Shown here piece after piece: positions 1-64,000 of a stretch of DNA of 64,000 nt; position 1 is the first letter of the stretch, and the number at the start of each line of letters is the position of its first letter. A program made the translations under genes and the position numbers. The stretch comes from Eutreptiella sp. 'Long Island Sound 2002'. Taxonomy: Eukaryota > Protista > Euglenida. The stretch lies in the NCBI GenBank assembly GCA_964036045.1, contig OZ038379.1, positions 9,238,001 to 9,302,000 on the forward strand, read 5' to 3'. A model generated the notes under the pieces. It did not search any database. It saw nothing but the letters and a program-made list of their open reading frames with translations, and was not told the origin of the DNA.

Positions 1-279
1 CCCACCCACCCACTGACCGACTGACCCCCTGAGAGCACCTGCCCTTTCCTTTCCTTTTTGAAACCGATCCCCTCGGGTGGAGTGGGGGATCTTACCGTGC
101 TGCAGCGTGTGGGCCAGGGTATAGGGTCAGGGTCAGTTTCAGAGTGGGGTCCCGCATCCAGCGGAGTGGTCCGCAGCGCACCCGTCCATACAACCGCCGG
201 TATTTCCGGCCTTGGTGATACTTCAGTACTGCTATCCCAAGTCCTGTGCAGTTTTCTTGTGCTCTGCTTGTGCAAACCT

Positions 280-400
280 GGGTCTTTGCCATGTGCCCCG
301 CGTTGCGGGGATCCACTGTATCATATGCTGGAGACGCCCACTTTGCCAAGCACATTCTTGAGTACTCTTTGAACTTCTGGAGTCAGCCAAAAAAAAAAAA
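280..400 (+). repeat. Poly(A)-terminated dispersed repeat (SINE/LINE 3' end), second copy at about 6422-6539
   Basis: GGGTCTTTGCCATGTGCCCC...GAACTTCTGGAGTCAG(C/T)CAAAAAAAAA is near-identical at 289-400 and 6423-6539; both copies end in an A tract. Confidence 0.75.
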
Positions 401-437
401 GTAGCGTGCCGGGCGCGTGCCGGGCAAACATTCCCCC
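396..437 (+). mobile_element. Right terminus of a PIF/Harbinger-like element (left end not identified)
   Basis: AAAAGTAGCGTGCCGGGCGCGTGCCGGGCAAACATTCCCCC matches the right end at 5817-5856 and the AAAAGTAGCGCGC...CCCCC ends of the other family members. Confidence 0.6.
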
Positions 438-439
438 GA

Positions 440-2450
440 GGTTGTTACACACTCCAAAGCGGATTCCAACCCTCATGGCCATTGCCTTGCTATCTGTAGG
501 AGACAATGTCCTTTTGTGGATTATTTGTATGAGCTCGCACTTGAACCCCTGAACCCCGCATCCGCACTCTCGGATCATCGCGAATTAGTAGCATGGCTTA
601 TTAGTAACGGCCCACATAGTGCTGCATATTGCTACAAGTTGGGCCCCAATCGGGTCAAGGCAGAATGCCTATGTCCCTAGAGGCAGCCACCATCTTCCAA
701 CACACTCACGCCACAACAGACTGTGCTTGGCCACGGCCACCAACCACCAAGGATATGAAGACCCTTGTGACGCATAAATGCAGGGTGGTTTCCTATCTTC
801 CTCCCTGGCTAGGTTTCATAGCGTGGGCAGTGCGCACGTAACCCAACAACATCCCCTGTGCCCCTATAGCACGGATTTCCGTCCTCCGTGTGCCAACACC
901 CCCACGACTCACCTGCAGCTCTTCAGAGGCAATACTCCCGCCAGAAAAAGTGGCACACATATTGCCTGTTGCCTGTTTCTGAGTAGAGCTGAACATGCAT
1001 TCTAACGGGCAATTCCCGGCTCATTTTGTGGTTCATATGCTATCGAGTCTGCATGACTTGTTTTGTGCCAAGCATCCTTTGCACAGTACTTTGGGGGCGA
1101 GGGAACCGTCACTTGGGGTATGTTCCCTCGGGTTGCAAGGATACCGTTGCGTGCAGGCGATTACTATGCAAGGGGTGGGGGGTATAAAAAAATCGTTCCA
1201 TATCCACAACTCCTGCTGAGGTCACTCTCAGGCTTCACCACTTTTGTGGTATGAAACAGAATTCATACCAGGGAGCACTGGAGCCTTACACTCACAAACT
1301 GAATGCCCTGAAAGGTGTGGCATCTCTGCTATACTTGATTATGTATACTACTACCCCCTGCGGGTGTACAATTGGGCAGATGGTAGGGGCCTGTAGAATG
1401 TACTAGTGGTCAAGACCAGGCACCTGCCATGCCTGGCATCTGCTGGAAGCAGTCGTGGGTGAAATATCATTGAAACTGGTTTCAGAATGTTTGTTTTGTC
1501 GTGACACCTGAATAGCCAATGGCTGGGGCGTACATAGGCATCATTGCCTTGGCAGTCCATGTGTCTACAGCATTCCACAGCATTCAGTGTCCAATGATGA
1601 TCTGTGGGTTGGGCAGGCCTCGGCCTTGCCAAAGCGTCAAAGGGGCCCTGAAGCTAGTTGAGTGCACACGTGTTTTCCACACCCTATGTTGAATGCACAT
1701 CCAAACGCCAGTCTGTCAGGGCAAATGAGCCAAGGCCTGATAGCCCACTTGGATTGCAAAGATGGCTTGAGCTTTGTCCATGATCACAGAGCATAGGGCA
1801 TGGGTCGCCCTGGACAATGCCAAGGCGCTGTATGCGGTCCGATTTCGTTCACCTCTGTGGGTTTTTCTTTGAGAATGGTGCATCCTGTGTGGAGGCTGCT
1901 GTACTATCTGATGCATGCAGAGCACTACACTATTTGCTTGCCTATTGCGACGCCACAGTGGGTTTGGCACCCTTCAATATGGGACCTGATGCTGTGCACT
2001 TATCGCTTTCTCTCCTCTCTGCATGTTAGTAACAGTGAATTGCATGAGTTACCAGTGCACAAAGTGGATTCCTCAGGTGCTGGTGAAGTCCTGCCCCTGG
2101 TTTCTGTACTCTCTGTCGATGAATAAATGCTGTTCTGCAACTTTTGTATTTGAGCAATGTTATATTCAAAGAAGAGCTGCAGGCACCATGCACGCACCAT
2201 ACAGGTGCCTCCTAGTCTATATCACTGGAGTAGCACTTCCATGAGGCTGACAGCGTAGACCACAGCCTGATCCAAATGTGGTAGCCGCCGACACAGCTTT
2301 CGCACCTCTTAAGCCCTGTGCCTCCAAGACACAGGAAGACTAGACGACATTGTCTTGCCAACACTTCACTATGGTCCCATTTCAGAGCAGGACAGCAACA
2401 AAGTGCAGCGTTAGTCTTTTGCACGTCTCTTCCTGTAGCCTTTGATGTAC
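440..2450 (+). pseudogene. Decayed non-LTR retrotransposon (LINE) ORF2: AP-endonuclease end plus reverse transcriptase
   Basis: Frame-broken motifs appear in the expected order: DYLY...SDHRELV (APE C-terminal SDH, about 525-590), QTPVCQGK (Q.GF-like, about 1700), VALDNAKALYAV (D..KAFD.V-like, about 1805-1840), GTLQYG (about 1970), VLSVDE (YADD-like, about 2105-2124). Many stops and frameshifts. Confidence 0.6.
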
Positions 2451-3913
2451 TGGACAAGTTTCACGTGCATTTCCCTCCTCCTGAAAACAGCATCTGCCCT
2501 CTGCCCCTTGGGACTCACGGCACTGTCCATATCAGCACAACATTTCCAGGATGTCAAAGCACCGGAGGTTGAGCAGTGCAACCCCTCTGGCTTCCAGCAG
2601 AAGCACGGGAACGGTTTGTAGTCTGAGTCGCGAGGAATGCAAGGACTTCCGGTGCCATCGAAGCACCCGATTTATCCCTCTTCAATCATTCGCCTGCGTT
2701 GAGGGGAAAAAAGACTGCCAGTCAACGATTATGAGAGTACCCCTGTGAGACACGGCAGACCAACACTCTTCCTGCAACAGTGAATCTCAGATGTGATGGT
2801 CTAAGCAGGACAACCTTTCAATGTGTCCCACAGAATTTTTCGGATGGAGTGCCCATGGAATGGAGAATGGAATGCCCACTGCATGTTATGAAACCCAACA
2901 CTTTTTTCCCCATGCTTCTCTTGAGAGCTTGCTTGACACAAAGTGAGCCTCTGAAAAAAGGTCGGAATTTGATTTCTGTGCATCCCCCCCCCCAGAAAAA
3001 CAGATGGACCGACTGAATGCCTGCTGATGGGCTTCGCGAATTTCCCTCCCAGAGCTGGGCACAAAGTGCAGCTCGTGTTCATATGTCCCAAGGACACCCA
3101 TGTCCTCATGTATATTTATCTATGCATGTACCTTGTGCCCCTCTACACCGCCATCTGGAGCCTAGCTTTTGTTCCTCTTGCTGCCTTCACTGTCTTTTCG
3201 TTTTTTTTTTTGGTCATTTTGCAAAATTTTCATTTCACAGAGCCAAGCCTGGATATCCTGTTCACCGAAGAAGGGAACAACAAACAACACTTGGAACTCT
3301 CTGTGGCAATTGCACTGTGGTTGAGGGTTGGTTGTTTTGGGGAACCAACACAACAACATGGTCTTAGAGTCATGTGCAGCACAATTGCAGATGGATTAAT
3401 CTACAGATGGATCAATCACCAACCTGACGCGAACACGGGTTCCGACACCCATCGTGAATGATGCTTGCTCTTGGCGGGTGCCCAGAAAATCATGCAACTC
3501 TGGGAGGAGAGGGTCATTTGAGAATACAAATTCCCATACTGGAGCTCTGAGTTCTTCACTGCATCTATGAAAGAAAAATGGGACAACAACAGGTTCTTGA
3601 ACCACCTGTATTCCCTGTATTTTGTCACGCAGACAAAAACAAGGATCAGGTCAAATCCCAGGAGGAGAGTGTTGGAATAAAGGTATTTTATGAAATAAAC
3701 ATCAGGTTTGTTCATATTGACCGGTTCTCTTTAGGGGGAGCGTTAGTGCGCCGGGCATCTTTTTTGACCCGTGCCCCACCGGTGACCATTTAGGGGGTGC
3801 ACTGAGGGGGCGCATTTAGCACATTGCAACTATTTGGGCGTCTAGCCGTACTAGAGACCCGTACTTTGAGATACTACGGGCATCATTGTTACCCCTAGCC
3901 CGGGTTTTGACTT

Positions 3914-4221
3914 CTGATTTTGTCCCCTTTGTTGGGGACCCCCGAGAATGCAAGGGTGACGTAGCACTTCCGCCCTCTTTTGGGCCCGAGAAGGCAGGGG
4001 TGAGGCGGCCACTTCTGATTTTGTTCCCCTTTGTTGGGGACCCCGTGAATGCAAGGATGACGTAGCAAATCTGCCCTCTTTTGGGCCCCCAAGAAGGCAG
4101 GGGTGAAGCAGCCAATTCTGATTTCATCCTCCTTTGTTTGGGGACCCCCGAGAATGCAGAGGTGCCGTAGCATTTCCGCCCTCTTTTGGGCCGCCGAGAA
4201 GGCAGGGGTGAGGCAACAATT
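3914..4221 (+). repeat. Three tandem 101-103 bp subterminal repeats of the Harbinger-like element
   Basis: CTGATTTT...GGGGACCCC...AGAAGGCAGGGGTGA units start at 3914, 4015 and 4118. One partial unit is kept in the elements at 7109, 12606 and 23449. Confidence 0.85.
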
Positions 4222-4445
4222 CGACTTCGTTCAACCTTATGGTGCTATCGAGGAAACCAAGACATTGTTTGTTACGCTTTTGCGTTGCATTGTGTGATGT
4301 TGTGTTGTGCTATGTTGTGTTTCGTTGCGTTGTTGTGTGCATGTGTGTCTTGAAATGCATGCGTGCGTCCATGTGCACTGTGAAACGGGCACACCGAGCT
4401 GGTAATATGGTGATGATGATGTTTTGATTTGGGATGGGTATGAAC

Positions 4446-5024
4446 CACGGGGGGGGGGGCGACTCCGCGGGTCCTAGGACGCCAACTACCCCTGCCCCCC
4501 CCCCCCCCCCCCTAGGGGCCTTCGGCCAACAGTTAGTTGCCAAAGGTGTTGCCCTCAGGCATCCATGGGCGCCTAAGGCGCCCGATGCTCCATGAACACC
4601 AAAGGTGCCCTAAGGAAAAATTTTGTCCAATTTGCACCCCAACACTATCCTTAAACCCAACCTTGACTCTAACACCCACCCCCAACCCTCAGCCTACTCC
4701 TATCCCTACACCTAACCCTAACCCTAACCCTAGCCCTAACCCTAGCCCTGGCTCTCACCCTAGGCTAGGGTCAGAGTGAATGTTGGGGTCCAAAATGGAG
4801 AGCAATGATGTGGCAAAAGCAGCCATGAACGAAATTGGAGGGATCCGCAAAGGTTAGGGTTAGGTTTATGGTGATGCTATGGTTAGAGGGAGGGCAAGGG
4901 GAGGTAAGGGGAGCCTGTGCCCCCCCCCCCCCAACACCCCAAATCACCTCACCTGGACCCCCCCCCCCAACCCACCCTCCCGGAGCCCCCCCCCCCCATC
5001 GCCCCTCCTAGACCCCCCCTCCAA

Positions 5025-5058
<34 letters not shown>

Positions 5059-5128
5059 GGGGCCTCCGGCCAACAGTTAGTTGGGGGGGTAGTTGGCGTC
5101 TAGAACCGAGGGGTCGCCCCCCCCCGGG
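4446..5128. mobile_element. hAT-type MITE (683 bp) with 8-bp TSD GTATGAAC
   Basis: Imperfect TIRs of about 45 bp (CACGGGGGGGGGGGCGACTCCGCGGGTCCTAGGACGCCAACTACCCC versus the reverse complement of the right end). GTATGAAC occurs at 4438-4445 and 5129-5136. Confidence 0.85.
4645..4765. repeat. Degenerate CCCTAA (telomere-like) tract inside the MITE, with a short opposite-orientation TTAGGG tract at 4853-4870
   Basis: CCTAACCCTAACCCTAACCCTAGCCCTAACCCTAGCCC at about 4711-4750; GGTTAGGGTTAGG at about 4853. Confidence 0.75.
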
Positions 5129-6124
5129 GTATGAACCTTCTCATACCCGAGGTGATTACTTTGATTTCGAAGTTGGGGGCCATGATGGTGCTTATAAAGG
5201 CCGGATTCATGTCATTGTGCCGTTCATTGGAAGAAAGAATGGCACTTTGACAGCTCGCCAACAATCTTACAATGACGTGCACGGGTGGTGTAGGGCGCGC
5301 ATCGAGCAACTGTTTGCTCGGTTGTGGCATTGGGGCTTGGTTAGGAACACCTGGCGTGGTGGCCCCAATAAGTTGCACCAGTTAGTCCGTATTTTGTTGC
5401 ATTGTACGCAATTGTGCATTAGCAAGCAGGTGCGCCACACCCCCCCCCCCCCCTAGGGACCATGGGAGCACGTCTCGCCTCATGTTTGGACTGACCAAAG
5501 CAACTCTGCGACCACGCAAGATGAGGCAGAGGATGAGGTAGAAGTGTGTGTGTTGTGTTGTTAGAAGCGTTCCACCATCACAGTTTGTGGTGAGTGTGAA
5601 GAGCACTATTGTGCTGAATGTATTGACACCCACACTTGTGGGACCAATGTTGTTTATTAAGTACAGTACAAATGACATTTGGAGTTGTTGAATTCACCGC
5701 TACTGCCTTATTATGCAACGTGCTTTGTACGGAAGGTGTGTAGTGCAATGTAAGCTACTCGGGGGGCTTCTCCATGAGAGGGTAAATCTGGGGCTGAAGT
5801 TGGGATAGTTAATAGAAAAGCAGCGCGCTGGGCGCGTGCCGGGCAAACATTACCTTTTAGACTCACTGACTTTTTGCTGTTGCTTGCGGGCGCCGAGCAT
5901 TTGTGCTGCTAGATTTCTGCGTGCTTGGGATGTGGGTGACCACCGCCACCACTGAACAAAGAGGCGAGATGGAGAGTGGTTTGTAGGGCGAAACACTCCT
6001 TCTTCTTCTTGTTGTTGTTCTTCTTGTCATGACCCCAATGCCCTTGGACGCATTTGTGGTGGGAGGCGAAATGGTGATCAAGTTGCTCACTAGTGATCGC
6101 ACACTGAGGTTTGGTAGTGGAAAG

Positions 6125-6874
6125 CAAAGCGAAGTCGTGACGTAAGGACAAGAGAATGAGGCGCCGCCCACCAGGTGGAGTCGCCTCGGCCCTAACTGCC
6201 AGTGCCGCACAAGGCCCGGCATCCTGGGCCAACGCCCGCCGCCGGACATGGCCCCTACAAAGCGACGAAAGCTTGTCACTCTTGAGGACCTGTGGGGAAT
6301 GGCACACACGTGATCCAGTATGTCTTAACCCCCTTAAATCTTGCGCATTATAGGCTTGCCATATGGCGTGGCGGTTTTGCCTACCGCATCAGAGAGCCCT
6401 CTGGTATACGCATGTGAACTATGGGTCTTTGCCATGTGCCCCGCGTTGCGGGGATCCACTGTATCATATGCTGGAGACGCCCACTTTCCCAAGACATTCT
6501 TGAGTACTCTTTGAACTTCTGGAGTCAGTCAAAAAAAAAGACGCAAGGACAAGAGAATGAGGAAACTAGCAAACCCCGTTAGGCAGCACGTGAAAGGAAG
6601 AGGGAAATTGACCTAAGAAGTAGAATAAGCAGCACAGAGGAGAGAGGAGTGAAAGAGTAGGAAGATAACATTCAAGGTAAAAAGTGCCGCGAGATGACGC
6701 GTGGCCGAGAGGCATACCCTAATGGTTGAATGTATCAATACCGGAAATTCAAGGGGTGTTTTTCAATGCCTTGGACAGACTGGCAAGTCAGACAATTGCA
6801 GACCGCAGCATAGCCATGATTCCACTGCCCAGATGGGGCCGTGCATTGGATTGGCGGAAGTACAAAAAAAAGAT
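6125..6874 (+). mobile_element. A-tailed retro-insertion flanked by a 20-bp direct repeat
   Basis: TGAGGTTTGGTAGTG(G/A)AAAG at 6105-6124 and 6875-6894; A8 tract at 6864-6871 just before the right copy. Confidence 0.55.
6162..6539 (+). mobile_element. Nested poly(A)-tailed retro-insertion with 23-bp TSD
   Basis: GACG(T/C)AAGGACAAGAGAATGAGG at 6139-6161 and 6540-6562. The insert ends in A9, and its 3' part is repeated at 289-400. Confidence 0.75.
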
Positions 6875-7108
6875 TGAGGTTTGGTAGTGAAAAGTGGTTG
6901 TGAAGCGTCCAAGGACTTTGTATTGATTGGACCTCAATCGAGCCCTGTTCCATTCCCCCCTTTCCCATGGGGACATCCAAATACACGGCCCGTTGATTCG
7001 CTGCACTTCATGGTCAAACTCAGGCCGCCACCCTCCAATCACTTGTGGTAGTTTTGATGCAGTGAGGACGCCAGAACATGCTGAAACTTTCCTGCGCATT
7101 GTGTCCTA

Positions 7109-7851
7109 GGGGGCGCCTCAAGCGCAGTGCGCGCGCAGTGCGCGCGGAGTGCAACTATTTGGGCGTCTGGCCGTACTAGAGACCCATACTTTGAGATACT
7201 AGGGGCCCCTAGGGGCATCATGGTGACCCGTAGCGTACGTTTTGACTTCTGATTTTGTCCCCCGTTGTTTGGGGACCCCCGAGAATGCAGGGGTGACGTA
7301 GCATTTCCGCCCTCTTTACTACAATGCCGTTTGCGACTCTCTTGCCTTGATTGTGTTTATGCTTTACATTATATCTCTGCAGAGTGGCGAAGAGCCATTT
7401 CCACTCAGGGGGGCAAGCACGCATTGGACGGCCAAAGATTCCATAGAGTCATTTCCACTCAGGGGGACAAGCACACATCGGACAGCTAAAGATTCCATAG
7501 GGAAGTGGAAGTATTGAAGCAAGTCCGATTATCCGATACAAGGACGCGATTAAGGCTCGTGTGAGTACCATGTACGTAAGGGAAAGGGCATTCATGGATC
7601 ATGTTACATGCAAGTTTGCCCCAACCCAACCTCCATCGCTAAAAATGGTGCAACCCACGCCTGTTCATGGCTTTTCCAGTTGTGCATGATGTGTGTAGTG
7701 GGAAGGGAAGGTAGTTTGCAACTTTCTTGAGCTGGGGCAGTTTGGGTCACCTAATTCTAAGGGCGTTTCTAAGGGGTGTGCTTGGGGGCTCTTCGGGGGG
7801 AACATAGTCTAAAAGTAGCGCGCAGTGCGCGCGCAGTGCAAAGGTTCCCCC
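7109..7851 (+). mobile_element. Non-autonomous PIF/Harbinger-like element (743 bp)
   Basis: GGGGGCGCCTCAAGCGCAGTGCGCGC left end and GCGCAGTGCAAAGGTTCCCCC right end are shared with the 12606 and 23449 copies. Flanks are CTA / (C)TA. Internal 54-bp tandem duplication at 7391-7498. Confidence 0.85.
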
Positions 7852-8660
7852 CTAAGTGCCCTGTTGCGACAATTGTGGTTAGGGTGAGGTATGTGCACGT
7901 CTTTGTCACATGCATTTTTTTGCTACCGCACATCACGCACAAGCACAGGCTTGCCCAAGCACGGGGCCGCTGCTCTGCCGCAAGTCATAAACGAATGACC
8001 TGAGGGTCCTACCGGTGTGATACCGGGGGTGACGGCCATCGTTGAATTATGGCTAAGCACGGGACCCGAGCTGACCAGTGACCTGAACCCATGTTTATGC
8101 AATAAACATAAGTTTAGTTCACAGTGACCCGTTGTCCTTTCCAGACTCACTAAGATTCACTGACCCCGAATGCAATGCGCCACTAGATTTCTGCTTGCCA
8201 GGGATGTGGGTGATCACGACTACCACTGAACCGAGCACCAGTTGTGGGCGGCGGCTTTGCTGCCTTACTGGGCAACAAGGATGAACAATGGATGGGACCA
8301 GTGTGCTTGTGCAAGGGGGTGGGGTATGAGGTCACCTATGCAGAATAACATTTTGCGCTTCTAGCTGATGTTTTTGGTGGAAGATGGTGAGGTCCAAGTG
8401 GTTGGACACAAGACTCAAGCCTCATGGGAGGCGATTTGCCACACAACCCAGAAGGTCTTTCCGGAAAATCCTGACTTATCACAGCCACACAGTTGGCGTC
8501 TCTTTGCTGTGAAATTTGCTCGGATCAGAGTTGGCATTTTAGGAGGCGGAGTAGTGGGTGGCCCGTGAATTATTGGACCAAACTGATTAGGATTCCCAAT
8601 GCAGCCCTATGCGGCAACCGGATTTTGCTGCACCTCCACCAGACCCACATGGTGACAAAA

Positions 8661-8702
8661 TGATGGAGTCTAAGACACTCCTGATGGAGTCTAAGACACT
8701 CC
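8661..8702. repeat. Perfect 21-bp tandem duplication
   Basis: TGATGGAGTCTAAGACACTCC twice. Confidence 0.9.
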
Positions 8703-9451
8703 GATGTATTGCCCGTTAAATGCCGTATGCATTACTCTGTGGCGCAATTCGTGCATGTTTACTAGCACAGATGATATGCCGTGCAAAATTGTACTCCCAG
8801 CATAAGGTGTACCACTTTGTTACTTTGCCTCCTGGCCACATCTTTTTGACCACACAAGTGGAGGTATCGTCTACTATAGTCCAACATAATTTCCTCCCGC
8901 GCGTCCATGAGATGATGCCTGGCATTCCTATGTGAGGCGTATACTATGTCCTTTGTTGGCTGTGTCAAGGGTCCTTGCTAGTGCTCTCTGTGACAACTTT
9001 CATTGCTACTTTGATTACCACACCGATGTGCATGTTTCAAAACACCCACACCCACCCAACCCTGTTTCTCTGGACATATTTGTCTAGTGCATAGACACTA
9101 CAATGCATACATGTGCTAGGGTTGTACACCGTATTGCCAATTGTCAATAGCCCCCCCCCCCCCCTGTCAATCAGCTGAGGGAAAGGAGCATATCTCAAAC
9201 GCACTGGGCACACGTGATGCAGTGCTTACCGGGTTGGAAGCTAGGTCCACCTCCCACGGAGCTGATGGGACCGGCTTTGCCTTCGGTCTTTGGCAAGTCC
9301 TACATGCTGGTCGGTGGTTCGAGCACGCGAAGGGGTGAAATTAGTTCTCGGGGCGGTTGGACTTGGAATGTGAGATTGGGATTTTTATGGCCGTTATTTT
9401 CCCCTCACAACTCCATGATTTCTATCTCCTTTCTGAGTGTGCATTTTTTCG

Positions 9452-10243
9452 ATGGATGCCACTAGTCTGAGCACAATGTTGTCCACAATGCGCGAGGCCT
9501 TGGCATGTACAGAGCAATTATATGAAGAACAACGTCAAAGAGCTGATGGCCTTCAACAGGAGCTCATGGATTGCCAAGCTAAATTGCTTGTTCAGGGTGG
9601 TCGCTTGGAGTTCTTGGAGACCGCCCACAAGGAGTTGTACAAAAAGATGGAGGGCCAACAACGTAATGTAGAAGAGGCAATGCAACTATCAGTGGAACAC
9701 ATGGGTAACGCAATGCAATACCACCGTCTGTCTGTTTTTGTTACGGAGGAGCTACCCGAGGTGCTCAATGTGTGGATGACAGAGAGGTTAGCATCGTTGC
9801 AACGGCTCCAGGAGACCATCTCCTCTTTGGGCACCAAGGTCATGGCGCATTTCCAGGGCCTGAACCACCGCATTGCCAAATATGAACAAGTCCTCAACTT
9901 GTATGAGGAGGATATGGTGTCTCTGCGGAGGCAACAGATTTTGAATCAAGAGGAGGTTTTCAGGCAGAAGGAGCATGCAGCTGCACAGTCTCAGAGGCAC
10001 TTGCTAGAGGTGCAAGCCCTCACTGAGAAGTTCAGCACAGACAAAGCGCAGGTCCTCGTGCAGCTGCGTGAGACTCGTTTGGCGCAGCAGCGCGAGATCA
10101 TGGAATTGGGTGCCCAGCTGACTGTGAAGAGCAGTGGGCAGCAGGCTGCAGAGTTGTACCGAAAGAAGCTGCAGAGAGCCACCGCTGAGAAACAGGAGCT
10201 GGCCCTCAGAGTTCAGAGATACGAGAAGCAGGGCCTCCACTGA
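9452..10243 (+). CDS. Coiled-coil protein, 263 aa (host gene or LINE ORF1-like)
   Basis: Uninterrupted ORF of about 790 nt in a region where other coding remnants are stop-ridden. E/Q/K/L heptad-type composition (LQQELMDCQAKLL...ELYRKKLQRATAEKQELALRVQRYEK). Pyrimidine tract plus AG just upstream. Confidence 0.5.
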   Translation: MDATSLSTMLSTMREALACTEQLYEEQRQRADGLQQELMDCQAKLLVQGGRLEFLETAHKELYKKMEGQQRNVEEAMQLSVEHMGNAMQYHRLSVFVTEELPEVLNVWMTERLASLQRLQETISSLGTKVMAHFQGLNHRIAKYEQVLNLYEEDMVSLRRQQILNQEEVFRQKEHAAAQSQRHLLEVQALTEKFSTDKAQVLVQLRETRLAQQREIMELGAQLTVKSSGQQAAELYRKKLQRATAEKQELALRVQRYEKQGLH

Positions 10244-10799
10244 TGCAGGCTGTGTGGCCTCCCTCGTGGAGCTATGCTGGACCGAGCCACTCCAAACACT
10301 CCAAAGGGGCGTTGGCGCCCTGGCCCGGGGCGTTCCACGCCAGGGAGGGTGCTCAGGGGTGGCTGGTGGGGGAAGGGGATGGGGCGGTTGGCCGGCCTGC
10401 GCACGCCGCTGCTCCCGAGGCCGTGGTGCTCTCCATTTGCCTCTGTTCCACCTCCTTCCCCTCGTCCGTGAAGACCGACCACGCACCAGCGCTGTGTGAT
10501 CTGCAGCACTCTGCAGGTGCTGGCCCTTTGTGGTACCTGAGAGTTGAGCCCCACGCCGCTTGTTATCTGCGTCAGTGCTCTCCATCTGTAGCCCCAGCCG
10601 CAGCCAGTCCTTCCTCCCTCCCCTCTGCCATTGCATAGCCGCTACACAGATGCTCAGGCAGGCGCAGAACACAAGACAACACTTGCCAACACCTCCCTAA
10701 TCTGTCGCCCCGACTCGGCAGCGCTAGAATAGAGGTGTAGTGCAATCGCATGGAGTAGTGGTATGCATGGCTGCACGCCTCCGTCGTTGATGTGCCATA

Positions 10800-12250
10800 T
10801 GAAGAAGTTGTGTGTGTCGCAACGATCGCGCCCGTGTAACACTGAATGTGACACGCACACAAAAGAACTGTGATTGGACAGCTATCAACGAGGAAGGGTT
10901 GGGCAACGTGCAATACATCGATGGATTCTACGGACCACATGCTGAGCTTCCAAGGAAGCTCTGCAAAGGCTTGGCTGCAGGTGTACATTCCTCAAGTCAC
11001 AAGGACATCAACGGAGTGGCCAAATGTACATATCAAGTGAGCATCAGCTCGTGAAGCAGTCGAGGTGTTCCACTATTTGCATGGACTCTCTGGCCCCCAC
11101 GCTACATCGAGTTTGACCATCGCACTGCACCGCACTGCACCACACCTGAACATCAAGGTGCACTTGTGCCAAAGGTCAAGGCAGTGCCGTGTGCAGTGCC
11201 AAGGCGTCATCCAGTGCAATCTGCAGGCCCCAGGCACCCGAAGTTAGATCAAGCCCTGAAGTTGCATTTCTGTACACAGGGTTCTGGTTGTGGAGGATTG
11301 TTGAGGGTTCCATGTGGGCGGTGCAGGGTTGTTGAGGCCGGTGAGCGCTTGAACCCCCAGACAACTTGCAAGCTCTGTCTTTCCCTTCGTAGCCCAATCT
11401 GCGCAGCCGTGCATCCGCCATTCCTCCCCCTTGTTTTCTGGAAGTTCAGGGCAGCGATGACATCAACGCTATTGAATGCTCCTCATGCACAGCACTGAGG
11501 TATTCCAAAAACAATTCAGGTGACGTTGTCACAGTAGCACAATCCAGGGGAAACAACTTCTTAGCATGAAGCAACGAAGCAGCAGCACACCTCAATTGTA
11601 TTGACAGTGGTCTCATGCCATACAACAACCATAACTAGCCATGTTCCGCTCCGCAAAAACTGAAGGATGAGAAAAATCTAGCCCCGTGGTTGATTGGCCG
11701 ATGGCCCCTCACTGGTGCCACGTGCTTTGAGGTCTGTCCTACTGCTCTCATTATGTGGCAGGCATGCCTGACATGCATCACATGTATGAAGGAAGTAGTA
11801 GTGCATATTGGATTGCGTGTTAGTCCAAGCAAATGAACTGAAGCACGCTTGTATTCTCCACTCGTGTGGTGCCAGGACCAAGGAACAAAGATGCCGTTGG
11901 GCCATGTAACATGGTCAACGGTGCATTCTGATTGTGTGAGACCAGCATCTCCGGAAGGTGTAAAATATTCACACACATTTAGATTCATGGGATCAAAGCT
12001 GATGGAATTCCCAAAAAAATGTTTTGAGCGAGCAGGTAGCGTGTGAATGACACCTGCATGAGCAGTGGCCTACTGCATGAGCAGTGGCCTACTGCCTCAT
12101 GCAAGAGACTGCTGCCCACTTTTGCCTTGCAAGGCTCCTGCAGAAGCATGGCCCTAAATGCAAGGACAGTGATTGTAGTGGACGTCCTTCTAGCCTCATA
12201 CTTATTCCCTGGGAACACAATGGGTAGGTTGCTGAAGGCTCACTGAGTAG
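10800..12250 (+). pseudogene. Possible heavily decayed LINE ORF2 remnant
   Basis: Weak motifs only: RVTLNV and FYGP (APE-like), GLRVSPSK* (GL.vn..K-like, 11810-11836), FRFMGS (F.YLG-like), LNARTVIVVDVLLASY (post-RT). No recognisable YADD. Confidence 0.3.
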
Positions 12251-12605
12251 TGTGAAAGGCAGAGGGCAGCCTTTGATGCTGCTTCTCAGCGAACTAGAGT
12301 GGCCCAATCTCGTGCCTTTGAGCGAAGAAGTGCCCGTGATCGGAGCATAGCTGCCTATTGCATCGCACCCGCACCATTATGAGTATGGCCCGCACAGGGC
12401 ACGTGTGCCCTCGCTGGTTGAACCCGACGACACAATATGTGAAATGGTCCTGTTTTTGTCTTTGGAACTCTTTGTGCCCTGTGAGACATGCCGTTGTGGC
12501 TGCGTCTGCAGCAGATGATGTGGGCTTCTGTAGTTACTGCAGTGAGTGTTGTGCTGAGCAAACAACACATAATATGCGTGCAATAGGCACGACATCAGGG
12601 CATAT

Positions 12606-13583
12606 GGGGGCGCCTCAAGCGCAGTGCGCGCGCAGTGCAACTATTTGGGCGCCTGGCCGTACTAGAGACCCATACTTTGAGATACTAGGGGCCCCTAGAG
12701 GCATCATGGTGACCCGTAGCGGAGGTTTTGAGTTCTGATTTTGTCCCCCTTTGTTGGGGACCCCCGAGAATACAAAGTTACGGTTGCCATTGACCGCTTG
12801 GGCAACATCGTTTGGATTTGTCCGTTGGCCCCGGGGACATCGGCGGATGTTCTCATTTGGGATTGCGAGGGAAGGGACATTGAAGGGACATTATATGGAT
12901 TATGAGATTGGCTCCATGGATGGTGCATACAAGGGGCGCCTCCATGTGGCACTAGGGCATCGTGAGGAACATATGGAGGGGATCCGGTACGGAGTTGCAT
13001 GAGTACGTGCGTGTACTCTTGCATTTGCAGCAATTTTTGATTCGAAGACAGGTACGGTACCCTCCATATGGTCCGTGGGAACACGTACCTGCACATGTAT
13101 GGACTGCACCAACACAGGAGGACAATGATGATGAGGATGTTGTGGGTGATGATGGGGATGTTTGTGCCCTTTGTTGCACCAAGTCTGACCCTGAGAAGAT
13201 GTCCATGTGTGACAAGTGTGAACTGCAATATTGTACATATTGCATTGACACACACACATGTGACAATGTGACTTTTCTTTGATTCTGCAACTGTGTCATG
13301 TTGTGCACACAAGTTGCGTATTCTCAATGTGTACTTAGTTGACAATGGAACAGAGAGACAGTTGTGTGTTCTTGAGGGTGGCGACCAATGCGCTGTTCAT
13401 GGCTTTTCCAGTTGTGCATGATGTGTGTTATGTGAAGGGAAGGTAGTTTGCAACTTTCTTGAGCTGGGGCAGTTTGGGTCACCTAATTCTAAGGGCGTTT
13501 CCAAGGGGTGTGCTTGGGGGCTCTTCGGGGGGAACATAGTCTAAAAATAGCGCGCAGTGCGCGCGTAGTGCAAAGACTCCCCC
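12606..13583 (+). mobile_element. PIF/Harbinger-like deletion derivative (978 bp), TAT TSD, carrying the transposase C-terminus
   Basis: TAT|GGGGG...CCCCC|TAT. Internal PLAPGTSADVLIWD, DYEIGSMDGAYKGRLHV, RNIWRGSG...YPPYGPW and the Cys-rich tail CALCC...CDKCELQYCTYCIDTHTC. Confidence 0.9.
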
Positions 13584-13831
13584 TATGCGAAGAGCCAGGG
13601 AGGGGCACTTGAAACGTGCCTTGAAACAAACGTCAGCAGGTTGTACCTCTTATCAGTGGTTGGGACCAACATTGAAAAAGGTGCGACCCCAGAGTACAAA
13701 TGCCTGTGCATGGGCTTACACCCTCCCATCCCAGACCACGAACCCCATTGCCCATCTTTCTGCATGTCGTTGGTGCTGGTTTTGTGAGACATACAGTGGG
13801 AATCCTGATGCGGAGGGGGCGAAATGTCGTA

Positions 13832-14067
13832 CCCCCCTCCCCTTGTTGTTCCCTGGGGGGGGGGGGTCACTTGGTCAACCCAAAATTTTTCGTTACGGCT
13901 CATTGTGTTGTTGTGTGGGTGACTGTGTTGTGGGGCACTGCCACTTGTATCCCTTGCACTCATGGCAGGATCAATGTGCGTGTACGGTGGTGGTGCGGTC
14001 CCCCAGGGGGGGGGGGGGGGGGTGGGGGACCGTCTTCCCTGGGGTGGGGAACGACAAGGGGGGGGGG
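13832..14067. mobile_element. Small inverted-repeat element (MITE-like), TA flanks
   Basis: CCCCCCTCCCCTTGTTGTTCCC at the left is complementary to GGGAACGACAAGGGGGGGGGG at the right; TA lies on both outer sides. Confidence 0.45.
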
Positions 14068-14729
14068 GTACTACGAGGCCCTCTATGTTACAATACAACC
14101 CAAAACTATCTAAAATGGCAGAAACTATCCAGCGCAGAACACCACGCGGGCCACAAACAATAAGATGGCAACAGGTTGGGGAGATGCCAATCACAGCCAA
14201 GAACAAGCCCATCAACAGGGGAGGGCAGGCAACAAAAGTTGCACATGGAAATGGGACAAACTCATGTGAATGCAAGTGAAAATCTGCATTTTTGCGAATG
14301 TAAATTGGTGAAATTCACCTGAACATGCTGAATATGGAGAACATTAGTCGCATCCCAATTTCCCAATTTGTATCCGAAATTACGAAGTTTTTCGAGGTTC
14401 TCTTCAGTCAAAGCTGCCAACTAGCTAGTAATAGTTGTCTTTTTTTTTTTTACTACAACTAAAGTTAGCCCATTAGCTTTAGTTTGCCTAAGCGGTAACA
14501 TGCCACAGTTGTTGTGGGGAATGCTGCGGAACCAGTACCTGAGGGTACAAGGACGGAACACCGGTGAGCGACCCCAGTTTTCTCTGTACGTAGACGGAAG
14601 ATTTTGCATGCTTCATGTGATTGTTTTGTTTGCCAACCATGGGCCTGGAACATGTTCCTTTGACTACCTGACTCACTTGGAGGACTGGTCTGAACCAACG
14701 GGGGGCAACCACTTCGAATCCAGACCGCC

Positions 14730-15365
14730 AACTGGCCGGAACTGATTTTTTCAACATGTGCGCGCAGTGTGATGCGCAAAAAAGCTTCCTTTTTCACCGG
14801 GAGCAAATTTGGGTGGTTTCGGCTGGCTTAGAAATGGAAGAAAAGGTATATCTGAAATTATGGGTCAAGCCGGGATATGCCCCACAATCTGCCCAAATAG
14901 TGCCAAAATGGCACTTGGCTAGCCAACTGGCCAGAACTCATTTTTTTCAACATGCGCGCGCAACACGGCACGCAAAAAAGTTTCTGTTTTCGCCGGGAGT
15001 GAATTTGTGTGGATTCGGCTTGGAAATGGAGGAAAAAGTGCATTTGGAATTATGGGTCTAGCCGGGGTCTTCCCCCACGATATACCCAAATGCTGCCAAA
15101 ATGGCACCTGGCTGGCTAGAACTTTTTTATTTCAACACGCCTGCATGGCGCGACGCGCAAACAAGTCGACGTTTTCGCATGGAGGGAATTTGTGTGGATT
15201 CGGCTTGCTTAGAAATGGAGGAAAAAGTGTATTTGAAATTATGGGTCAAGCCGGGGTGTTCCCCGCGATATACCCAAATAGTGCCAAAATGGCATTTGGC
15301 TGGCCAACTGGCCAAAACTGATCTTTTTCAACACGCGCACACAACGTGATGTGCAAAAAGGTTTC
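14730..15365. repeat. Tandem array, about 3.3 copies of a ~190-bp unit
   Basis: TTTTCAACA...GGAAATGGAGGAAAAAG...ATTATGGGTCAAGCCGGG...GCCAAAATGGCA recurs at about 14748, 14943, 15130 and 15324. Confidence 0.85.
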
Positions 15366-15619
15366 TATGTTACGTTCGGATTGTTCGGATAATTTGCATT
15401 TGTGCAATATGGCACATGTTTGCACACTCTTGAATGCAGTGGTGGGTGAGATTCGGTGGGATGAAAGATTTTTGCCCCACAATGATAATCACTATTTCAA
15501 CACCCACTTCAACGATAACATGCCCATATGCTCAATCGGTGAGTCTTTGTCGGATGTGCTGTTCAATCCCAAGTACGTAGGCCATGTTTATAAGATAGAA
15601 TACAGTATGGATATCCGAT

Positions 15620-15990
15620 CTTAGGCCGGGAACATCGGCGGATGTTGCGATTTGGGATCAGTGTTGTCTTCGCGAACACCCAGTCAATTGTTTGATTATG
15701 AAGTAGGTAATCACGATGGCGCTTACAAGGGCCGCTTGTACAGTGCTTGTACAGTGCTGCTTTGTATCGTGCAAAGGGTGGTGGACCTCTTTGCTTGTTT
15801 GTGGCACTGGAGGATTATTCAAAATGTGTGGATAGGCTCTGCTGAGCAGTTGCATAGTCATGTGCACATTTTGCCTCATCTTACTCAATTTCGTGTCCGC
15901 AAGCAGACCAAGTATCAACCCTATGGACCTTAGCTTCATGTGCCCGAGTCTGTGTGGGCATAGGACGAGGCTACCAAGGAAGAGGAAGAA
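15620..15990 (+). pseudogene. Harbinger-like transposase fragment (diverged subfamily)
   Basis: RPGTSADVAIWD, FDYEVGNHDGAYKGRLY, DLFACLWHW.IIQNVW.GS, RKQTKYQPYGP. Confidence 0.8.
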
Positions 15991-16525
15991 AATGACAATG
16001 GTGTTCATTGCCCAAAAGTGGTCATAGGGGCTGTAGCATCACAAATGGGCAGCAGGGCACATTGTGCATTCGAAAAAATGAGTGTGGCTATGTTTATTAC
16101 CTTTTGGTGCTAGGTAGTAATGTCTTGTACATGAGAGGTGACACAAGGGAGTGTCTGCCTGCCACTATTTTGGGCCTCTCATCCTTCCCGGAGTGCGTCG
16201 CGAGTGCTCAGGCCATGCGTAGCTTTACCACAATTGCCCCGTGGAGCGTCTTGCCTTCCCCATTGTCCACGCGCAGTCTCCCGCTTCCCAACGTGTGCAT
16301 CCCCACTGCTTGGTAGACCCATCGGGTCTGTAGCAGTTGCAGCCGACGTTGAGGAATGCCCTAAGAGCCTCGACAATTCTCTCGGGATGAGGCCCTTGGA
16401 GTGGAGTGGACCATTGTTGCATGCTAACCCCTTAGGCCACCGCATCCCTGCCTGAAAAGGTTGTGTAGTACACCGGTAAGTGACACATCTACCTCAGGGC
16501 ATGGCGCGACTGAGGCACCCTCATT

Positions 16526-19500
16526 CTTAGGCGGCTCTATACGCACGTAGACTTCGTTGCTAAAAGGCACAATTGATGGCGATTTCAACATCCGTTTTTT
16601 GCACCCAAAAAAAGCATATCATTTTTTCGGCCAACCCCACGTGGATTTTCATCGTGGGATACAACAACCTCGCCTTTTGTTGCTCTTAGAGCTGCACATA
16701 TACACCCCCGCTTCAGGGCTTGGAATCTTAGCATTTGAAATTTTTGGGCACTGCAGTGCCCAAACCTTCTGGTTGTACTTTTTAGGGGGGTCATTGAAAG
16801 GGTGTGTCTAGTTGTCTCTATAGGTGAATCCACATTGCACAAAGTTACTCCACGCTTGCCCCCCTCTTGTCAATCGGGTCGTAACGTGTTGTTGTTGTTC
16901 TCATAGGCGCTTGTACGATGTATTGAAACGGAACTCTCACATTCATGTACCCAGTATGGGCTAAAATTTGACTTTCACTACTTTTGAGCACTGCAGTGCC
17001 CAAGTTTTTAAAAAGTTGGCAAATTTACCCGCTTCAATTCATTGTGGTGCATAGGTTCCTCGAAGGGCAAGAAAGGCCAACACCTGTGCTTGCGTTGCGT
17101 TGGGTGGCATTCATGGTACCAAATATTTTTTGGCTACGGAGAGACAGACAAACCGACAGGCAAGCAGACAAACAGACAGATAGACACAGAGAGGCATACA
17201 GACAGTCCGACAGACACCCTGAGAGACGGACAGACAGGTAGACAGATGGACACATAGACAGACGGACAGACCGACAGGCAAACAAACAAACAGACAAACA
17301 AATAGACACACAGACAGACAACGGACGGACAAATGGACGGACGGAGGGATAGACAGAGAGACACATAGATAGACACACGGAAGACAAATAGACATACGAA
17401 ACAAGACAGACGAACGGATGGACAGGCGGACGGACGGAGAGATAGACACACTATCTGTCCTCCTGCTACCACAATGCTGCTCCATCATGCATGTACAGAA
17501 CCTTGCAAAAAACATTGACAGCGTTCCGCCCAGATGATCATGCAAATGGGCTTTGGGTTCATTTGGGCACTGCAGTTCCCAAAATTTAGGAAATCAATAT
17601 TTTGAGGTCTCTAATGTCTTGTCCAGTGCATGCCTCATAGTCCGATCCCCTATGGCAAGCATTACCGGATCTCGCCACAATTCATGCTAGGTATGTGCAA
17701 TGTAATCGTCCACATGATCAAATACCCCCCTCTATTCTTCTTCCCCATTCGACGGTGATGAAGTACACCCCGTATAAGTGTTGTGCTAGATCTTCAACAC
17801 TTTGGCACCAATATTCTAGTAGGGGCATTGTCGGTCGATGCAATTTGGTCGTCTGTGTGTAGTATAATGGTTGACATGATGAATGCCACCCCTCTCTAGA
17901 GCACGACCGTGCGCGGTGATGAAGCAGACCTCTATACAATTGTTGTGCCACTGGTCCAACACTTTCACACACGTTTTTTACCAGGGGCATTGAAGGTAGA
18001 GACAAACTTGGTTGTCTGTGCGGAGTCTTGCACCATCTACAGCCATTTTAGAAATAACAACCACAAATTGTGATGAAACACTCGAAAACACGATTGACTC
18101 CGTGTTGGAAGACACCCTATAGACGACCGAATCCGCATCCACCTTCAAGGCCCCTAGTAAAAAATGCGTGTGAAAGTGTTGGACCAATGGCATAACACTT
18201 GTGCAGGAGTGTACCTCAGCACCGCGCAACGGTGGTGCACTGGAGAGTGGGGGTGTTCATCATATCAACCATTACACTACACACGGACAACCAAACTCCA
18301 TCAACCAACAATGCCCCTACTAGAATAAGTGTGCCAAAGTTTTGAAGATCAAGGCAACACCTATACGGGGTGTATTTCATCAACATGGAATGGCGCAGTA
18401 GTTTAGAGGGGGGGGTTTGATCACGTGGATGATTACATTGCACATATCGTGCACAACTGATGGCAAGACCCGATAATGGTTGCTACAGGGGGTGAGACTT
18501 TGAGGCAAGCACCCGACATAGTACATTAGAGACCTCAAAATGTTGGTTTGTAATATTTTGGGAACTGCAGCTCCCAAATGAACTCAAAACCCATTTGCAT
18601 GATATAATCTGGGCGGAAGGAGGTCAATATTCTGTGCGCAACGTTGTGCAGATGCATGAGGGAGCAACCGTGTGGTAGTAGGAGGACAACCATTGTACCT
18701 GTCTCTCCGTCTGTCCATGTGTCCGTCCGTCCGTCTGTCTTGTCTTGTCTGACGGTTTGTCTTCTGTGTTTCTCTCTTTGTGTCTCTCTGTCCCACAGTC
18801 CGTCCGTCCAGTCGTCCGTCCGTCTGTCTGTTGTCTGCCTGTATGTCTGTCTATTTGTCTGTCTGTTTGTTTGCCTGTCGGTCTGTCCGTCCGTGTATGT
18901 GTCTATCTGTTCGTCCGTTTGTCGGGGTGTCCCTCGGACTGTCTCTCTGTCTATCTGTCTGTTTCTCTGCTTGCGTGTCGGTTTGTCTGTCTCTCCGTAG
19001 CCAAAAAATATTTGGTACCATGAATGCCACCCAACGCAACGCAAGCACAAGCGTTGGCCTTTCTTGCCCTTCGAGGAACCTATGCACCACAATGAATTGA
19101 AGCGGGTAAATTTGCCAACTTTTTAAAAATTTTGGGCACTGCAGTGCTCAAAAGTAGTGAAAGTCAAATTTTAGCCCATACGGGGTACATGAACGTGAGA
19201 GTTCCGTTTCAATACATCGTACAAGCGCCTATGAGAACAACAACAACACATTACGACCCATTTCACAATAGGGTCGCAAGCTTGGTGTAACCTTCTGCTT
19301 TGTTTTGGGCGCGGACTGCACACTGCCATGTGTCTTGTGTCACACAGGTGTGAGACTGGTGCCCTTTTTCATGTTTTCGTAATTTTGGGCGCTGCAGTGC
19401 CCAAATTCATCCACTCGCCTTTTTTCTACCCCTCTTGCGCCATTTCTTTTGCAGGCATTGTTGCCCTCATTTATTATTGCATTGGCTGCACTGGCGGCGC

Positions 19501-19938
19501 CTCCATTGCTTGTTGGCTGCACTGGTGGTGCATTGTTTGTCACGCTTCGCATACAATCACAGTGACTGGGTCAGCAGACGCGGTAACAAAAAGCAAACCA
19601 GATTTTTGCATGTGTTCGCCTGTCGTCCTCCTTGCTTCATTTTTTAGGTTGCATTTTACGGTGTGGTTTGAAATGCAGCAGCGGATGATTTGGAAGAATT
19701 GGATTTTTCTTTGGATGGACACTGCAGTGCCCAAATTTGAAGGGGATACATGACTTTTGACTGGCACATGTTGTACCCCCTACACACAGTCATTTTTGAT
19801 AATTCACAGGTTTTTGGGGGTGTTCCCTGCAAAGCACAATTGTGCAATTTTTCAAAGTGGTTTTTCAGCCCCCGTTTTGGGGTGGTACCCATTTGGGAAC
19901 TGTGGCAATTTTGCTACGTGCGTATAGAGCCGCCTAAG
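16526..19938. mobile_element. Foldback-type non-coding element, 3413 bp, perfect 25-bp TIRs, TCATT flanking duplication, giant internal inverted repeat
   Basis: CTTAGGCGGCTCTATACGCACGTAG at 16526-16550 and its exact reverse complement at 19914-19938; TCATT at 16521-16525 and 19939-19943. Internal arms of about 16835-18000 and 18135-19300 are inverted copies. Confidence 0.85.
17135..17450 (+). repeat. Degenerate (GACA/GACG)n microsatellite, mirrored as (TGTC)n at about 18700-19000
   Basis: Direct reading; it forms part of the two foldback arms. Confidence 0.9.
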
Positions 19939-20954
19939 TCATTTACCCCCCATCACACATGTGCAATAATCACCGTGTCCGCTTTCTGGTCAGCCACTGT
20001 TGCCAACTCCCCCCCCCCCCCCCCCCCTCAAACAGGAGGGGGATGAGCTGACCCAAGCCAGCCTAAGAAACATTGATAGCCCGCAGGGGAACTCCCTGTT
20101 ATCCATGAAATGTGACGGTCCCCTCAACCCACCAGCTGGACGAGTGGGGGGGGGGGATGACGGGGGAGGGATAAAGGTTGAGTAAAGAGCGGGGGGGGGG
20201 GGGCGTAACTAGGATGAAATGCATGCTGCCAAATAACGCCCGCTCCCGTGTGCAACGTTTGGGGGCCATGAAGCAACAGATACTTAGCTACTGAACGCCC
20301 CCGTGTCACAGGCAACTGGTCACAGCTCATCAGTGTTCTACTGCCTTGCAGCACTTCCAAACCAAGGGCAAACCTCCAAGTAGACATATTGCGCCTTCAT
20401 GCTGCTTGTGCCTCACTTTCCATGCATAACGGGGACGGTCCTGTACCCCTGGGGGTGCGGTGACCGTAAGGCAACCTTTCCCACGGGGAGGGGGATACCG
20501 CTGCCCCACCGTGTCACACCTCATCGGTGGCTGTCCACCTTCCATCCGTCTTTCTTTTTGACAGAAGGGCGGCTATGGTCTTTTAATGGCCGCTGACAGG
20601 CCCTGAACAGCTTTCCCATCTGGAGCGTAGCACCCGGGAATGTCTCCACCACACCCGCAGCTTGGCAGCAAGGCGCTCGTCTTCTCCCTGGAGGGTGGGG
20701 GGTGGGGGGCAACCCGTGCCCTGACACTGAGGGGGAAACACCAGCACCCTCACTCAGAGGGGTTACTGAGGCTTTTCTACGTCAATGTGCAGCGTCTCCC
20801 TGGGGGGGGGGGGGGCTACCCGTGCCCTCACACTGAGGGGGGACTACAAGGATGCGACGAGCGTAGACTTTCTTTGCTGGAATTGTTCTCTATTTTTTTG
20901 TTGGAATTTCGCGCTGTTCAAATCTCATGTATTCCCTTGAAAGCATGATTTCCC

Positions 20955-20973
20955 CCTGCCTCTTTTGCGTCAG
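20955..20973 (+). promoter_or_regulatory. Putative trans-splice / 3' acceptor upstream of DRE-TIM copy A
   Basis: Pyrimidine tract CCTGCCTCTTTTGCGTCAG ends 20 nt before the ATG. The copy B 5'UTR shares only the sequence downstream of its equivalent AG. Confidence 0.45.
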
Positions 20974-20993
20974 CACTTTCATTTGAACTCATC

Positions 20994-23900
20994 ATGTCCG
21001 GCCAGAAGGACTCCAAGAAGCCCCGCGTTGAGGATCCCGTGTCCTCCTTGTCCGACATCTACCGCACGGCTTTCTATGAGTACCGCCCGTCGGTCCGGGT
21101 CATTGACTGCACGATCCGCGATGGCGGGCTCATGAACAAGTGGCGCTTCACCGACGACTTCGTGCGGGCCGTGTACGAGGCGAACGTGGCGGCGGGTGTG
21201 GACTACATGGAGATTGGGTACTTCACCAGCGAGAAGTACTTCAAGCGATCGGAGGTGGGCCCGTGGCGCTTCTGTGCCACCGACGACCTGCGCCGCATTG
21301 TGGGTGAGAACAAGACAGGTCTACCACTGTTCCCAGGGGAACACAGTGCGTGCGGTTTTGGCAACTGCCGCCAGGGCCTTCTGTAAGGATCCAGATTTTC
21401 TCCCCCCCCCCCCTCCCCCTTGGGGACAGGGAATATAGACGGCGCCCTGGGGGGGGGGGGGTGGTAAAAGATGGTGGGTGGGGTGGTAACAGTGAGCATT
21501 CTATTACTTCAGCGTGACAGAGGCCCTTTTTTTGTCCCCTCAAGGATGGCCCTGACTACCGGGATTTGAGGAGAAGCTGTGAATACACACCCGAGTACAT
21601 GCACACAAACAAATCCTCCCTGCCATTGGCTGGAGGGACGTGCAGCAAGTTGGCCATGGGAGTGCCATCAACATGCAAGCTTGCTGTACGAACCACAAGC
21701 CAGGTACCCCTGTACAGTAGCATGAGGGCTAGAGAGAGTAGGTTAGCGCGCCAGGCAAAGTTTTCCCACGCTTTGGTGTGGCCCCTCGAGTTGGGGTTAA
21801 GGACTCCCACTCTTCAGTGTGGCCACTTGAGTGGTCCGTCACGCACAAGAAGGGGATTCTTTGATTTTGAGGTGGGTGGCCATGATGGGACCTACAAGGG
21901 TAGGGTGCATGTGATCGTCCCATTTGTTGGGCGAAAAAATGCGAAGTCATTTGATTGCCAACAGTCATACAATGTGCTTGTGCTTAGGGTTGCTGGGCTA
22001 GAGGAGGGAGTGATGTTTGGGGGTAAAGCATTGTGATAGACGGCCGCAACATTCATTTGGATGCTGGGCGCGCGCCGGGTAAACCCTCAGAGATTTTTGC
22101 CGAAAAAAATCATGGCTAAGTAATGGACCAACAGAAGTGACAATTTCTCTGCGTGCTGCCTTGGTCCCCCCATCACCCCCGGGGACCTTGGTGCCCTTTG
22201 TGCCGCTTGCCCCAGCACATGCGCCGTGCCCCAACCCCCAGCCTTGCTCTGCCCCTGCCTGGGGCATGGGGGGGGCGCACATAGGTCAACAAAGCGCTCT
22301 ATGCATGCACGTCCTGGTATGCATATGCAGCAATGTCCGGCATTTCTCAAGACTTCCACATCCCGCGTGCAGTGGGCCTCAGAATATACAACTGTCAAAG
22401 GGCCTCTTCTCCATGGGAATAACAAGGGTGGCGCCATACCAGGCACCTGTAGCGGTGGCAGTGCCGGGGGGGGGGGGGGCAGCCCCCACGCGAGGATCTG
22501 AAGCCCCTAGTGATGGGCACAGCTGATCAAGCAGCGAGGACACCTGAGCCCTTGGCGCAGGTCCTTCTCTCGCGTCGTGTGCACAATGGGGAAGGCGTAG
22601 GGAGGTGGCACATAGGCCTAGCCAGCTCTTGCCTCTAAGCTGACCCCCGTACACAGGACCTTAAAAGGCTGACTTGTTTACGCAACTTTTCGAGTGGCTC
22701 ACGGGCACGGCCAGGTCCTGCCTCTACGCTATCTCTCTCTCTCTCCCTCTATACGCACAACGTGTGGGACCTTAATAGGCTGACCTGTTTATGCAACTTT
22801 TGGAAGGATACCCGCTTTGCTGTAGCAGGCTATCCACTGGACTAAGGCCGCCGGGTCGTTGGTTCGAATCCCGGCTCGTGCCAAGTGAATGTGGGGGAAA
22901 GAGTGCAGCGTTGGGCTGGCTAGCTAGTGTGGCAATCCCCGGGCAATTAGGGTTCGAACAGCCGAAACGCTGGTTGCCTGGAGCCATGGCTTGTACCTTC
23001 ATGAGTGGGTACAATTGAGCTGTAGCAATGCCCCTCTTGATGAGCTGGCTCGGCGGTGGCATCAAAGTCTTAGGGGCCACAAGGTTGGGGGTACGAACCT
23101 GACTGGAACCACAGGCTTGGGCTGCAGTGGGGGTGCTGTCCGTCATGGTGCCACCATGAGGACCGCATAGGGATCGCACCCTCTGGGAAAAATTCGCGGA
23201 ACACTCCGGCACCGCAGGGCACTACCGAGCTCCCCCTGAGCACAAAAGGCAAGGAATGTTTACGCAACTTTTGGAGGGCGGCACGGTGGCTGTGCCACGG
23301 CCTGCTTCTGCGCTGACCCCTGTACGCACAGCGTGCAGGACCTAAATAGGCTGACCTGTTTAGGCAACTTTTGGAGCCATGGAATTTGGCGGTTCCATTT
23401 TCTGGGTGTCCGTGAGGAACAAGTTTTTTCTGTGATTTCGGGGTGGTAGGGGGCGCCTCAAGCGCAGTGCGCAGTGCGCGCGCAGTGCAACTATTTGGGC
23501 GTCTGGCCGTACTAGAGACCCATACTTTGAGATACTAGGGGCCCCTAGGGGCATCATGGTGACCCCTAGCGGAGGTTTTGACTTCTGATTTTGTCCCCCT
23601 TTGTTTGGGGACCCCCGAGAATGCAAGGGTGACGTCGCATTTCCGCCCTCTTTTGGGCCCCAACCTTCCGGTGCTATTGAGGAAAGTGAAGGGACATTGT
23701 ATGGATTATGAGATTGGCTCCATGGATGGTGCATACAAGGGGCGCCTCCATGTGGCATGGCCATTTATCGGTCGAAAGACGTTGACCGAGCGGCAAAAGG
23801 AGTACAATGATGTTCATGGTTTCTATAGGGCACATATTGAGCACTTGTTTGCACGCATGTGGCACTGGGGCATCGTAAGGAACATATGGAGGGGATCCGG

Positions 23901-26900
23901 TACGGAGTCGCATGAGTACGTGCGTGTACTCTTGCATTTGCAGCAATTTTTGATTCGAAGACAGGTGGAACAGAAAGACAGTTCTGTGTTCTTGAGGGTG
24001 GCGACCAATGCGCTGTTCATGGCTTTTCCAGTTGTGCATGATGTGTGTTATGTGAAGGGAAGGTAGTTTGCAGCTTTCTTGAGCTAGGGCAGTTTGGGTC
24101 ACCTAATTCTAAGGGCGTTTCCAAGGGGTGTGCTTGGGGGCTCTTCGGGGGGAACATAGTCTAAAAGTAGCGCGCAGTGCAAAGACTCCCCCGTATTTCA
24201 GGAGGCTGATTGCTGCTCTGCCACTTGTTGCCACATGTTTGGTGGTCCAGGGGTGCAGGCCATCAGTGCTCTGGTTCAATGCACAAATGGCTTGAATCCC
24301 CCCACAATTTTTGGCGCCAAGAAGACGATTTTTTTGTTGCAGTTTTTCTATTTGGAGCCCAGAATCGCATTGCCAGATGCTGGTAGATCAACCCGACCAT
24401 GAAAAAGCACCTGGGGAATTCGGCGGGCATAATGGTTCGGACATGCCACTGTTTTTTTTTTTTAAGGGGGGGGGGTTGGTCTTCTTGATTGGCAGCTTCA
24501 AAATAGGGGGTTCTCAAGTTTTGAGCTGAAACGTTTGGGCTGGTGGGCCCGATTTCCCAAGTATTGCTCGTAAAGGGAGGGGGGGTTCCCCCATCCTTTT
24601 CTCCCTGGAAACCACACACCACCTCCCCTGGGACAATGCCACAACCCCCCTCCCCTTCATTCGTTCTTCTGCCAGTGAAGAGGATGGCCCAGCGGCAGCG
24701 ACACGGGTAGTGCAGGGGTGCGCTTGAGGGTCAAGGAAGCCGAAGCGGTATTTCAAAGGTGGTTGCCAAAGCGGCTATTGTTTGTCTGAAAAGCGGTTGG
24801 GAGACTGGAATTGGGTGTTACAAAGTTGCTGGTGGGCTGTTGTGGGCGGATTGAAGTGGTTGGCTGGGGCACCAGTGGCGGGCACCGCCAACTTACATAT
24901 CGCCCCAGGCCTCAAGTTGGCAGGGATGGCGGACATTGGGCGCATCGACCCCTGCGACATCCCGATGAAGAAGGACTCGCTGCTGGACCTCGTGCGCGTC
25001 GCGTGCTACAACCACCAGCTCGACGAGGCCATCGAGCTTGCCAATCTGTGCCTCGAGCGGGGCTACGAGGTGTCCATCAATCTCATGGCCGTGGCCAAGA
25101 ACACGCTGCGGAAATCGACGCATGCCTCGAGAAGGTCGCGAAGACCAAAGTCCACATGTTCTACCTGGCGGACTCGTTCGGGAGCCTGTACGGCGAGCAG
25201 GTCCGGTTGCTGATCCGCAGGTGCGCTCCGCATCTCCAGGTACCATCCGAGGGAACATGTCTCGGCCGGTTGAATGAAGGAAGCAGGGACGGATCTTTGC
25301 TTTGGGGGGATTCCTGCTGGAGGTGGTGGTGGGGGTGTCCCAAAAAGGCTGATGGGGTACCGTGTAGTACAATCGGTGTCCAGCACCATGTCTCTTCTAT
25401 GACGCGTTTGTTGGTCGAGGTCAGTTCTGGGGGCAGTGTTGGGGGGGGGGGGGGATGCTGCAGGGTATTTAGGTGAGCGTTGTCCAGTGCCGTGGCCTCT
25501 GTGGGACCTGCTTTTGTTGGTTGAGGTCACTGGTAGTGAGAGGGAGTCCCTGTTCCCCTGCTCACGATTCCAACATGCGATCATGGGTTCTTGACGCGAA
25601 CTGCGGTCAGAAACACGGCGATCAGACGGTGTCGCTGTGCGTAGGCGGTGCTGTGCCAGCGCAAGGAGGCAGTGACCATTTGCTGCAGTCATGCCTGATT
25701 GAAATGCTGGAATCTGTGAGCCAGTGCTGCTTAGACAGACGGACTGGGTCATGCGAAAACAGTAACTCATAGCACTGGGGCTCATAACACCATTGTGGTC
25801 GAGGCTGAACAACACTTCTGTTTGTTTTGGTGTGGTTTTCAGCCACTGTTGTTGTACTGGGCAGTCAAGCGCCGGATCCCGTCTAACTTTTGAATGTGCC
25901 CGGGGGTGAGGTGAGGTGAGGCGCGGTGAGGTCAGGTGAGGTGTCTGGGGGGATCTCCGAGGGCCCTGATAATTATGAATTATGGGCTTCATGTCCGACC
26001 TCTTCCTGGAGGGTCGACCCCCCCCCCCCAGACCAGTGCAATCGCTCCCAATCGCTCCCAGATGGTGGGCGCCATTTCACCTGGAGGTGTTAGTCGGGTT
26101 CGAACACACAACCTTGTGAGCGAGCATCCACCGCTCATACCACTCACCCAGCCGGCCGTGCCTGTGCAGGGGGAAGGCGGTACAAGATGCTTCGGCTGCT
26201 TCCCCCAAGTTCCCAATCCCACACCACGTGTGCACAGGTACGTTGAAGCGCTGCCCGGGAAGCAGATTGGGTTCCACGGGCACCACAATCAGCAGTTGGG
26301 CATGGCCAACAGCATCGACGCCATCACGGAGGGCGCCAACATGGTCGACGGCTCCATCTTGGGTCTGGGGCGTGGGGCTGGCAACACCCCCACCGAGAAC
26401 GTCCTCTGCTTCCTCAGGAACCCCAAATACAACGTGCGCCCGATCTTTGAGGTCATCGAGAAACAGTTCTACGAGCTCAAAAAGACGGTGCTCCGCCAAC
26501 CCCCTCCGCCCGCTTCCACCCTCTTCAGCCCTTTACAACCATCTGCAGCCTGGTACGAATCCCCCCCACCCCGGCCCTGTGTTACATTCACCACATCGTT
26601 TGTGGTTGTGAATAACCTCCTAACTTCACTGTATTGGGAAATGACTTGATGTGAAGCATTGCCGGCGCCGGCGTAGGAGGGACGCCAAGGGGCAGGATCA
26701 GCACATGTGGGCACAGGGAGGACTGTCCCACTCTCATGCACCAAAACTTCCCCATGCAATGGCCCTGAAAACCCAAACCAGTGCCTGTACCCGGAAGTAC
26801 GAAACAAAACAATCCACTCAGCCTTCATGACACCCCCCCCCCCCGTGCCCACGTTGAAGGTGGGCGTGATGGGATCTAAGTGGTGCGTCCATGCCTGACC

Positions 26901-29900
26901 TTTTGAGGCCCTGTTGCGGACTGTGCATGCCAGGATTGTGTTGTTTTGTGTCGATTGTTTTTATCTGCTTCGTCATTTTGCCTTTGGGGCATTTAGGCCC
27001 CTTGCAACCCCCTTCCCCCTCCCGTGCGCTGGCACAGCCTGGCGGGTGCTTCCCCTGAGGTGTCTACGGTGCACCGGAAGGGAAACCTACCAGTATTACC
27101 TGATGCTGAATGTTGTGCTCTGTGCGGGTTGCGATGGGGCCAATAGTGGGGAGTGTTGAATGTTGCACCTGGACGTTGGTTTTACAAGAACTGAAAAGTT
27201 GAATGTCTGCTTCATTTCAATCTGTGATAGTGGATTTCTGAAAGGTCGGAGGAAATACCAGCCACTTGGCCACTTTCCCCAATCCTCTACCCAGCCCTTG
27301 CTACCCTCCAATGCATGAATAAAAAAGGGCAAGTGTAGCACTCAGGGAAAAAACAACAGATGTCACAAAAAACAAGCCAAAGACACTTTTTTGTTTTAAA
27401 AAAAAGCAGATCTGGGGGTCCACCTGTCGCAGCGACAGACGTTTGTCTCTTCTTTGCCTAACAGTCTGCTCCAGCCCTGCCTCCATTGCACCCAAGGGGG
27501 GGGGGTCGCCGGGCCCGGGTCCTTTACGCCAACTCGCCCCCCCCCCCCCCCCCCGCCCTCAAAGTGGCACCAAAGCGGGAGTCGGCGTATGGCCCATTTT
27601 CCCGCCCCCCCCCCCCCCCCTGTGATTGCACCCCTGCCCACGATCCTCCCCAACCTGTATTTTTGTTGCCCTGTCGTTGTTGTACCGTTGTTGTTGCCAT
27701 TGGTCCTGGTTGCTTTTGGTGACAGTTTCCATCTGGGTCTGGGTCCAGGGGTTTCACGTAAGGGGGACACTGAAGAGGCTGGCCTGAATATCCATCCAAA
27801 ACAGCACTGCACCACGCCCCACAACTTGGCAGGTGCAGTGGGGGCTCTCAGTGCCGTACTTGATTTCGGGGGTCCGCAACGAGCACCCGAAGGACGCCAT
27901 GGCATGGGAGGATGCGGGCAAGAGCAAGGACGGGCTGGGCTTCTACAACAAGTTTGTTGCTGCGGACGCCGCCAAGGCTGGCGGAGACCTGGACCTGCCA
28001 GAGACATCCCCCGAGGGACCGCGAGTTCCAAACCACGACTCTGAGCTTTACCGCAAGGAGTTCCACACGTACAAGCCCATGATCAAGGTGGATGCATTGA
28101 TGCATGCATGCATGGGCACGTGGGTGCATGGGCGTACGGGTGAACGGATGACTGGGTGGGTGGATGGGTCGATACATCCACATGCTCATACATGCACGCG
28201 CCCATACTCACACAGTCGTGCCCCCATACATCCGCGTATCCACATGCACCCCTGCACCAATTGCCCCACCCACGCCTACACACCATGCCTCCACACATGC
28301 ATACATCCTCACTGTGTGGGTCTGTGGATGCACGGGTGTCTTTGGGTGTGGGTGTGGGTGTATGGGTGCGTGGGTGTGTGTGTGTGCATGGGTGCATGGA
28401 TGTCTGGTTGTCTGGGTGTATGGGTGTGTGCGCTGGCCACTCCCCTTCCCCGGGTCGTACCCACACGCCTCCCCTGCATACTTGTAAGGGTCCTCAGGGC
28501 ATACAAGGAATCGTGTACCATGTGGGCAGGGGGGTTTCTCACAGTGTCAGTGTGGCGGCTTGGCGCCAAGTGGCTGTACTGTCACGGTATTCAAAGAACA
28601 AGATGTGTAGGGCCGCCCATTTCGCCATTGCACGTGGCCTGCTGACCAGCGCGAATGACGATAACAAGACTGTGCAGTGTTTGTATGCGGTGGTGTGCTG
28701 CATTTCCACGTGCAGGTGCCACCTCAACACCTGTTGCCTGAACTGGTTGCAAGAAAATGTTTTTGGCACTGGAAACAATACTCCAGTTGAGCATAGCGCA
28801 CCACCTATTACTGGGCGGCACCTCTGGCTGTTGGAGTGCATGTTGCTATGCCCTGCTCGAATATGTGGCTTCGGTGCATGTGTCTGTGTGTGACGCCGGG
28901 CTCCCAGAGCTCCCTAATTGTGGTCATATTTTGCTCCACTCCTCCCTCCTCCCCTATGCCGTGTCCAGCATGACGTAGGCACATAAGCAATGTTGCATGC
29001 ACCACCGAGCCCCCCCCCCCCCCCAACTTAAGTGCAGGAACGATCTAGCCATAGACAACTCCTTATGACAAATGAAGCGCTCCTGCCCCTTGCTGCTACT
29101 ATGTTCTCCAGTAACGCACCTGGCCTCATCAACACAATCTTTTTTTTATTTCATTACATTGGATGTTTCGGTGTCTAGTTTCCCGCAACGTGTGTGTATG
29201 TGTGTCTGTGTGTGTGTGTTGACAGTACCATCCGGAGGGGTATGACCCATACTTGTGCACTGATTTCCCCACCTTGCAGTTCTTGTCTCAGGCCCAGTAA
29301 TAGGGCCCTGTGTCTGTGTGTGGTTGGGTGGTTGCATCCAACACAGCACGTCGGTTGTCTGATTGACGTGATACAGCTCTTGTAGATAATTTGCCTCTGT
29401 GACTTGGCCCCTTGGGTGGGGGAGTCAATCGAGCAGCAAGCAGGTGCCTCCTGCTCAGCAAGGTGCAGACGGCCAGCAGGACTGCTTGACCTCCATGCAC
29501 CGCCCGAACCTGCTTTGCTCACCATCATCACAGTTTGTGGTGAGTGCCATGAGCAATATTGTGAAGAGGGGATGGTAAATCTGGGATTAAAGCCGAACAC
29601 ATGTAGGGCTGCTCTGCAGCTCCTGAGGAGTCTTCTTGTTCCGGTTCCCGATTGTGTGTGCGTGTGTATGTGTGTATGTGTGTGGGTGTGTGTGGGGGTG
29701 TGGGGGTGTGGGTGGGTGTGGGTGTGGGTGTGTTCTCTACAGTCTCTTGTGCCCCCGCAATCCTCTATTGCGCCAGCTCCAGCAATTCCACTCCTCTGCT
29801 CCTCAGGTGATGGACAACACCATCCGTGACGGGGGCCTCATCAACAACTGGAAGTTCTCCGACGATTTTGTGAAGGCCGTTTACAATGCGTGTGTTGCGG

Positions 29901-32216
29901 CCGGCGTTGATTACATGGAGGTCGGGTATTTCTCGACCCCCGGCACCTACACCGATGCGGGGCCCTGGCGGCACTGCAGGGACGCAGACCTGCGCCGCGT
30001 CATGGGCGACAACAAGACGTCGCTGAAGCTGTCGGCCATGGTGGATGTGGGGCGCATCACGGCTGACGACATCCCACACAGCAACGACACCCTCATCGAT
30101 ATGGTACGTGTGGCCTTCTACCACGACCAGGTGGAGGAGGCAGTCAAGATCGCCAACGCGTGCACTGACAAGGGGTTTGAGGTGGGCCTGCTTTTCATGG
30201 CGTTGTCCAGCATCAACAAGGTCCTGCTGCCATTGATGCCCCGCAGTGCTACCCGAAATCCACCAAAAGCCTCTTTTCACCCACCCACCCTGGCTGGTAA
30301 CCCCCCCCTTTTTTGGGTAGATCCTGTCTACCCCAAGCAAATGACTGACCCATTCCTTTCAAACAGGAGCAGGGGGAGGAAGGGGGGGATGGGGTGATGC
30401 CCTTCCCCAGGATGGAGACAAGCAGCAGCAGATTGCCTAACCAGGGGGGGAGAGGTAGGCTGTTAGGGTGGGGCAGGCAAATCTGTCTTGTAGGAGTAAC
30501 GCGGTTTTGTGGCAATGCCTGAATGTCTTTGTCGAAAGTCTGTGTTAGACAATCCCAATGCTCAGAGCGAGCGCATTTATTCTTCTTTTCGCCAAGCCTG
30601 CGTTAAAAGGCAGCATGCCCTCAAATTTGCAAAGGTGGGTTTTGCCAAGTCAACTCACAGAATTCTTCAAAATGTTGTGTGGAACCAGCTTTCGCTTCAT
30701 CCTGTTTGCCTGATTTTGCGATTGTTCTGCCCCCTAGACCCCCCCCCCCCCCACCCCTGCCTACCCCCTCCCTTGACGCCGGGGATGGTCCTGAGTTGGT
30801 TGGGGGGGGGTCCAGTCACGCCCTTTTTGGGGGGCGGGGGGTCCAGCATACGCTCATGACCCCCCCGCCCCCAAAAGCGAAAATCCGTGCACCCATGTCC
30901 CCCCCCTCCCCCCTCCTGGGGGGTGGGGACCCTAGGGTGGGTGGGTCCCAAGTGAGGCCATTTTGCCCCCCCCCCCCCCTCCCTGTTGCTGAGCAAATGA
31001 CTGATGGGTATTGAGAGGGCGAAGGAGGAGGGGAGTGAGGAACGGGGAGCCTAAGCTCCGAAGCCTATCATGGGTGCCCTTTTCCAATCCCCCCCCCCCC
31101 CCCAAGCAAAAATCCGCCACCCCCATCACCTTTGAGGGGGATTGATATACTGAGGGTGAGAGTACACGCCGGTCAAGCCTAACCTATCAAGACTGAATAT
31201 TGGGACCGAGCTGGTGGGGGAGGGAACATCAGCTATGATTGGTGAGGGACATCAAGAATGATTCACACATTGATGGCTCTTGACAAAGTGAAATCAGCTT
31301 GCAAGTGAACCCCATCACCACGAGGCCCACTTTCAAGGCTTTTTGGACTTCTGAGGGGCCAAAATGCCCCAAAATGGGCTCAAAATGGGCTCATTTCACC
31401 CGTTGGTGCACCCCAAATGCTCTAGGATGAGGTTTGGAAAAATGCGTTTTTGACCCATTCTTGACCCATTTTTGGTCCCAAAACAGCCCATTTTCAAGGC
31501 ATTTGGGGATTTTCGGAGGAACAAAATGGGCCACCACAAGCTCAAAACGGTCCAAAAACACTAGTTTTAGCGTCGCACATGGTCTAGGATCATTTTTGAG
31601 AAAAGTCATCTTTTTGCCCCTACTGGACCCTGTTGACCCATTTGGGCACCCACCTGTTTGGGCTTGAGCTTGCAGCTTGCCGCAGCCTAGTGGGCCTAGG
31701 TATGGGGGTCTAGGCGTCCGTTTGGGCAATTCTAAGGGGTGGAAACCACAAAAAGTGGCGGGTTGCGGGTGGTGTAGGTGCCCTCGGAATCGCGTTTTGA
31801 GCCATGTAGCCCAAGATATGGCCTATTCTTGGTTTGTGGCTGTCGGCATTTGGACCTTCTGGGGGCCTTTTTGGGCCGTTTCCGCGACATATCATGGAGT
31901 TAGAGGGCTGCAAAGAGCTCATTGACACGCGGAAGTCAAGCCGCACGTGTAGTGTACCCATCGTTTCCCTTCGTTTGGCCGTTTTGAATGCGTTCCGGGG
32001 CTTTTTCGGCCCAAAAATGGCTGTTTTGGGCCCTGAACTGCAGTTTTTGAAACTGAGGTCCGCCACTTGCGAATCCCGTTCCCGGCCGCCACCGTTGAGT
32101 TTCTTGCTCAAACTTTGTGTGATTGTACTTCACACCCATAGGTATCATCCACCAAAATTTCACTGGAATCCAAAGCACCACGACGGAGTTCTGATTTTGG
32201 CCCATTTCGCGCGTGC

Positions 32217-32247
<31 letters not shown>

Positions 32248-33325
32248 GCTTGCTTGCTAAACCTGGTAGGTCCACCCTAGACCCTAAAAAGGGTTATAAA
32301 ACCAAGACTGGTTCCACCAGCTCGGTAAACCTTAATCATAACCCTAACTAACCATGTCCTAGCTAAACTAACAAACTATTGTGCATACCTGCTGCTTGAT
32401 CCCCAGGGGCAGGGAGGGGGGGCAGGGGTTTGAAAGGAAAACGGGGCACCTACTTGGGGTCAGGGTAGGGCTCAGTCACACTGTAGCCCTCACCTAACCA
32501 ACAAGCGTAAATGCATACCTGCTGCTTGATGCATAAACTCTGGTGAGAACCATACGTTGCACCATTGCAGCAACGTGTGGTGGACATGATGCATCACCCT
32601 TTTTACTTGGACCATTGCTGACGTGATTTAGCCTCTTTAATGCCCTGTTTCTCAGTTCTACAATGTTCTCCAACCCCCAAATACTTAGTTTTCCTCTACA
32701 ATGTCCTGGTTACCGCCCTCTCCAGGGAGATGAGGTGAAGGCCCTGGACGTGATTGCCGACAAGTGCCGCTGCAATTTCGTCTACATTGCCGACTCCTAC
32801 GGCAGCCTCTACTGTGAGCAAGTGGAGATGCTGGCCAAGCTCTTCCAGCAGAAGCTGCCAGGCCGCATCGTGGGATTCCACGGCAAGAACAATCAGCACA
32901 TGGCCTACGCCAACACCATCCAGGCCATTTGCACGCTTGAAGGGGTGGTCATGGTGGACAGCTCCATCATGGGACTGGCGCGCGGTGCCGGGATCACCCC
33001 CACCGAGAACATGATGATGTTCCTGAAGAATCCGAAGTTCAAGCTGCGGCCCATTCTTGAGGCGATCCAGACGCACGTGCAGCAGCTCGCGGACGACCTG
33101 GAGTGGGGCCCATCGATGGCGTTGTTGTACTCGGGGGCGCGGAACATGCACCCGAGGGACGCGATGGCGTGGCACGCGGCGGGCAAACGATTGGATGGGG
33201 CGCGCTTCATCGACTCCGTTGCGAGCAAAGTGGCTTTGCCGGAGCCTATTGCAGGAGCAGAGGCAGGGGGCCGTGCTGCGCCACCGCACCCACAGCCACG
33301 CCTCGTAGACGGGATGGAGGCGTGA
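20994..33325 (+). CDS. Tandem double-domain DRE-TIM metallolyase (HOA/HMGL-like aldolase), copy A; 1-nt frameshift in exon 2 (pseudogene or read error)
   Basis: Exons 20994-21318, 24909-25220, 26238-26487, 27833-28087, 29807-30220, 32726-33325. All introns are GT-AG and the phases are compatible. Motifs DCTIRDGG, YMEIG, ADSFGS, FHGHHNQQ and GRGAGN, then a second barrel with DNTIRDGG, YMEVG, ADSYGS and FHGKNN. One C is missing between 25107 and 25108 relative to copy B. Confidence 0.9.
21830..22088 (+). mobile_element. Harbinger-like remnant in intron 1 of copy A
   Basis: FFDFEVGGHDGTYKGRVHVIVPFVGRKN..QQSYN fragment, followed by a family-like right end GCTGGGCGCGCGCCGGGTAAACCCTC. Confidence 0.7.
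22640..23375 (+). repeat. Local dispersed ~45-60 bp repeat (GGACCTTAATAGGCTGACCTGTTTA.GCAACTTTT), 3-4 copies
   Basis: Copies at about 22657, 22767 and 23337, partial copy at about 23257. A B-box-like GGTTCGAATCCC lies at about 22861. Confidence 0.6.
23449..24192 (+). mobile_element. PIF/Harbinger-like deletion derivative (744 bp), GTA TSD
   Basis: GTA|GGGGG...CCCCC|GTA. Internal MDYEIGSMDGAYKGRLHVAWPFIGRKTLTERQKEYNDVHGFYRAHIEHLFARMW. Confidence 0.9.
27493..27624. mobile_element. 132-bp hAT-type MITE with 8-bp TSD ATTGCACC (intron 3 of copy A)
   Basis: CA...TG termini with G/C-run TIRs related to the 4446 element (GGGTCC...ACGCCAACT); ATTGCACC at 27485-27492 and 27625-27632. Confidence 0.8.
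28095..28430. repeat. Low-complexity GCAT/CACAT/GTGTGG simple repeats at the start of intron 4
   Basis: Direct reading; a further GTGTGG tract lies at about 29650-29730. Confidence 0.75.
29505..29600 (+). mobile_element. Short remnant of the Harbinger-like transposase Cys-rich tail
   Basis: ACCATCATCACAGTTTGTGGTGAGTG...GGTAAATCTGGG matches 5575-5610 and about 5780-5795. Confidence 0.55.
32214..32257. repeat. (GCTT)n microsatellite
   Basis: Direct reading. Confidence 0.9.
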
Positions 33326-34939
33326 ATGTTCATATCATCCTAAAGCAATGGGCACCATGCATCATTGTGGCAGTCTTGGTATGCATGCACTGTATGTGCA
33401 CTGTATGCCATCAACGCATGTTGCTGCCATGATTTGAGGCCGTATATATGTGTGCATGGACATTGGGACGTTTGGTTTCGGGGTGTGACCCAACCCTGTG
33501 TGAGTGTGTGCGTGTTTTCTTGTGTGTGTGCGTCTCCTGCAACGTGATGGGTCGAGTGTCATGGTGCAGCAGCAGCGTGATTGCACATCGCCTAGCGTTG
33601 GTTCCGTTTCTGCAACGTACACCCCGTGACCAGAGGCTACATCCAGTAAAGGACGTGTCCTGAGCATCTCCACTGACAGTGGTCATTGGACGTGTAAGTG
33701 TATGTGCATAGGCACATATACATGAGTTTTAGAACAGTAGGGGGGCTGGACAGAGGGCGTCATGCCATGCAACTGACCCTACCTGCAACACCTTTCACTT
33801 CCCGTTTGTTGCCTGCCGAGCTCGGGCAGCAATAGATTATCACCACCAGCGAAATGATTGACGTCAGCTGATGACAGTCGGAGCCACATCGGAGTCCTTC
33901 AATGGCGGCCGGCTAACTGACAGCCGTTGGAGGCCAGATGATGGCAGAGCCCTAGTGGCACTCAGACGCTGGCTTCGGAAACGTTCACAGTAAGGCCCAT
34001 ATATAGTGTCTTGTCAACGACGTGCTGCACGTCGTCAGACCTGGAGCTGGAGTCTGTTTGGTTGTGTCAGATTGCAAAACCTTTGACATGCAGGACACCT
34101 AACACTGTTTGTCTTGCAATACAGTCACGATGGCCTGGCTCCAAGGCAAATCCCACTCGGGGGATGGACCCCACACCAAACTGAGTGTCTGGGTCCAGTC
34201 GGGCGTGTGCACCCATGTTCAACAGCATTCTTGCATCGCCTGAGCAACCCCGACGTTGTCTGCGATTCCCCACAGCCTGTGATGCCCTACTGTGCACAGG
34301 ACTCCATATGTGGTACCCTCTTTCCTGCGCACATTGCCATACTCCGTAAATGTGTGGATGGGAACACTGTGCAGCCAGCTCCTTGGAGCGGATGCACCGT
34401 TGTACTGATCCTGTGGATGCCAGGGGGCACCCACCACGACGCTTCTACTCGCACTGCCTGCTTGCCTGTCGGGATGTCCCCTATGCCAACCCCCTACCGG
34501 ATAGAGCCATGACGTAGACCCTTCGCATCCCCTTGCTGCATGGTGGTTTTGTCCTTCTCAATGACATCCAAGACTGTTTTCACCAGCCTCATTGTCCATG
34601 TCACAGCCCATCTTGAATTGCAGCACGAGGAAGGCTCCATTCACTCATTTTGAGCTGTTGACAAAAATGAGGTTTATTTGTTCTACAATGTTTGTACACA
34701 ACCTTAGAGTTGCACATTGACAGCAAATGGCACAAGCACACAAGATGGAGTGCAACATTTGCGGAAAATTGCGGAAAACTGCAATAAGGTCCGGGGTATG
34801 CCCAGCCCGCCACCCGTGTCAAGATTTGTGTCTGTCAGTGTGCAACTGTCATTAGTGTGAAATAGGCATACTACACTCTGTTTTCCTTTTGTCACACCCA
34901 GCAATATGGCCTCACCATCTGAGACACTGTCCCATATGT

Positions 34940-37200
34940 AAGTGGCTGAGAAGGTTGTTGCGTTCGGTTCCTTGAAGAGGAAATGTGAGGCAGGTTGTGG
35001 GGGCACAGGGGTGAAGTCTTGCAACATGTCCCTGCAACAGAGCAAGGAACAATTCCCCCATAAGCCATTTGAGGTTCGATTTTCTGGCAAGATTGCATTC
35101 AAACGGTCACGAACACTTGATGAGGATGCCGTTCGCGCAGTGTGCACGCGGTGCAAAATGTTATATGTCGCCAACGATGTGAACCCCAATTTGAGCCTGA
35201 ATCCATCCCACCCCTGAGGTCATTAATCACCATTTTTAGAATGTGGTTCTGTCAAATGTTTTGTGCCATGGGGTAGACCCAGCTCGGTCAATACCTTTGG
35301 ACTCCATTTCAAAATGTGATTGGATCCTCCCTTCCCTGGGAGCCCAACATAACGGTGGAAATCGGCATCAAGCACGACCACCAATGTTTGGCAAGCCACA
35401 GGTGACTGTGAGTAGGTTGTTCCAGTCACCCTGTCAGTGAAATTCAAAGAAACTCTGGCTCACCTTCAGTAGGGTGGCTTTAAGGGTCCTGAAAGCATCA
35501 TGGCTTCCCGCACCATGGCCTGCAGCTACGTTCTCTACTGCTTGCCAGACCTTTACAAGCAATGTTCTGTAGCCCACCTGCCCTTTTACCACCAGTTCCA
35601 ACCCCATCGTCTCTTTGGCACCTCCCCATGCCACCTTGTGTCCTCTTTCTTGGTGTGGCAGTCCACCATGCCATTGGTTTGGGGGGTAAGGGGCAATGAT
35701 CACTGCCATTCCAGGGCCGTACCAGGGTCTGGCTACCCTCTCTGCCTTTCTCCTTTCCAAGCTTGCGTTGGTCGATGCTTTTATCCCCTGCGACTGCCTT
35801 TACTACAGGAGGAGTCCAATTTGATGTGCCCGTTACTTATTCTTGTATGACTGCAGTAGTTTTGCACACTAATTGGGTATAGATTGCACTTTGAATGGTG
35901 GCTGGTCCAAGTGCAGCAAATTGTGCACCACTAGTCCCTCGCTAAAGGGAGTTGCACATGACTTGGATTGACCTGATCAAGAGTTGTTTTTGCCAGTGCA
36001 TTCAAGACCATGAGCAGAGGCATATTTTGTGGCTCCAAAGCCACATGGATGAAAAGGAGGGTAAACAAACGGTCATAGGCATTGCGCTGAAACCCTACAG
36101 GTTTTCCCAGTTTTCACGGCCATATTGCTTGTAATGTTAATAACACGTGCTTTTCGACTTTTCATGTGACAAGCAAATTCTTTGTCATCCCCAAGATTTG
36201 CATGGAATGATATCGGCTTCTAGCATAGCCTGTGGGTTTGTTTTTTGACACCCATTGTCTTTTGTGAGAAAGTTCTGAATCGTTCTCATCAAAGGAATGC
36301 TGTGCTTTATCCAATAATGATGCACAACTGTCCCCCCCCCTACATATTGCACCCAAGTGCTGTTCGGGGGACGCTTTGATTTTTCATTATCTACTGCGTT
36401 GAACGGTGGGTGAAACGAAGGGCCAAAATATGACTGAAGGTGCGCTATTCCACAGTCATGTGTCATTTCGCATATTTTCCGACAGTTTTTGGGATGTAGG
36501 CAAAATTTGTTCTTTTTTCGTGAATGCAATATTGCCTTTGGAGGCCAATATGCCACACATGGAATGGCGTGTGGTGTCACAGAGAGTTTGTATGAGATAC
36601 TCATCATTTACTGGAGGTGCAGTGGGTTGTAGTGAGTCATGCATGCTGGAGTGTGGACAGTGGACAAGAAGAACCAAAGCCTTCCTCTTAAAGGTTGTCA
36701 GCAAATTGGTGCTTTGATGTATGGATGTTCATACACCGTTATTGCTTGTGTACAATGCAGTCTTGTGTTGTACACCATTTGGCATGCAGTTCAATGACAA
36801 TCCACCAATCAATATGCACACTGTAGTGTGCACAACAATATGTGCACACGTGCATGCAACAAGTTGTGTACACAAAAAAGAATACATTATTGGCCAACTA
36901 GCAGTGAATATTTGGGGGGCGCACCGTGCGCTGTGTGCTGTGCGTAAAGTCGGCTGTTTCTTGCCCAAGCAGCGGCACATTTTCCACACTCGCCGCGTTT
37001 ACCATTCGTAAGTGTGGAGAGCCGCAGCGTGAGGTGTATCAAGAAGAATTTCGGACAGCCCATCTGAATTTTTGGGACAAGGAAAAGCTGCAATACCCGG
37101 TTTTTCACAGTTTTGAATTGATTATGCACGCTTCTGTAGGTGGGTGATTTTCAGGGGTGTTCCTGGGATAAACACCGCAATAATTGGCGCTGTGCGAAAA
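34940..37200 (+). pseudogene. Probable decayed hAT-family transposase
   Basis: Motif order in broken frames: BED-like AVCTRCK (about 35135), FWDVGKICSFFVNAILPLEA (about 36490), HTPLL...LCCTP (about 36730), LNFWDKEKLQYPVF (hAT dimerisation-domain-like, about 37065-37105). Confidence 0.4.
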
Positions 37201-38199
37201 CGCCCCCTTGGAGTAGCAGACAGCAATTTGTGTATGAAGGCATGTTACAATGTACCTACAGCTCTTCAAGATGAGGCACAAGGTGGGCAACTGGTTTTGA
37301 GGGTAGGGTTGGCTTATGTCTGCAACGAGTGTTCCGTGGCATGTGGCACGTGCAAACACGGGCTTGTCCAAACACCGCGATCCCGTGTTTCCGCACTTTT
37401 ACTGAACCTGACCCGTGTTAGTGCAAGGGGTGGTGGGGGCGGGGTACTGGGGTGGGTAAAGGGTAGGACACTGGGGTGGGCACAGAGGGCACAGAATTCT
37501 GTTGGGGAGGATTGTCAACCCCCGCCCCTGAACAAGGCCGTTGGCGACCATGAATGCATTTGTGAGAGCCACATTCTGCATCACACCTGCTGCGCCGCTT
37601 CACTCAAGCCACACTGCACTCGACACACGAGCGTCCACGGCCCGTACGAACCCTCCGCTATCGCCTCGTATCCGGTGCACACAGTTCGGCCTCACTCAGT
37701 CCCTTGCGACCTCTGCAGGGAATAGGAATTGCCACAGGAATGAGGGCCAATGGAGGCCCAACATTGAGGGAAATGATTAGAAGATCATGATGGGAACTAC
37801 GGTTTCGTTGCGATCGATTCCAGAAGGGGGTGGAGGGCCTTCAGGGAGCCATGAAGCCGCGACCAATGCACAGAAGGATGACTGTGTGTGCGTTTAGCAG
37901 GGGCGGGCAGCCCTTGTCTGAGTCTCTTCTGGAACACCGGCATTGGCTGCCTGCTGCTGTGAGGTGGGTCCGCGTGTGGAGGCAATATCATGGAAGACGC
38001 CGAAGTGCCCACCTGGCACGCCCCGGTGTTTCGATGCCCCCAAAGGCACCGTCTTCCATTTGGTGCCTTTCTACGGACTCCCTCCAGCCACTCCTGCCGT
38101 TGTCTCCTCATGCCGCACGCGATCCCCTCCCGCCGGCAAACCATTTTGCACAGGGAGTTCCGTCTGGAGCCATGGTCATTCAGTCCGCAACGGTTTGTG

Positions 38200-38800
38200 C
38201 CATGCTCCGGCTCTTGCCGAGCTGTGCAACCTGCGACACCCTCTCCGGGGATTTCTCACAAGACGCCAAGGCGCTTTTTACACCGGCTTTGGGGGAACGG
38301 AGGGTGGGTGTATCCACACGGGCACGTGGGGAAGCGGGTTTCCACACCCGGTGCAACTACAAGCGCCATTTTCAAGTCAGGGTCGACGTGTCCGCTGGGA
38401 ATACAAACGGCGTGGACAGATCCTGCAGAAGATTGACCTTGTTGAACACGCCACCCCCCGCAACCTTCAAGAACAGGGTATCTCAGAGGCACATCACTGT
38501 TACACATTGGTTTCTGAGTCTGGCGTCCTTGCAAGGATGGCAGACTTTGGTTCAAGCGATGCAGCATCACAATAGTCACTCAAATTACTCAGATCAACTG
38601 GTTTGTGAGAAGATTTTGGAAGGGGATGCTGCACTGTGGGGCATTGTCCACAGATTACTGGATGCACCTGTATGACTACTGTTGGATACTTTTGTGCTCA
38701 CCCTCCTGTGTGCCTCTGGCAGCATCATGCACCGCAAGGTGGCAAGACAAGGATTTGTAGGATCAAAGATGCAAGAACTTCTTTGCAAATGGTTTGGAAA
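38200..38800 (+). pseudogene. Decayed LINE reverse transcriptase fragment
   Basis: KALFTPALGERRV...GEAGF (K.....l..RL...Q.GF spacing), LQKIDLVEHAT..LQEQGI (D..KAFD.V.h..l...G), ILEGDAAL (QGD-like). Confidence 0.5.
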
Positions 38801-39539
38801 ATTTACGAACTGGGTGGTGTGAGTGATCGGAGTGATATGAAAGATGTCGTCACATCTTGACTATCGCATATGGCATACAAGGCTTGCTTTTTTGCAAGCA
38901 ACAATACAGCAAAGCCTTCGGAAGGCAACGAAGTTTGCTGATGAAGGAGGGGTAGCCATGGGGTTTTATTCATGTCATTGCCTAGAAACACCGCAAACAT
39001 TTGTCAGTGATCAACAAACAGGGCAGAGGAAGCGGTTTTGGGCACTGCAGGCGGCCGCCATCTCTGTTTTAAAGATTGAGGGCGCCCAGGAGGAAAGCAA
39101 ATGGCCTCACAGTCGGCTTGAGCAGGGGAAGCCTGACAGACTCACAAGAATGCAAGATGCCAGAGGACTGGCGGGAGGGGGGACAGGCAAGAAACAGAGT
39201 TGATGCCTGGCAGCTTTGCCCAATCCAACCCAATCCAATCCAATGATGCGAAACAGAATGAGAGCTAAGTGGATGTTAGGGGATACACCCCTCTCCCCAA
39301 CGCTACATGGCACTGGCTGTGGTTCCCACCTGGCTCTTTCCTGATGGCCCATTGTAATGCAAGGTTTCTGTGTCCAAAGCGGTGCGAAGAGACACAAAGG
39401 GGCCCACGCATGTCTGTTTCGCAGCAGTGGGGCATCTGGCATTTGCATCGCCCATGAATTTGGCCAAGCTGACCACTCTCTCCCACCTTGTGGACCATTA
39501 CGGGAGCGGCATTGGTAGCATCGGGTCTGCCCCTGTTCT

Positions 39540-39557
39540 CTTCATTTTTTGCTTCAG
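39540..39557 (+). promoter_or_regulatory. Putative trans-splice / 3' acceptor upstream of DRE-TIM copy B
   Basis: CTTCATTTTTTGCTTCAG ends 20 nt before the ATG at 39578, the same spacing as in copy A. Confidence 0.45.
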
Positions 39558-39577
39558 AGTTGTCATTTGAAGTCATC

Positions 39578-42500
39578 ATGTCCGGAGAGAAGGACGCCAA
39601 GAAGCCCCGCGTTGAGGATACCGTGTCCTCCTTGTCCGACATCTACCGCAAGGCCTTCTATGAGTACCGCCCGTCAGTTCGGGTCATCGACTGCACGATC
39701 CGCGATGGCGGGCTCATGAACAAGTGGCGCTTCACCGACGACTTCGTGCGGGCCGTGTACGAGGCGAACGTGGCGGCGGGTGTGGACTACATGGAGATTG
39801 GGTACTTCACCAGCGAGAAGTACTTCAAGCGATCGGAGGTGGGCCCGTGGCGCTTCTGTGCCACCGACGACCTGCGCCGCATTGTGGGCGAGAACAAGAC
39901 AGGTCTGAGATTTCCCCTGTGTTCCTGGGCATGACGATGGTAGGGGCGCTGGCTGACCCGTGTATCCCTGACCAAGGGACGCCTTGTCCAACCAACAGGA
40001 GGTGTTGCTTCCTTCCAATGGCCAGCGAAGGACCAACTTCATGGGTTCTGTGCTTCATTCGTAAAAATGCATTTCCAATTGCAGACCAAACGTTCTGTGC
40101 AACATGCAGAAAGGAAAGCACAACACAGCGCTCGCACAGCAAGCGATGGTGTGGAATCGGGTCCGAAGAGCATTCGCTGAGCATCGCCATTGAATACCAA
40201 GGCCCACCTCTATCTTATCCAAGGCGGTCCCTGCGGACACTCACGGTTCACAGCCTGTTTTTTGGGGGGGCCCCTCTTGCATCAAGGACCGCCCTGAGGG
40301 GCCACTCCAATTGCCCTCCAATCGCCGTTGGTTGACCCTCCAACCACCGTGGGTCACCCTCCAACTGCCGGCGGTTACCCTCCCACAGCCCTAGGTCACC
40401 ATCCCATCGTCCGGCTGGCGTTGATGGACGCCAGCAGTCTTTGTTTTTCATCTGGCTACTCGGGGGCCGCCCTCATCTTATCTTGGAGGGCCTTCTTTTT
40501 GCTGGTTCCTGCCGAATTTTCCCCCACCTCTTGTGCTGCGCCTTGCAAATCGGATTTCCTGGGGTCGGTAGATTGTTTCCAACAACTGCCCTAGTCTTTG
40601 ACGCTCCCCTTTCTGCGCCATTTTTGCGGCTGTTGTTGACAGTTTGCAGAAGTCGCAAATTTCCTGCCTGTTTATGTTGCTCCTGCCGCTCATATACCAC
40701 TGCCCCTGAGCGCATGCTCGTGCGTTGGGTTTCGGATGGAAATGGAGTGGGTTTCGAGGCCGTCAAATGAAGGACTTTGCATGTACGCATGGCCCCAGGC
40801 ATCAAGTTGGCAGGGATGGCGGACATTGGGCGTATCGACCCCTGCGACATCCCGATGAAGAAGGACTCGCTGCTGGACCTCGTGCGCGTCGCGTGCTACA
40901 ACCACCAGATCGACGAGGCCATCGAGCTTGCCAATCTGTGCCTCGAGCGGGGCTACGAGGTGTCCATCAATCTCATGGCTGTGGCCAAGAACACGCTCGC
41001 GGAAATCGACGCATGCCTCGAGAAGGTCGCGAAGACCAAAGTCCACATGTTCTACCTGGCGGACTCGTTCGGGAGCCTGTACGGCGAGCAGGTCCGGTTG
41101 CTGATCCGCAGGTGTGCCGGACATGCCCAACGCAGAACGCTCTGCTGCCCAGGACGATTCTGAGGGAGCCCCGGCAGCAGAAGGGGTGGGAGGTTGTGGC
41201 AGGCGCCGTCTGATTCTGCTCATCCGCTGAAATGCGCACTCACGATGGACTATGCAGCCCAATGACCCCAGTTCAGCCTCCCCCAAAGCCAGAGCCCCAG
41301 AGCACTTTGTTTGTGAGTAATTAAGACTGAAGGGCGTCTGGCTGCGTGTCAGCCTAGGACCTTTCTCCCCGTCCCCTGCCTGACGTGCTTGAAAATGCCG
41401 CGCACCACTGATGGGTAACACATGGTGGCACGTGGCCAATATCCACATTGGTAGGGGTGAACGCCCCCCAAACTTCAGGGTTCTGGTTTTGAGAATGACT
41501 GAGTGCTTCAACGCCCCCCTTCAGGCTCCAAAACTGCGTAACCAAAGGGCTCTTTTTTTGTGCGAGGAAAAGGGCTCTAAAACAGCCCATGCGGGACCAT
41601 TCGGGTCTCTATGGGTCTAGGCCAGTGATCCTTTGCAACCACCTTCCATAAGCATCAGCAGTGATTGCCAGCGCCGGCTTGGGAGGGACGCCAAGGGGCT
41701 CAAGCAGCGCCTGTGAGCCGAGGGACAACTGCCTCACTTTCACCCATTGACCATACCTTTCCCCAGTAAATTGGGACAATATATGTACCCCCCTCCCCCC
41801 CCCCCCCCACGTCGAACGAACACTGTGTCCAACGAACACTTCCGTTCAGACCGTATTTTTTGAGGACCTCCCAAACCAGAGGTGGCATCCAAGTACCCTG
41901 GATCCGGTGATGGGTGCGTAAATAGCTGAAGACGACACCTACCCGATTGGCAGATAAATGTACTGAATGAGAGGTCCATTGAACAGTACTTGGACAGTAT
42001 GACAAAGCCGTCCTCGTATGACACACTGACGCCCACAACCAAATCCCACGTCATTCGGCTGTCGCTGCTCTACACATATGGTAGGGTATGGCTAGATGCC
42101 AGTGTACTACTCTTTGAATCCTGGGGTTGGTTCTGTAATCGTAGTATGGGGCACCCCTATTATGGTTTGCTGTACAAGAAAAATCACATCGAAAGTTGGA
42201 TACTCGCAGCCCCAGACCTCGCGAACCCCTATCAAAACTATGGACCACAACCCTCATTTCCATCCTCGAAACGCAACCGCCGCACACCGACCACCCTGCA
42301 TACCAAGAGCCTCGCAGAGGAGGATCCTACTTCATGATCTATGATGCAATTAATTACATACTTAATTAGGTACTGGGCTCCAGAACGGCGGTTTCGGGCT
42401 AAAGGTTTGGAGAAATGAGGGGCTGTTGTGATGTATCTGGCAGGAACGGGGGGCAAACTTGTAAAGCAGGTTGTAAGGGAATGGATTCCCTCAGCTACAG

Positions 42501-45500
42501 GACTTCTATTGCCCACCATGACTGATTCTCTGCTTGCACCTGGCCGGGAGGTGATATACAAGCGGTACCACCACTTCTGCCCGTGCCAAGAACAAGAAGG
42601 GCCCCAAGCCCGGGGAGCACGTTCAACTTTTCCGCATGAAGCGGGACCGCAACAAGGGCTTCTACTCTGGAATGTGCTAATTGGAGGCCTCCATCGCATT
42701 GTGCTTTGATGGGCTTGGTAACTTGTGCTTGGGGATGTGTTACCGCCATTTCACAATATTGTCGCATGCACCAAACAGTGTGTCCAATGAACACTCCTGT
42801 TCGGACCGCATTTTTTAGGGACCCAATTGTTTGTTGGACACGGGGGGGGAGTAAACAAGTACCTCCAGAAACAAGTACACCAGTTCCTCCAGAAACCTCA
42901 GACCAGTGCGTACATCCGGAAGTACCGACCCTCCTCTGATATTTTTGCTTTCTGTGGGCTTCAAAAGCAGCGCCGCCAACTTGGCGACTCAGCCACAGGA
43001 CTTGAAAAATCCGCGAAGCAGGGTGAAGGTGGGGGTCCAGGGATTGAAGGGGAGTTTTCTTGGAGGCATCGCTTTTTGGGTACCAGGGACTCTCTTTCAT
43101 GTTGTTGTTTTGTGGACGTGCTTCGGGGGGAATGAGGAGGTGCCACAAACGCTGAGTCAGTGTGCCGACATGTACCATCGGAAACACTGCAAAATTTTCC
43201 CAGTGCGGTCCGGAGCACTCTCGCCCTCGTTTGTACTATATGCGGTGCTCTTTGAAGAAGAAAATGCAGCATAGCCTGCCGTGTGTGAGCTGCAGGTGCA
43301 GTTTGCTGCCACTACTGCACGTGGCCCATGTAGCCCCAAATCTGCACTCCTCGTTGGTATGGCCTGTACGGCAGGCGATATGCCGTGCGTGTTGTGTGCA
43401 CAGGTACGTTGAAGCGCTGCCCGGGAAGCAGATTGGGTTCCACGGGCACCACAATCAGCAGTTGGGCATGGCCAACAGCATCGACGCCATCACGGAGGGC
43501 GCCAACATGGTCGACGGCTCCATCTTGGGTCTGGGGCGTGGGGCTGGCAACACCCCCACCGAGAACGTCCTCTGCTTCCTCAGGAACCCCAAATACAACG
43601 TGCGCCCGATCTTTGATGTCGTGGAGAACCAGTTCTACGAGCTCAAAAAGACGGTGCTCCGCCAACCCCTTCGTCCGTCGTCCACTGCCCCCACAATGCT
43701 GCCATGATTCTTTGGCTTTTGTGTTTGCCTGTACTCCCTGGGGTAAAGTGTCCGACCTCCTGGACCAATCTAGGACCCTGTGCTAGTGTACTGGCCACTC
43801 GTTAACCTGCTGCAAGCTGCGCAACTTTTTACAGCCTTTGGCAAACGATTCTTTGCAACCGCCTGCAACACTTCGAAATCCTCAGCACCCTCTTGACAGC
43901 CGTCGTCAACCCTCCAAACGCACACACGTAGGGCGCCTGGGGCAGTCTGCTTGGGGCTGAAAGCCACCGGCCTGGATGTCAGCGGAGCACCTGTATTGCA
44001 CACCTGACCCACTCACCCATGCAGGCGGCGTCTTTCTTTGACACCCCCCCCCTCCACAGGCCTGCTCTCCACACGCTTCTAGAACCTTGCACCACCCTCT
44101 GACCACCCACACTCTACATCACTCCGCAGGTGGAGTGGGGCCTCTCAGTGCCATACCTGATTGCGGGGGTCCGCAACGAGCACCCCAAGGAGGCCATGGC
44201 ATGGGAGGCTGCGGGCAAGAGCAAGGACGGGCTGGGCTTCTATGACAAGTTTGTCGCTGCGGACGGGGCGAAGGATGACAGCACAAGGGCGCCAGGCGGA
44301 GACCCGGACATGCCCGATGCTTGCCCAGAGGGTCCGCGGGTTCCAAACCATGACTCCGAACTGTACCGCAAGGAGTTCCACACGTACAAGCCCATGATCA
44401 AGGTCGATGAATGAATGCTTGGGTGCACTAGGGCACGGATAGGCAGGTGAAAAAATGGCTTGTGCGCCTGGGAGAGAGGGGGGGTCGCCTGAGCCCGCGG
44501 AGGAGGGCGGCGATGGGGGGGGGAGCTCTGGGAAAGGGGCTCTCGTGACAGGCCAGTCCAAAGACGTTAGTCTAAATACTGGCGATGACTCACCACCTGG
44601 GCCGCAAAGCGGCCCGCGAGGAAATTTTTCAAAAAAAACACCCTATGCCACACAATCCAACAGTGTTCCTCTAACTTTGTGTGGCGTTCCTACGGTGTTC
44701 CTCCTTCCAGCTGAGCAAGGACCCCCAGTGCTTGTGCTGCATTGTTTCCATATGCGGTTTGACACCATGCAGGCAGTCACATTATTGAGGCCCCAGGATT
44801 TCCAGCGGTACCATATGCCTTATGGTCATCGTGCACACCTTGCGCATGCAGCAAAGGAAGCTCTGGTGTGATGATATAAACCATGTGACATTTGCGGATG
44901 GCTACATAAGGACTCCCATGGGGCAGACTGTATCTCATCATAGAGCAGTCTGTGTGCTGTGGGTCCAAGCTGCAAAAACTTTCATGTGCACTTTGTGTCT
45001 CCCTGTGTTTGTGCACTGCCCAAGCTTCCCAGTGACAATTGAGGTGTTCCTGCGGCGTTCCTCGGCAATGTGTGCGGCGTTTCACTAGTAGGAACTTGTG
45101 AGTAGCGGGACAACTGTCCCACTCTCTCCCACTCTCCCCAAGTAAACCAAGTTTCCCCCACCTGTTAGGGGTAACCAAGCAGGCTGTGCCACCTCTGGCA
45201 GTTTTTCGAACCCACCCTCTTCAACCCCAAAACCAACAGGTGGGCAACCAAACCCCACCTATCCATGCGTGAAGGATTCCCTCCTCAAAAGGGGAACACG
45301 TACGCACACCCGGAAGTACCAACCGGCACACTCCTACAGCTTTTCCAGCACACCACCCTATAACCCCCTGCCGGGTTTAGGCTGTCTGCCACACTCAGCA
45401 CACACACCCGTGTTTCGCCAGAGGCCAGCCCAAAATGTCCCAAAAGTGGATCAAAACGGGGTGTGTTTTCAATGACCAGCGGTGTGCGTGTGGTAGCAGT

Positions 45501-48500
45501 CAGCGGGCTACCCGACCGTCCCTCTTTTGTGATGGGAAGGGTACCTCTTGTCTTGCAGGCCACTGACGAGCAAATTTCTCTGCTTTCTGTGCTCATTGTT
45601 GCGCACTTGCCACCGGGCCTTGACACAGATTTCCTCGGAGGGTTCAAACGCATGTTTCAGCGATTTCACAGAAATGGGACTCCAGGGGCGGTGTCTGGGT
45701 CCTGGGTTTACTGGGGCCCGGGACTGAGGGGCCTTGAGTGGTGTTTGTGATGCGTTGGCCAGTGCTGTCCATAATCAACTTCTTTTGTGACTGCGGTTGG
45801 GAGGAGAGCCGCCACACCGCTAGTGGTCAGTTCCCTGTACCCCAGAATATCCGGGACACAAAGCGGGCGAGGAATCAAAATGGCTACTCCTGATGGGGTA
45901 AAAAACAGTGGACCAGCGGTGCATAGGCATTTAGGAGCAGGTGGGTGCTTGGGTCCACATCCACATCCACAGCCACGAAGGGCTGCAAACGAACCCCCGA
46001 GGTCACGAAGATCTGAGTCTTTTGTGGGGCAAGTCAGGCTGACACTGGACCGCCACAGTCCAAAACCTCTCTTCTACCCTCCAAAATGGGGACATGGGTC
46101 CTGTGTGGGGCATTGGGGGATTTCACATGCCCAAAGAAGCTGACAGGTGCATGGCCACAGCCTAAAGATACCATTGGTGCCCTCCCACATGGTCCCCGAT
46201 TATTTCTAACCAGGTGCTGTCCCCCATTTATGTATTTTGGCTGAGAATTGAGCGGCGTATGTCCCAAGAATGACCAGATTTGTGAACCGCTTTTGGAGAT
46301 GGACAAAATTTGTAGCAATTTGCGGTGATTGGTGGTGTCAATCTTCCTGATACAGGTCTGCATTGGTGCACAAGTGGGCCTTTGGCAGACTGGGTCTTCA
46401 AACATGACAAGGGTCGGCCTTGCAGCCTCGGCATGTCTCATGCGCCAGCCCATGCTCCTGCTCTGCTCCTCAGGTAATGGACAACACCATCCGTGACGGA
46501 GGCCTCATCAACAACTGGAAGTTCTCCGACGACTTTGTGAAGGCCGTTTACAATGCGTGTGTTGCGGCCGGCGTTGATTACATGGAGGTCGGGTATTTCT
46601 CGACCCCCGGCACCTACACCGATGCGGGGCCCTGGCGGCACTGCAGGGACGCAGACCTGCGCCGCGTCATGGGTGACAACAAGACATCGCTGAAGCTGTC
46701 GGCCATGGTGGATGTGGGGCGCATCACGGCTGACGACATCCCACACAGCAACGACACCCTCATCGACATGGTACGTGTGGCGTTCTACCACAACCAGGTG
46801 GAGGAGGCAGTCAAGATCGCCAACGCGTGCACTGACAAGGGGTTTGAGGTGGGCCTGCTTTTCATGGCGTTGTCCAGCATCAACAAGGTCCTGCTGCCAT
46901 TGATGCCCTAGATGCCAGTGCTGCTGCCATCCTATTTTCTCCCACCTTTACGCCCAGTGCAATGGCATTCGTACCTTCACTTGCATCCCAACCAGTGCAT
47001 GACCTTGTGTGACCAATCCTGCTCAGCTTCTGTTCCTCATGCCCCTACCTCCGCACCACATGGAACCAAAACACTGCTAGTCTCAATTTGCACTAGCCAC
47101 TAGGGGGCGTAATCGGCGCTGTGCACAAAGCACACAGGACCGTACCCAAGCTGCATAGTAGTGCCTAGTACCAGTAACTATGAGCCTTCTCATGCATCGA
47201 TATGAGCTGCTTGCATTTTGCTCTCATTTCTAGTGTATTGGTGTGTGTTGTTTTGCATCCTTTCCAAAAGGTTTGTGGTATCTATCAAGAATTTGGATTT
47301 GGCTTGGCCCCTTTCCGGTTGGGGATATGGACTGGCCCCTGTGGCGTACACTGTGATTTCGGCGATGGCCTCCTCTCCGTACCTTTGGAGCTGTCAGGAC
47401 GAAAAGAATCTCAATTGCGTTACGAGGCTGTCCAACATTATGGGGGCGTAGTATGGTCTGTATTGGCAAGAATATGGCCAATTGTAGCAAAACCCCCCAA
47501 CTTCTCCCTGGCATGTGCACACGCTGTGTCGACATGCCCCCCTATGCCCATGCACCTCCCTCACTCAATCAACTCCAGTGTTTTCATCAACCCTGCCGCA
47601 ATGTCGCCACCTCAGTGTGTCAATCAAGCAACCTCAACTCGTCAATCAAGAAGTTTCAGTGCCATGATCGAGCAATCCAGTGCTTCAAGCATGCCACTCC
47701 ATCGAGCCACCCCAGTGCCTAAATCTAACAACTCAGTCAAGCCACACCAGTGCCTCAAGCAAGCACCTGCTTTTGAGTCCCCCATCAGACTTTTTTCGGA
47801 GCAGTGGTAGTTTTCTTGCGCCTATTTTGACTGCTGGCATCTTCTGACCTGGGCTGGGTGGGTAACTTTGTGCGACCATACAATACATATGACCCAGGGC
47901 GACATGGGGCTTGTTTTGAATGGTATGTGTTGGGTTCCGAGCCCCCTGCGGCCTTCACCCTTGACCCCTCCCCTTTCACCCCCAACCCAACGCATGGGCA
48001 ACCAACACGCCTATCCACAAATGGATGATTCCCTCCTCAAAAGGGGGGCACGTACGTACACCAGGAAGTACCAACCGGCATACTCCTTCAGCCTGTATGG
48101 CACCCCCCCCCCCCACACACACACGCACACACCACACGCTTGCAAGCTTCACGTCGGCCCGAAAATAGCCCGATCCACCGCCTCAGTGACCATCTTTACT
48201 TGCAGGGAGATGTGGTGAAGGCCCTGGACGTGATTGCCGACAAGTGCCGCTGTAATTTCGTCTACATTGCCGACTCCTACGGCAGCCTCTACTGTGAGCA
48301 AGTGGAGATGCTGGCCAAGCTTTTCCAGCAGAAGCTGCCAGGCCGCATCGTGGGATTCCACGGCAAGAACAATCAGCACATGGCCTTTGCAAACACCATC
48401 CAGGCCATTTGCACGCTTGAAGGGGTGGCCATGGTGGACAGCTCCATCATGGGACTGGCGCGCGGTGCCGGGATCACCCCCACCGAGAACATGATGACGT

Positions 48501-48790
48501 TCCTGAAGAATCCGAAGTTCAAGCTGCGGCCCATTCTTGAGGCGATCCAGACGCACGTGCAGCAGCTCGCGGACGACCTGGAGTGGGGCCCATCGATGGC
48601 GTTGTTGTACTCGGGGGCGCGGAACATGCACCCGAGGGACGCGATGGCGTGGCACGCGGCGGGCAAACGATTGGATGGGGCGCGCTTCATCGACTCCGTT
48701 GCGAGCAAAGCTGCGCGGCCGAGGGCAGTTGCCGGTGCAGAGGCAGGGGGCCGTGCTGCGCCACCGCTGCCAGAGGACTGCCGGGCGTAA
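39578..48790 (+). CDS. Tandem double-domain DRE-TIM metallolyase (HOA/HMGL-like aldolase), copy B, intact, 719 aa
   Basis: Exons 39578-39902, 40799-41111, 43404-43653, 44130-44402, 46474-46887, 48206-48790 total 2160 nt with an open frame. GT-AG introns sit at the same positions as in copy A, and the catalytic motifs are the same. Confidence 0.93.
41830..42370 (+). pseudogene. DXD glycosyltransferase (GT32 / capsular-polysaccharide-synthesis-like) pseudogene nested in intron 2 of copy B
   Basis: IF*G...CVNS*RRHLPDWQINVLNERSIEQYL...SHVIRLSLLYTYGRVWLDASVLL...ESWILAAP, then after a frameshift KLWTT...SYFMIYDAINYIL. This fits the C..SW...PdW / SD..Rl.lL..yGGvWlDa / SWfiaa pattern. In-frame TGA at 41861 and 41927. 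Confidence 0.75.
42778..42822 (+). repeat. Second short copy of the 5' part of the glycosyltransferase pseudogene
   Basis: TGTCCAATGAACACTCCTGTTCGGACCGCATTTTTTAGGGACC versus TGTCCAACGAACACTTCCGTTCAGACCGTATTTTTTGAGGACC at about 41826-41868. Confidence 0.7.
45215..45345 (+). repeat. Dispersed ~130-bp repeat, second copy at about 47965-48090
   Basis: GGGCAACCAA...GATTCCCTCCTCAAAAGGGG..CACGTACG.ACACC.GGAAGTACCAACCGGCA occurs in introns 4 and 5 of copy B. Confidence 0.75.
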
Positions 48791-49279
48791 AGATGGCTGT
48801 CATCACCACCGCAGCACACCACCAGGCACCACACGTGCACATCTTGCCAAACCAGACTTGCCTCCACCAAGCGCCACCTCAGACCTGATCACAAAGGGCC
48901 CGGCCCTAACGAGTGGTGCGCTTCATGCAATTGTTTCGTCCTGGGTTCCGGGTGTGATAGGGCAGCACTGCCTCCAAGCCAAAGGGAGCCGCGCTTCCGG
49001 ACGCCAGTGGCAAGTGTGTCCCACACCTTACAGCGTGCACAGCGCCACATCGCGCCAGCAGCACACCACTTAGCACGCCACACTACCGCGCACGAACCCA
49101 CCCCGTAACCCAGTGGGTTGCCGTTTGCACGCCCCCCGAACATGTCCCCCCCAGAAGAGGAGGTGCGTATATATACCTAGAAGCATGGGCAGTATCAAAG
49201 AAGGATATGTTTCGCGCTACAAACCCCCTGCCCAGCGCCCTCCTTTCATCTCAACTGTTGCTTGTTGTGCACGGTCAGC

Positions 49280-50500
49280 CCTGGAAGCAATCCGAGTCAA
49301 CTGCTCCCATTTGGAGGCTATCCAACAGGTGTTGAAGGCAATGAAGGCAGGAACGAGCCCTTATATAATGAAGAGTCCACGAAGCCATTCCATATGACAA
49401 GGTCACTCCAGCACGCAGGTGCTGCTTCACGCAAGATGCCCAGCCAGTGGCACAGATCCACTGCCACTGCGGCACGCTCCTGCTGCTGCGTCGCATAGCA
49501 CAGTGGCCTCACAATGCAATGAGCAGTGGAAAGTCACCACAAGGATTCAGGTCAAGGCTACCCAGCAATTGCTTCCAGGTCTTTCTGTGACAAGTGTGAA
49601 CACACAGAAGCTTCAACACAGAAAAACATGGCCAGCTTGAATCCCACACTTCAGGCTGCCTCCCACATGTCATAGTTGCCTGCCCCTCCTGCCATGTCGG
49701 AGCACAGTAGTCCAAACCAGAGCTGCCAGTAGTCCCCAGCAAAACTGTTGGCTGCTCCAGGCAGCCTCCAGGAGATGCATAGGGTCACATCTGGCGGTGA
49801 CCTCACGCAGATAATTGGACTACACCCGAAAGGCTCCGGCAGGGCAACCACCTCTCCCCCAGAAGCAGAGAGGGACGTTTTTGGGCTGGCAGTGGGGTCG
49901 GAAGTTTGCCACTACCCACCTCTTTGGATCCTCTTTGTGCTTTGAGCTTCCTACCCCACTCCCTCCAGTAGCCAGCCCCATGTCCTGCCCTAAGGTCTGG
50001 ATCAGCTGAGCTCCTGGGTCCCGCCCGACCTCTGATCTGCTTTTTTCTCCCGCAATGCCCGTCCATATTGCCGGTGCGGGTGCAGGGCAGGTCAGGGGGA
50101 GATAGAGAGCGGAGGGAAACGGTGGAAGAAGATGCAATTCCATTCTTCCGAAAGCTGGGAGAGCGCCATCCAGTCCATTATCATGCGAACACACAGCACA
50201 CTGACATCCGGCAACCTCTGGCACAGGATTGCACGACAATCAGCGGCCTCCACAAAAGGTTGCGTCAACACCCGGCGGATCTCAGCATGCCGGAGTCTAA
50301 CAGCACTTTTGGTTCCAAGCCATTTATACCCTCTGCACTTGGCAAGAATGACACAATGGGGCAACCACGAGATTACGCCCTGGCACCTGCGGAATGCGAT
50401 GAGCCCCCCAGAGAGGAGCGGCATGCTCCGACCCCATCGGGGCCAACAGGCCTCTCCAACAACCGTCACAGAATACAGAGGAGCGCGATCACAGTGATTC
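49280..50500 (+). pseudogene. Decayed L1/Tx1-like LINE reverse transcriptase
   Basis: EAIQQVLKAMKAGTSP, NTQKLQHRKTW (D..KAFD.v.W), RLRQGNHLSP (about 49830-49860), ILFV (YADD position), FRKLG, LLVPSHLY, SPPERSGM (P...GGl-like). Confidence 0.65.
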
Positions 50501-50986
50501 CAGGTCCATATTCCAACACAGGTGCTATTCTGGCTCCCTCACCTGGGGGATGCTCAAGCGCTGTTGCAAGCTGTTGGTTCCTTGGAGGGAAATCATACTC
50601 GTAGTACACATGCAAGCGGTATCGAGTCTCAAGTCTCTTTGTTGTGTGCAGGCCGTACAGAAGGGATTCTTGGATCATTGCGTGGATCAGCACTACCCCC
50701 CCCCCCTTCCCCTTGCGAGAACAACGCCCTTGTCAGAACAACAGTAGGTGTTGTTTCTGCAAGTTTTGGGGGTGGTTTGTTCTGCACCTGCACGTGTTCT
50801 TTGAACAGACGTGGTGACACTGCACTTGATAGAGGGCAGGACCACGGCAAAGCCACAACTACAAGCCTAAGCCACACCACACACCACATTCAGCTGTTGT
50901 AGGCCATGACCGCTAGGCTGTAGGACATTTATGGAAGCACCGTAAAACAACACTGAAGCTGTGACTGTAGTACTGTAGGCGAGGCT

Positions 50987-51530
50987 GGCTTGGCGGCGGG
51001 CGTGGCGGCCTTCAGCCCCAAACATCTAAAAACAAAAAAGGTTTTTAGCTTGATCTGGAACACCTGTGTAGAGAGATGGCTGACTGCCGTAGCAAACAAG
51101 GGTATTTTCACTACCTACCTTGCTGGGAAAAGCGCTATGCAGCAGACCCCTGTTCTCCAGCACAATGCCATCTTTTTGACCACTTTCTTCGCACATTCTT
51201 AGGGTCACTCTTTGTACCCAAACACCAGCAATTTGAGCCGGCAACGATTCTTTGTGCTCTGTCTGGCAAGCCATAATGAACTCCTACGGCATCACCCATT
51301 TCACCCATAGGGCAGGGCAAGAGGGCCACAGCCACGCCTTAGGCTTGGGCAAAGGGTGTGGGCAGGTGGCAAGGCTGGCTTGTCGGTAGGCGTGACGGCC
51401 TTCAGCCCCAAACATCATAAAAGAAAGAAGGGTTTCAGATTGATCTAGAACACATGGAACGTGTAGCGATATGGCTTATTGCTATAGCAAGCACAGGTAT
51501 TTTCGCTACCTACCTTGCTGGTAAAGCGCT
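50987..51530 (+). repeat. Two diverged ~150-bp direct repeats 390 bp apart
   Basis: GGCCTTCAGCCCCAAACATC...GGTATTTTC.CTACCTACCTTGCTGG..AAGCGCT at about 50987-51138 and 51377-51530. Confidence 0.8.
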
Positions 51531-53785
51531 CAGTCAACCCCCCCGGGGTGGCAAGCATTGCCAGACATGGCCAATGCCATCCAAACACGCCTCCCGGTGC
51601 CCTATGCAATACGCCTCACAAAGGGAAGGCATGATCGCGGCCATCTAGTCCATGTGTGCCACTCCAAGAATATCCAGCACGGTTTTTTCTAGGGGGTGGG
51701 TGGCTTTGTCACAAATTCTAGGTGGATGGGTTTCCAACCCCCCTCCCTCCCCTCGTAGGGTAGGCCATAGGCGATTGTGGGGGGCTTTGGGTCAGCGCCA
51801 AAGGCGCCGGTCAAGGCATTTTGCTTGTGGTAAGACATTTTGCCTATGGTAGTTGGGTGGGTGGGTGGGTGGCTGAGTGGGTTGGGTATCGGGGCTTTTC
51901 TTAAGCACCCCGGGGGGGAGGGGGGTAGGGGGTGATTTTAGAGGCCCACCCACCCAAAATTTTGACAAACCCACAGACCCACAAATGTCCGGCCCCCCGG
52001 GGGGGGGGGGGGGGGGGGGCTATTGCACACCCAGCCACCCACTCTCCCTTGGGTCCGTTTGAGGTGGGACTTTCGCCGGGTGATGCAGAACGAAAGTAGG
52101 GCAAGAGTTTGAGACCTTAATAGGCTACCTATCCGGACCAAAACATGGGTTTTTCTTCTGAAAATATTGAAATTGGACCAAATTTATGTGAACGTGAATC
52201 ACCCATTCTAATGACCGCTTAACACCCGTTCACTAAGGGTATATGCATGTCCTTTTCACTACATCGTGAGGTGGTGTCAAGGTTACAATGCACGGCCTTG
52301 GGTGGCTTGGGGAGTGGGGCTAGGGTGAAACATGGGGTTGTGGGGGTGTAGTATGGTCTATATAGGCAAGAATATTACTAATTGACCTAAAATGCCCACT
52401 AAAATCTGCTTGCTATGCCCGCGCTATGTGTGCTGTGCGCACGTTGTGCACACATGCCGCGTAATGTTATAATTGTTATTGGACATGCTTGAGATGGAGC
52501 ATATCCGATTTTGGGATCATCTACAATCGTCAACCACTACCCACCAAAACAGTCCAAAACAGCGTTTGTAACGGCCAACAAAGAACCAATAGAGGGGCCT
52601 AGACGGTGCTACATGGCTCCCTAAGGGTTTGTAGTAACCCCATTGTCACCAACCGATCACCCAATAACAGCCACAGGGCCCTAGGGGTTGCCAAAGGTCA
52701 CCCAAAATAGCAATTTTTCAGCCAACCTACGCCACCCTGAAAATGGCTCAGTCCTCACCATCGGGGCCCCAAAGGGGGGCCAATCTGGGAAACTTGGAGA
52801 TAGCACCTAGAGCCGCCGTTATTGGTTAGGGTGTCCATATCGAAAGTTGGAATGGGACAAGGGTGTGAAGCGACGCACACTGGTCGCTATAGGCCAACCA
52901 AAATTTGCCCACTAGCGTGCAATAAAGCCCAAAACGGCACTTTGGGTGCCAATAAGCACCACTATGAAGGCTTAGATGCTGCTACATGGGTCCCCATGGG
53001 TTTATACATACACCCATCATCACCAAAGGATCCCACGACAACAACCTAAGTGTTCTTGAGGACCATCAAGGGTCGCCAGAAAAAGGGTATTCTTCAACCA
53101 ACACTAGTAGACCGCTTTTAGTGGAAGCGGTCATTTCGTGTCCTTCATGACCGGACCTATACAAGGCTAGAGGTTGCAAAAATCGTCCTTTTGCATCCTA
53201 GTATGTGCATACTGTCATAACATCCCAACTCCCACCCCTTAGAGTGAGTACCATGGAGTCATTATGGTCGGCCAAAAATGCCGGCATAGCAAAAATGGCT
53301 GAAAACTACATCAATTGCAACGCTCATCCCACTTAGCTCACCCCCCCCCCCCCCCCACAGAGCCGGTACCCGAAAACACTTCAGCTCAAAATCGAAAGAC
53401 CCAAAAGATTTGTGGTTTTTGACCCAAAAAAAAGTGGTTGTCATTTGTTTTGGGGGGGGAGGGGGTGGCTCAGTGGGACCCCGGGGGTGATGGGTCAGGT
53501 GAAAAACGTGATTTATGGCTCGCATGCGAGGGGGGGGGGGGGGAAGCCTACATACAATTCTGTCTTTTGCTTTCGCAACCTCGCGAGAGAACCACCACCA
53601 ATGGGCAATCCGGTCCTGCACAATTTTTGCCAACCTCATCGGAGCCCTGCGAGCACGCAGAGCACCGTGCACAGCAAGAAACGGAGCGAATCTTGCCTTT
53701 TACCTAAACAAAGTAGCTTCTGGATGAGATCACGGTCGACCGGTGGGTTTCGATTGCACTAACAAGGATGCAGCAAGGGACAACT

Positions 53786-53858
53786 TCATCGATAGTAGAG
53801 TGGTAATCCTTTGGGCCGGTGATGGGCGTGATCGGTGGTTCAAATCCCGCGACGGGAG
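53786..53858 (+). pseudogene. Degenerate tRNA-like sequence (tRNA pseudogene or SINE head)
   Basis: A-box-like TAGTAGAGTGG and B-box GGTTCAAATCCC at tRNA spacing; acceptor-like ends pair 6/7 with wobble; anticodon and T stems are broken. Confidence 0.4.
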
Positions 53859-54010
53859 GTTGGGATGCACCAGCGACCCGCATCGCCCGATTCGTCCATT
53901 TTTGCATGCATGCATGACATCAAGAGCCAAAACGTGATAAATTGAAGTGTTGAGTGCAATGGTGAGTGCACCGGAAGGAAATGGTAGTATCCAGTATGCA
54001 AGGTATCGTC

Positions 54011-54078
54011 TTCTTCATAGTGTAGTGGCTATGCACACGGCCTGAGGCCCCTGGGGGATGAGTTCGAACCCCAGAGGG
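54011..54078 (+). pseudogene. Second degenerate tRNA-like sequence
   Basis: TAGTGTAGTGG (A-box-like) and GAGTTCGAACCCC (B-box-like). Confidence 0.3.
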
Positions 54079-54589
54079 TTGTAGTGGGCTGCCTTAGTGA
54101 CATGGTCAATGAAAATCTTGTAGCCATCTTACACATATCGCCCCCAACCGGTGGAGCGTTTTTGCGGTGCTTTCTGAACCCTTAAGTGCAAGGTTATGTC
54201 TAACCGGTGCCTATGGGAGGGGGATGGGCTGACCAAGACAACCCAAGAAACATTCGATAGCTGTGGTGCACGGCAAACTCAAGGCAACATTCGGCACTGA
54301 TGTGGGTTGAGCTGCAGTGCAGCAAGTCAAAACAATGAATTGAGAGTTGTGGCTATGATCATATACCTGTGTCAAGGGGGTATATGTGAGCTGAGTATCC
54401 GTTGCTCATCATTCCTTCGGGGTCTAGGGGGTTTCCAACCAAAATCTCGTTGGGGCATGCCTTTATTGGACAAAATAATGATTTTACAAGAGGTTAAACC
54501 AACAATTCCTCATGCCTCAGACAATCCAAGACGCTGCGTTGTACAACAGGTATGGTGCATGCCACCTCACACGCCAATTTTCTCAGTGC

Positions 54590-54611
54590 CTGTATTTTTC
54601 ATGGTTGCCAG
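54590..54611 (+). promoter_or_regulatory. Putative trans-splice / 3' acceptor upstream of the receptor-ART gene
   Basis: CTGTATTTTTCATGGTTGCCAG ends 8 nt before the ATG at 54620. Confidence 0.35.
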
Positions 54612-54619
54612 CCCTGACA

Positions 54620-55153
54620 ATGAAATTCTTCGTCTACCTGCTTTTCATCTTGCTGATGGCCCTCTTCTACTCCCAAATCGCGCCTTCTGGCCTCTACTTT
54701 CGAAGCAACAAGATTGTCATGCGAGGGTACAACCACCGGCACAACCGCAGCATCGATGGCGGCTGTGCACCAGGTCGCAGTAGCACGATCCGTGTGCATG
54801 AGAAATGTGTCCCTGGGAGTAGTTGCGGCTGGAACTTCACCCTGCGTGGCCCCACCGCCCAATTGACTCTATCCTTCTCGGGCGGAACGCAAGTGTGCGT
54901 CTCATGCACCGGCCAGCGCTGCCCATCGCCATCGATCGTCACACAGTCGTGGCCCCGGCTCCCATACCACCAGTTCTTGGTCGAGGTGCTATCATTCCCG
55001 ACGGAGTCTCTTGACACTGCCTGGGCCGCAGCGCAGCCTGCCCGGACCGACGGCCTCCCGCTGCAGACGGCCCTGCACCTGCCCTCGGGCTGGCACCCCA
55101 GTGACTTCCCGCCACAACAGCGGCACCAAGGCCAACCCTATGCCACGCTTCAG
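54620..55153 (+). CDS. Exon 1 of the receptor-like ADP-ribosyltransferase: signal peptide, Cys-rich segment, start of beta repeat 1
   Basis: MKFFVYLLFILLMALFYSQIAPS hydrophobic leader; 178 codons ending at CAG|GT, phase 0, in frame with the acceptor CAG|GTC at 56179/56180. Confidence 0.75.
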
Positions 55154-56179
55154 GTCAACGAAGGGGGGCAGTTGTTCTTCTTCCCCTCACCTTCCGTTAT
55201 CCCTCACACCTTTACAACTCCCATCCCCCTTGTGCTCTCTTCCTTTTCTTCCGTGGCATTTGCTTCTCACCAGTCACCAGCCTCTAACACATCTCCCTCC
55301 TCTGCATCATTTGTCTCGTACCTCTTTGAGGTTTCCACACGTGACCCCCACCCACCCCTTCTCCTGCCCCTGCGGGCCCAGTTAGCTAGTCACAAAGGGT
55401 GGCTGGGTCTGGCCCCTGGTAATATTGGCGCCGACGGGTGGTCTCTTCAGTCAAAGTCTGGGGCGCTCTGACCTAGTGCCTTGCGAGCGAAGGGTCATTG
55501 TTCCGACTATTTAACCGTCCGTATATTTCGCCCCGATGCAGCAGGGATTATGCAGCCCCCCCCCCCCCCCCAGTACCAACCGGTATATTTAGTCAGCCTT
55601 TATGCCCCCCTCCCGCAAGGGGCTTCGGCCCTTTCAAGTGACACCCGTTGCGGCGGCATTTGTGGGTGGGCAGTGGCTCAGACGAGTTCAGTACGGATGT
55701 GAGTGATACACGTCGAAAACGCCGAGCCCAAGAGGGTAATCAAGAGGAATCCGGAAGGAGACTAAAGGCCCTATTCTGACCTGAAACCCAATCGGTTGGG
55801 GGCGCCTCACGGCGCCTTGCTGGACAGCACAGCACATTTGTGACGGCTCCTGGCGGCGTGTTGCTGGACAACACGAACAATATGTGTCGCAGCTTCGCCG
55901 CTTGGGGCCTGAAGTACTGTGTGAGGATGCCAGAGTGATTCTGAACATAAGCGACCATCGCTGATGTATGGCCAAGGGGCTTCAGCCCACTGCCAGTGTG
56001 TGGTGGATGGGGGGGCCGGTCTCACCCCGAGAAGCCCCCCCCCCCCCCCTCCCCAGCCGTGCACACTGCAGCTCTCGCCTTCCCCCGTCTCTCTCCTCAT
56101 GCCATTCCCTCTTCCTCTCCTTCTTAAAACCTCCTCCCCGGTCCTCTCCGCCCTCCCTCCTCCCTTCGCCGCGATGCAG

Positions 56180-59100
56180 GTCAACGCAGCGGGGCAGCTC
56201 GTGTCCCTCGCCGGGTCCATCGCCGGGCTGGCCCCCATCATCACGGTCCTGCACCCCCGGTACCGCCCCCGCGCGCGCCGCGTCTTCCACGTGCCCACGA
56301 GCGCGGGCGGCGCCCGAGTGGACGTGCTGCCGTCCGGGGAGGTGCAGCTCCGCACCGCCTTCACCGACTGCCTCGCGTGGCTTCTCCTGAACCGGATCCA
56401 GTTCTTTGCCGAAGGTGGCGCTTTGGATGGCACTCCGTCGGCGGGAGGGGGCGAGCTGGTCCTACAGGCCCCGTGGGCCTCGTATGGGCACGGGCACCAG
56501 CCCGCGTCCTGGTGGGCCCACGGCTGGCGGGTCACGCTCGGCGGGGTCGTCGCCAACGCCTCCCGCGACGTCCCCATCGCTCGTTTGCCGTCGCGCGCGC
56601 GCCCCGGCACGCCCCAAGTGTACTGGGTCCGCTCTGACACCGGGTCCGTCCAAGTCACGGTCGACGCGCGGGGGAAGGTCCAGTGGACTGCCGGGCGCAC
56701 CGACCAGTGGCTGAGCCTTGACGGCGTTGCGTTTGACGTGCGGCGGGGGACGCCGCTGCCGCTGGCGCCCGGGGCCGCGCCGGACCCCGCGAACCCCCCG
56801 CAGATCCTGTGCTCCGAGTCCCCCGCGGAGCCGATCGCGCTGGTCGGGCTCGTGCGGGTCCCGGTGCACGCGACGCACGTGGCGACTGTTGCGCCGCACG
56901 CGCCCCGGCGCCCGCTGCGGGTGTTCAGCGCGGGGAACGCGAGCCTGGAGGTGACCATCGACACGGACGGGCGCGTCACGGTGCCGCAGGGGTCCGGGGG
57001 GCACTGGCTCAGCCTCGACGGCATCGGCTACTACGCCGCCTGCTTCCGGCGCTCCGACGCCTGCGTTGGGGACGCTCACACCGTCTGGCGACGGGAGAAC
57101 AGCACGCGCGACGAGTGCCGGAGCGCATGCGAGCGGTTCCGATGCCGAAGCTTCGTCTGGGCGCCCGGGGGCTCGTGTGCGCTGAAGGCCCGGGACCCCA
57201 TGACGGCCCCGCCCGGCGCACTATCGGAATGCTCCGGCGCGCAGGGCTACACCGACACGTGCCCTCTGTCCCACGACGCGTGGCAGTGGCTGAGCCCCGC
57301 GCCTGCGATTCCCTTCCACAACGCGACCCCGCGGCTGACGCTGGCGACGTCGCTGCCGTCCTTTGCGGAGGTCGAGGTCTCGGGCCCCGTGGAGCACTGC
57401 TTCTGGCACTGGGACGCCGTCCAGCGGTACGACGCGGCGCTGCTGCCGCGCATGGCCGCCGTTGCGGACGCGCTGTCCTACGGCTTCCTGGCCATCGGGG
57501 CGGTCTTCTGCTGCGGGGCGGCGTGCCAGGCCTGGCAGACGGGGGCGGCCGCGCGGTGCACGCGCGTTCTCCGGAGCGTGTGCCGCCCGGCACCCCCCGC
57601 CCCGCGCCAGGGCGCCCGCCCCGACCCCGCGCCCACCGGCGTCGGCCCCACGACGCTCTGCCTCTGGCTGCACCGCGCCGCCGGGCTCCTGGGGGTCCTC
57701 GTGTGGCTCCTGCAGCTGGCGCTGTGCGGCCTGCTCGCCGTCTTCCACCACAGCGTGACCCCCCCGGCCCCCCCCATCGACATGTACTGGTTCATCCCCC
57801 TCCTCCCGTGGGCGACGCTGCTCTGCGGGATCAGTCTCGTCCTGGACCACCTCGGCCTCCCCCTCAGACTGCCCGCGTACGGCTTCTGGCGCGTGGTCGT
57901 GGCCCTCGGGGGCACCCTCGGGTTCCTCGGGGGCCTGCAGGCCGCCGTGCAGTCGTACATCTTCGCGGAGGTCCTCACGGGGCAGATGACGCGGGGCAAC
58001 CGGCAGGGGTCGCTGCTGGGGGCCTTCTGGAGCGCCTTCTTCCTGGGCATCACCGCGTTCACCGCCTTCAAGACGTGGTGCGCCCTGCTGCTCACCGCCG
58101 CCGTCACGCTCGCGTGGTTCCTGCCGCTGTACGAGTCGCGCGCGCAATTCAACTACGGCGGGGCCGCCGGCATCTTCATGCCGTGCGCCATGTGGCAGGG
58201 GATGCTGCTCGGCGTCGGCGGCTCCGCGGTCCTCTCCTTCCTCGCGCGCATCCGCCGGCTGCCCCCCGACGGCCCGGCGGTGGCCGGCATGCAGCTCCGG
58301 TGGGGCTGGAGCCCCCGGCCCGGCCACGCCCCCCATGGCCTCGCGGGGCCGCTCCGGGCGGGACGCGCGCTCCGGCGGCTCAACGCGGTGCTACGGCGGC
58401 ACCGAGTCGCGGTCGCGTGGCTCAAGAAGTGCGGCGGCACGGCGCTGACCGCCGCCGCCCTCGCGTGCACGGGCTTCCTCGCGTACCAGTGGGAGGCGGC
58501 GCTCGTGCCGCGCATCGTCGTGGCCTGGCACCAGCTCCTGCTGGAGTGCCACGCCGGGGGCGTGGTCGTGGTCACCGGCCTGTACATGGCGCTGATGCTG
58601 GTGCTGGCGTGGGCCGTGGCCCTGGTCGGCTGGTACCGGCAGCAGCTGCACCGGGGGCTGGTGTTCCTGCCGTTCGGCGCCGCCTGCCGGATCCTGCTGC
58701 TGGCTGCGCCCATGGCCGGCGGACTGGCAGGCGTTGCCTGGCGGGTCGTGGCCCACGGCGTCGGGCTGTACCGGCACGGGCAGCTCTCGTTCTGCGGTCT
58801 CCGGCAGAACAACCTGGTCCCCGCCGAGAACCGGGCGCTGTACCTCCTGTACTTTGCCGTGGCGGTGGCCCTGGGGTGCGCCATGGGGCTCCTGCTGTGG
58901 CTGCACGCGCGACGCGTCACGCTGCTGCACCTCGCCGCGGGCGCGGGCTGGTGCCCGGCGCCGCTGGTGCGCCTGCTGGTGGTCATTGGGAGCGAGGGCG
59001 TGCACGCGCGCACCGATGGCGGTAGGACCGCGCTGCACCTGGCGGCCCGGAGCGGCCGTCCCGCGGTGGTGCGGGCGCTGCTCGCGTCCGGCGCGAGCCC

Positions 59101-61378
59101 GACGTTCCGGGACCTGCGGAACGACACGCCCATCCACGCCGCGGCCGCGCGGGGGGACGCAGTCCCGACGCTGTGGCCGCTGGTGGAGGCCGCGGCACAG
59201 GCCATGGACGCGGAGGCCCTGGAGCTGACGCTGTGCGCCCTCAACTGCGCGGGCCAGAGCGCGCTGCACGTGGCGCTGCTGCGTCAGGGCGCCCCCCGCT
59301 GTCGAGTGGCCGTGGAGGCGTTGCTCAGCGGCCTGGGGATGCCGGGGGCTGCCGAGGCGCAGGTCCGGACTCCGAACGGCAACGGCGCCACGGCGCTGCA
59401 CGTGGCGCTGGAGCGAAGGCTGAACAAAGGGGCGGATCTGATGGAGGTCCTGTACCGGCACGTGGACCTCGGAGACGTCACCCTCCGAAACGCGGGAGGG
59501 GAGGCCCCGATCCATTTGGCGGCGGCCCACCCGAACGGCCTGCCGCTCGTGGAGGCCACCCTGGGGGCCACGGACACGCGCGCGGCCGCCTGGACCACCG
59601 TCGAGGGCAGGACCCCGCTGTTCTACGCGCTCGAGAACGGGGCCGCGATGATCCGGCGGCTGGGCGCCGCGGAGGTGATCAACCGGCAGGAGACGACCAA
59701 GGGCTGGACGGCGCTGCACATGGCGTGCATGCAGTACAACCTGGGCGCGGTGAGGACGTTGCTGGACCTGCAGGCGGACCCGAACCTTGCGGACCGCCGG
59801 GAGCTGACGCCGCTGTACCATCTGAACCTGAAGTACAGCCAGATCATGAAGGGGGGAGCGTACGTGGCGCGGAAGGCGGAGCTGCTGCAGGCGCAGCAGC
59901 TGCCGCCGCAGTTCCATCACATCCCCGAGGCGCGGCTGATGAAGTGCCTGCAGATGGGCACGGAGCACTTCGGGTCCTTCGCGTTTGCGGAGACGGACCT
60001 GGACTTGGGGCCCGTCATTCAGGCCATCGAGGAGGGCGCGGGTCTCGGGGGCGCGGCCCTGCCGCAGCCCCTGGGCGACACCGCGAGCGCGCGGCTGTTC
60101 CACGCGGCGGTCCTCTACCGGAACGGGGCGGCGGTGCGGCAGCTGTCGGAGGCGGGGGCCGACCCCCTGGACCCCCGGGCCACGACGTGGGACGGACACA
60201 GCGCGGCGCTGTGGTGCGAGGTCACCGGGAACGGGCTCCAGCGGCACTTCCACCCGCCGACCGAGGCGGACGAGGCGGCGCTCGGGCGGTACGAGGCGGC
60301 GCGGCGGGCGCACCCGGACGTCGAGCTCCTGGACCTCACCGCCGGGCCGGAGCGCGTCCCGCGGGACCCGCCGCCGGGGGCGCCGGTCCCGGAGGCGCAC
60401 GGGGCGGAGGACCTGTTCCCGCTGCACTACCGGGACTTGCCCGAGCTGATGGACTGGCTGCGGTGCGTCGGGCGGCACCCGACGATGTGGCCCCTGAAGA
60501 GCGACTACCCCCCGGAGGAGTACCCGCAGGGGCATCCGGAGGGGCGGGTGCTGAACGACCCCATGGGGAAGCTGCTGTGGGACGCCCGCGCGACGGTCTG
60601 CGCGCAGGCCCTCAAGGGCCCCCTCCGCAACCGCCCGCGCGCCATCTTCCTCTTCCGCCTCTACACCGCCGAGAGCGGGCTGTACCGGCAGAGCAACGAG
60701 GCCATGCGGACGGGCAAGGACCTCGCCTTCTGGCGGCCCTTCATCTACTACATCATGCAGGAGATGAACCTGCCGGAGCCGGGCCGGGCCCCCCACCCGC
60801 CCTTGGGGCCGCGGGTGGCGTTCCGGGGCCTGAAGGTCCCGCTGGACGCCGCGACGTACGCCACGTTCCGCCCGGGCGCCACGTTCTCGTGGGAGGCGCT
60901 CACGAGCACGTCCACCAACTTCGACGAGGCGCGGTCGTTCATGAGGGAGATGCTCTGCGCCATCCGGGTCCACACGTACGAGGACATCGGGCAGTACTCC
61001 AAGTTCCCGGATGAGGAGGAGCTGCTGCTGCCCCCCGGCTCCAAGTTCGCGGTGGTCAAGCTCATTGACGTCCCGACGCACCCCCAGGGCCTGGACGCGG
61101 CGCAGCCCCTGTCCCCGGCCGAGCTTCGCTCCCTGGACAAGGTCTGCGTCGTGCTGGAGCAGCTGAAGATGCCGCGGCTGGTGCCGGTGCCCATGAACCT
61201 CCCCCGCGAAAAGGTGCACGGGAAGGTGGAGGTCACCGTGACCCCGCGCGCGTTGATCTGCTCCAAAGACGCGCGCGGGCCGCGGCCCTCCAGAGATCTC
61301 CGTGCGATGATCTCCTCCCGAGGGGCAACGGGCACCCCCGGTGCAGGGGTGGGCCCTCCACCCCATCCCTTGCTTTGA
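56180..61378 (+). CDS. Exon 2 of the receptor-like protein: phage-tail-fibre-like repeats, PAN/Apple, about 11 TM helices, ankyrin repeats, C-terminal mono-ADP-ribosyltransferase (about 1910 aa spliced)
   Basis: 5.2-kb open frame with almost all third positions G/C. Repeats V.L.G.....I..L....RP...V...G.V...W.SLDG at about 56180-57035. PAN-type C..EC...C....C.SF......C.LK at 57035-57240. Hydrophobic helices at about 57460-58930. Ankyrins (GRTALHLAA, DTPIHAAA, GATALHVA, GWTALHMA) at about 59010-59830. ART motifs LYT...LY..N, FRG (R 60824), STS (60905-60913), FPDEEELLLPPG (ExE 61013-61021). Confidence 0.92.
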   Translation, partial: VNAAGQLVSLAGSIAGLAPIITVLHPRYRPRARRVFHVPTSAGGARVDVLPSGEVQLRTAFTDCLAWLLLNRIQFFAEGGALDGTPSAGGGELVLQAPWASYGHGHQPASWWAHGWRVTLGGVVANASRDVPIARLPSRARPGTPQVYWVRSDTGSVQVTVDARGKVQWTAGRTDQWLSLDGVAFDVRRGTPLPLAPGAAPDPANPPQILCSESPAEPIALVGLVRVPVHATHVATVAPHAPRRPLRVFSAGNASLEVTIDTDGRVTVPQGSGGHWLSLDGIGYYAACFRRSDACVGDAHTVWRRENSTRDECRSACERFRCRSFVWAPGGSCALKARDPMTAPPGALSECSGAQGYTDTCPLSHDAWQWLSPAPAIPFHNATPRLTLATSLPSFAEVEVSGPVEHCFWHWDAVQRYDAALLPRMAAVADALSYGFLAIGAVFCCGAACQAWQTGAAARCTRVLRSVCRPAPPAPRQGARPDPAPTGVGPTTLCLWLHRAAGLLGVLVWLLQLALCGLLAVFHHSVTPPAPPIDMYWFIPLLPWATLLCGISLVLDHLGLPLRLPAYGFWRVVVALGGTLGFLGGLQAAVQSYIFAEVLTGQMTRGNRQGSLLGAFWSAFFLGITAFTAFKTWCALLLTAAVTLAWFLPLYESRAQFNYGGAAGIFMPCAMWQGMLLGVGGSAVLSFLARIRRLPPDGPAVAGMQLRWGWSPRPGHAPHGLAGPLRAGRALRRLNAVLRRHRVAVAWLKKCGGTALTAAALACTGFLAYQWEAALVPRIVVAWHQLLLECHAGGVVVVTGLYMALMLVLAWAVALVGWYRQQLHRGLVFLPFGAACRILLLAAPMAGGLAGVAWRVVAHGVGLYRHGQLSFCGLRQNNLVPAENRALYLLYFAVAVALGCAMGLLLWLHARRVTLLHLAAGAGWCPAPLVRLLVVIGSEGVHARTDGGRTALHLAARSGRPAVVRALLASGASPTFRDLRNDTPIHAAAARGDAVPTLWPLVEAAAQAMDAEALELTLCALNCAGQSALHVALLRQGAPRCRVAVEALLSGLGMPGAAEAQVRTPNGNGATALHVALERRLNKGADLMEVLYRHVDLGDVTLRNAGGEAPIHLAAAHPNGLPLVEATLGATDTRAAAWTTVEGRTPLFYALENGAAMIRRLGAAEVINRQETTKGWTALHMACMQYNLGAVRTLLDLQADPNLADRRELTPLYHLNLKYSQIMKGGAYVARKAELLQAQQLPPQFHHIPEARLMKCLQMGTEHFGSFAFAETDLDLGPVIQAIEEGAGLGGAALPQPLGDTASARLFHAAVLYRNGAAVRQLSEAGADPLDPRATTWDGHSAALWCEVTGNGLQRHFHPPTEADEAALGRYEAARRAHPDVELLDLTAGPERVPRDPPPGAPVPEAHGAEDLFPLHYRDLPELMDWLRCVGRHPTMWPLKSDYPPEEYPQGHPEGRVLNDPMGKLLWDARATVCAQALKGPLRNRPRAIFLFRLYTAESGLYRQSNEAMRTGKDLAFWRPFIYYIMQEMNLPEPGRAPHPPLGPRVAFRGLKVPLDAATYATFRPGATFSWEALTSTSTNFDEARSFMREMLCAIRVHTYEDIGQYSKFPDEEELLLPPGSKFAVVKLIDVPTHPQGLDAAQPLSPAELRSLDKVCVVLEQLKMPRLVPVPMNLPREKVHGKVEVTVTPRALICSKDARGPRPSRDLRAMISSRGATGTPGAGVGPPPHPLL

Positions 61379-61523
61379 CCGGAAGCACAGCGCACTTGCG
61401 GGGCAAGGTCCGTGCTTTGAACGTGAACGGGGCGGTCGATGGACCTGGATATGATGAGGGGGGGGGGGGCGTCCTACTGCTTCCAGTAGCACCATCGCCG
61501 TTGGTGAGGCTTGGAGAAAAGGA

Positions 61524-61919
61524 TTGCGGGATGGCCAATTGCTGTTTTTTGAGGCTGACAGTGCTTGCACATTTTGCAGATCTGAAGCGAATGTTTCTGA
61601 TGATGGCCAGCCCCCCCAGAAGAAACAGAAGGCGACTGATGCTCACACACCTGCGACAGCCAGAATTACACGGTCTGTTGATACAATCTCTGATTTCCCA
61701 CCTCAAAAGACACAAAAATTGGAGAACCAGCTGAAACAGAAATTTCGGAAAGCGGAGGAACAGTTACGGAAAGAACGGGACAAAGTGAAAAAAAAAAAAA
61801 AAAAAGGAAAAGACGCAAGTCGAGCGCCTCAAGCGGCAGACCGAGGAAGCAAACAGACAAGCAGAGCAAAAAATGCGGAAAGAACGGGAGAAAATGAAGA
61901 AAGAAAGGACAGAGATTGA
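61524..61919 (+). other. K/E/R-rich short ORF, possibly part of a decayed element
   Basis: 131-aa charged ORF containing an A-homopolymer; no family motif recognised. Confidence 0.2.
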
Positions 61920-64000
61920 AAGCCTCAGGCGTGGGAGCCTGACGTGGGGTCGGATGAGGGCATGCCTCTCATGCATACCCCCGAGTGTCAACATGATTAC
62001 TTCTGCACATGATGACTAGGCCTGGCGGCTGATCTATGTCCGTTGGATACCTCACACTTGTAGAGGTTGGACCACAGGAGATGTCAATGCGCAGATCCCA
62101 CTATTTTTTCCCCCGCAGAATTTTGAGCGCTCCCACAACCCCTCCAAAGCCCGATAGCCGCCTGTTGGTAAACGGGCCAGGGTGGTGTGCCTCCTCCCTG
62201 CCCCTCTGTGTTGTTGCTCAAAAAGGGGTATTCTCCCCAAACTGCCCCCCCAAAATCAATCTGCATCTGTATCCGCTCCCTGCGCTTGCGCTTGATCTCG
62301 ATCTGTGACTCTTCCTGGGCAGCCCTGTCTATGGAGCACTGTTTTTTGCATCACAAACTCAGCTTTGTGCGGGGACATTTTTGGAACGCGGTGCAGAATT
62401 TCGAGCTTTCTGTGTCGTCTGGTTTCGCAGCCTCCCAAGTCATTGATGGGCCCCTCTGTTGCCTCAAAAACCGACCGAAGGTCCTTCACACCATACAATA
62501 TCAGCAGATGATGAGGATCATTTCTGCTCTCATGGGTGGGTGACCACCCGTGAATGGCACACCGACTGAAAATGGTGCAGAATATCTCTCTCATGCAATG
62601 AAACCACCAGTGGCTGGGTGGGTAGGACATTGTGGGTCCTGGATTCTCCCGGAAATGTTCCGCTGGGTAGGTCCTGCAATGCACCCTTCCACCTGTGGCT
62701 ACTAACCCTTGTTGCAGCTTGTTGCAGTAGCAGATGTTGTGTGGTGGAGGATTACGCCGATTCCTCCATGCAGTCTACATAATTGGGGACACACCACAGA
62801 GATGGAGGTCTTGCAGGTATTTTTCCCCACCATGGCACTGGCGTATAGCACAGAATCACGCTGTAATGAACATGCCAAAATGCACAAATCTTTCCGAATG
62901 CAATGACCCGTGGCTGCATTAACTACAACTATCCTGCACTGACTACACGAGCATCTGCCCACAGTCTCCCAACCCCTATATAAAGTATTCCATTTTGACG
63001 ATCCTCATGCAAGACTTTGCATGCTGTGTATACCCCTTGCGACAGTCTGGATGATCCAAGATTTTGCAGAGTGCTGCAAGTGATAATTATGGCTGTGCAA
63101 AGCAGTGTGAATGATAATCATCTGTGCACAGTGATGTGAATGAAGATGACACAAAGTGAGGCGAACCTGGAGACTCTAGGGCTAGCCAAGAAAGGGCAAC
63201 AAGGTCTCCTCCTATGCTCCGTTGGCCAAGCATCAGATGCGAAGTCCAATCATTTGGCACGGAGACAATTAAGCCTTTCCGTCACAGAGGCCTCAGAGAG
63301 AACAGCAAAAGGTTTTTGCATGGCCTCTCTCAAGTATTCTATATGATGACTCAAATGTCTTATCACTGCTGAGTACATACTTCAGCAACATGTTGTTGAG
63401 ATTGAAGAGATGGCTAAATCCACAGGGGGTGTGGATTTAGCCATATCCTACTAAATAAGCAGGCACTGGAAAGGGTGGTGTGGCCAGCCATCCCGGAGAG
63501 CCGCAGTTGGCGGTCCAGGGCTTGAAGATCCCACTGAATGCTGCAACGCACACCGTGCATTGAATGCAATCCTCCGGGGCAGCTCTCATAAACACTTCCA
63601 CCCCTTTGACCCACAAGTCTCTCAAATCCGTGCAGACACCGACGGACAGTTTTCCAAGTTGACCGCCTTCATGCAGGGCTTTGCTTGCCTTGCACACCCA
63701 ACCAGACAATTTGAACGATTTTTAAATGATTTGACAGAACTCTACAAGTCATAATTACGGAGATGGCTGGTGCAAACCAGTACAAATGATGATCGTTTGT
63801 GAATGAAGATTAATCTGCATGAAGTGGGTGGCGTGGCCGTCCTGTCCGGGGCGCCGCGGTTGGGGTTCCAGGGCAGGGAGATCCCGCTGAGTGCTGCAAT
63901 GTACACTGTCCACATTTGCATTTACACCATCCTGGGAGGCTCTCCTGACCACTTCCACAAATCTCGACCTGTGGTCTCCCAGACCTGTGCAGACACCGAC

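Follow-up and report, generated by a model that had tools for sequence, protein, structure and literature searches.

A two-piece gene for a multidomain membrane protein

The window, a 64,000-nucleotide stretch of contig OZ038379.1 from Eutreptiella sp. 'Long Island Sound 2002', contains an uninterrupted open reading frame (ORF) of 1804 codons (55964–61378, + strand). Positions 54620–61378 (+) were modelled as a gene of two pieces that join in frame, with a predicted product of about 1910 aa (Table 1). This model is backed by the intronless paralogue P0004, a single ORF of 1866 aa, whose residues 1–170 align with the first piece at 42% identity over 178 aa (E 2e-38) and whose residues 173–1826 align with the second at 35% over 1750 aa. 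The first piece has a GC3 of 0.74 and yielded no match in Pfam or PHROG. ORF length alone is weak evidence here because, at 73% GC, off-frame and antisense ORFs without domains reach 1059 aa at the locus. What is decisive for a real coding gene is the combination of domain matches, a GC3 of 0.94 and conservation among paralogues. The two-piece gene is a real nuclear gene of a marine, phototrophic euglenid, either Eutreptiella gymnastica or a strain almost identical to it. In the same assembly (ERZ25074135), one exon on a different contig agrees at 107/107 positions with E. gymnastica A0A7S4LEK9; an E. gymnastica UniRef protein of 1728 aa has an exact match in an ENA contig, and the closest named ART relatives all come from euglenids. 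A preliminary description had proposed this gene model and domain order, and the features that it listed (a signal peptide, three beta repeats, N-glycosylation sequons, about 11 helices, at least six ankyrin-like repeats and an intact R-S-ExE ADP-ribosyltransferase (ART) domain) were found where it had placed them.

Table 1. Positions in the window of the gene's coding pieces, interruption and domains
Feature	Positions	Strand	Details
First coding piece, 178 codons	54620–55153	+	Hydrophobic leader, then Cys-rich domain; 2 N-glycosylation sequons (NRS, NFT)
Putative signal peptide or signal anchor, ~23 residues	54620–54688	+	Kyte–Doolittle peak 2.21 over residues 1–23
Interruption, 1026 nt, putative spliceosomal intron	55154–56179	+	GT at 55154, AG at 56178–56179
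Second coding piece, 1732 codons + stop	56180–61378	+	GC 73.5%, GC3 0.94
Three homologous beta-rich repeats	56198–57040	+	~56198–56410, 56522–56740, 56831–57040
Cys-rich PAN/Apple-like module, sub-threshold	57044–57406	+	PAN_1 E 0.002, 18.3 bits against a cut-off of 21.4
Multi-pass membrane region, ~11 helices	57452–58906	+	9 strongly hydrophobic, 7th and 8th marginal
Ankyrin array, at least 7 repeats	58916–59830	+	Ank_2 E 1.4e-27, Ank E 3.2e-16, other ankyrin families
Linker	59831–60562	+	Conserved among paralogues (aligned with P0003, P0004)
R-S-ExE mono-ADP-ribosyltransferase domain	60563–61162	+	R 60824–60826, S-T-S 60905–60913, E-x-E 61013–61021
C-terminal tail + stop codon	61163–61378	+	Low-confidence model where covered

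The coding sequence of P0004 runs contiguously across the point at which the window gene is interrupted. A 51-nt direct repeat (D6; 55136–55186 and 56162–56212) lies on both sides of the interruption, in exact register with the two junctions; its copies agree at 37/51 positions, and none of 200,000 random pairs agreed as well. Inside lies a dispersed repeat of about 219 nt that is 72% identical to a sequence on L005, beside an RNase_H ORF. When interruption positions were compared across the paralogues, this one was common to none; the others are interrupted elsewhere, as in intron-rich euglenid genes. The interruption could be an insertion instead of an intron, because it is not shared by paralogues, was not predicted by a tool and contains the dispersed repeat.

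A family of paralogues in one genome

The window gene is one of six near-full-length paralogues in the genome, which also holds one fragment and one distant relative. The six further copies (five near-full-length, on contigs that include L003, L004, L008 and L009, and the ART fragment on L007) and the distant paralogue P0008 occupy seven other contigs with coverage of 28–36x, and several are interrupted. The membrane region of P0008 is not alignable with the others except in its last helix, and retroelement ORFs adjoin two of the paralogues. The architecture was found in no other organism; the main basis for that absence is the exhaustive search with the ART domain, because word-indexed searches missed L008, a paralogue in the same genome. 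The layout of an ectodomain, about 11 helices, ankyrins and a toxin-type ART in one protein has not been described before. The preliminary description knew of no such protein, and we too found none in Pfam, the PDB or the literature.

Ectodomain

The leader was called from hydrophobicity, with cleavage predicted by no tool, and the N-terminus of P0004 is likewise hydrophobic. The three beta-rich repeats are homologous by profile–profile alignment with hhalign (R1–R2, E 1.6e-9; R2–R3, E 1e-10; R1–R3, E 2.5e-4), and the NAS/NAT sequon of the second is kept in 4/4 aligned paralogues. The repeat matches phrog_13362 in the window protein (E 2.9e-6) and in 4/4 paralogues; two of the four also match phrog_3639, annotated as 'minor tail protein'. 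The homologues P0168–P0170 match another family of that annotation, phrog_3285 (E 2.8e-31), and P0170 matches minor tail proteins of Streptomyces and Microbacterium phages. On these profile matches, the ectodomain repeats are relatives of a domain at the C-terminus of phage minor tail proteins.

The PAN/Apple pattern that had been noted in the following module stands in part: seven Cys are invariant across four paralogues, whereas PAN_1 is matched below its cut-off (PAN_4, E 0.032; two of the four paralogues match PAN at E ~0.002). An AlphaFold2 (AF2) model of the ectodomain and membrane part is unreliable (mean pLDDT 42) and gave no Foldseek match at E <= 1e-3.

Membrane region and topology

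The 11 hydrophobic segments align among the paralogues, and AF2 places 11 long helices here, at low confidence (mean pLDDT 42). No Pfam family was matched, nor did a profile search of the PDB return a hit at E up to 10. At about 30% identity, 40 columns are invariant across four paralogues, including Pro, Gly, Trp, Asp, Glu, Lys and Gln residues in helices and loops, a pattern that points to a domain constrained beyond hydrophobicity.

Sequence features indirectly support a topology in which the N-terminal ~600 aa lie outside or in a lumen and the C-terminal ~820 aa in the cytosol, with about 11 helices between them, as the preliminary description had reasoned. The assignment draws on the count of 11 helices, the K+R bias (inside/outside 20–23/7 in the window protein, 13/5 in P0004 and 17/6 in P0159), the N-terminal sequons and the ankyrins next to the ART. 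The sequons NRS, NFT, NAS (twice), NST and NAT all fall in the predicted outside part, which thus holds 6/7. The remaining one is in the 820 aa assigned to the inside, even though that part contains more Asn. If only one of the marginal 7th and 8th helices spans the membrane, the parity flips.

Ankyrins, linker and ART domain

Several Pfam ankyrin families were matched above their cut-offs, and seven core ankyrin motifs were counted. The linker that follows contains no recognised Pfam domain. The ART domain matches PF01129 with 37.7 bits against a Pfam cut-off of 22.3. Among 54 homologues, the R at 60824 is invariant, and the S at 60905 and the E residues at 61013 and 61019 are each kept in at least 90%. 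Profile searches of the PDB returned the arginine-ARTs Vis (1e-23), Tre1 (5e-23), HopU1 (6e-23) and ART2.2 (1.6e-19). The domain was modelled by AF2 with a pLDDT of 83.5 and a pTM of 0.81 (pLDDT falls below 50 at residues 305–314 of the modelled C-terminal piece), and in Foldseek the model matched XopAI, HopU1 and Tre1 (target-normalised TM-score 0.78, rmsd 2.9 Å). We regard it as established how the gene is built and which domains it encodes, and likewise that its catalytic motif is intact and that the domain has an ART fold. In the R-S-E clade, the ExE motif goes with arginine as the acceptor, and by this analogy the window ART is predicted to be arginine-specific.

Proposed function and alternative readings

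In the mechanism that we consider most likely, the ART is held at a membrane with its face to the cytosol, where it would act as a mono-ADP-ribosyltransferase on arginine. The ankyrin array would recruit protein substrates for it, and the multi-pass domain would couple it to an ectodomain ligand, probably a glycan or surface polymer. Binding of this ligand would determine how active the enzyme is, how it clusters or where it is located. We give this whole statement a probability of about 45%. The gene, its architecture and its topology, taken without ligand coupling, we consider highly probable; a receptor function, ankyrin-mediated substrate recruitment and any ligand-dependent signalling are what we infer beyond them. 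The transmembrane signalling, innate-immune or prey-sensing role envisaged in the preliminary description is likewise conjectural.

It is possible, though rather unlikely, that the protein transduces no signal and is an enzyme or adhesin tethered to a membrane. Its ectodomain would then only anchor it to a surface polymer or in an organelle lumen, the multi-pass region would be a plain anchor or have a transport function of its own, and the ART would act constitutively on nearby cytosolic proteins. Known signalling modules in Pfam are absent from the protein, the divergent membrane region of P0008 implies that this module is replaceable, and P0170 carries about six repeats of the same type with only a C-terminal anchor. 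The 40 invariant columns of the membrane region nevertheless take in loop motifs as well as residues that are charged or polar, which is more than a plain anchor needs.

That the window gene is an unexpressed or decaying copy, broken by its interruption within a family of recent duplicates that are not all functional, seems improbable. The protein collection contains no transcript-derived copy: the window protein's 90% cluster is a singleton with no transcriptome-derived member, and the 90% clusters looked up, those of P0001 and P0008, are singletons from the genome assembly; transcriptome-derived soluble ART proteins of E. gymnastica do occur there. The dispersed repeat recurring next to an RNase_H ORF, the retroelement ORFs beside two paralogues, the family member reduced to an ART fragment and the ease with which long ORFs arise at 73% GC all fit decay. 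Yet no stop interrupts either piece, the frame carries over between clean GT..AG ends, and joining the two restores the continuity seen in the paralogue. The catalytic residues, invariant Cys and sequons are all kept, GC3 is at the high end of this genome's coding sequence, and the differently placed interruptions of the paralogues are what intron-rich euglenid genes display.

A reversed topology, with the N-terminal part inside and the ART outside as in the vertebrate ARTC ecto-enzymes, is already disfavoured and very improbable: the shared Pfam family and the parity left uncertain by two marginal helices speak for it, but the leader, sequons and Cys-rich modules point the opposite way, ankyrin repeats adjoin the ART, the K+R bias is 3:1 for the C-terminus inside, and the ART alignment has no Cys among its conserved columns. 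Also disfavoured, and the least credible reading, is foreign DNA, whether a gene gained by horizontal transfer or from a virus, contamination or a chimeric assembly, for which the abruptly bounded island of 73% GC in a window of 45–64% GC (steps at 56000 and 61500, flanked by poly-C and poly-G runs) and the phage and bacterial origin of the nearest solved or annotated relatives of the repeats and the ART could be cited, but the island is one long exon with its GC excess at third positions, the first piece lies outside it yet belongs to the gene, the relatives on other contigs have similar coverage and several are interrupted, and the nearest named ART relatives are all euglenid. With GC3 at 0.80–0.95 across the paralogue family and 0.82–0.85 in the adjacent HMGL-like host exons, the island reflects codon bias and is not evidence of transfer; transfer, if any, would be ancient and not a property of this locus.

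Comparison with known systems

The window repeat, about 70–100 aa long, matches the last ~60–100 profile positions of phage minor tail and receptor-binding proteins (PHROGs 3285, 3639, 11445 and 13362). A weak structural echo of lactococcal and Listeria phage receptor-binding heads (TP901-1 and PSA) came from Foldseek on the unreliable ectodomain model and is a lead only. The repeat matches, with this echo as a weak addition, are in line with an ectodomain that acts as a binding module. Unlike the phage domains, the window repeats are tandem-triplicated and sit on a eukaryotic membrane protein; their own profile matches are modest, and tblastn against phage genomes gave no direct match.

The window ART shares its HMM match, its R, S-T-S and E-x-E motifs and its fold with the R-S-E ARTs (PF01129; cholera-toxin-like, ARTC) compared here: vertebrate ART1–5 and rat ART2.2, and bacterial Vis, Tre1, HopU1, XopAI, SpvB, ExoS/T and iota/C2. 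In vertebrates these enzymes are small, act outside the cell and are either GPI-anchored or secreted; the bacterial ones are secreted toxins or effectors. The window ART, by contrast, is the predicted cytosolic C-terminus of a multi-pass protein, follows ankyrins and lacks conserved Cys. Its nearest named relatives are soluble ankyrin-ART proteins, known from transcriptomes, of the euglenids Eutreptiella (A0A7S4LEK9), Entosiphon, Ploeotia and Euglena longa. The order of ankyrins then ART is common to both, but the soluble proteins lack a leader, ectodomain and membrane helices, and their partner domains are RWD, WWE, WD40 or F5/8-C-like. In tankyrases, ankyrin clusters recruit the substrates of an attached ADP-ribosyltransferase; these are soluble enzymes with a PARP-type ART (H-Y-E clade) that make poly-ADP-ribose. 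The recruitment logic proposed for the window protein resembles theirs by analogy only, and no sequence relationship to it was found.

The stramenopile Incisomonas marina has two proteins, P0030 and P0160 (transcriptome predictions), that combine leucine-rich and TSP1 repeats, one transmembrane helix, a protein kinase and an ART. They differ from the window protein in their single helix, the kinase between membrane and ART, the lack of ankyrins and their unrelated ectodomain modules. Like it, they have a receptor-like layout with a PF01129 ART opposite a repeat-rich ectodomain, and they provide an independent case of an ART within a membrane receptor architecture.

Gene structure and the interruption

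A two-piece model had been put forward for the gene in the preliminary description, and our analysis bears it out. The first piece is followed by an interruption with GT at 55154 and an AG ending at 56179, and position 56180 lies in the frame of a long, uninterrupted open reading frame, as checked on the sequence. The continuity of the two pieces is settled by P0004, a same-genome paralogue of 1866 aa encoded in a single open reading frame: its residues 1–170 align with the first piece at 42% identity over 178 aa (E = 2e-38), and its residues 173–1826 with the second at 35% identity over 1750 aa. Because P0004 spans both pieces, they constitute one gene, and no protein is lost or gained at the join. 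Both coding pieces were analysed separately, unjoined. An interruption at this position was not found in any paralogue.

A 51-nt direct repeat lies across the two ends of the interruption, in exact register with its donor and acceptor; no random pair among 200,000 was as similar. The interruption begins with sequence resembling the beginning of the second piece and closes with sequence resembling the close of the first, as would be expected from a local duplication or from an insertion with a long target duplication. About 219 nt within it constitute a dispersed repeat, possibly retroelement-derived, with a counterpart beside an RNase_H reading frame upstream of the distant paralogue P0008.

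Features of the window and of related loci (L002–L005 and L007–L009, paralogue loci on other contigs, charted by mapping P0004 onto them; L010 and L014, metagenomic contigs)
Locus	Positions	Feature	Remarks
Window	54620–61378 (+)	Gene under study	Full-length copy; two reading-frame pieces
Window	54620–55153	First piece	178 codons
Window	55154–56179	Interruption	1026 nt
Window	55136–55186; 56162–56212	51-nt direct repeat	37/51 identical
Window	~55689–55904	~219-nt repeat	72% identical to L005:1726–1934
Window	55964–61378 (+)	Uninterrupted reading frame	1804 codons
Window	56180–61378	Second piece	
Window	60824; 60905; 61013, 61019	Catalytic R; S; E-x-E	
Window	29636–30397; 32663–33325; 48140–48790 (+)	HMGL-like (PF00682) exons	At least two tandem gene copies
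Window	52000; 53341; 53530; 55557; 56037; 61458	Recurring homopolymer G/C runs	12–20 nt
Window	56031–56051; 61453–61473	C run; G run	Inverted pair (86%), one on either side of the GC-rich exon
Window	61524–61919	Reading frame	No Pfam match
Window	61750–61906	Purine-rich region	~400 nt past the stop codon; 48-nt repeat, copies 109 nt apart
Window	near 61787–61806	A run	~20 nt
L002		Full-length copy (P0004)	One reading-frame piece, no interruption
L003		Full-length copy	Three reading-frame pieces
L003	3588–6443	Reverse-transcriptase/RNase_H reading frame	Just upstream of paralogue
L004		Full-length copy	Four reading-frame pieces
L004	11894–18536	Recurring small reading frames	Downstream of paralogue
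L005		Distant paralogue (P0008)	28% identity
L005	1013–1786	Reverse-transcriptase/RNase_H reading frame	Just upstream of paralogue
L007		ART fragment	With part of linker
L008		Full-length copy	Five aligned pieces
L009		Nearly full copy	Seven aligned pieces
L010	2316–3350	P0169	Beta-repeat homologue
L014	1818–3935	P0170	Beta-repeat homologue

The C-terminal ART domain, ankyrins and linker

The C-terminal domain of the window's protein matches the ART profile PF01129 at 37.7 bits (cut-off 22.3, E = 1.8e-9), and the paralogues score 27–39 bits. In an alignment of 54 ART homologues, the R, S and E-x-E that had been read from the sequence fall at the proposed positions; the R is invariant, and the S and both E residues are kept in at least 90% of the homologues. 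A profile built from these homologues and searched against the PDB found Vis (1e-23), Tre1 (5e-23), HopU1 (6e-23) and rat ART2.2 (1.6e-19), with ExoT/S, XopAI, SpvB and C2/iota lower in the list. The preliminary description had staked its proposal on this domain adopting an ART fold; the domain does model as one, and the AlphaFold2 model is confident (pLDDT 83.5, pTM 0.81). Foldseek returned 114 PDB matches to it at E ≤ 1e-3, led by XopAI, HopU1 and Tre1, and the best neighbours are all R-S-E ARTs (Tre1, TM-score 0.78 when target-normalised, 2.9 Å). The catalytic domain belongs to a known family. An ExE motif in the R-S-E clade denotes arginine as the acceptor; from this motif only, we infer arginine-specific, NAD+-dependent transfer.

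The ankyrin region, in which at least six repeats had been recognized by eye, contains seven core motifs, and several Pfam ankyrin families exceed their cut-offs (Ank_2, 96.5 bits; Ank, 59 bits; plus Ank_3, Ank_4 and Ank_5). The pairing of ankyrins with an ART is common in euglenid transcriptomes. The linker of ~240 aa is conserved among the paralogues and matches nothing known in Pfam.

Membrane region and topology

Hydropathy analysis of the four-paralogue alignment revealed 11 aligned segments, nine of which are strongly hydrophobic; the seventh and eighth are marginal, at 1.0–1.7 on the Kyte–Doolittle scale. The AlphaFold2 secondary structure of the ectodomain and membrane part likewise contains 11 long helices, in a model that is unreliable (four sequences, pLDDT 42). 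The parity of the count would flip only if exactly one of helices 7 and 8 spans the membrane, and the R-rich, 55-residue loop between them argues that both do.

When loop lysines and arginines were counted under a model with the N terminus outside and the C terminus inside, the inside/outside totals were 20–23/7 for the window's protein, 13/5 for P0004, 17/6 for the paralogue P0159 and 6/6 for the truncated piece of the paralogue P0003. Of the seven N-glycosylation sequons, six are in the ~600 residues placed outside and the other is in the 820 placed inside, even though the inside part is richer in Asn; one sequon is common to all four aligned paralogues. The Cys-rich modules are on the N-terminal side of the helices, and the ankyrins are on the C-terminal side. 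Together with the 11 segments, the charge bias, sequons, Cys modules and ankyrin placement support the predicted topology, in which the sensor would be outside and the ART in the cytosol, as had been proposed from the sequence alone.

The membrane region has 40 invariant columns, polar and charged residues included. No relative was found for it in Pfam at E ≤ 1 or, with a four-sequence profile, in the PDB at E ≤ 10, and protein searches with it returned same-genome paralogues only. By these comparisons, it appears to fall outside the known multi-pass families (transporter, channel, GPCR).

An ectodomain resembling phage tail tips

The three beta repeats noticed at the outset are mutually homologous by computation (E = 1.6e-9, 1e-10 and 2.5e-4). 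A profile search detected this repeat also in short proteins of unrelated metagenomes: there are three copies each in P0168 and P0169 and about six in P0170, which has a C-terminal anchor as well. All three match the C-terminal ends of phage minor tail families (phrog_3285, at E = 2.8e-31 for the bridging homologue P0170; phrog_11445; phrog_3639), and for P0170 there are further matches to Streptomyces and Microbacterium phage proteins that are annotated as minor tail proteins. The window's ectodomain itself matches phrog_13362 (E = 2.9e-6), as do all four paralogues (best 2.2e-7), and two of the four match phrog_3639 (1.5e-7); PHROGs, the phage protein families searched here, have no curated cut-offs. 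At the profile level, the ectodomain is thus similar to the C-terminal end of phage minor tail families. A tblastn search of phage genomes with the window's ectodomain gave no match. The top Foldseek matches of the ectodomain model (pLDDT 42) are the receptor-binding proteins of TP901-1 and PSA, at E = 4e-3 or worse; this likeness of the model to lactococcal and Listeria phage receptor-binding heads agrees with the profile result and is only a lead. The sole PDB profile match of the ectodomain, Rv2074, was rejected as spurious. P0169 and P0170 consist solely of the beta repeat, apart from the anchor of P0170. The contigs that carry them come from unrelated sequencing runs and are gene-dense, and neighbouring genes encode a T2SSE-type ATPase, an ankyrin protein and a LysM protein.

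In the region that the preliminary description took for PAN/Apple, seven Cys are invariant among the paralogues, but the profile scores are below the curated cut-offs (PAN_1, 15.9–18.3 bits versus 21.4, with E of ~0.002 in two of four paralogues; PAN_4, 14.7 versus 27). In the model, residues 310–337 form a helix and then a hairpin, at low confidence. No match was found for the first-piece domain.

GC content, host and neighbourhood

GC content is 70–78% between 56000 and 61500, a sharp island compared with 45–64% elsewhere in the window. For the gene itself, GC3 is 0.94 (long exon) and 0.74 (first piece); the paralogues have 0.80–0.95 and the neighbouring HMGL-like exons 0.82–0.85. The island is codon bias, and its reading as horizontal transfer was rejected on these values. 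Antisense and off-frame reading frames of 1059, 738 and 405 aa have no domains and were set aside as by-products of GC richness. Homopolymer G/C runs are also present away from the gene.

A prokaryotic or viral origin of the window was dismissed. The window contains no tRNA or Rfam match and few long reading frames outside this gene, and its HMGL-like exons are split and tandemly repeated; the window is therefore eukaryotic. The gene's protein is encoded exactly on a 1.09-Mb contig of ENA assembly ERZ25074135. On a different contig of that assembly, an exon is identical at 107/107 positions to Eutreptiella gymnastica A0A7S4LEK9, and the closest relatives with a name that the ART domain has come without exception from euglenids (Entosiphon, Ploeotia, Euglena longa and Eutreptiella). 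From these matches, we take the host, a marine phototrophic euglenid, to be E. gymnastica or a strain nearly identical to it. A dinoflagellate host was rejected on the same grounds. A scan for bacterial promoters and terminators gave no more matches than expected from shuffled sequence; such signals are irrelevant to a eukaryotic host.

A paralogous family in one genome

An exhaustive HMMER search of 1.84 billion representative proteins with the ART part gave 227 matches at E ≤ 1e-3, only four of which reach E ≤ 1e-30, all from this one assembly. Among the best 150 of the 227, many helices, ankyrins and an ART occur together in same-genome proteins only. Word-indexed protein searches with the ectodomain and membrane part returned only the query and one paralogue; they missed the L008 paralogue, so they are weak evidence of absence. 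The distant paralogue P0008 has a leader, ectodomain and helices of its own; only the stretch from its last helix to the ART, ankyrins included, can be aligned. Reverse-transcriptase/RNase_H reading frames lie just upstream of two paralogues. The family may have spread by retroposition, the L002 paralogue being without any interruption. Downstream of the L004 paralogue, small reading frames (107, 155, 65, 206 and 128 aa) recur two to three times and constitute a tandem segmental repeat.

Synonymous sites between paralogues are saturated at 35% protein identity. The 90% clusters of the window's protein and of P0008 are genome-assembly singletons, whereas the soluble ART proteins of the species come from transcriptomes. 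Expression is the main caveat; the interruption, too, carries its dispersed repeat. One soluble protein, P0165 (E. gymnastica A0A7S4LC46; 1728 aa), has an F5/8-C-like region, WD40 repeats and a C-terminal ART; its sequence is present in the transcriptome and, without any difference, on an ENA contig. The ART repertoire of E. gymnastica is varied.

Interpretation and comparison with known systems

The predicted architecture and topology fit a binding module outside, with an ankyrin array recruiting substrates and an arginine-ART inside, and would be consistent with transmembrane signalling, in which an outside ligand changes the output of an inside enzyme. The best single explanation is ligand-coupled control of the ART, with an assigned probability of about 0.45, ahead of a tethered enzyme or adhesin acting constitutively. 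A fuller proposal is that these are true receptor ADP-ribosyltransferases, which convert an external ligand (probably a glycan, bound via the phage-tail-tip-like domains) into arginine ADP-ribosylation of ankyrin-recruited cytosolic targets, and that such receptors were invented at least twice in protists, once as a multi-pass euglenid protein and once as a single-pass stramenopile protein with a kinase. We regard this proposal as rather unlikely.

The preliminary description knew of no protein with this architecture, and we found none: an ART fused to an 11-helix domain and a phage-tail-like ectodomain is absent from Pfam, the PDB and 5.8 billion proteins of other organisms, and literature searches found neither a membrane-receptor ART nor euglenid ARTs described. 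What seems new, and could not be found anywhere, is the fusion to an 11-helix domain without known relatives and to a phage-tail-like ectodomain. Among sequenced organisms, the family is confined to one euglenid genome with six near-full-length copies, which therefore offer a manageable set in which to describe expression, localisation and structure. Should the copies turn out not to be expressed, little more would be left of the finding than a curiosity of gene-family turnover in a protist genome rich in repeats. If the reading is true, a phage tail-tip binding domain would have been reused on a eukaryotic cell surface.

The endogenous R-S-E ARTs known in eukaryotes are mainly ecto-enzymes of vertebrates, and intracellular arginine ADP-ribosylation is known mostly as a bacterial-toxin activity. 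A cytosol-facing, toxin-type ART in a large multi-pass protein with a sensor-like ectodomain would, if true, put this chemistry to a different use, making it the output of a membrane receptor. In the vertebrate ecto-ARTs (ARTC), the catalytic domain is extracellular, by means of a leader with a GPI anchor or secretion, and has conserved disulfides. By contrast, the ART of the window's protein follows 11 helices and ankyrins, lies on the side that the charge bias marks as inside and has no Cys among the conserved columns of the 54 homologues; it does not appear to be of the vertebrate ecto-ART type. A second layout of receptor type is that of P0030/P0160, a single-pass protein from the transcriptome of the stramenopile Incisomonas marina, in which LRRs, nine TSP1 repeats, one helix and a protein kinase precede a C-terminal PF01129 ART and which, as judged from its domain order, is an independent 'receptor plus ART' design.
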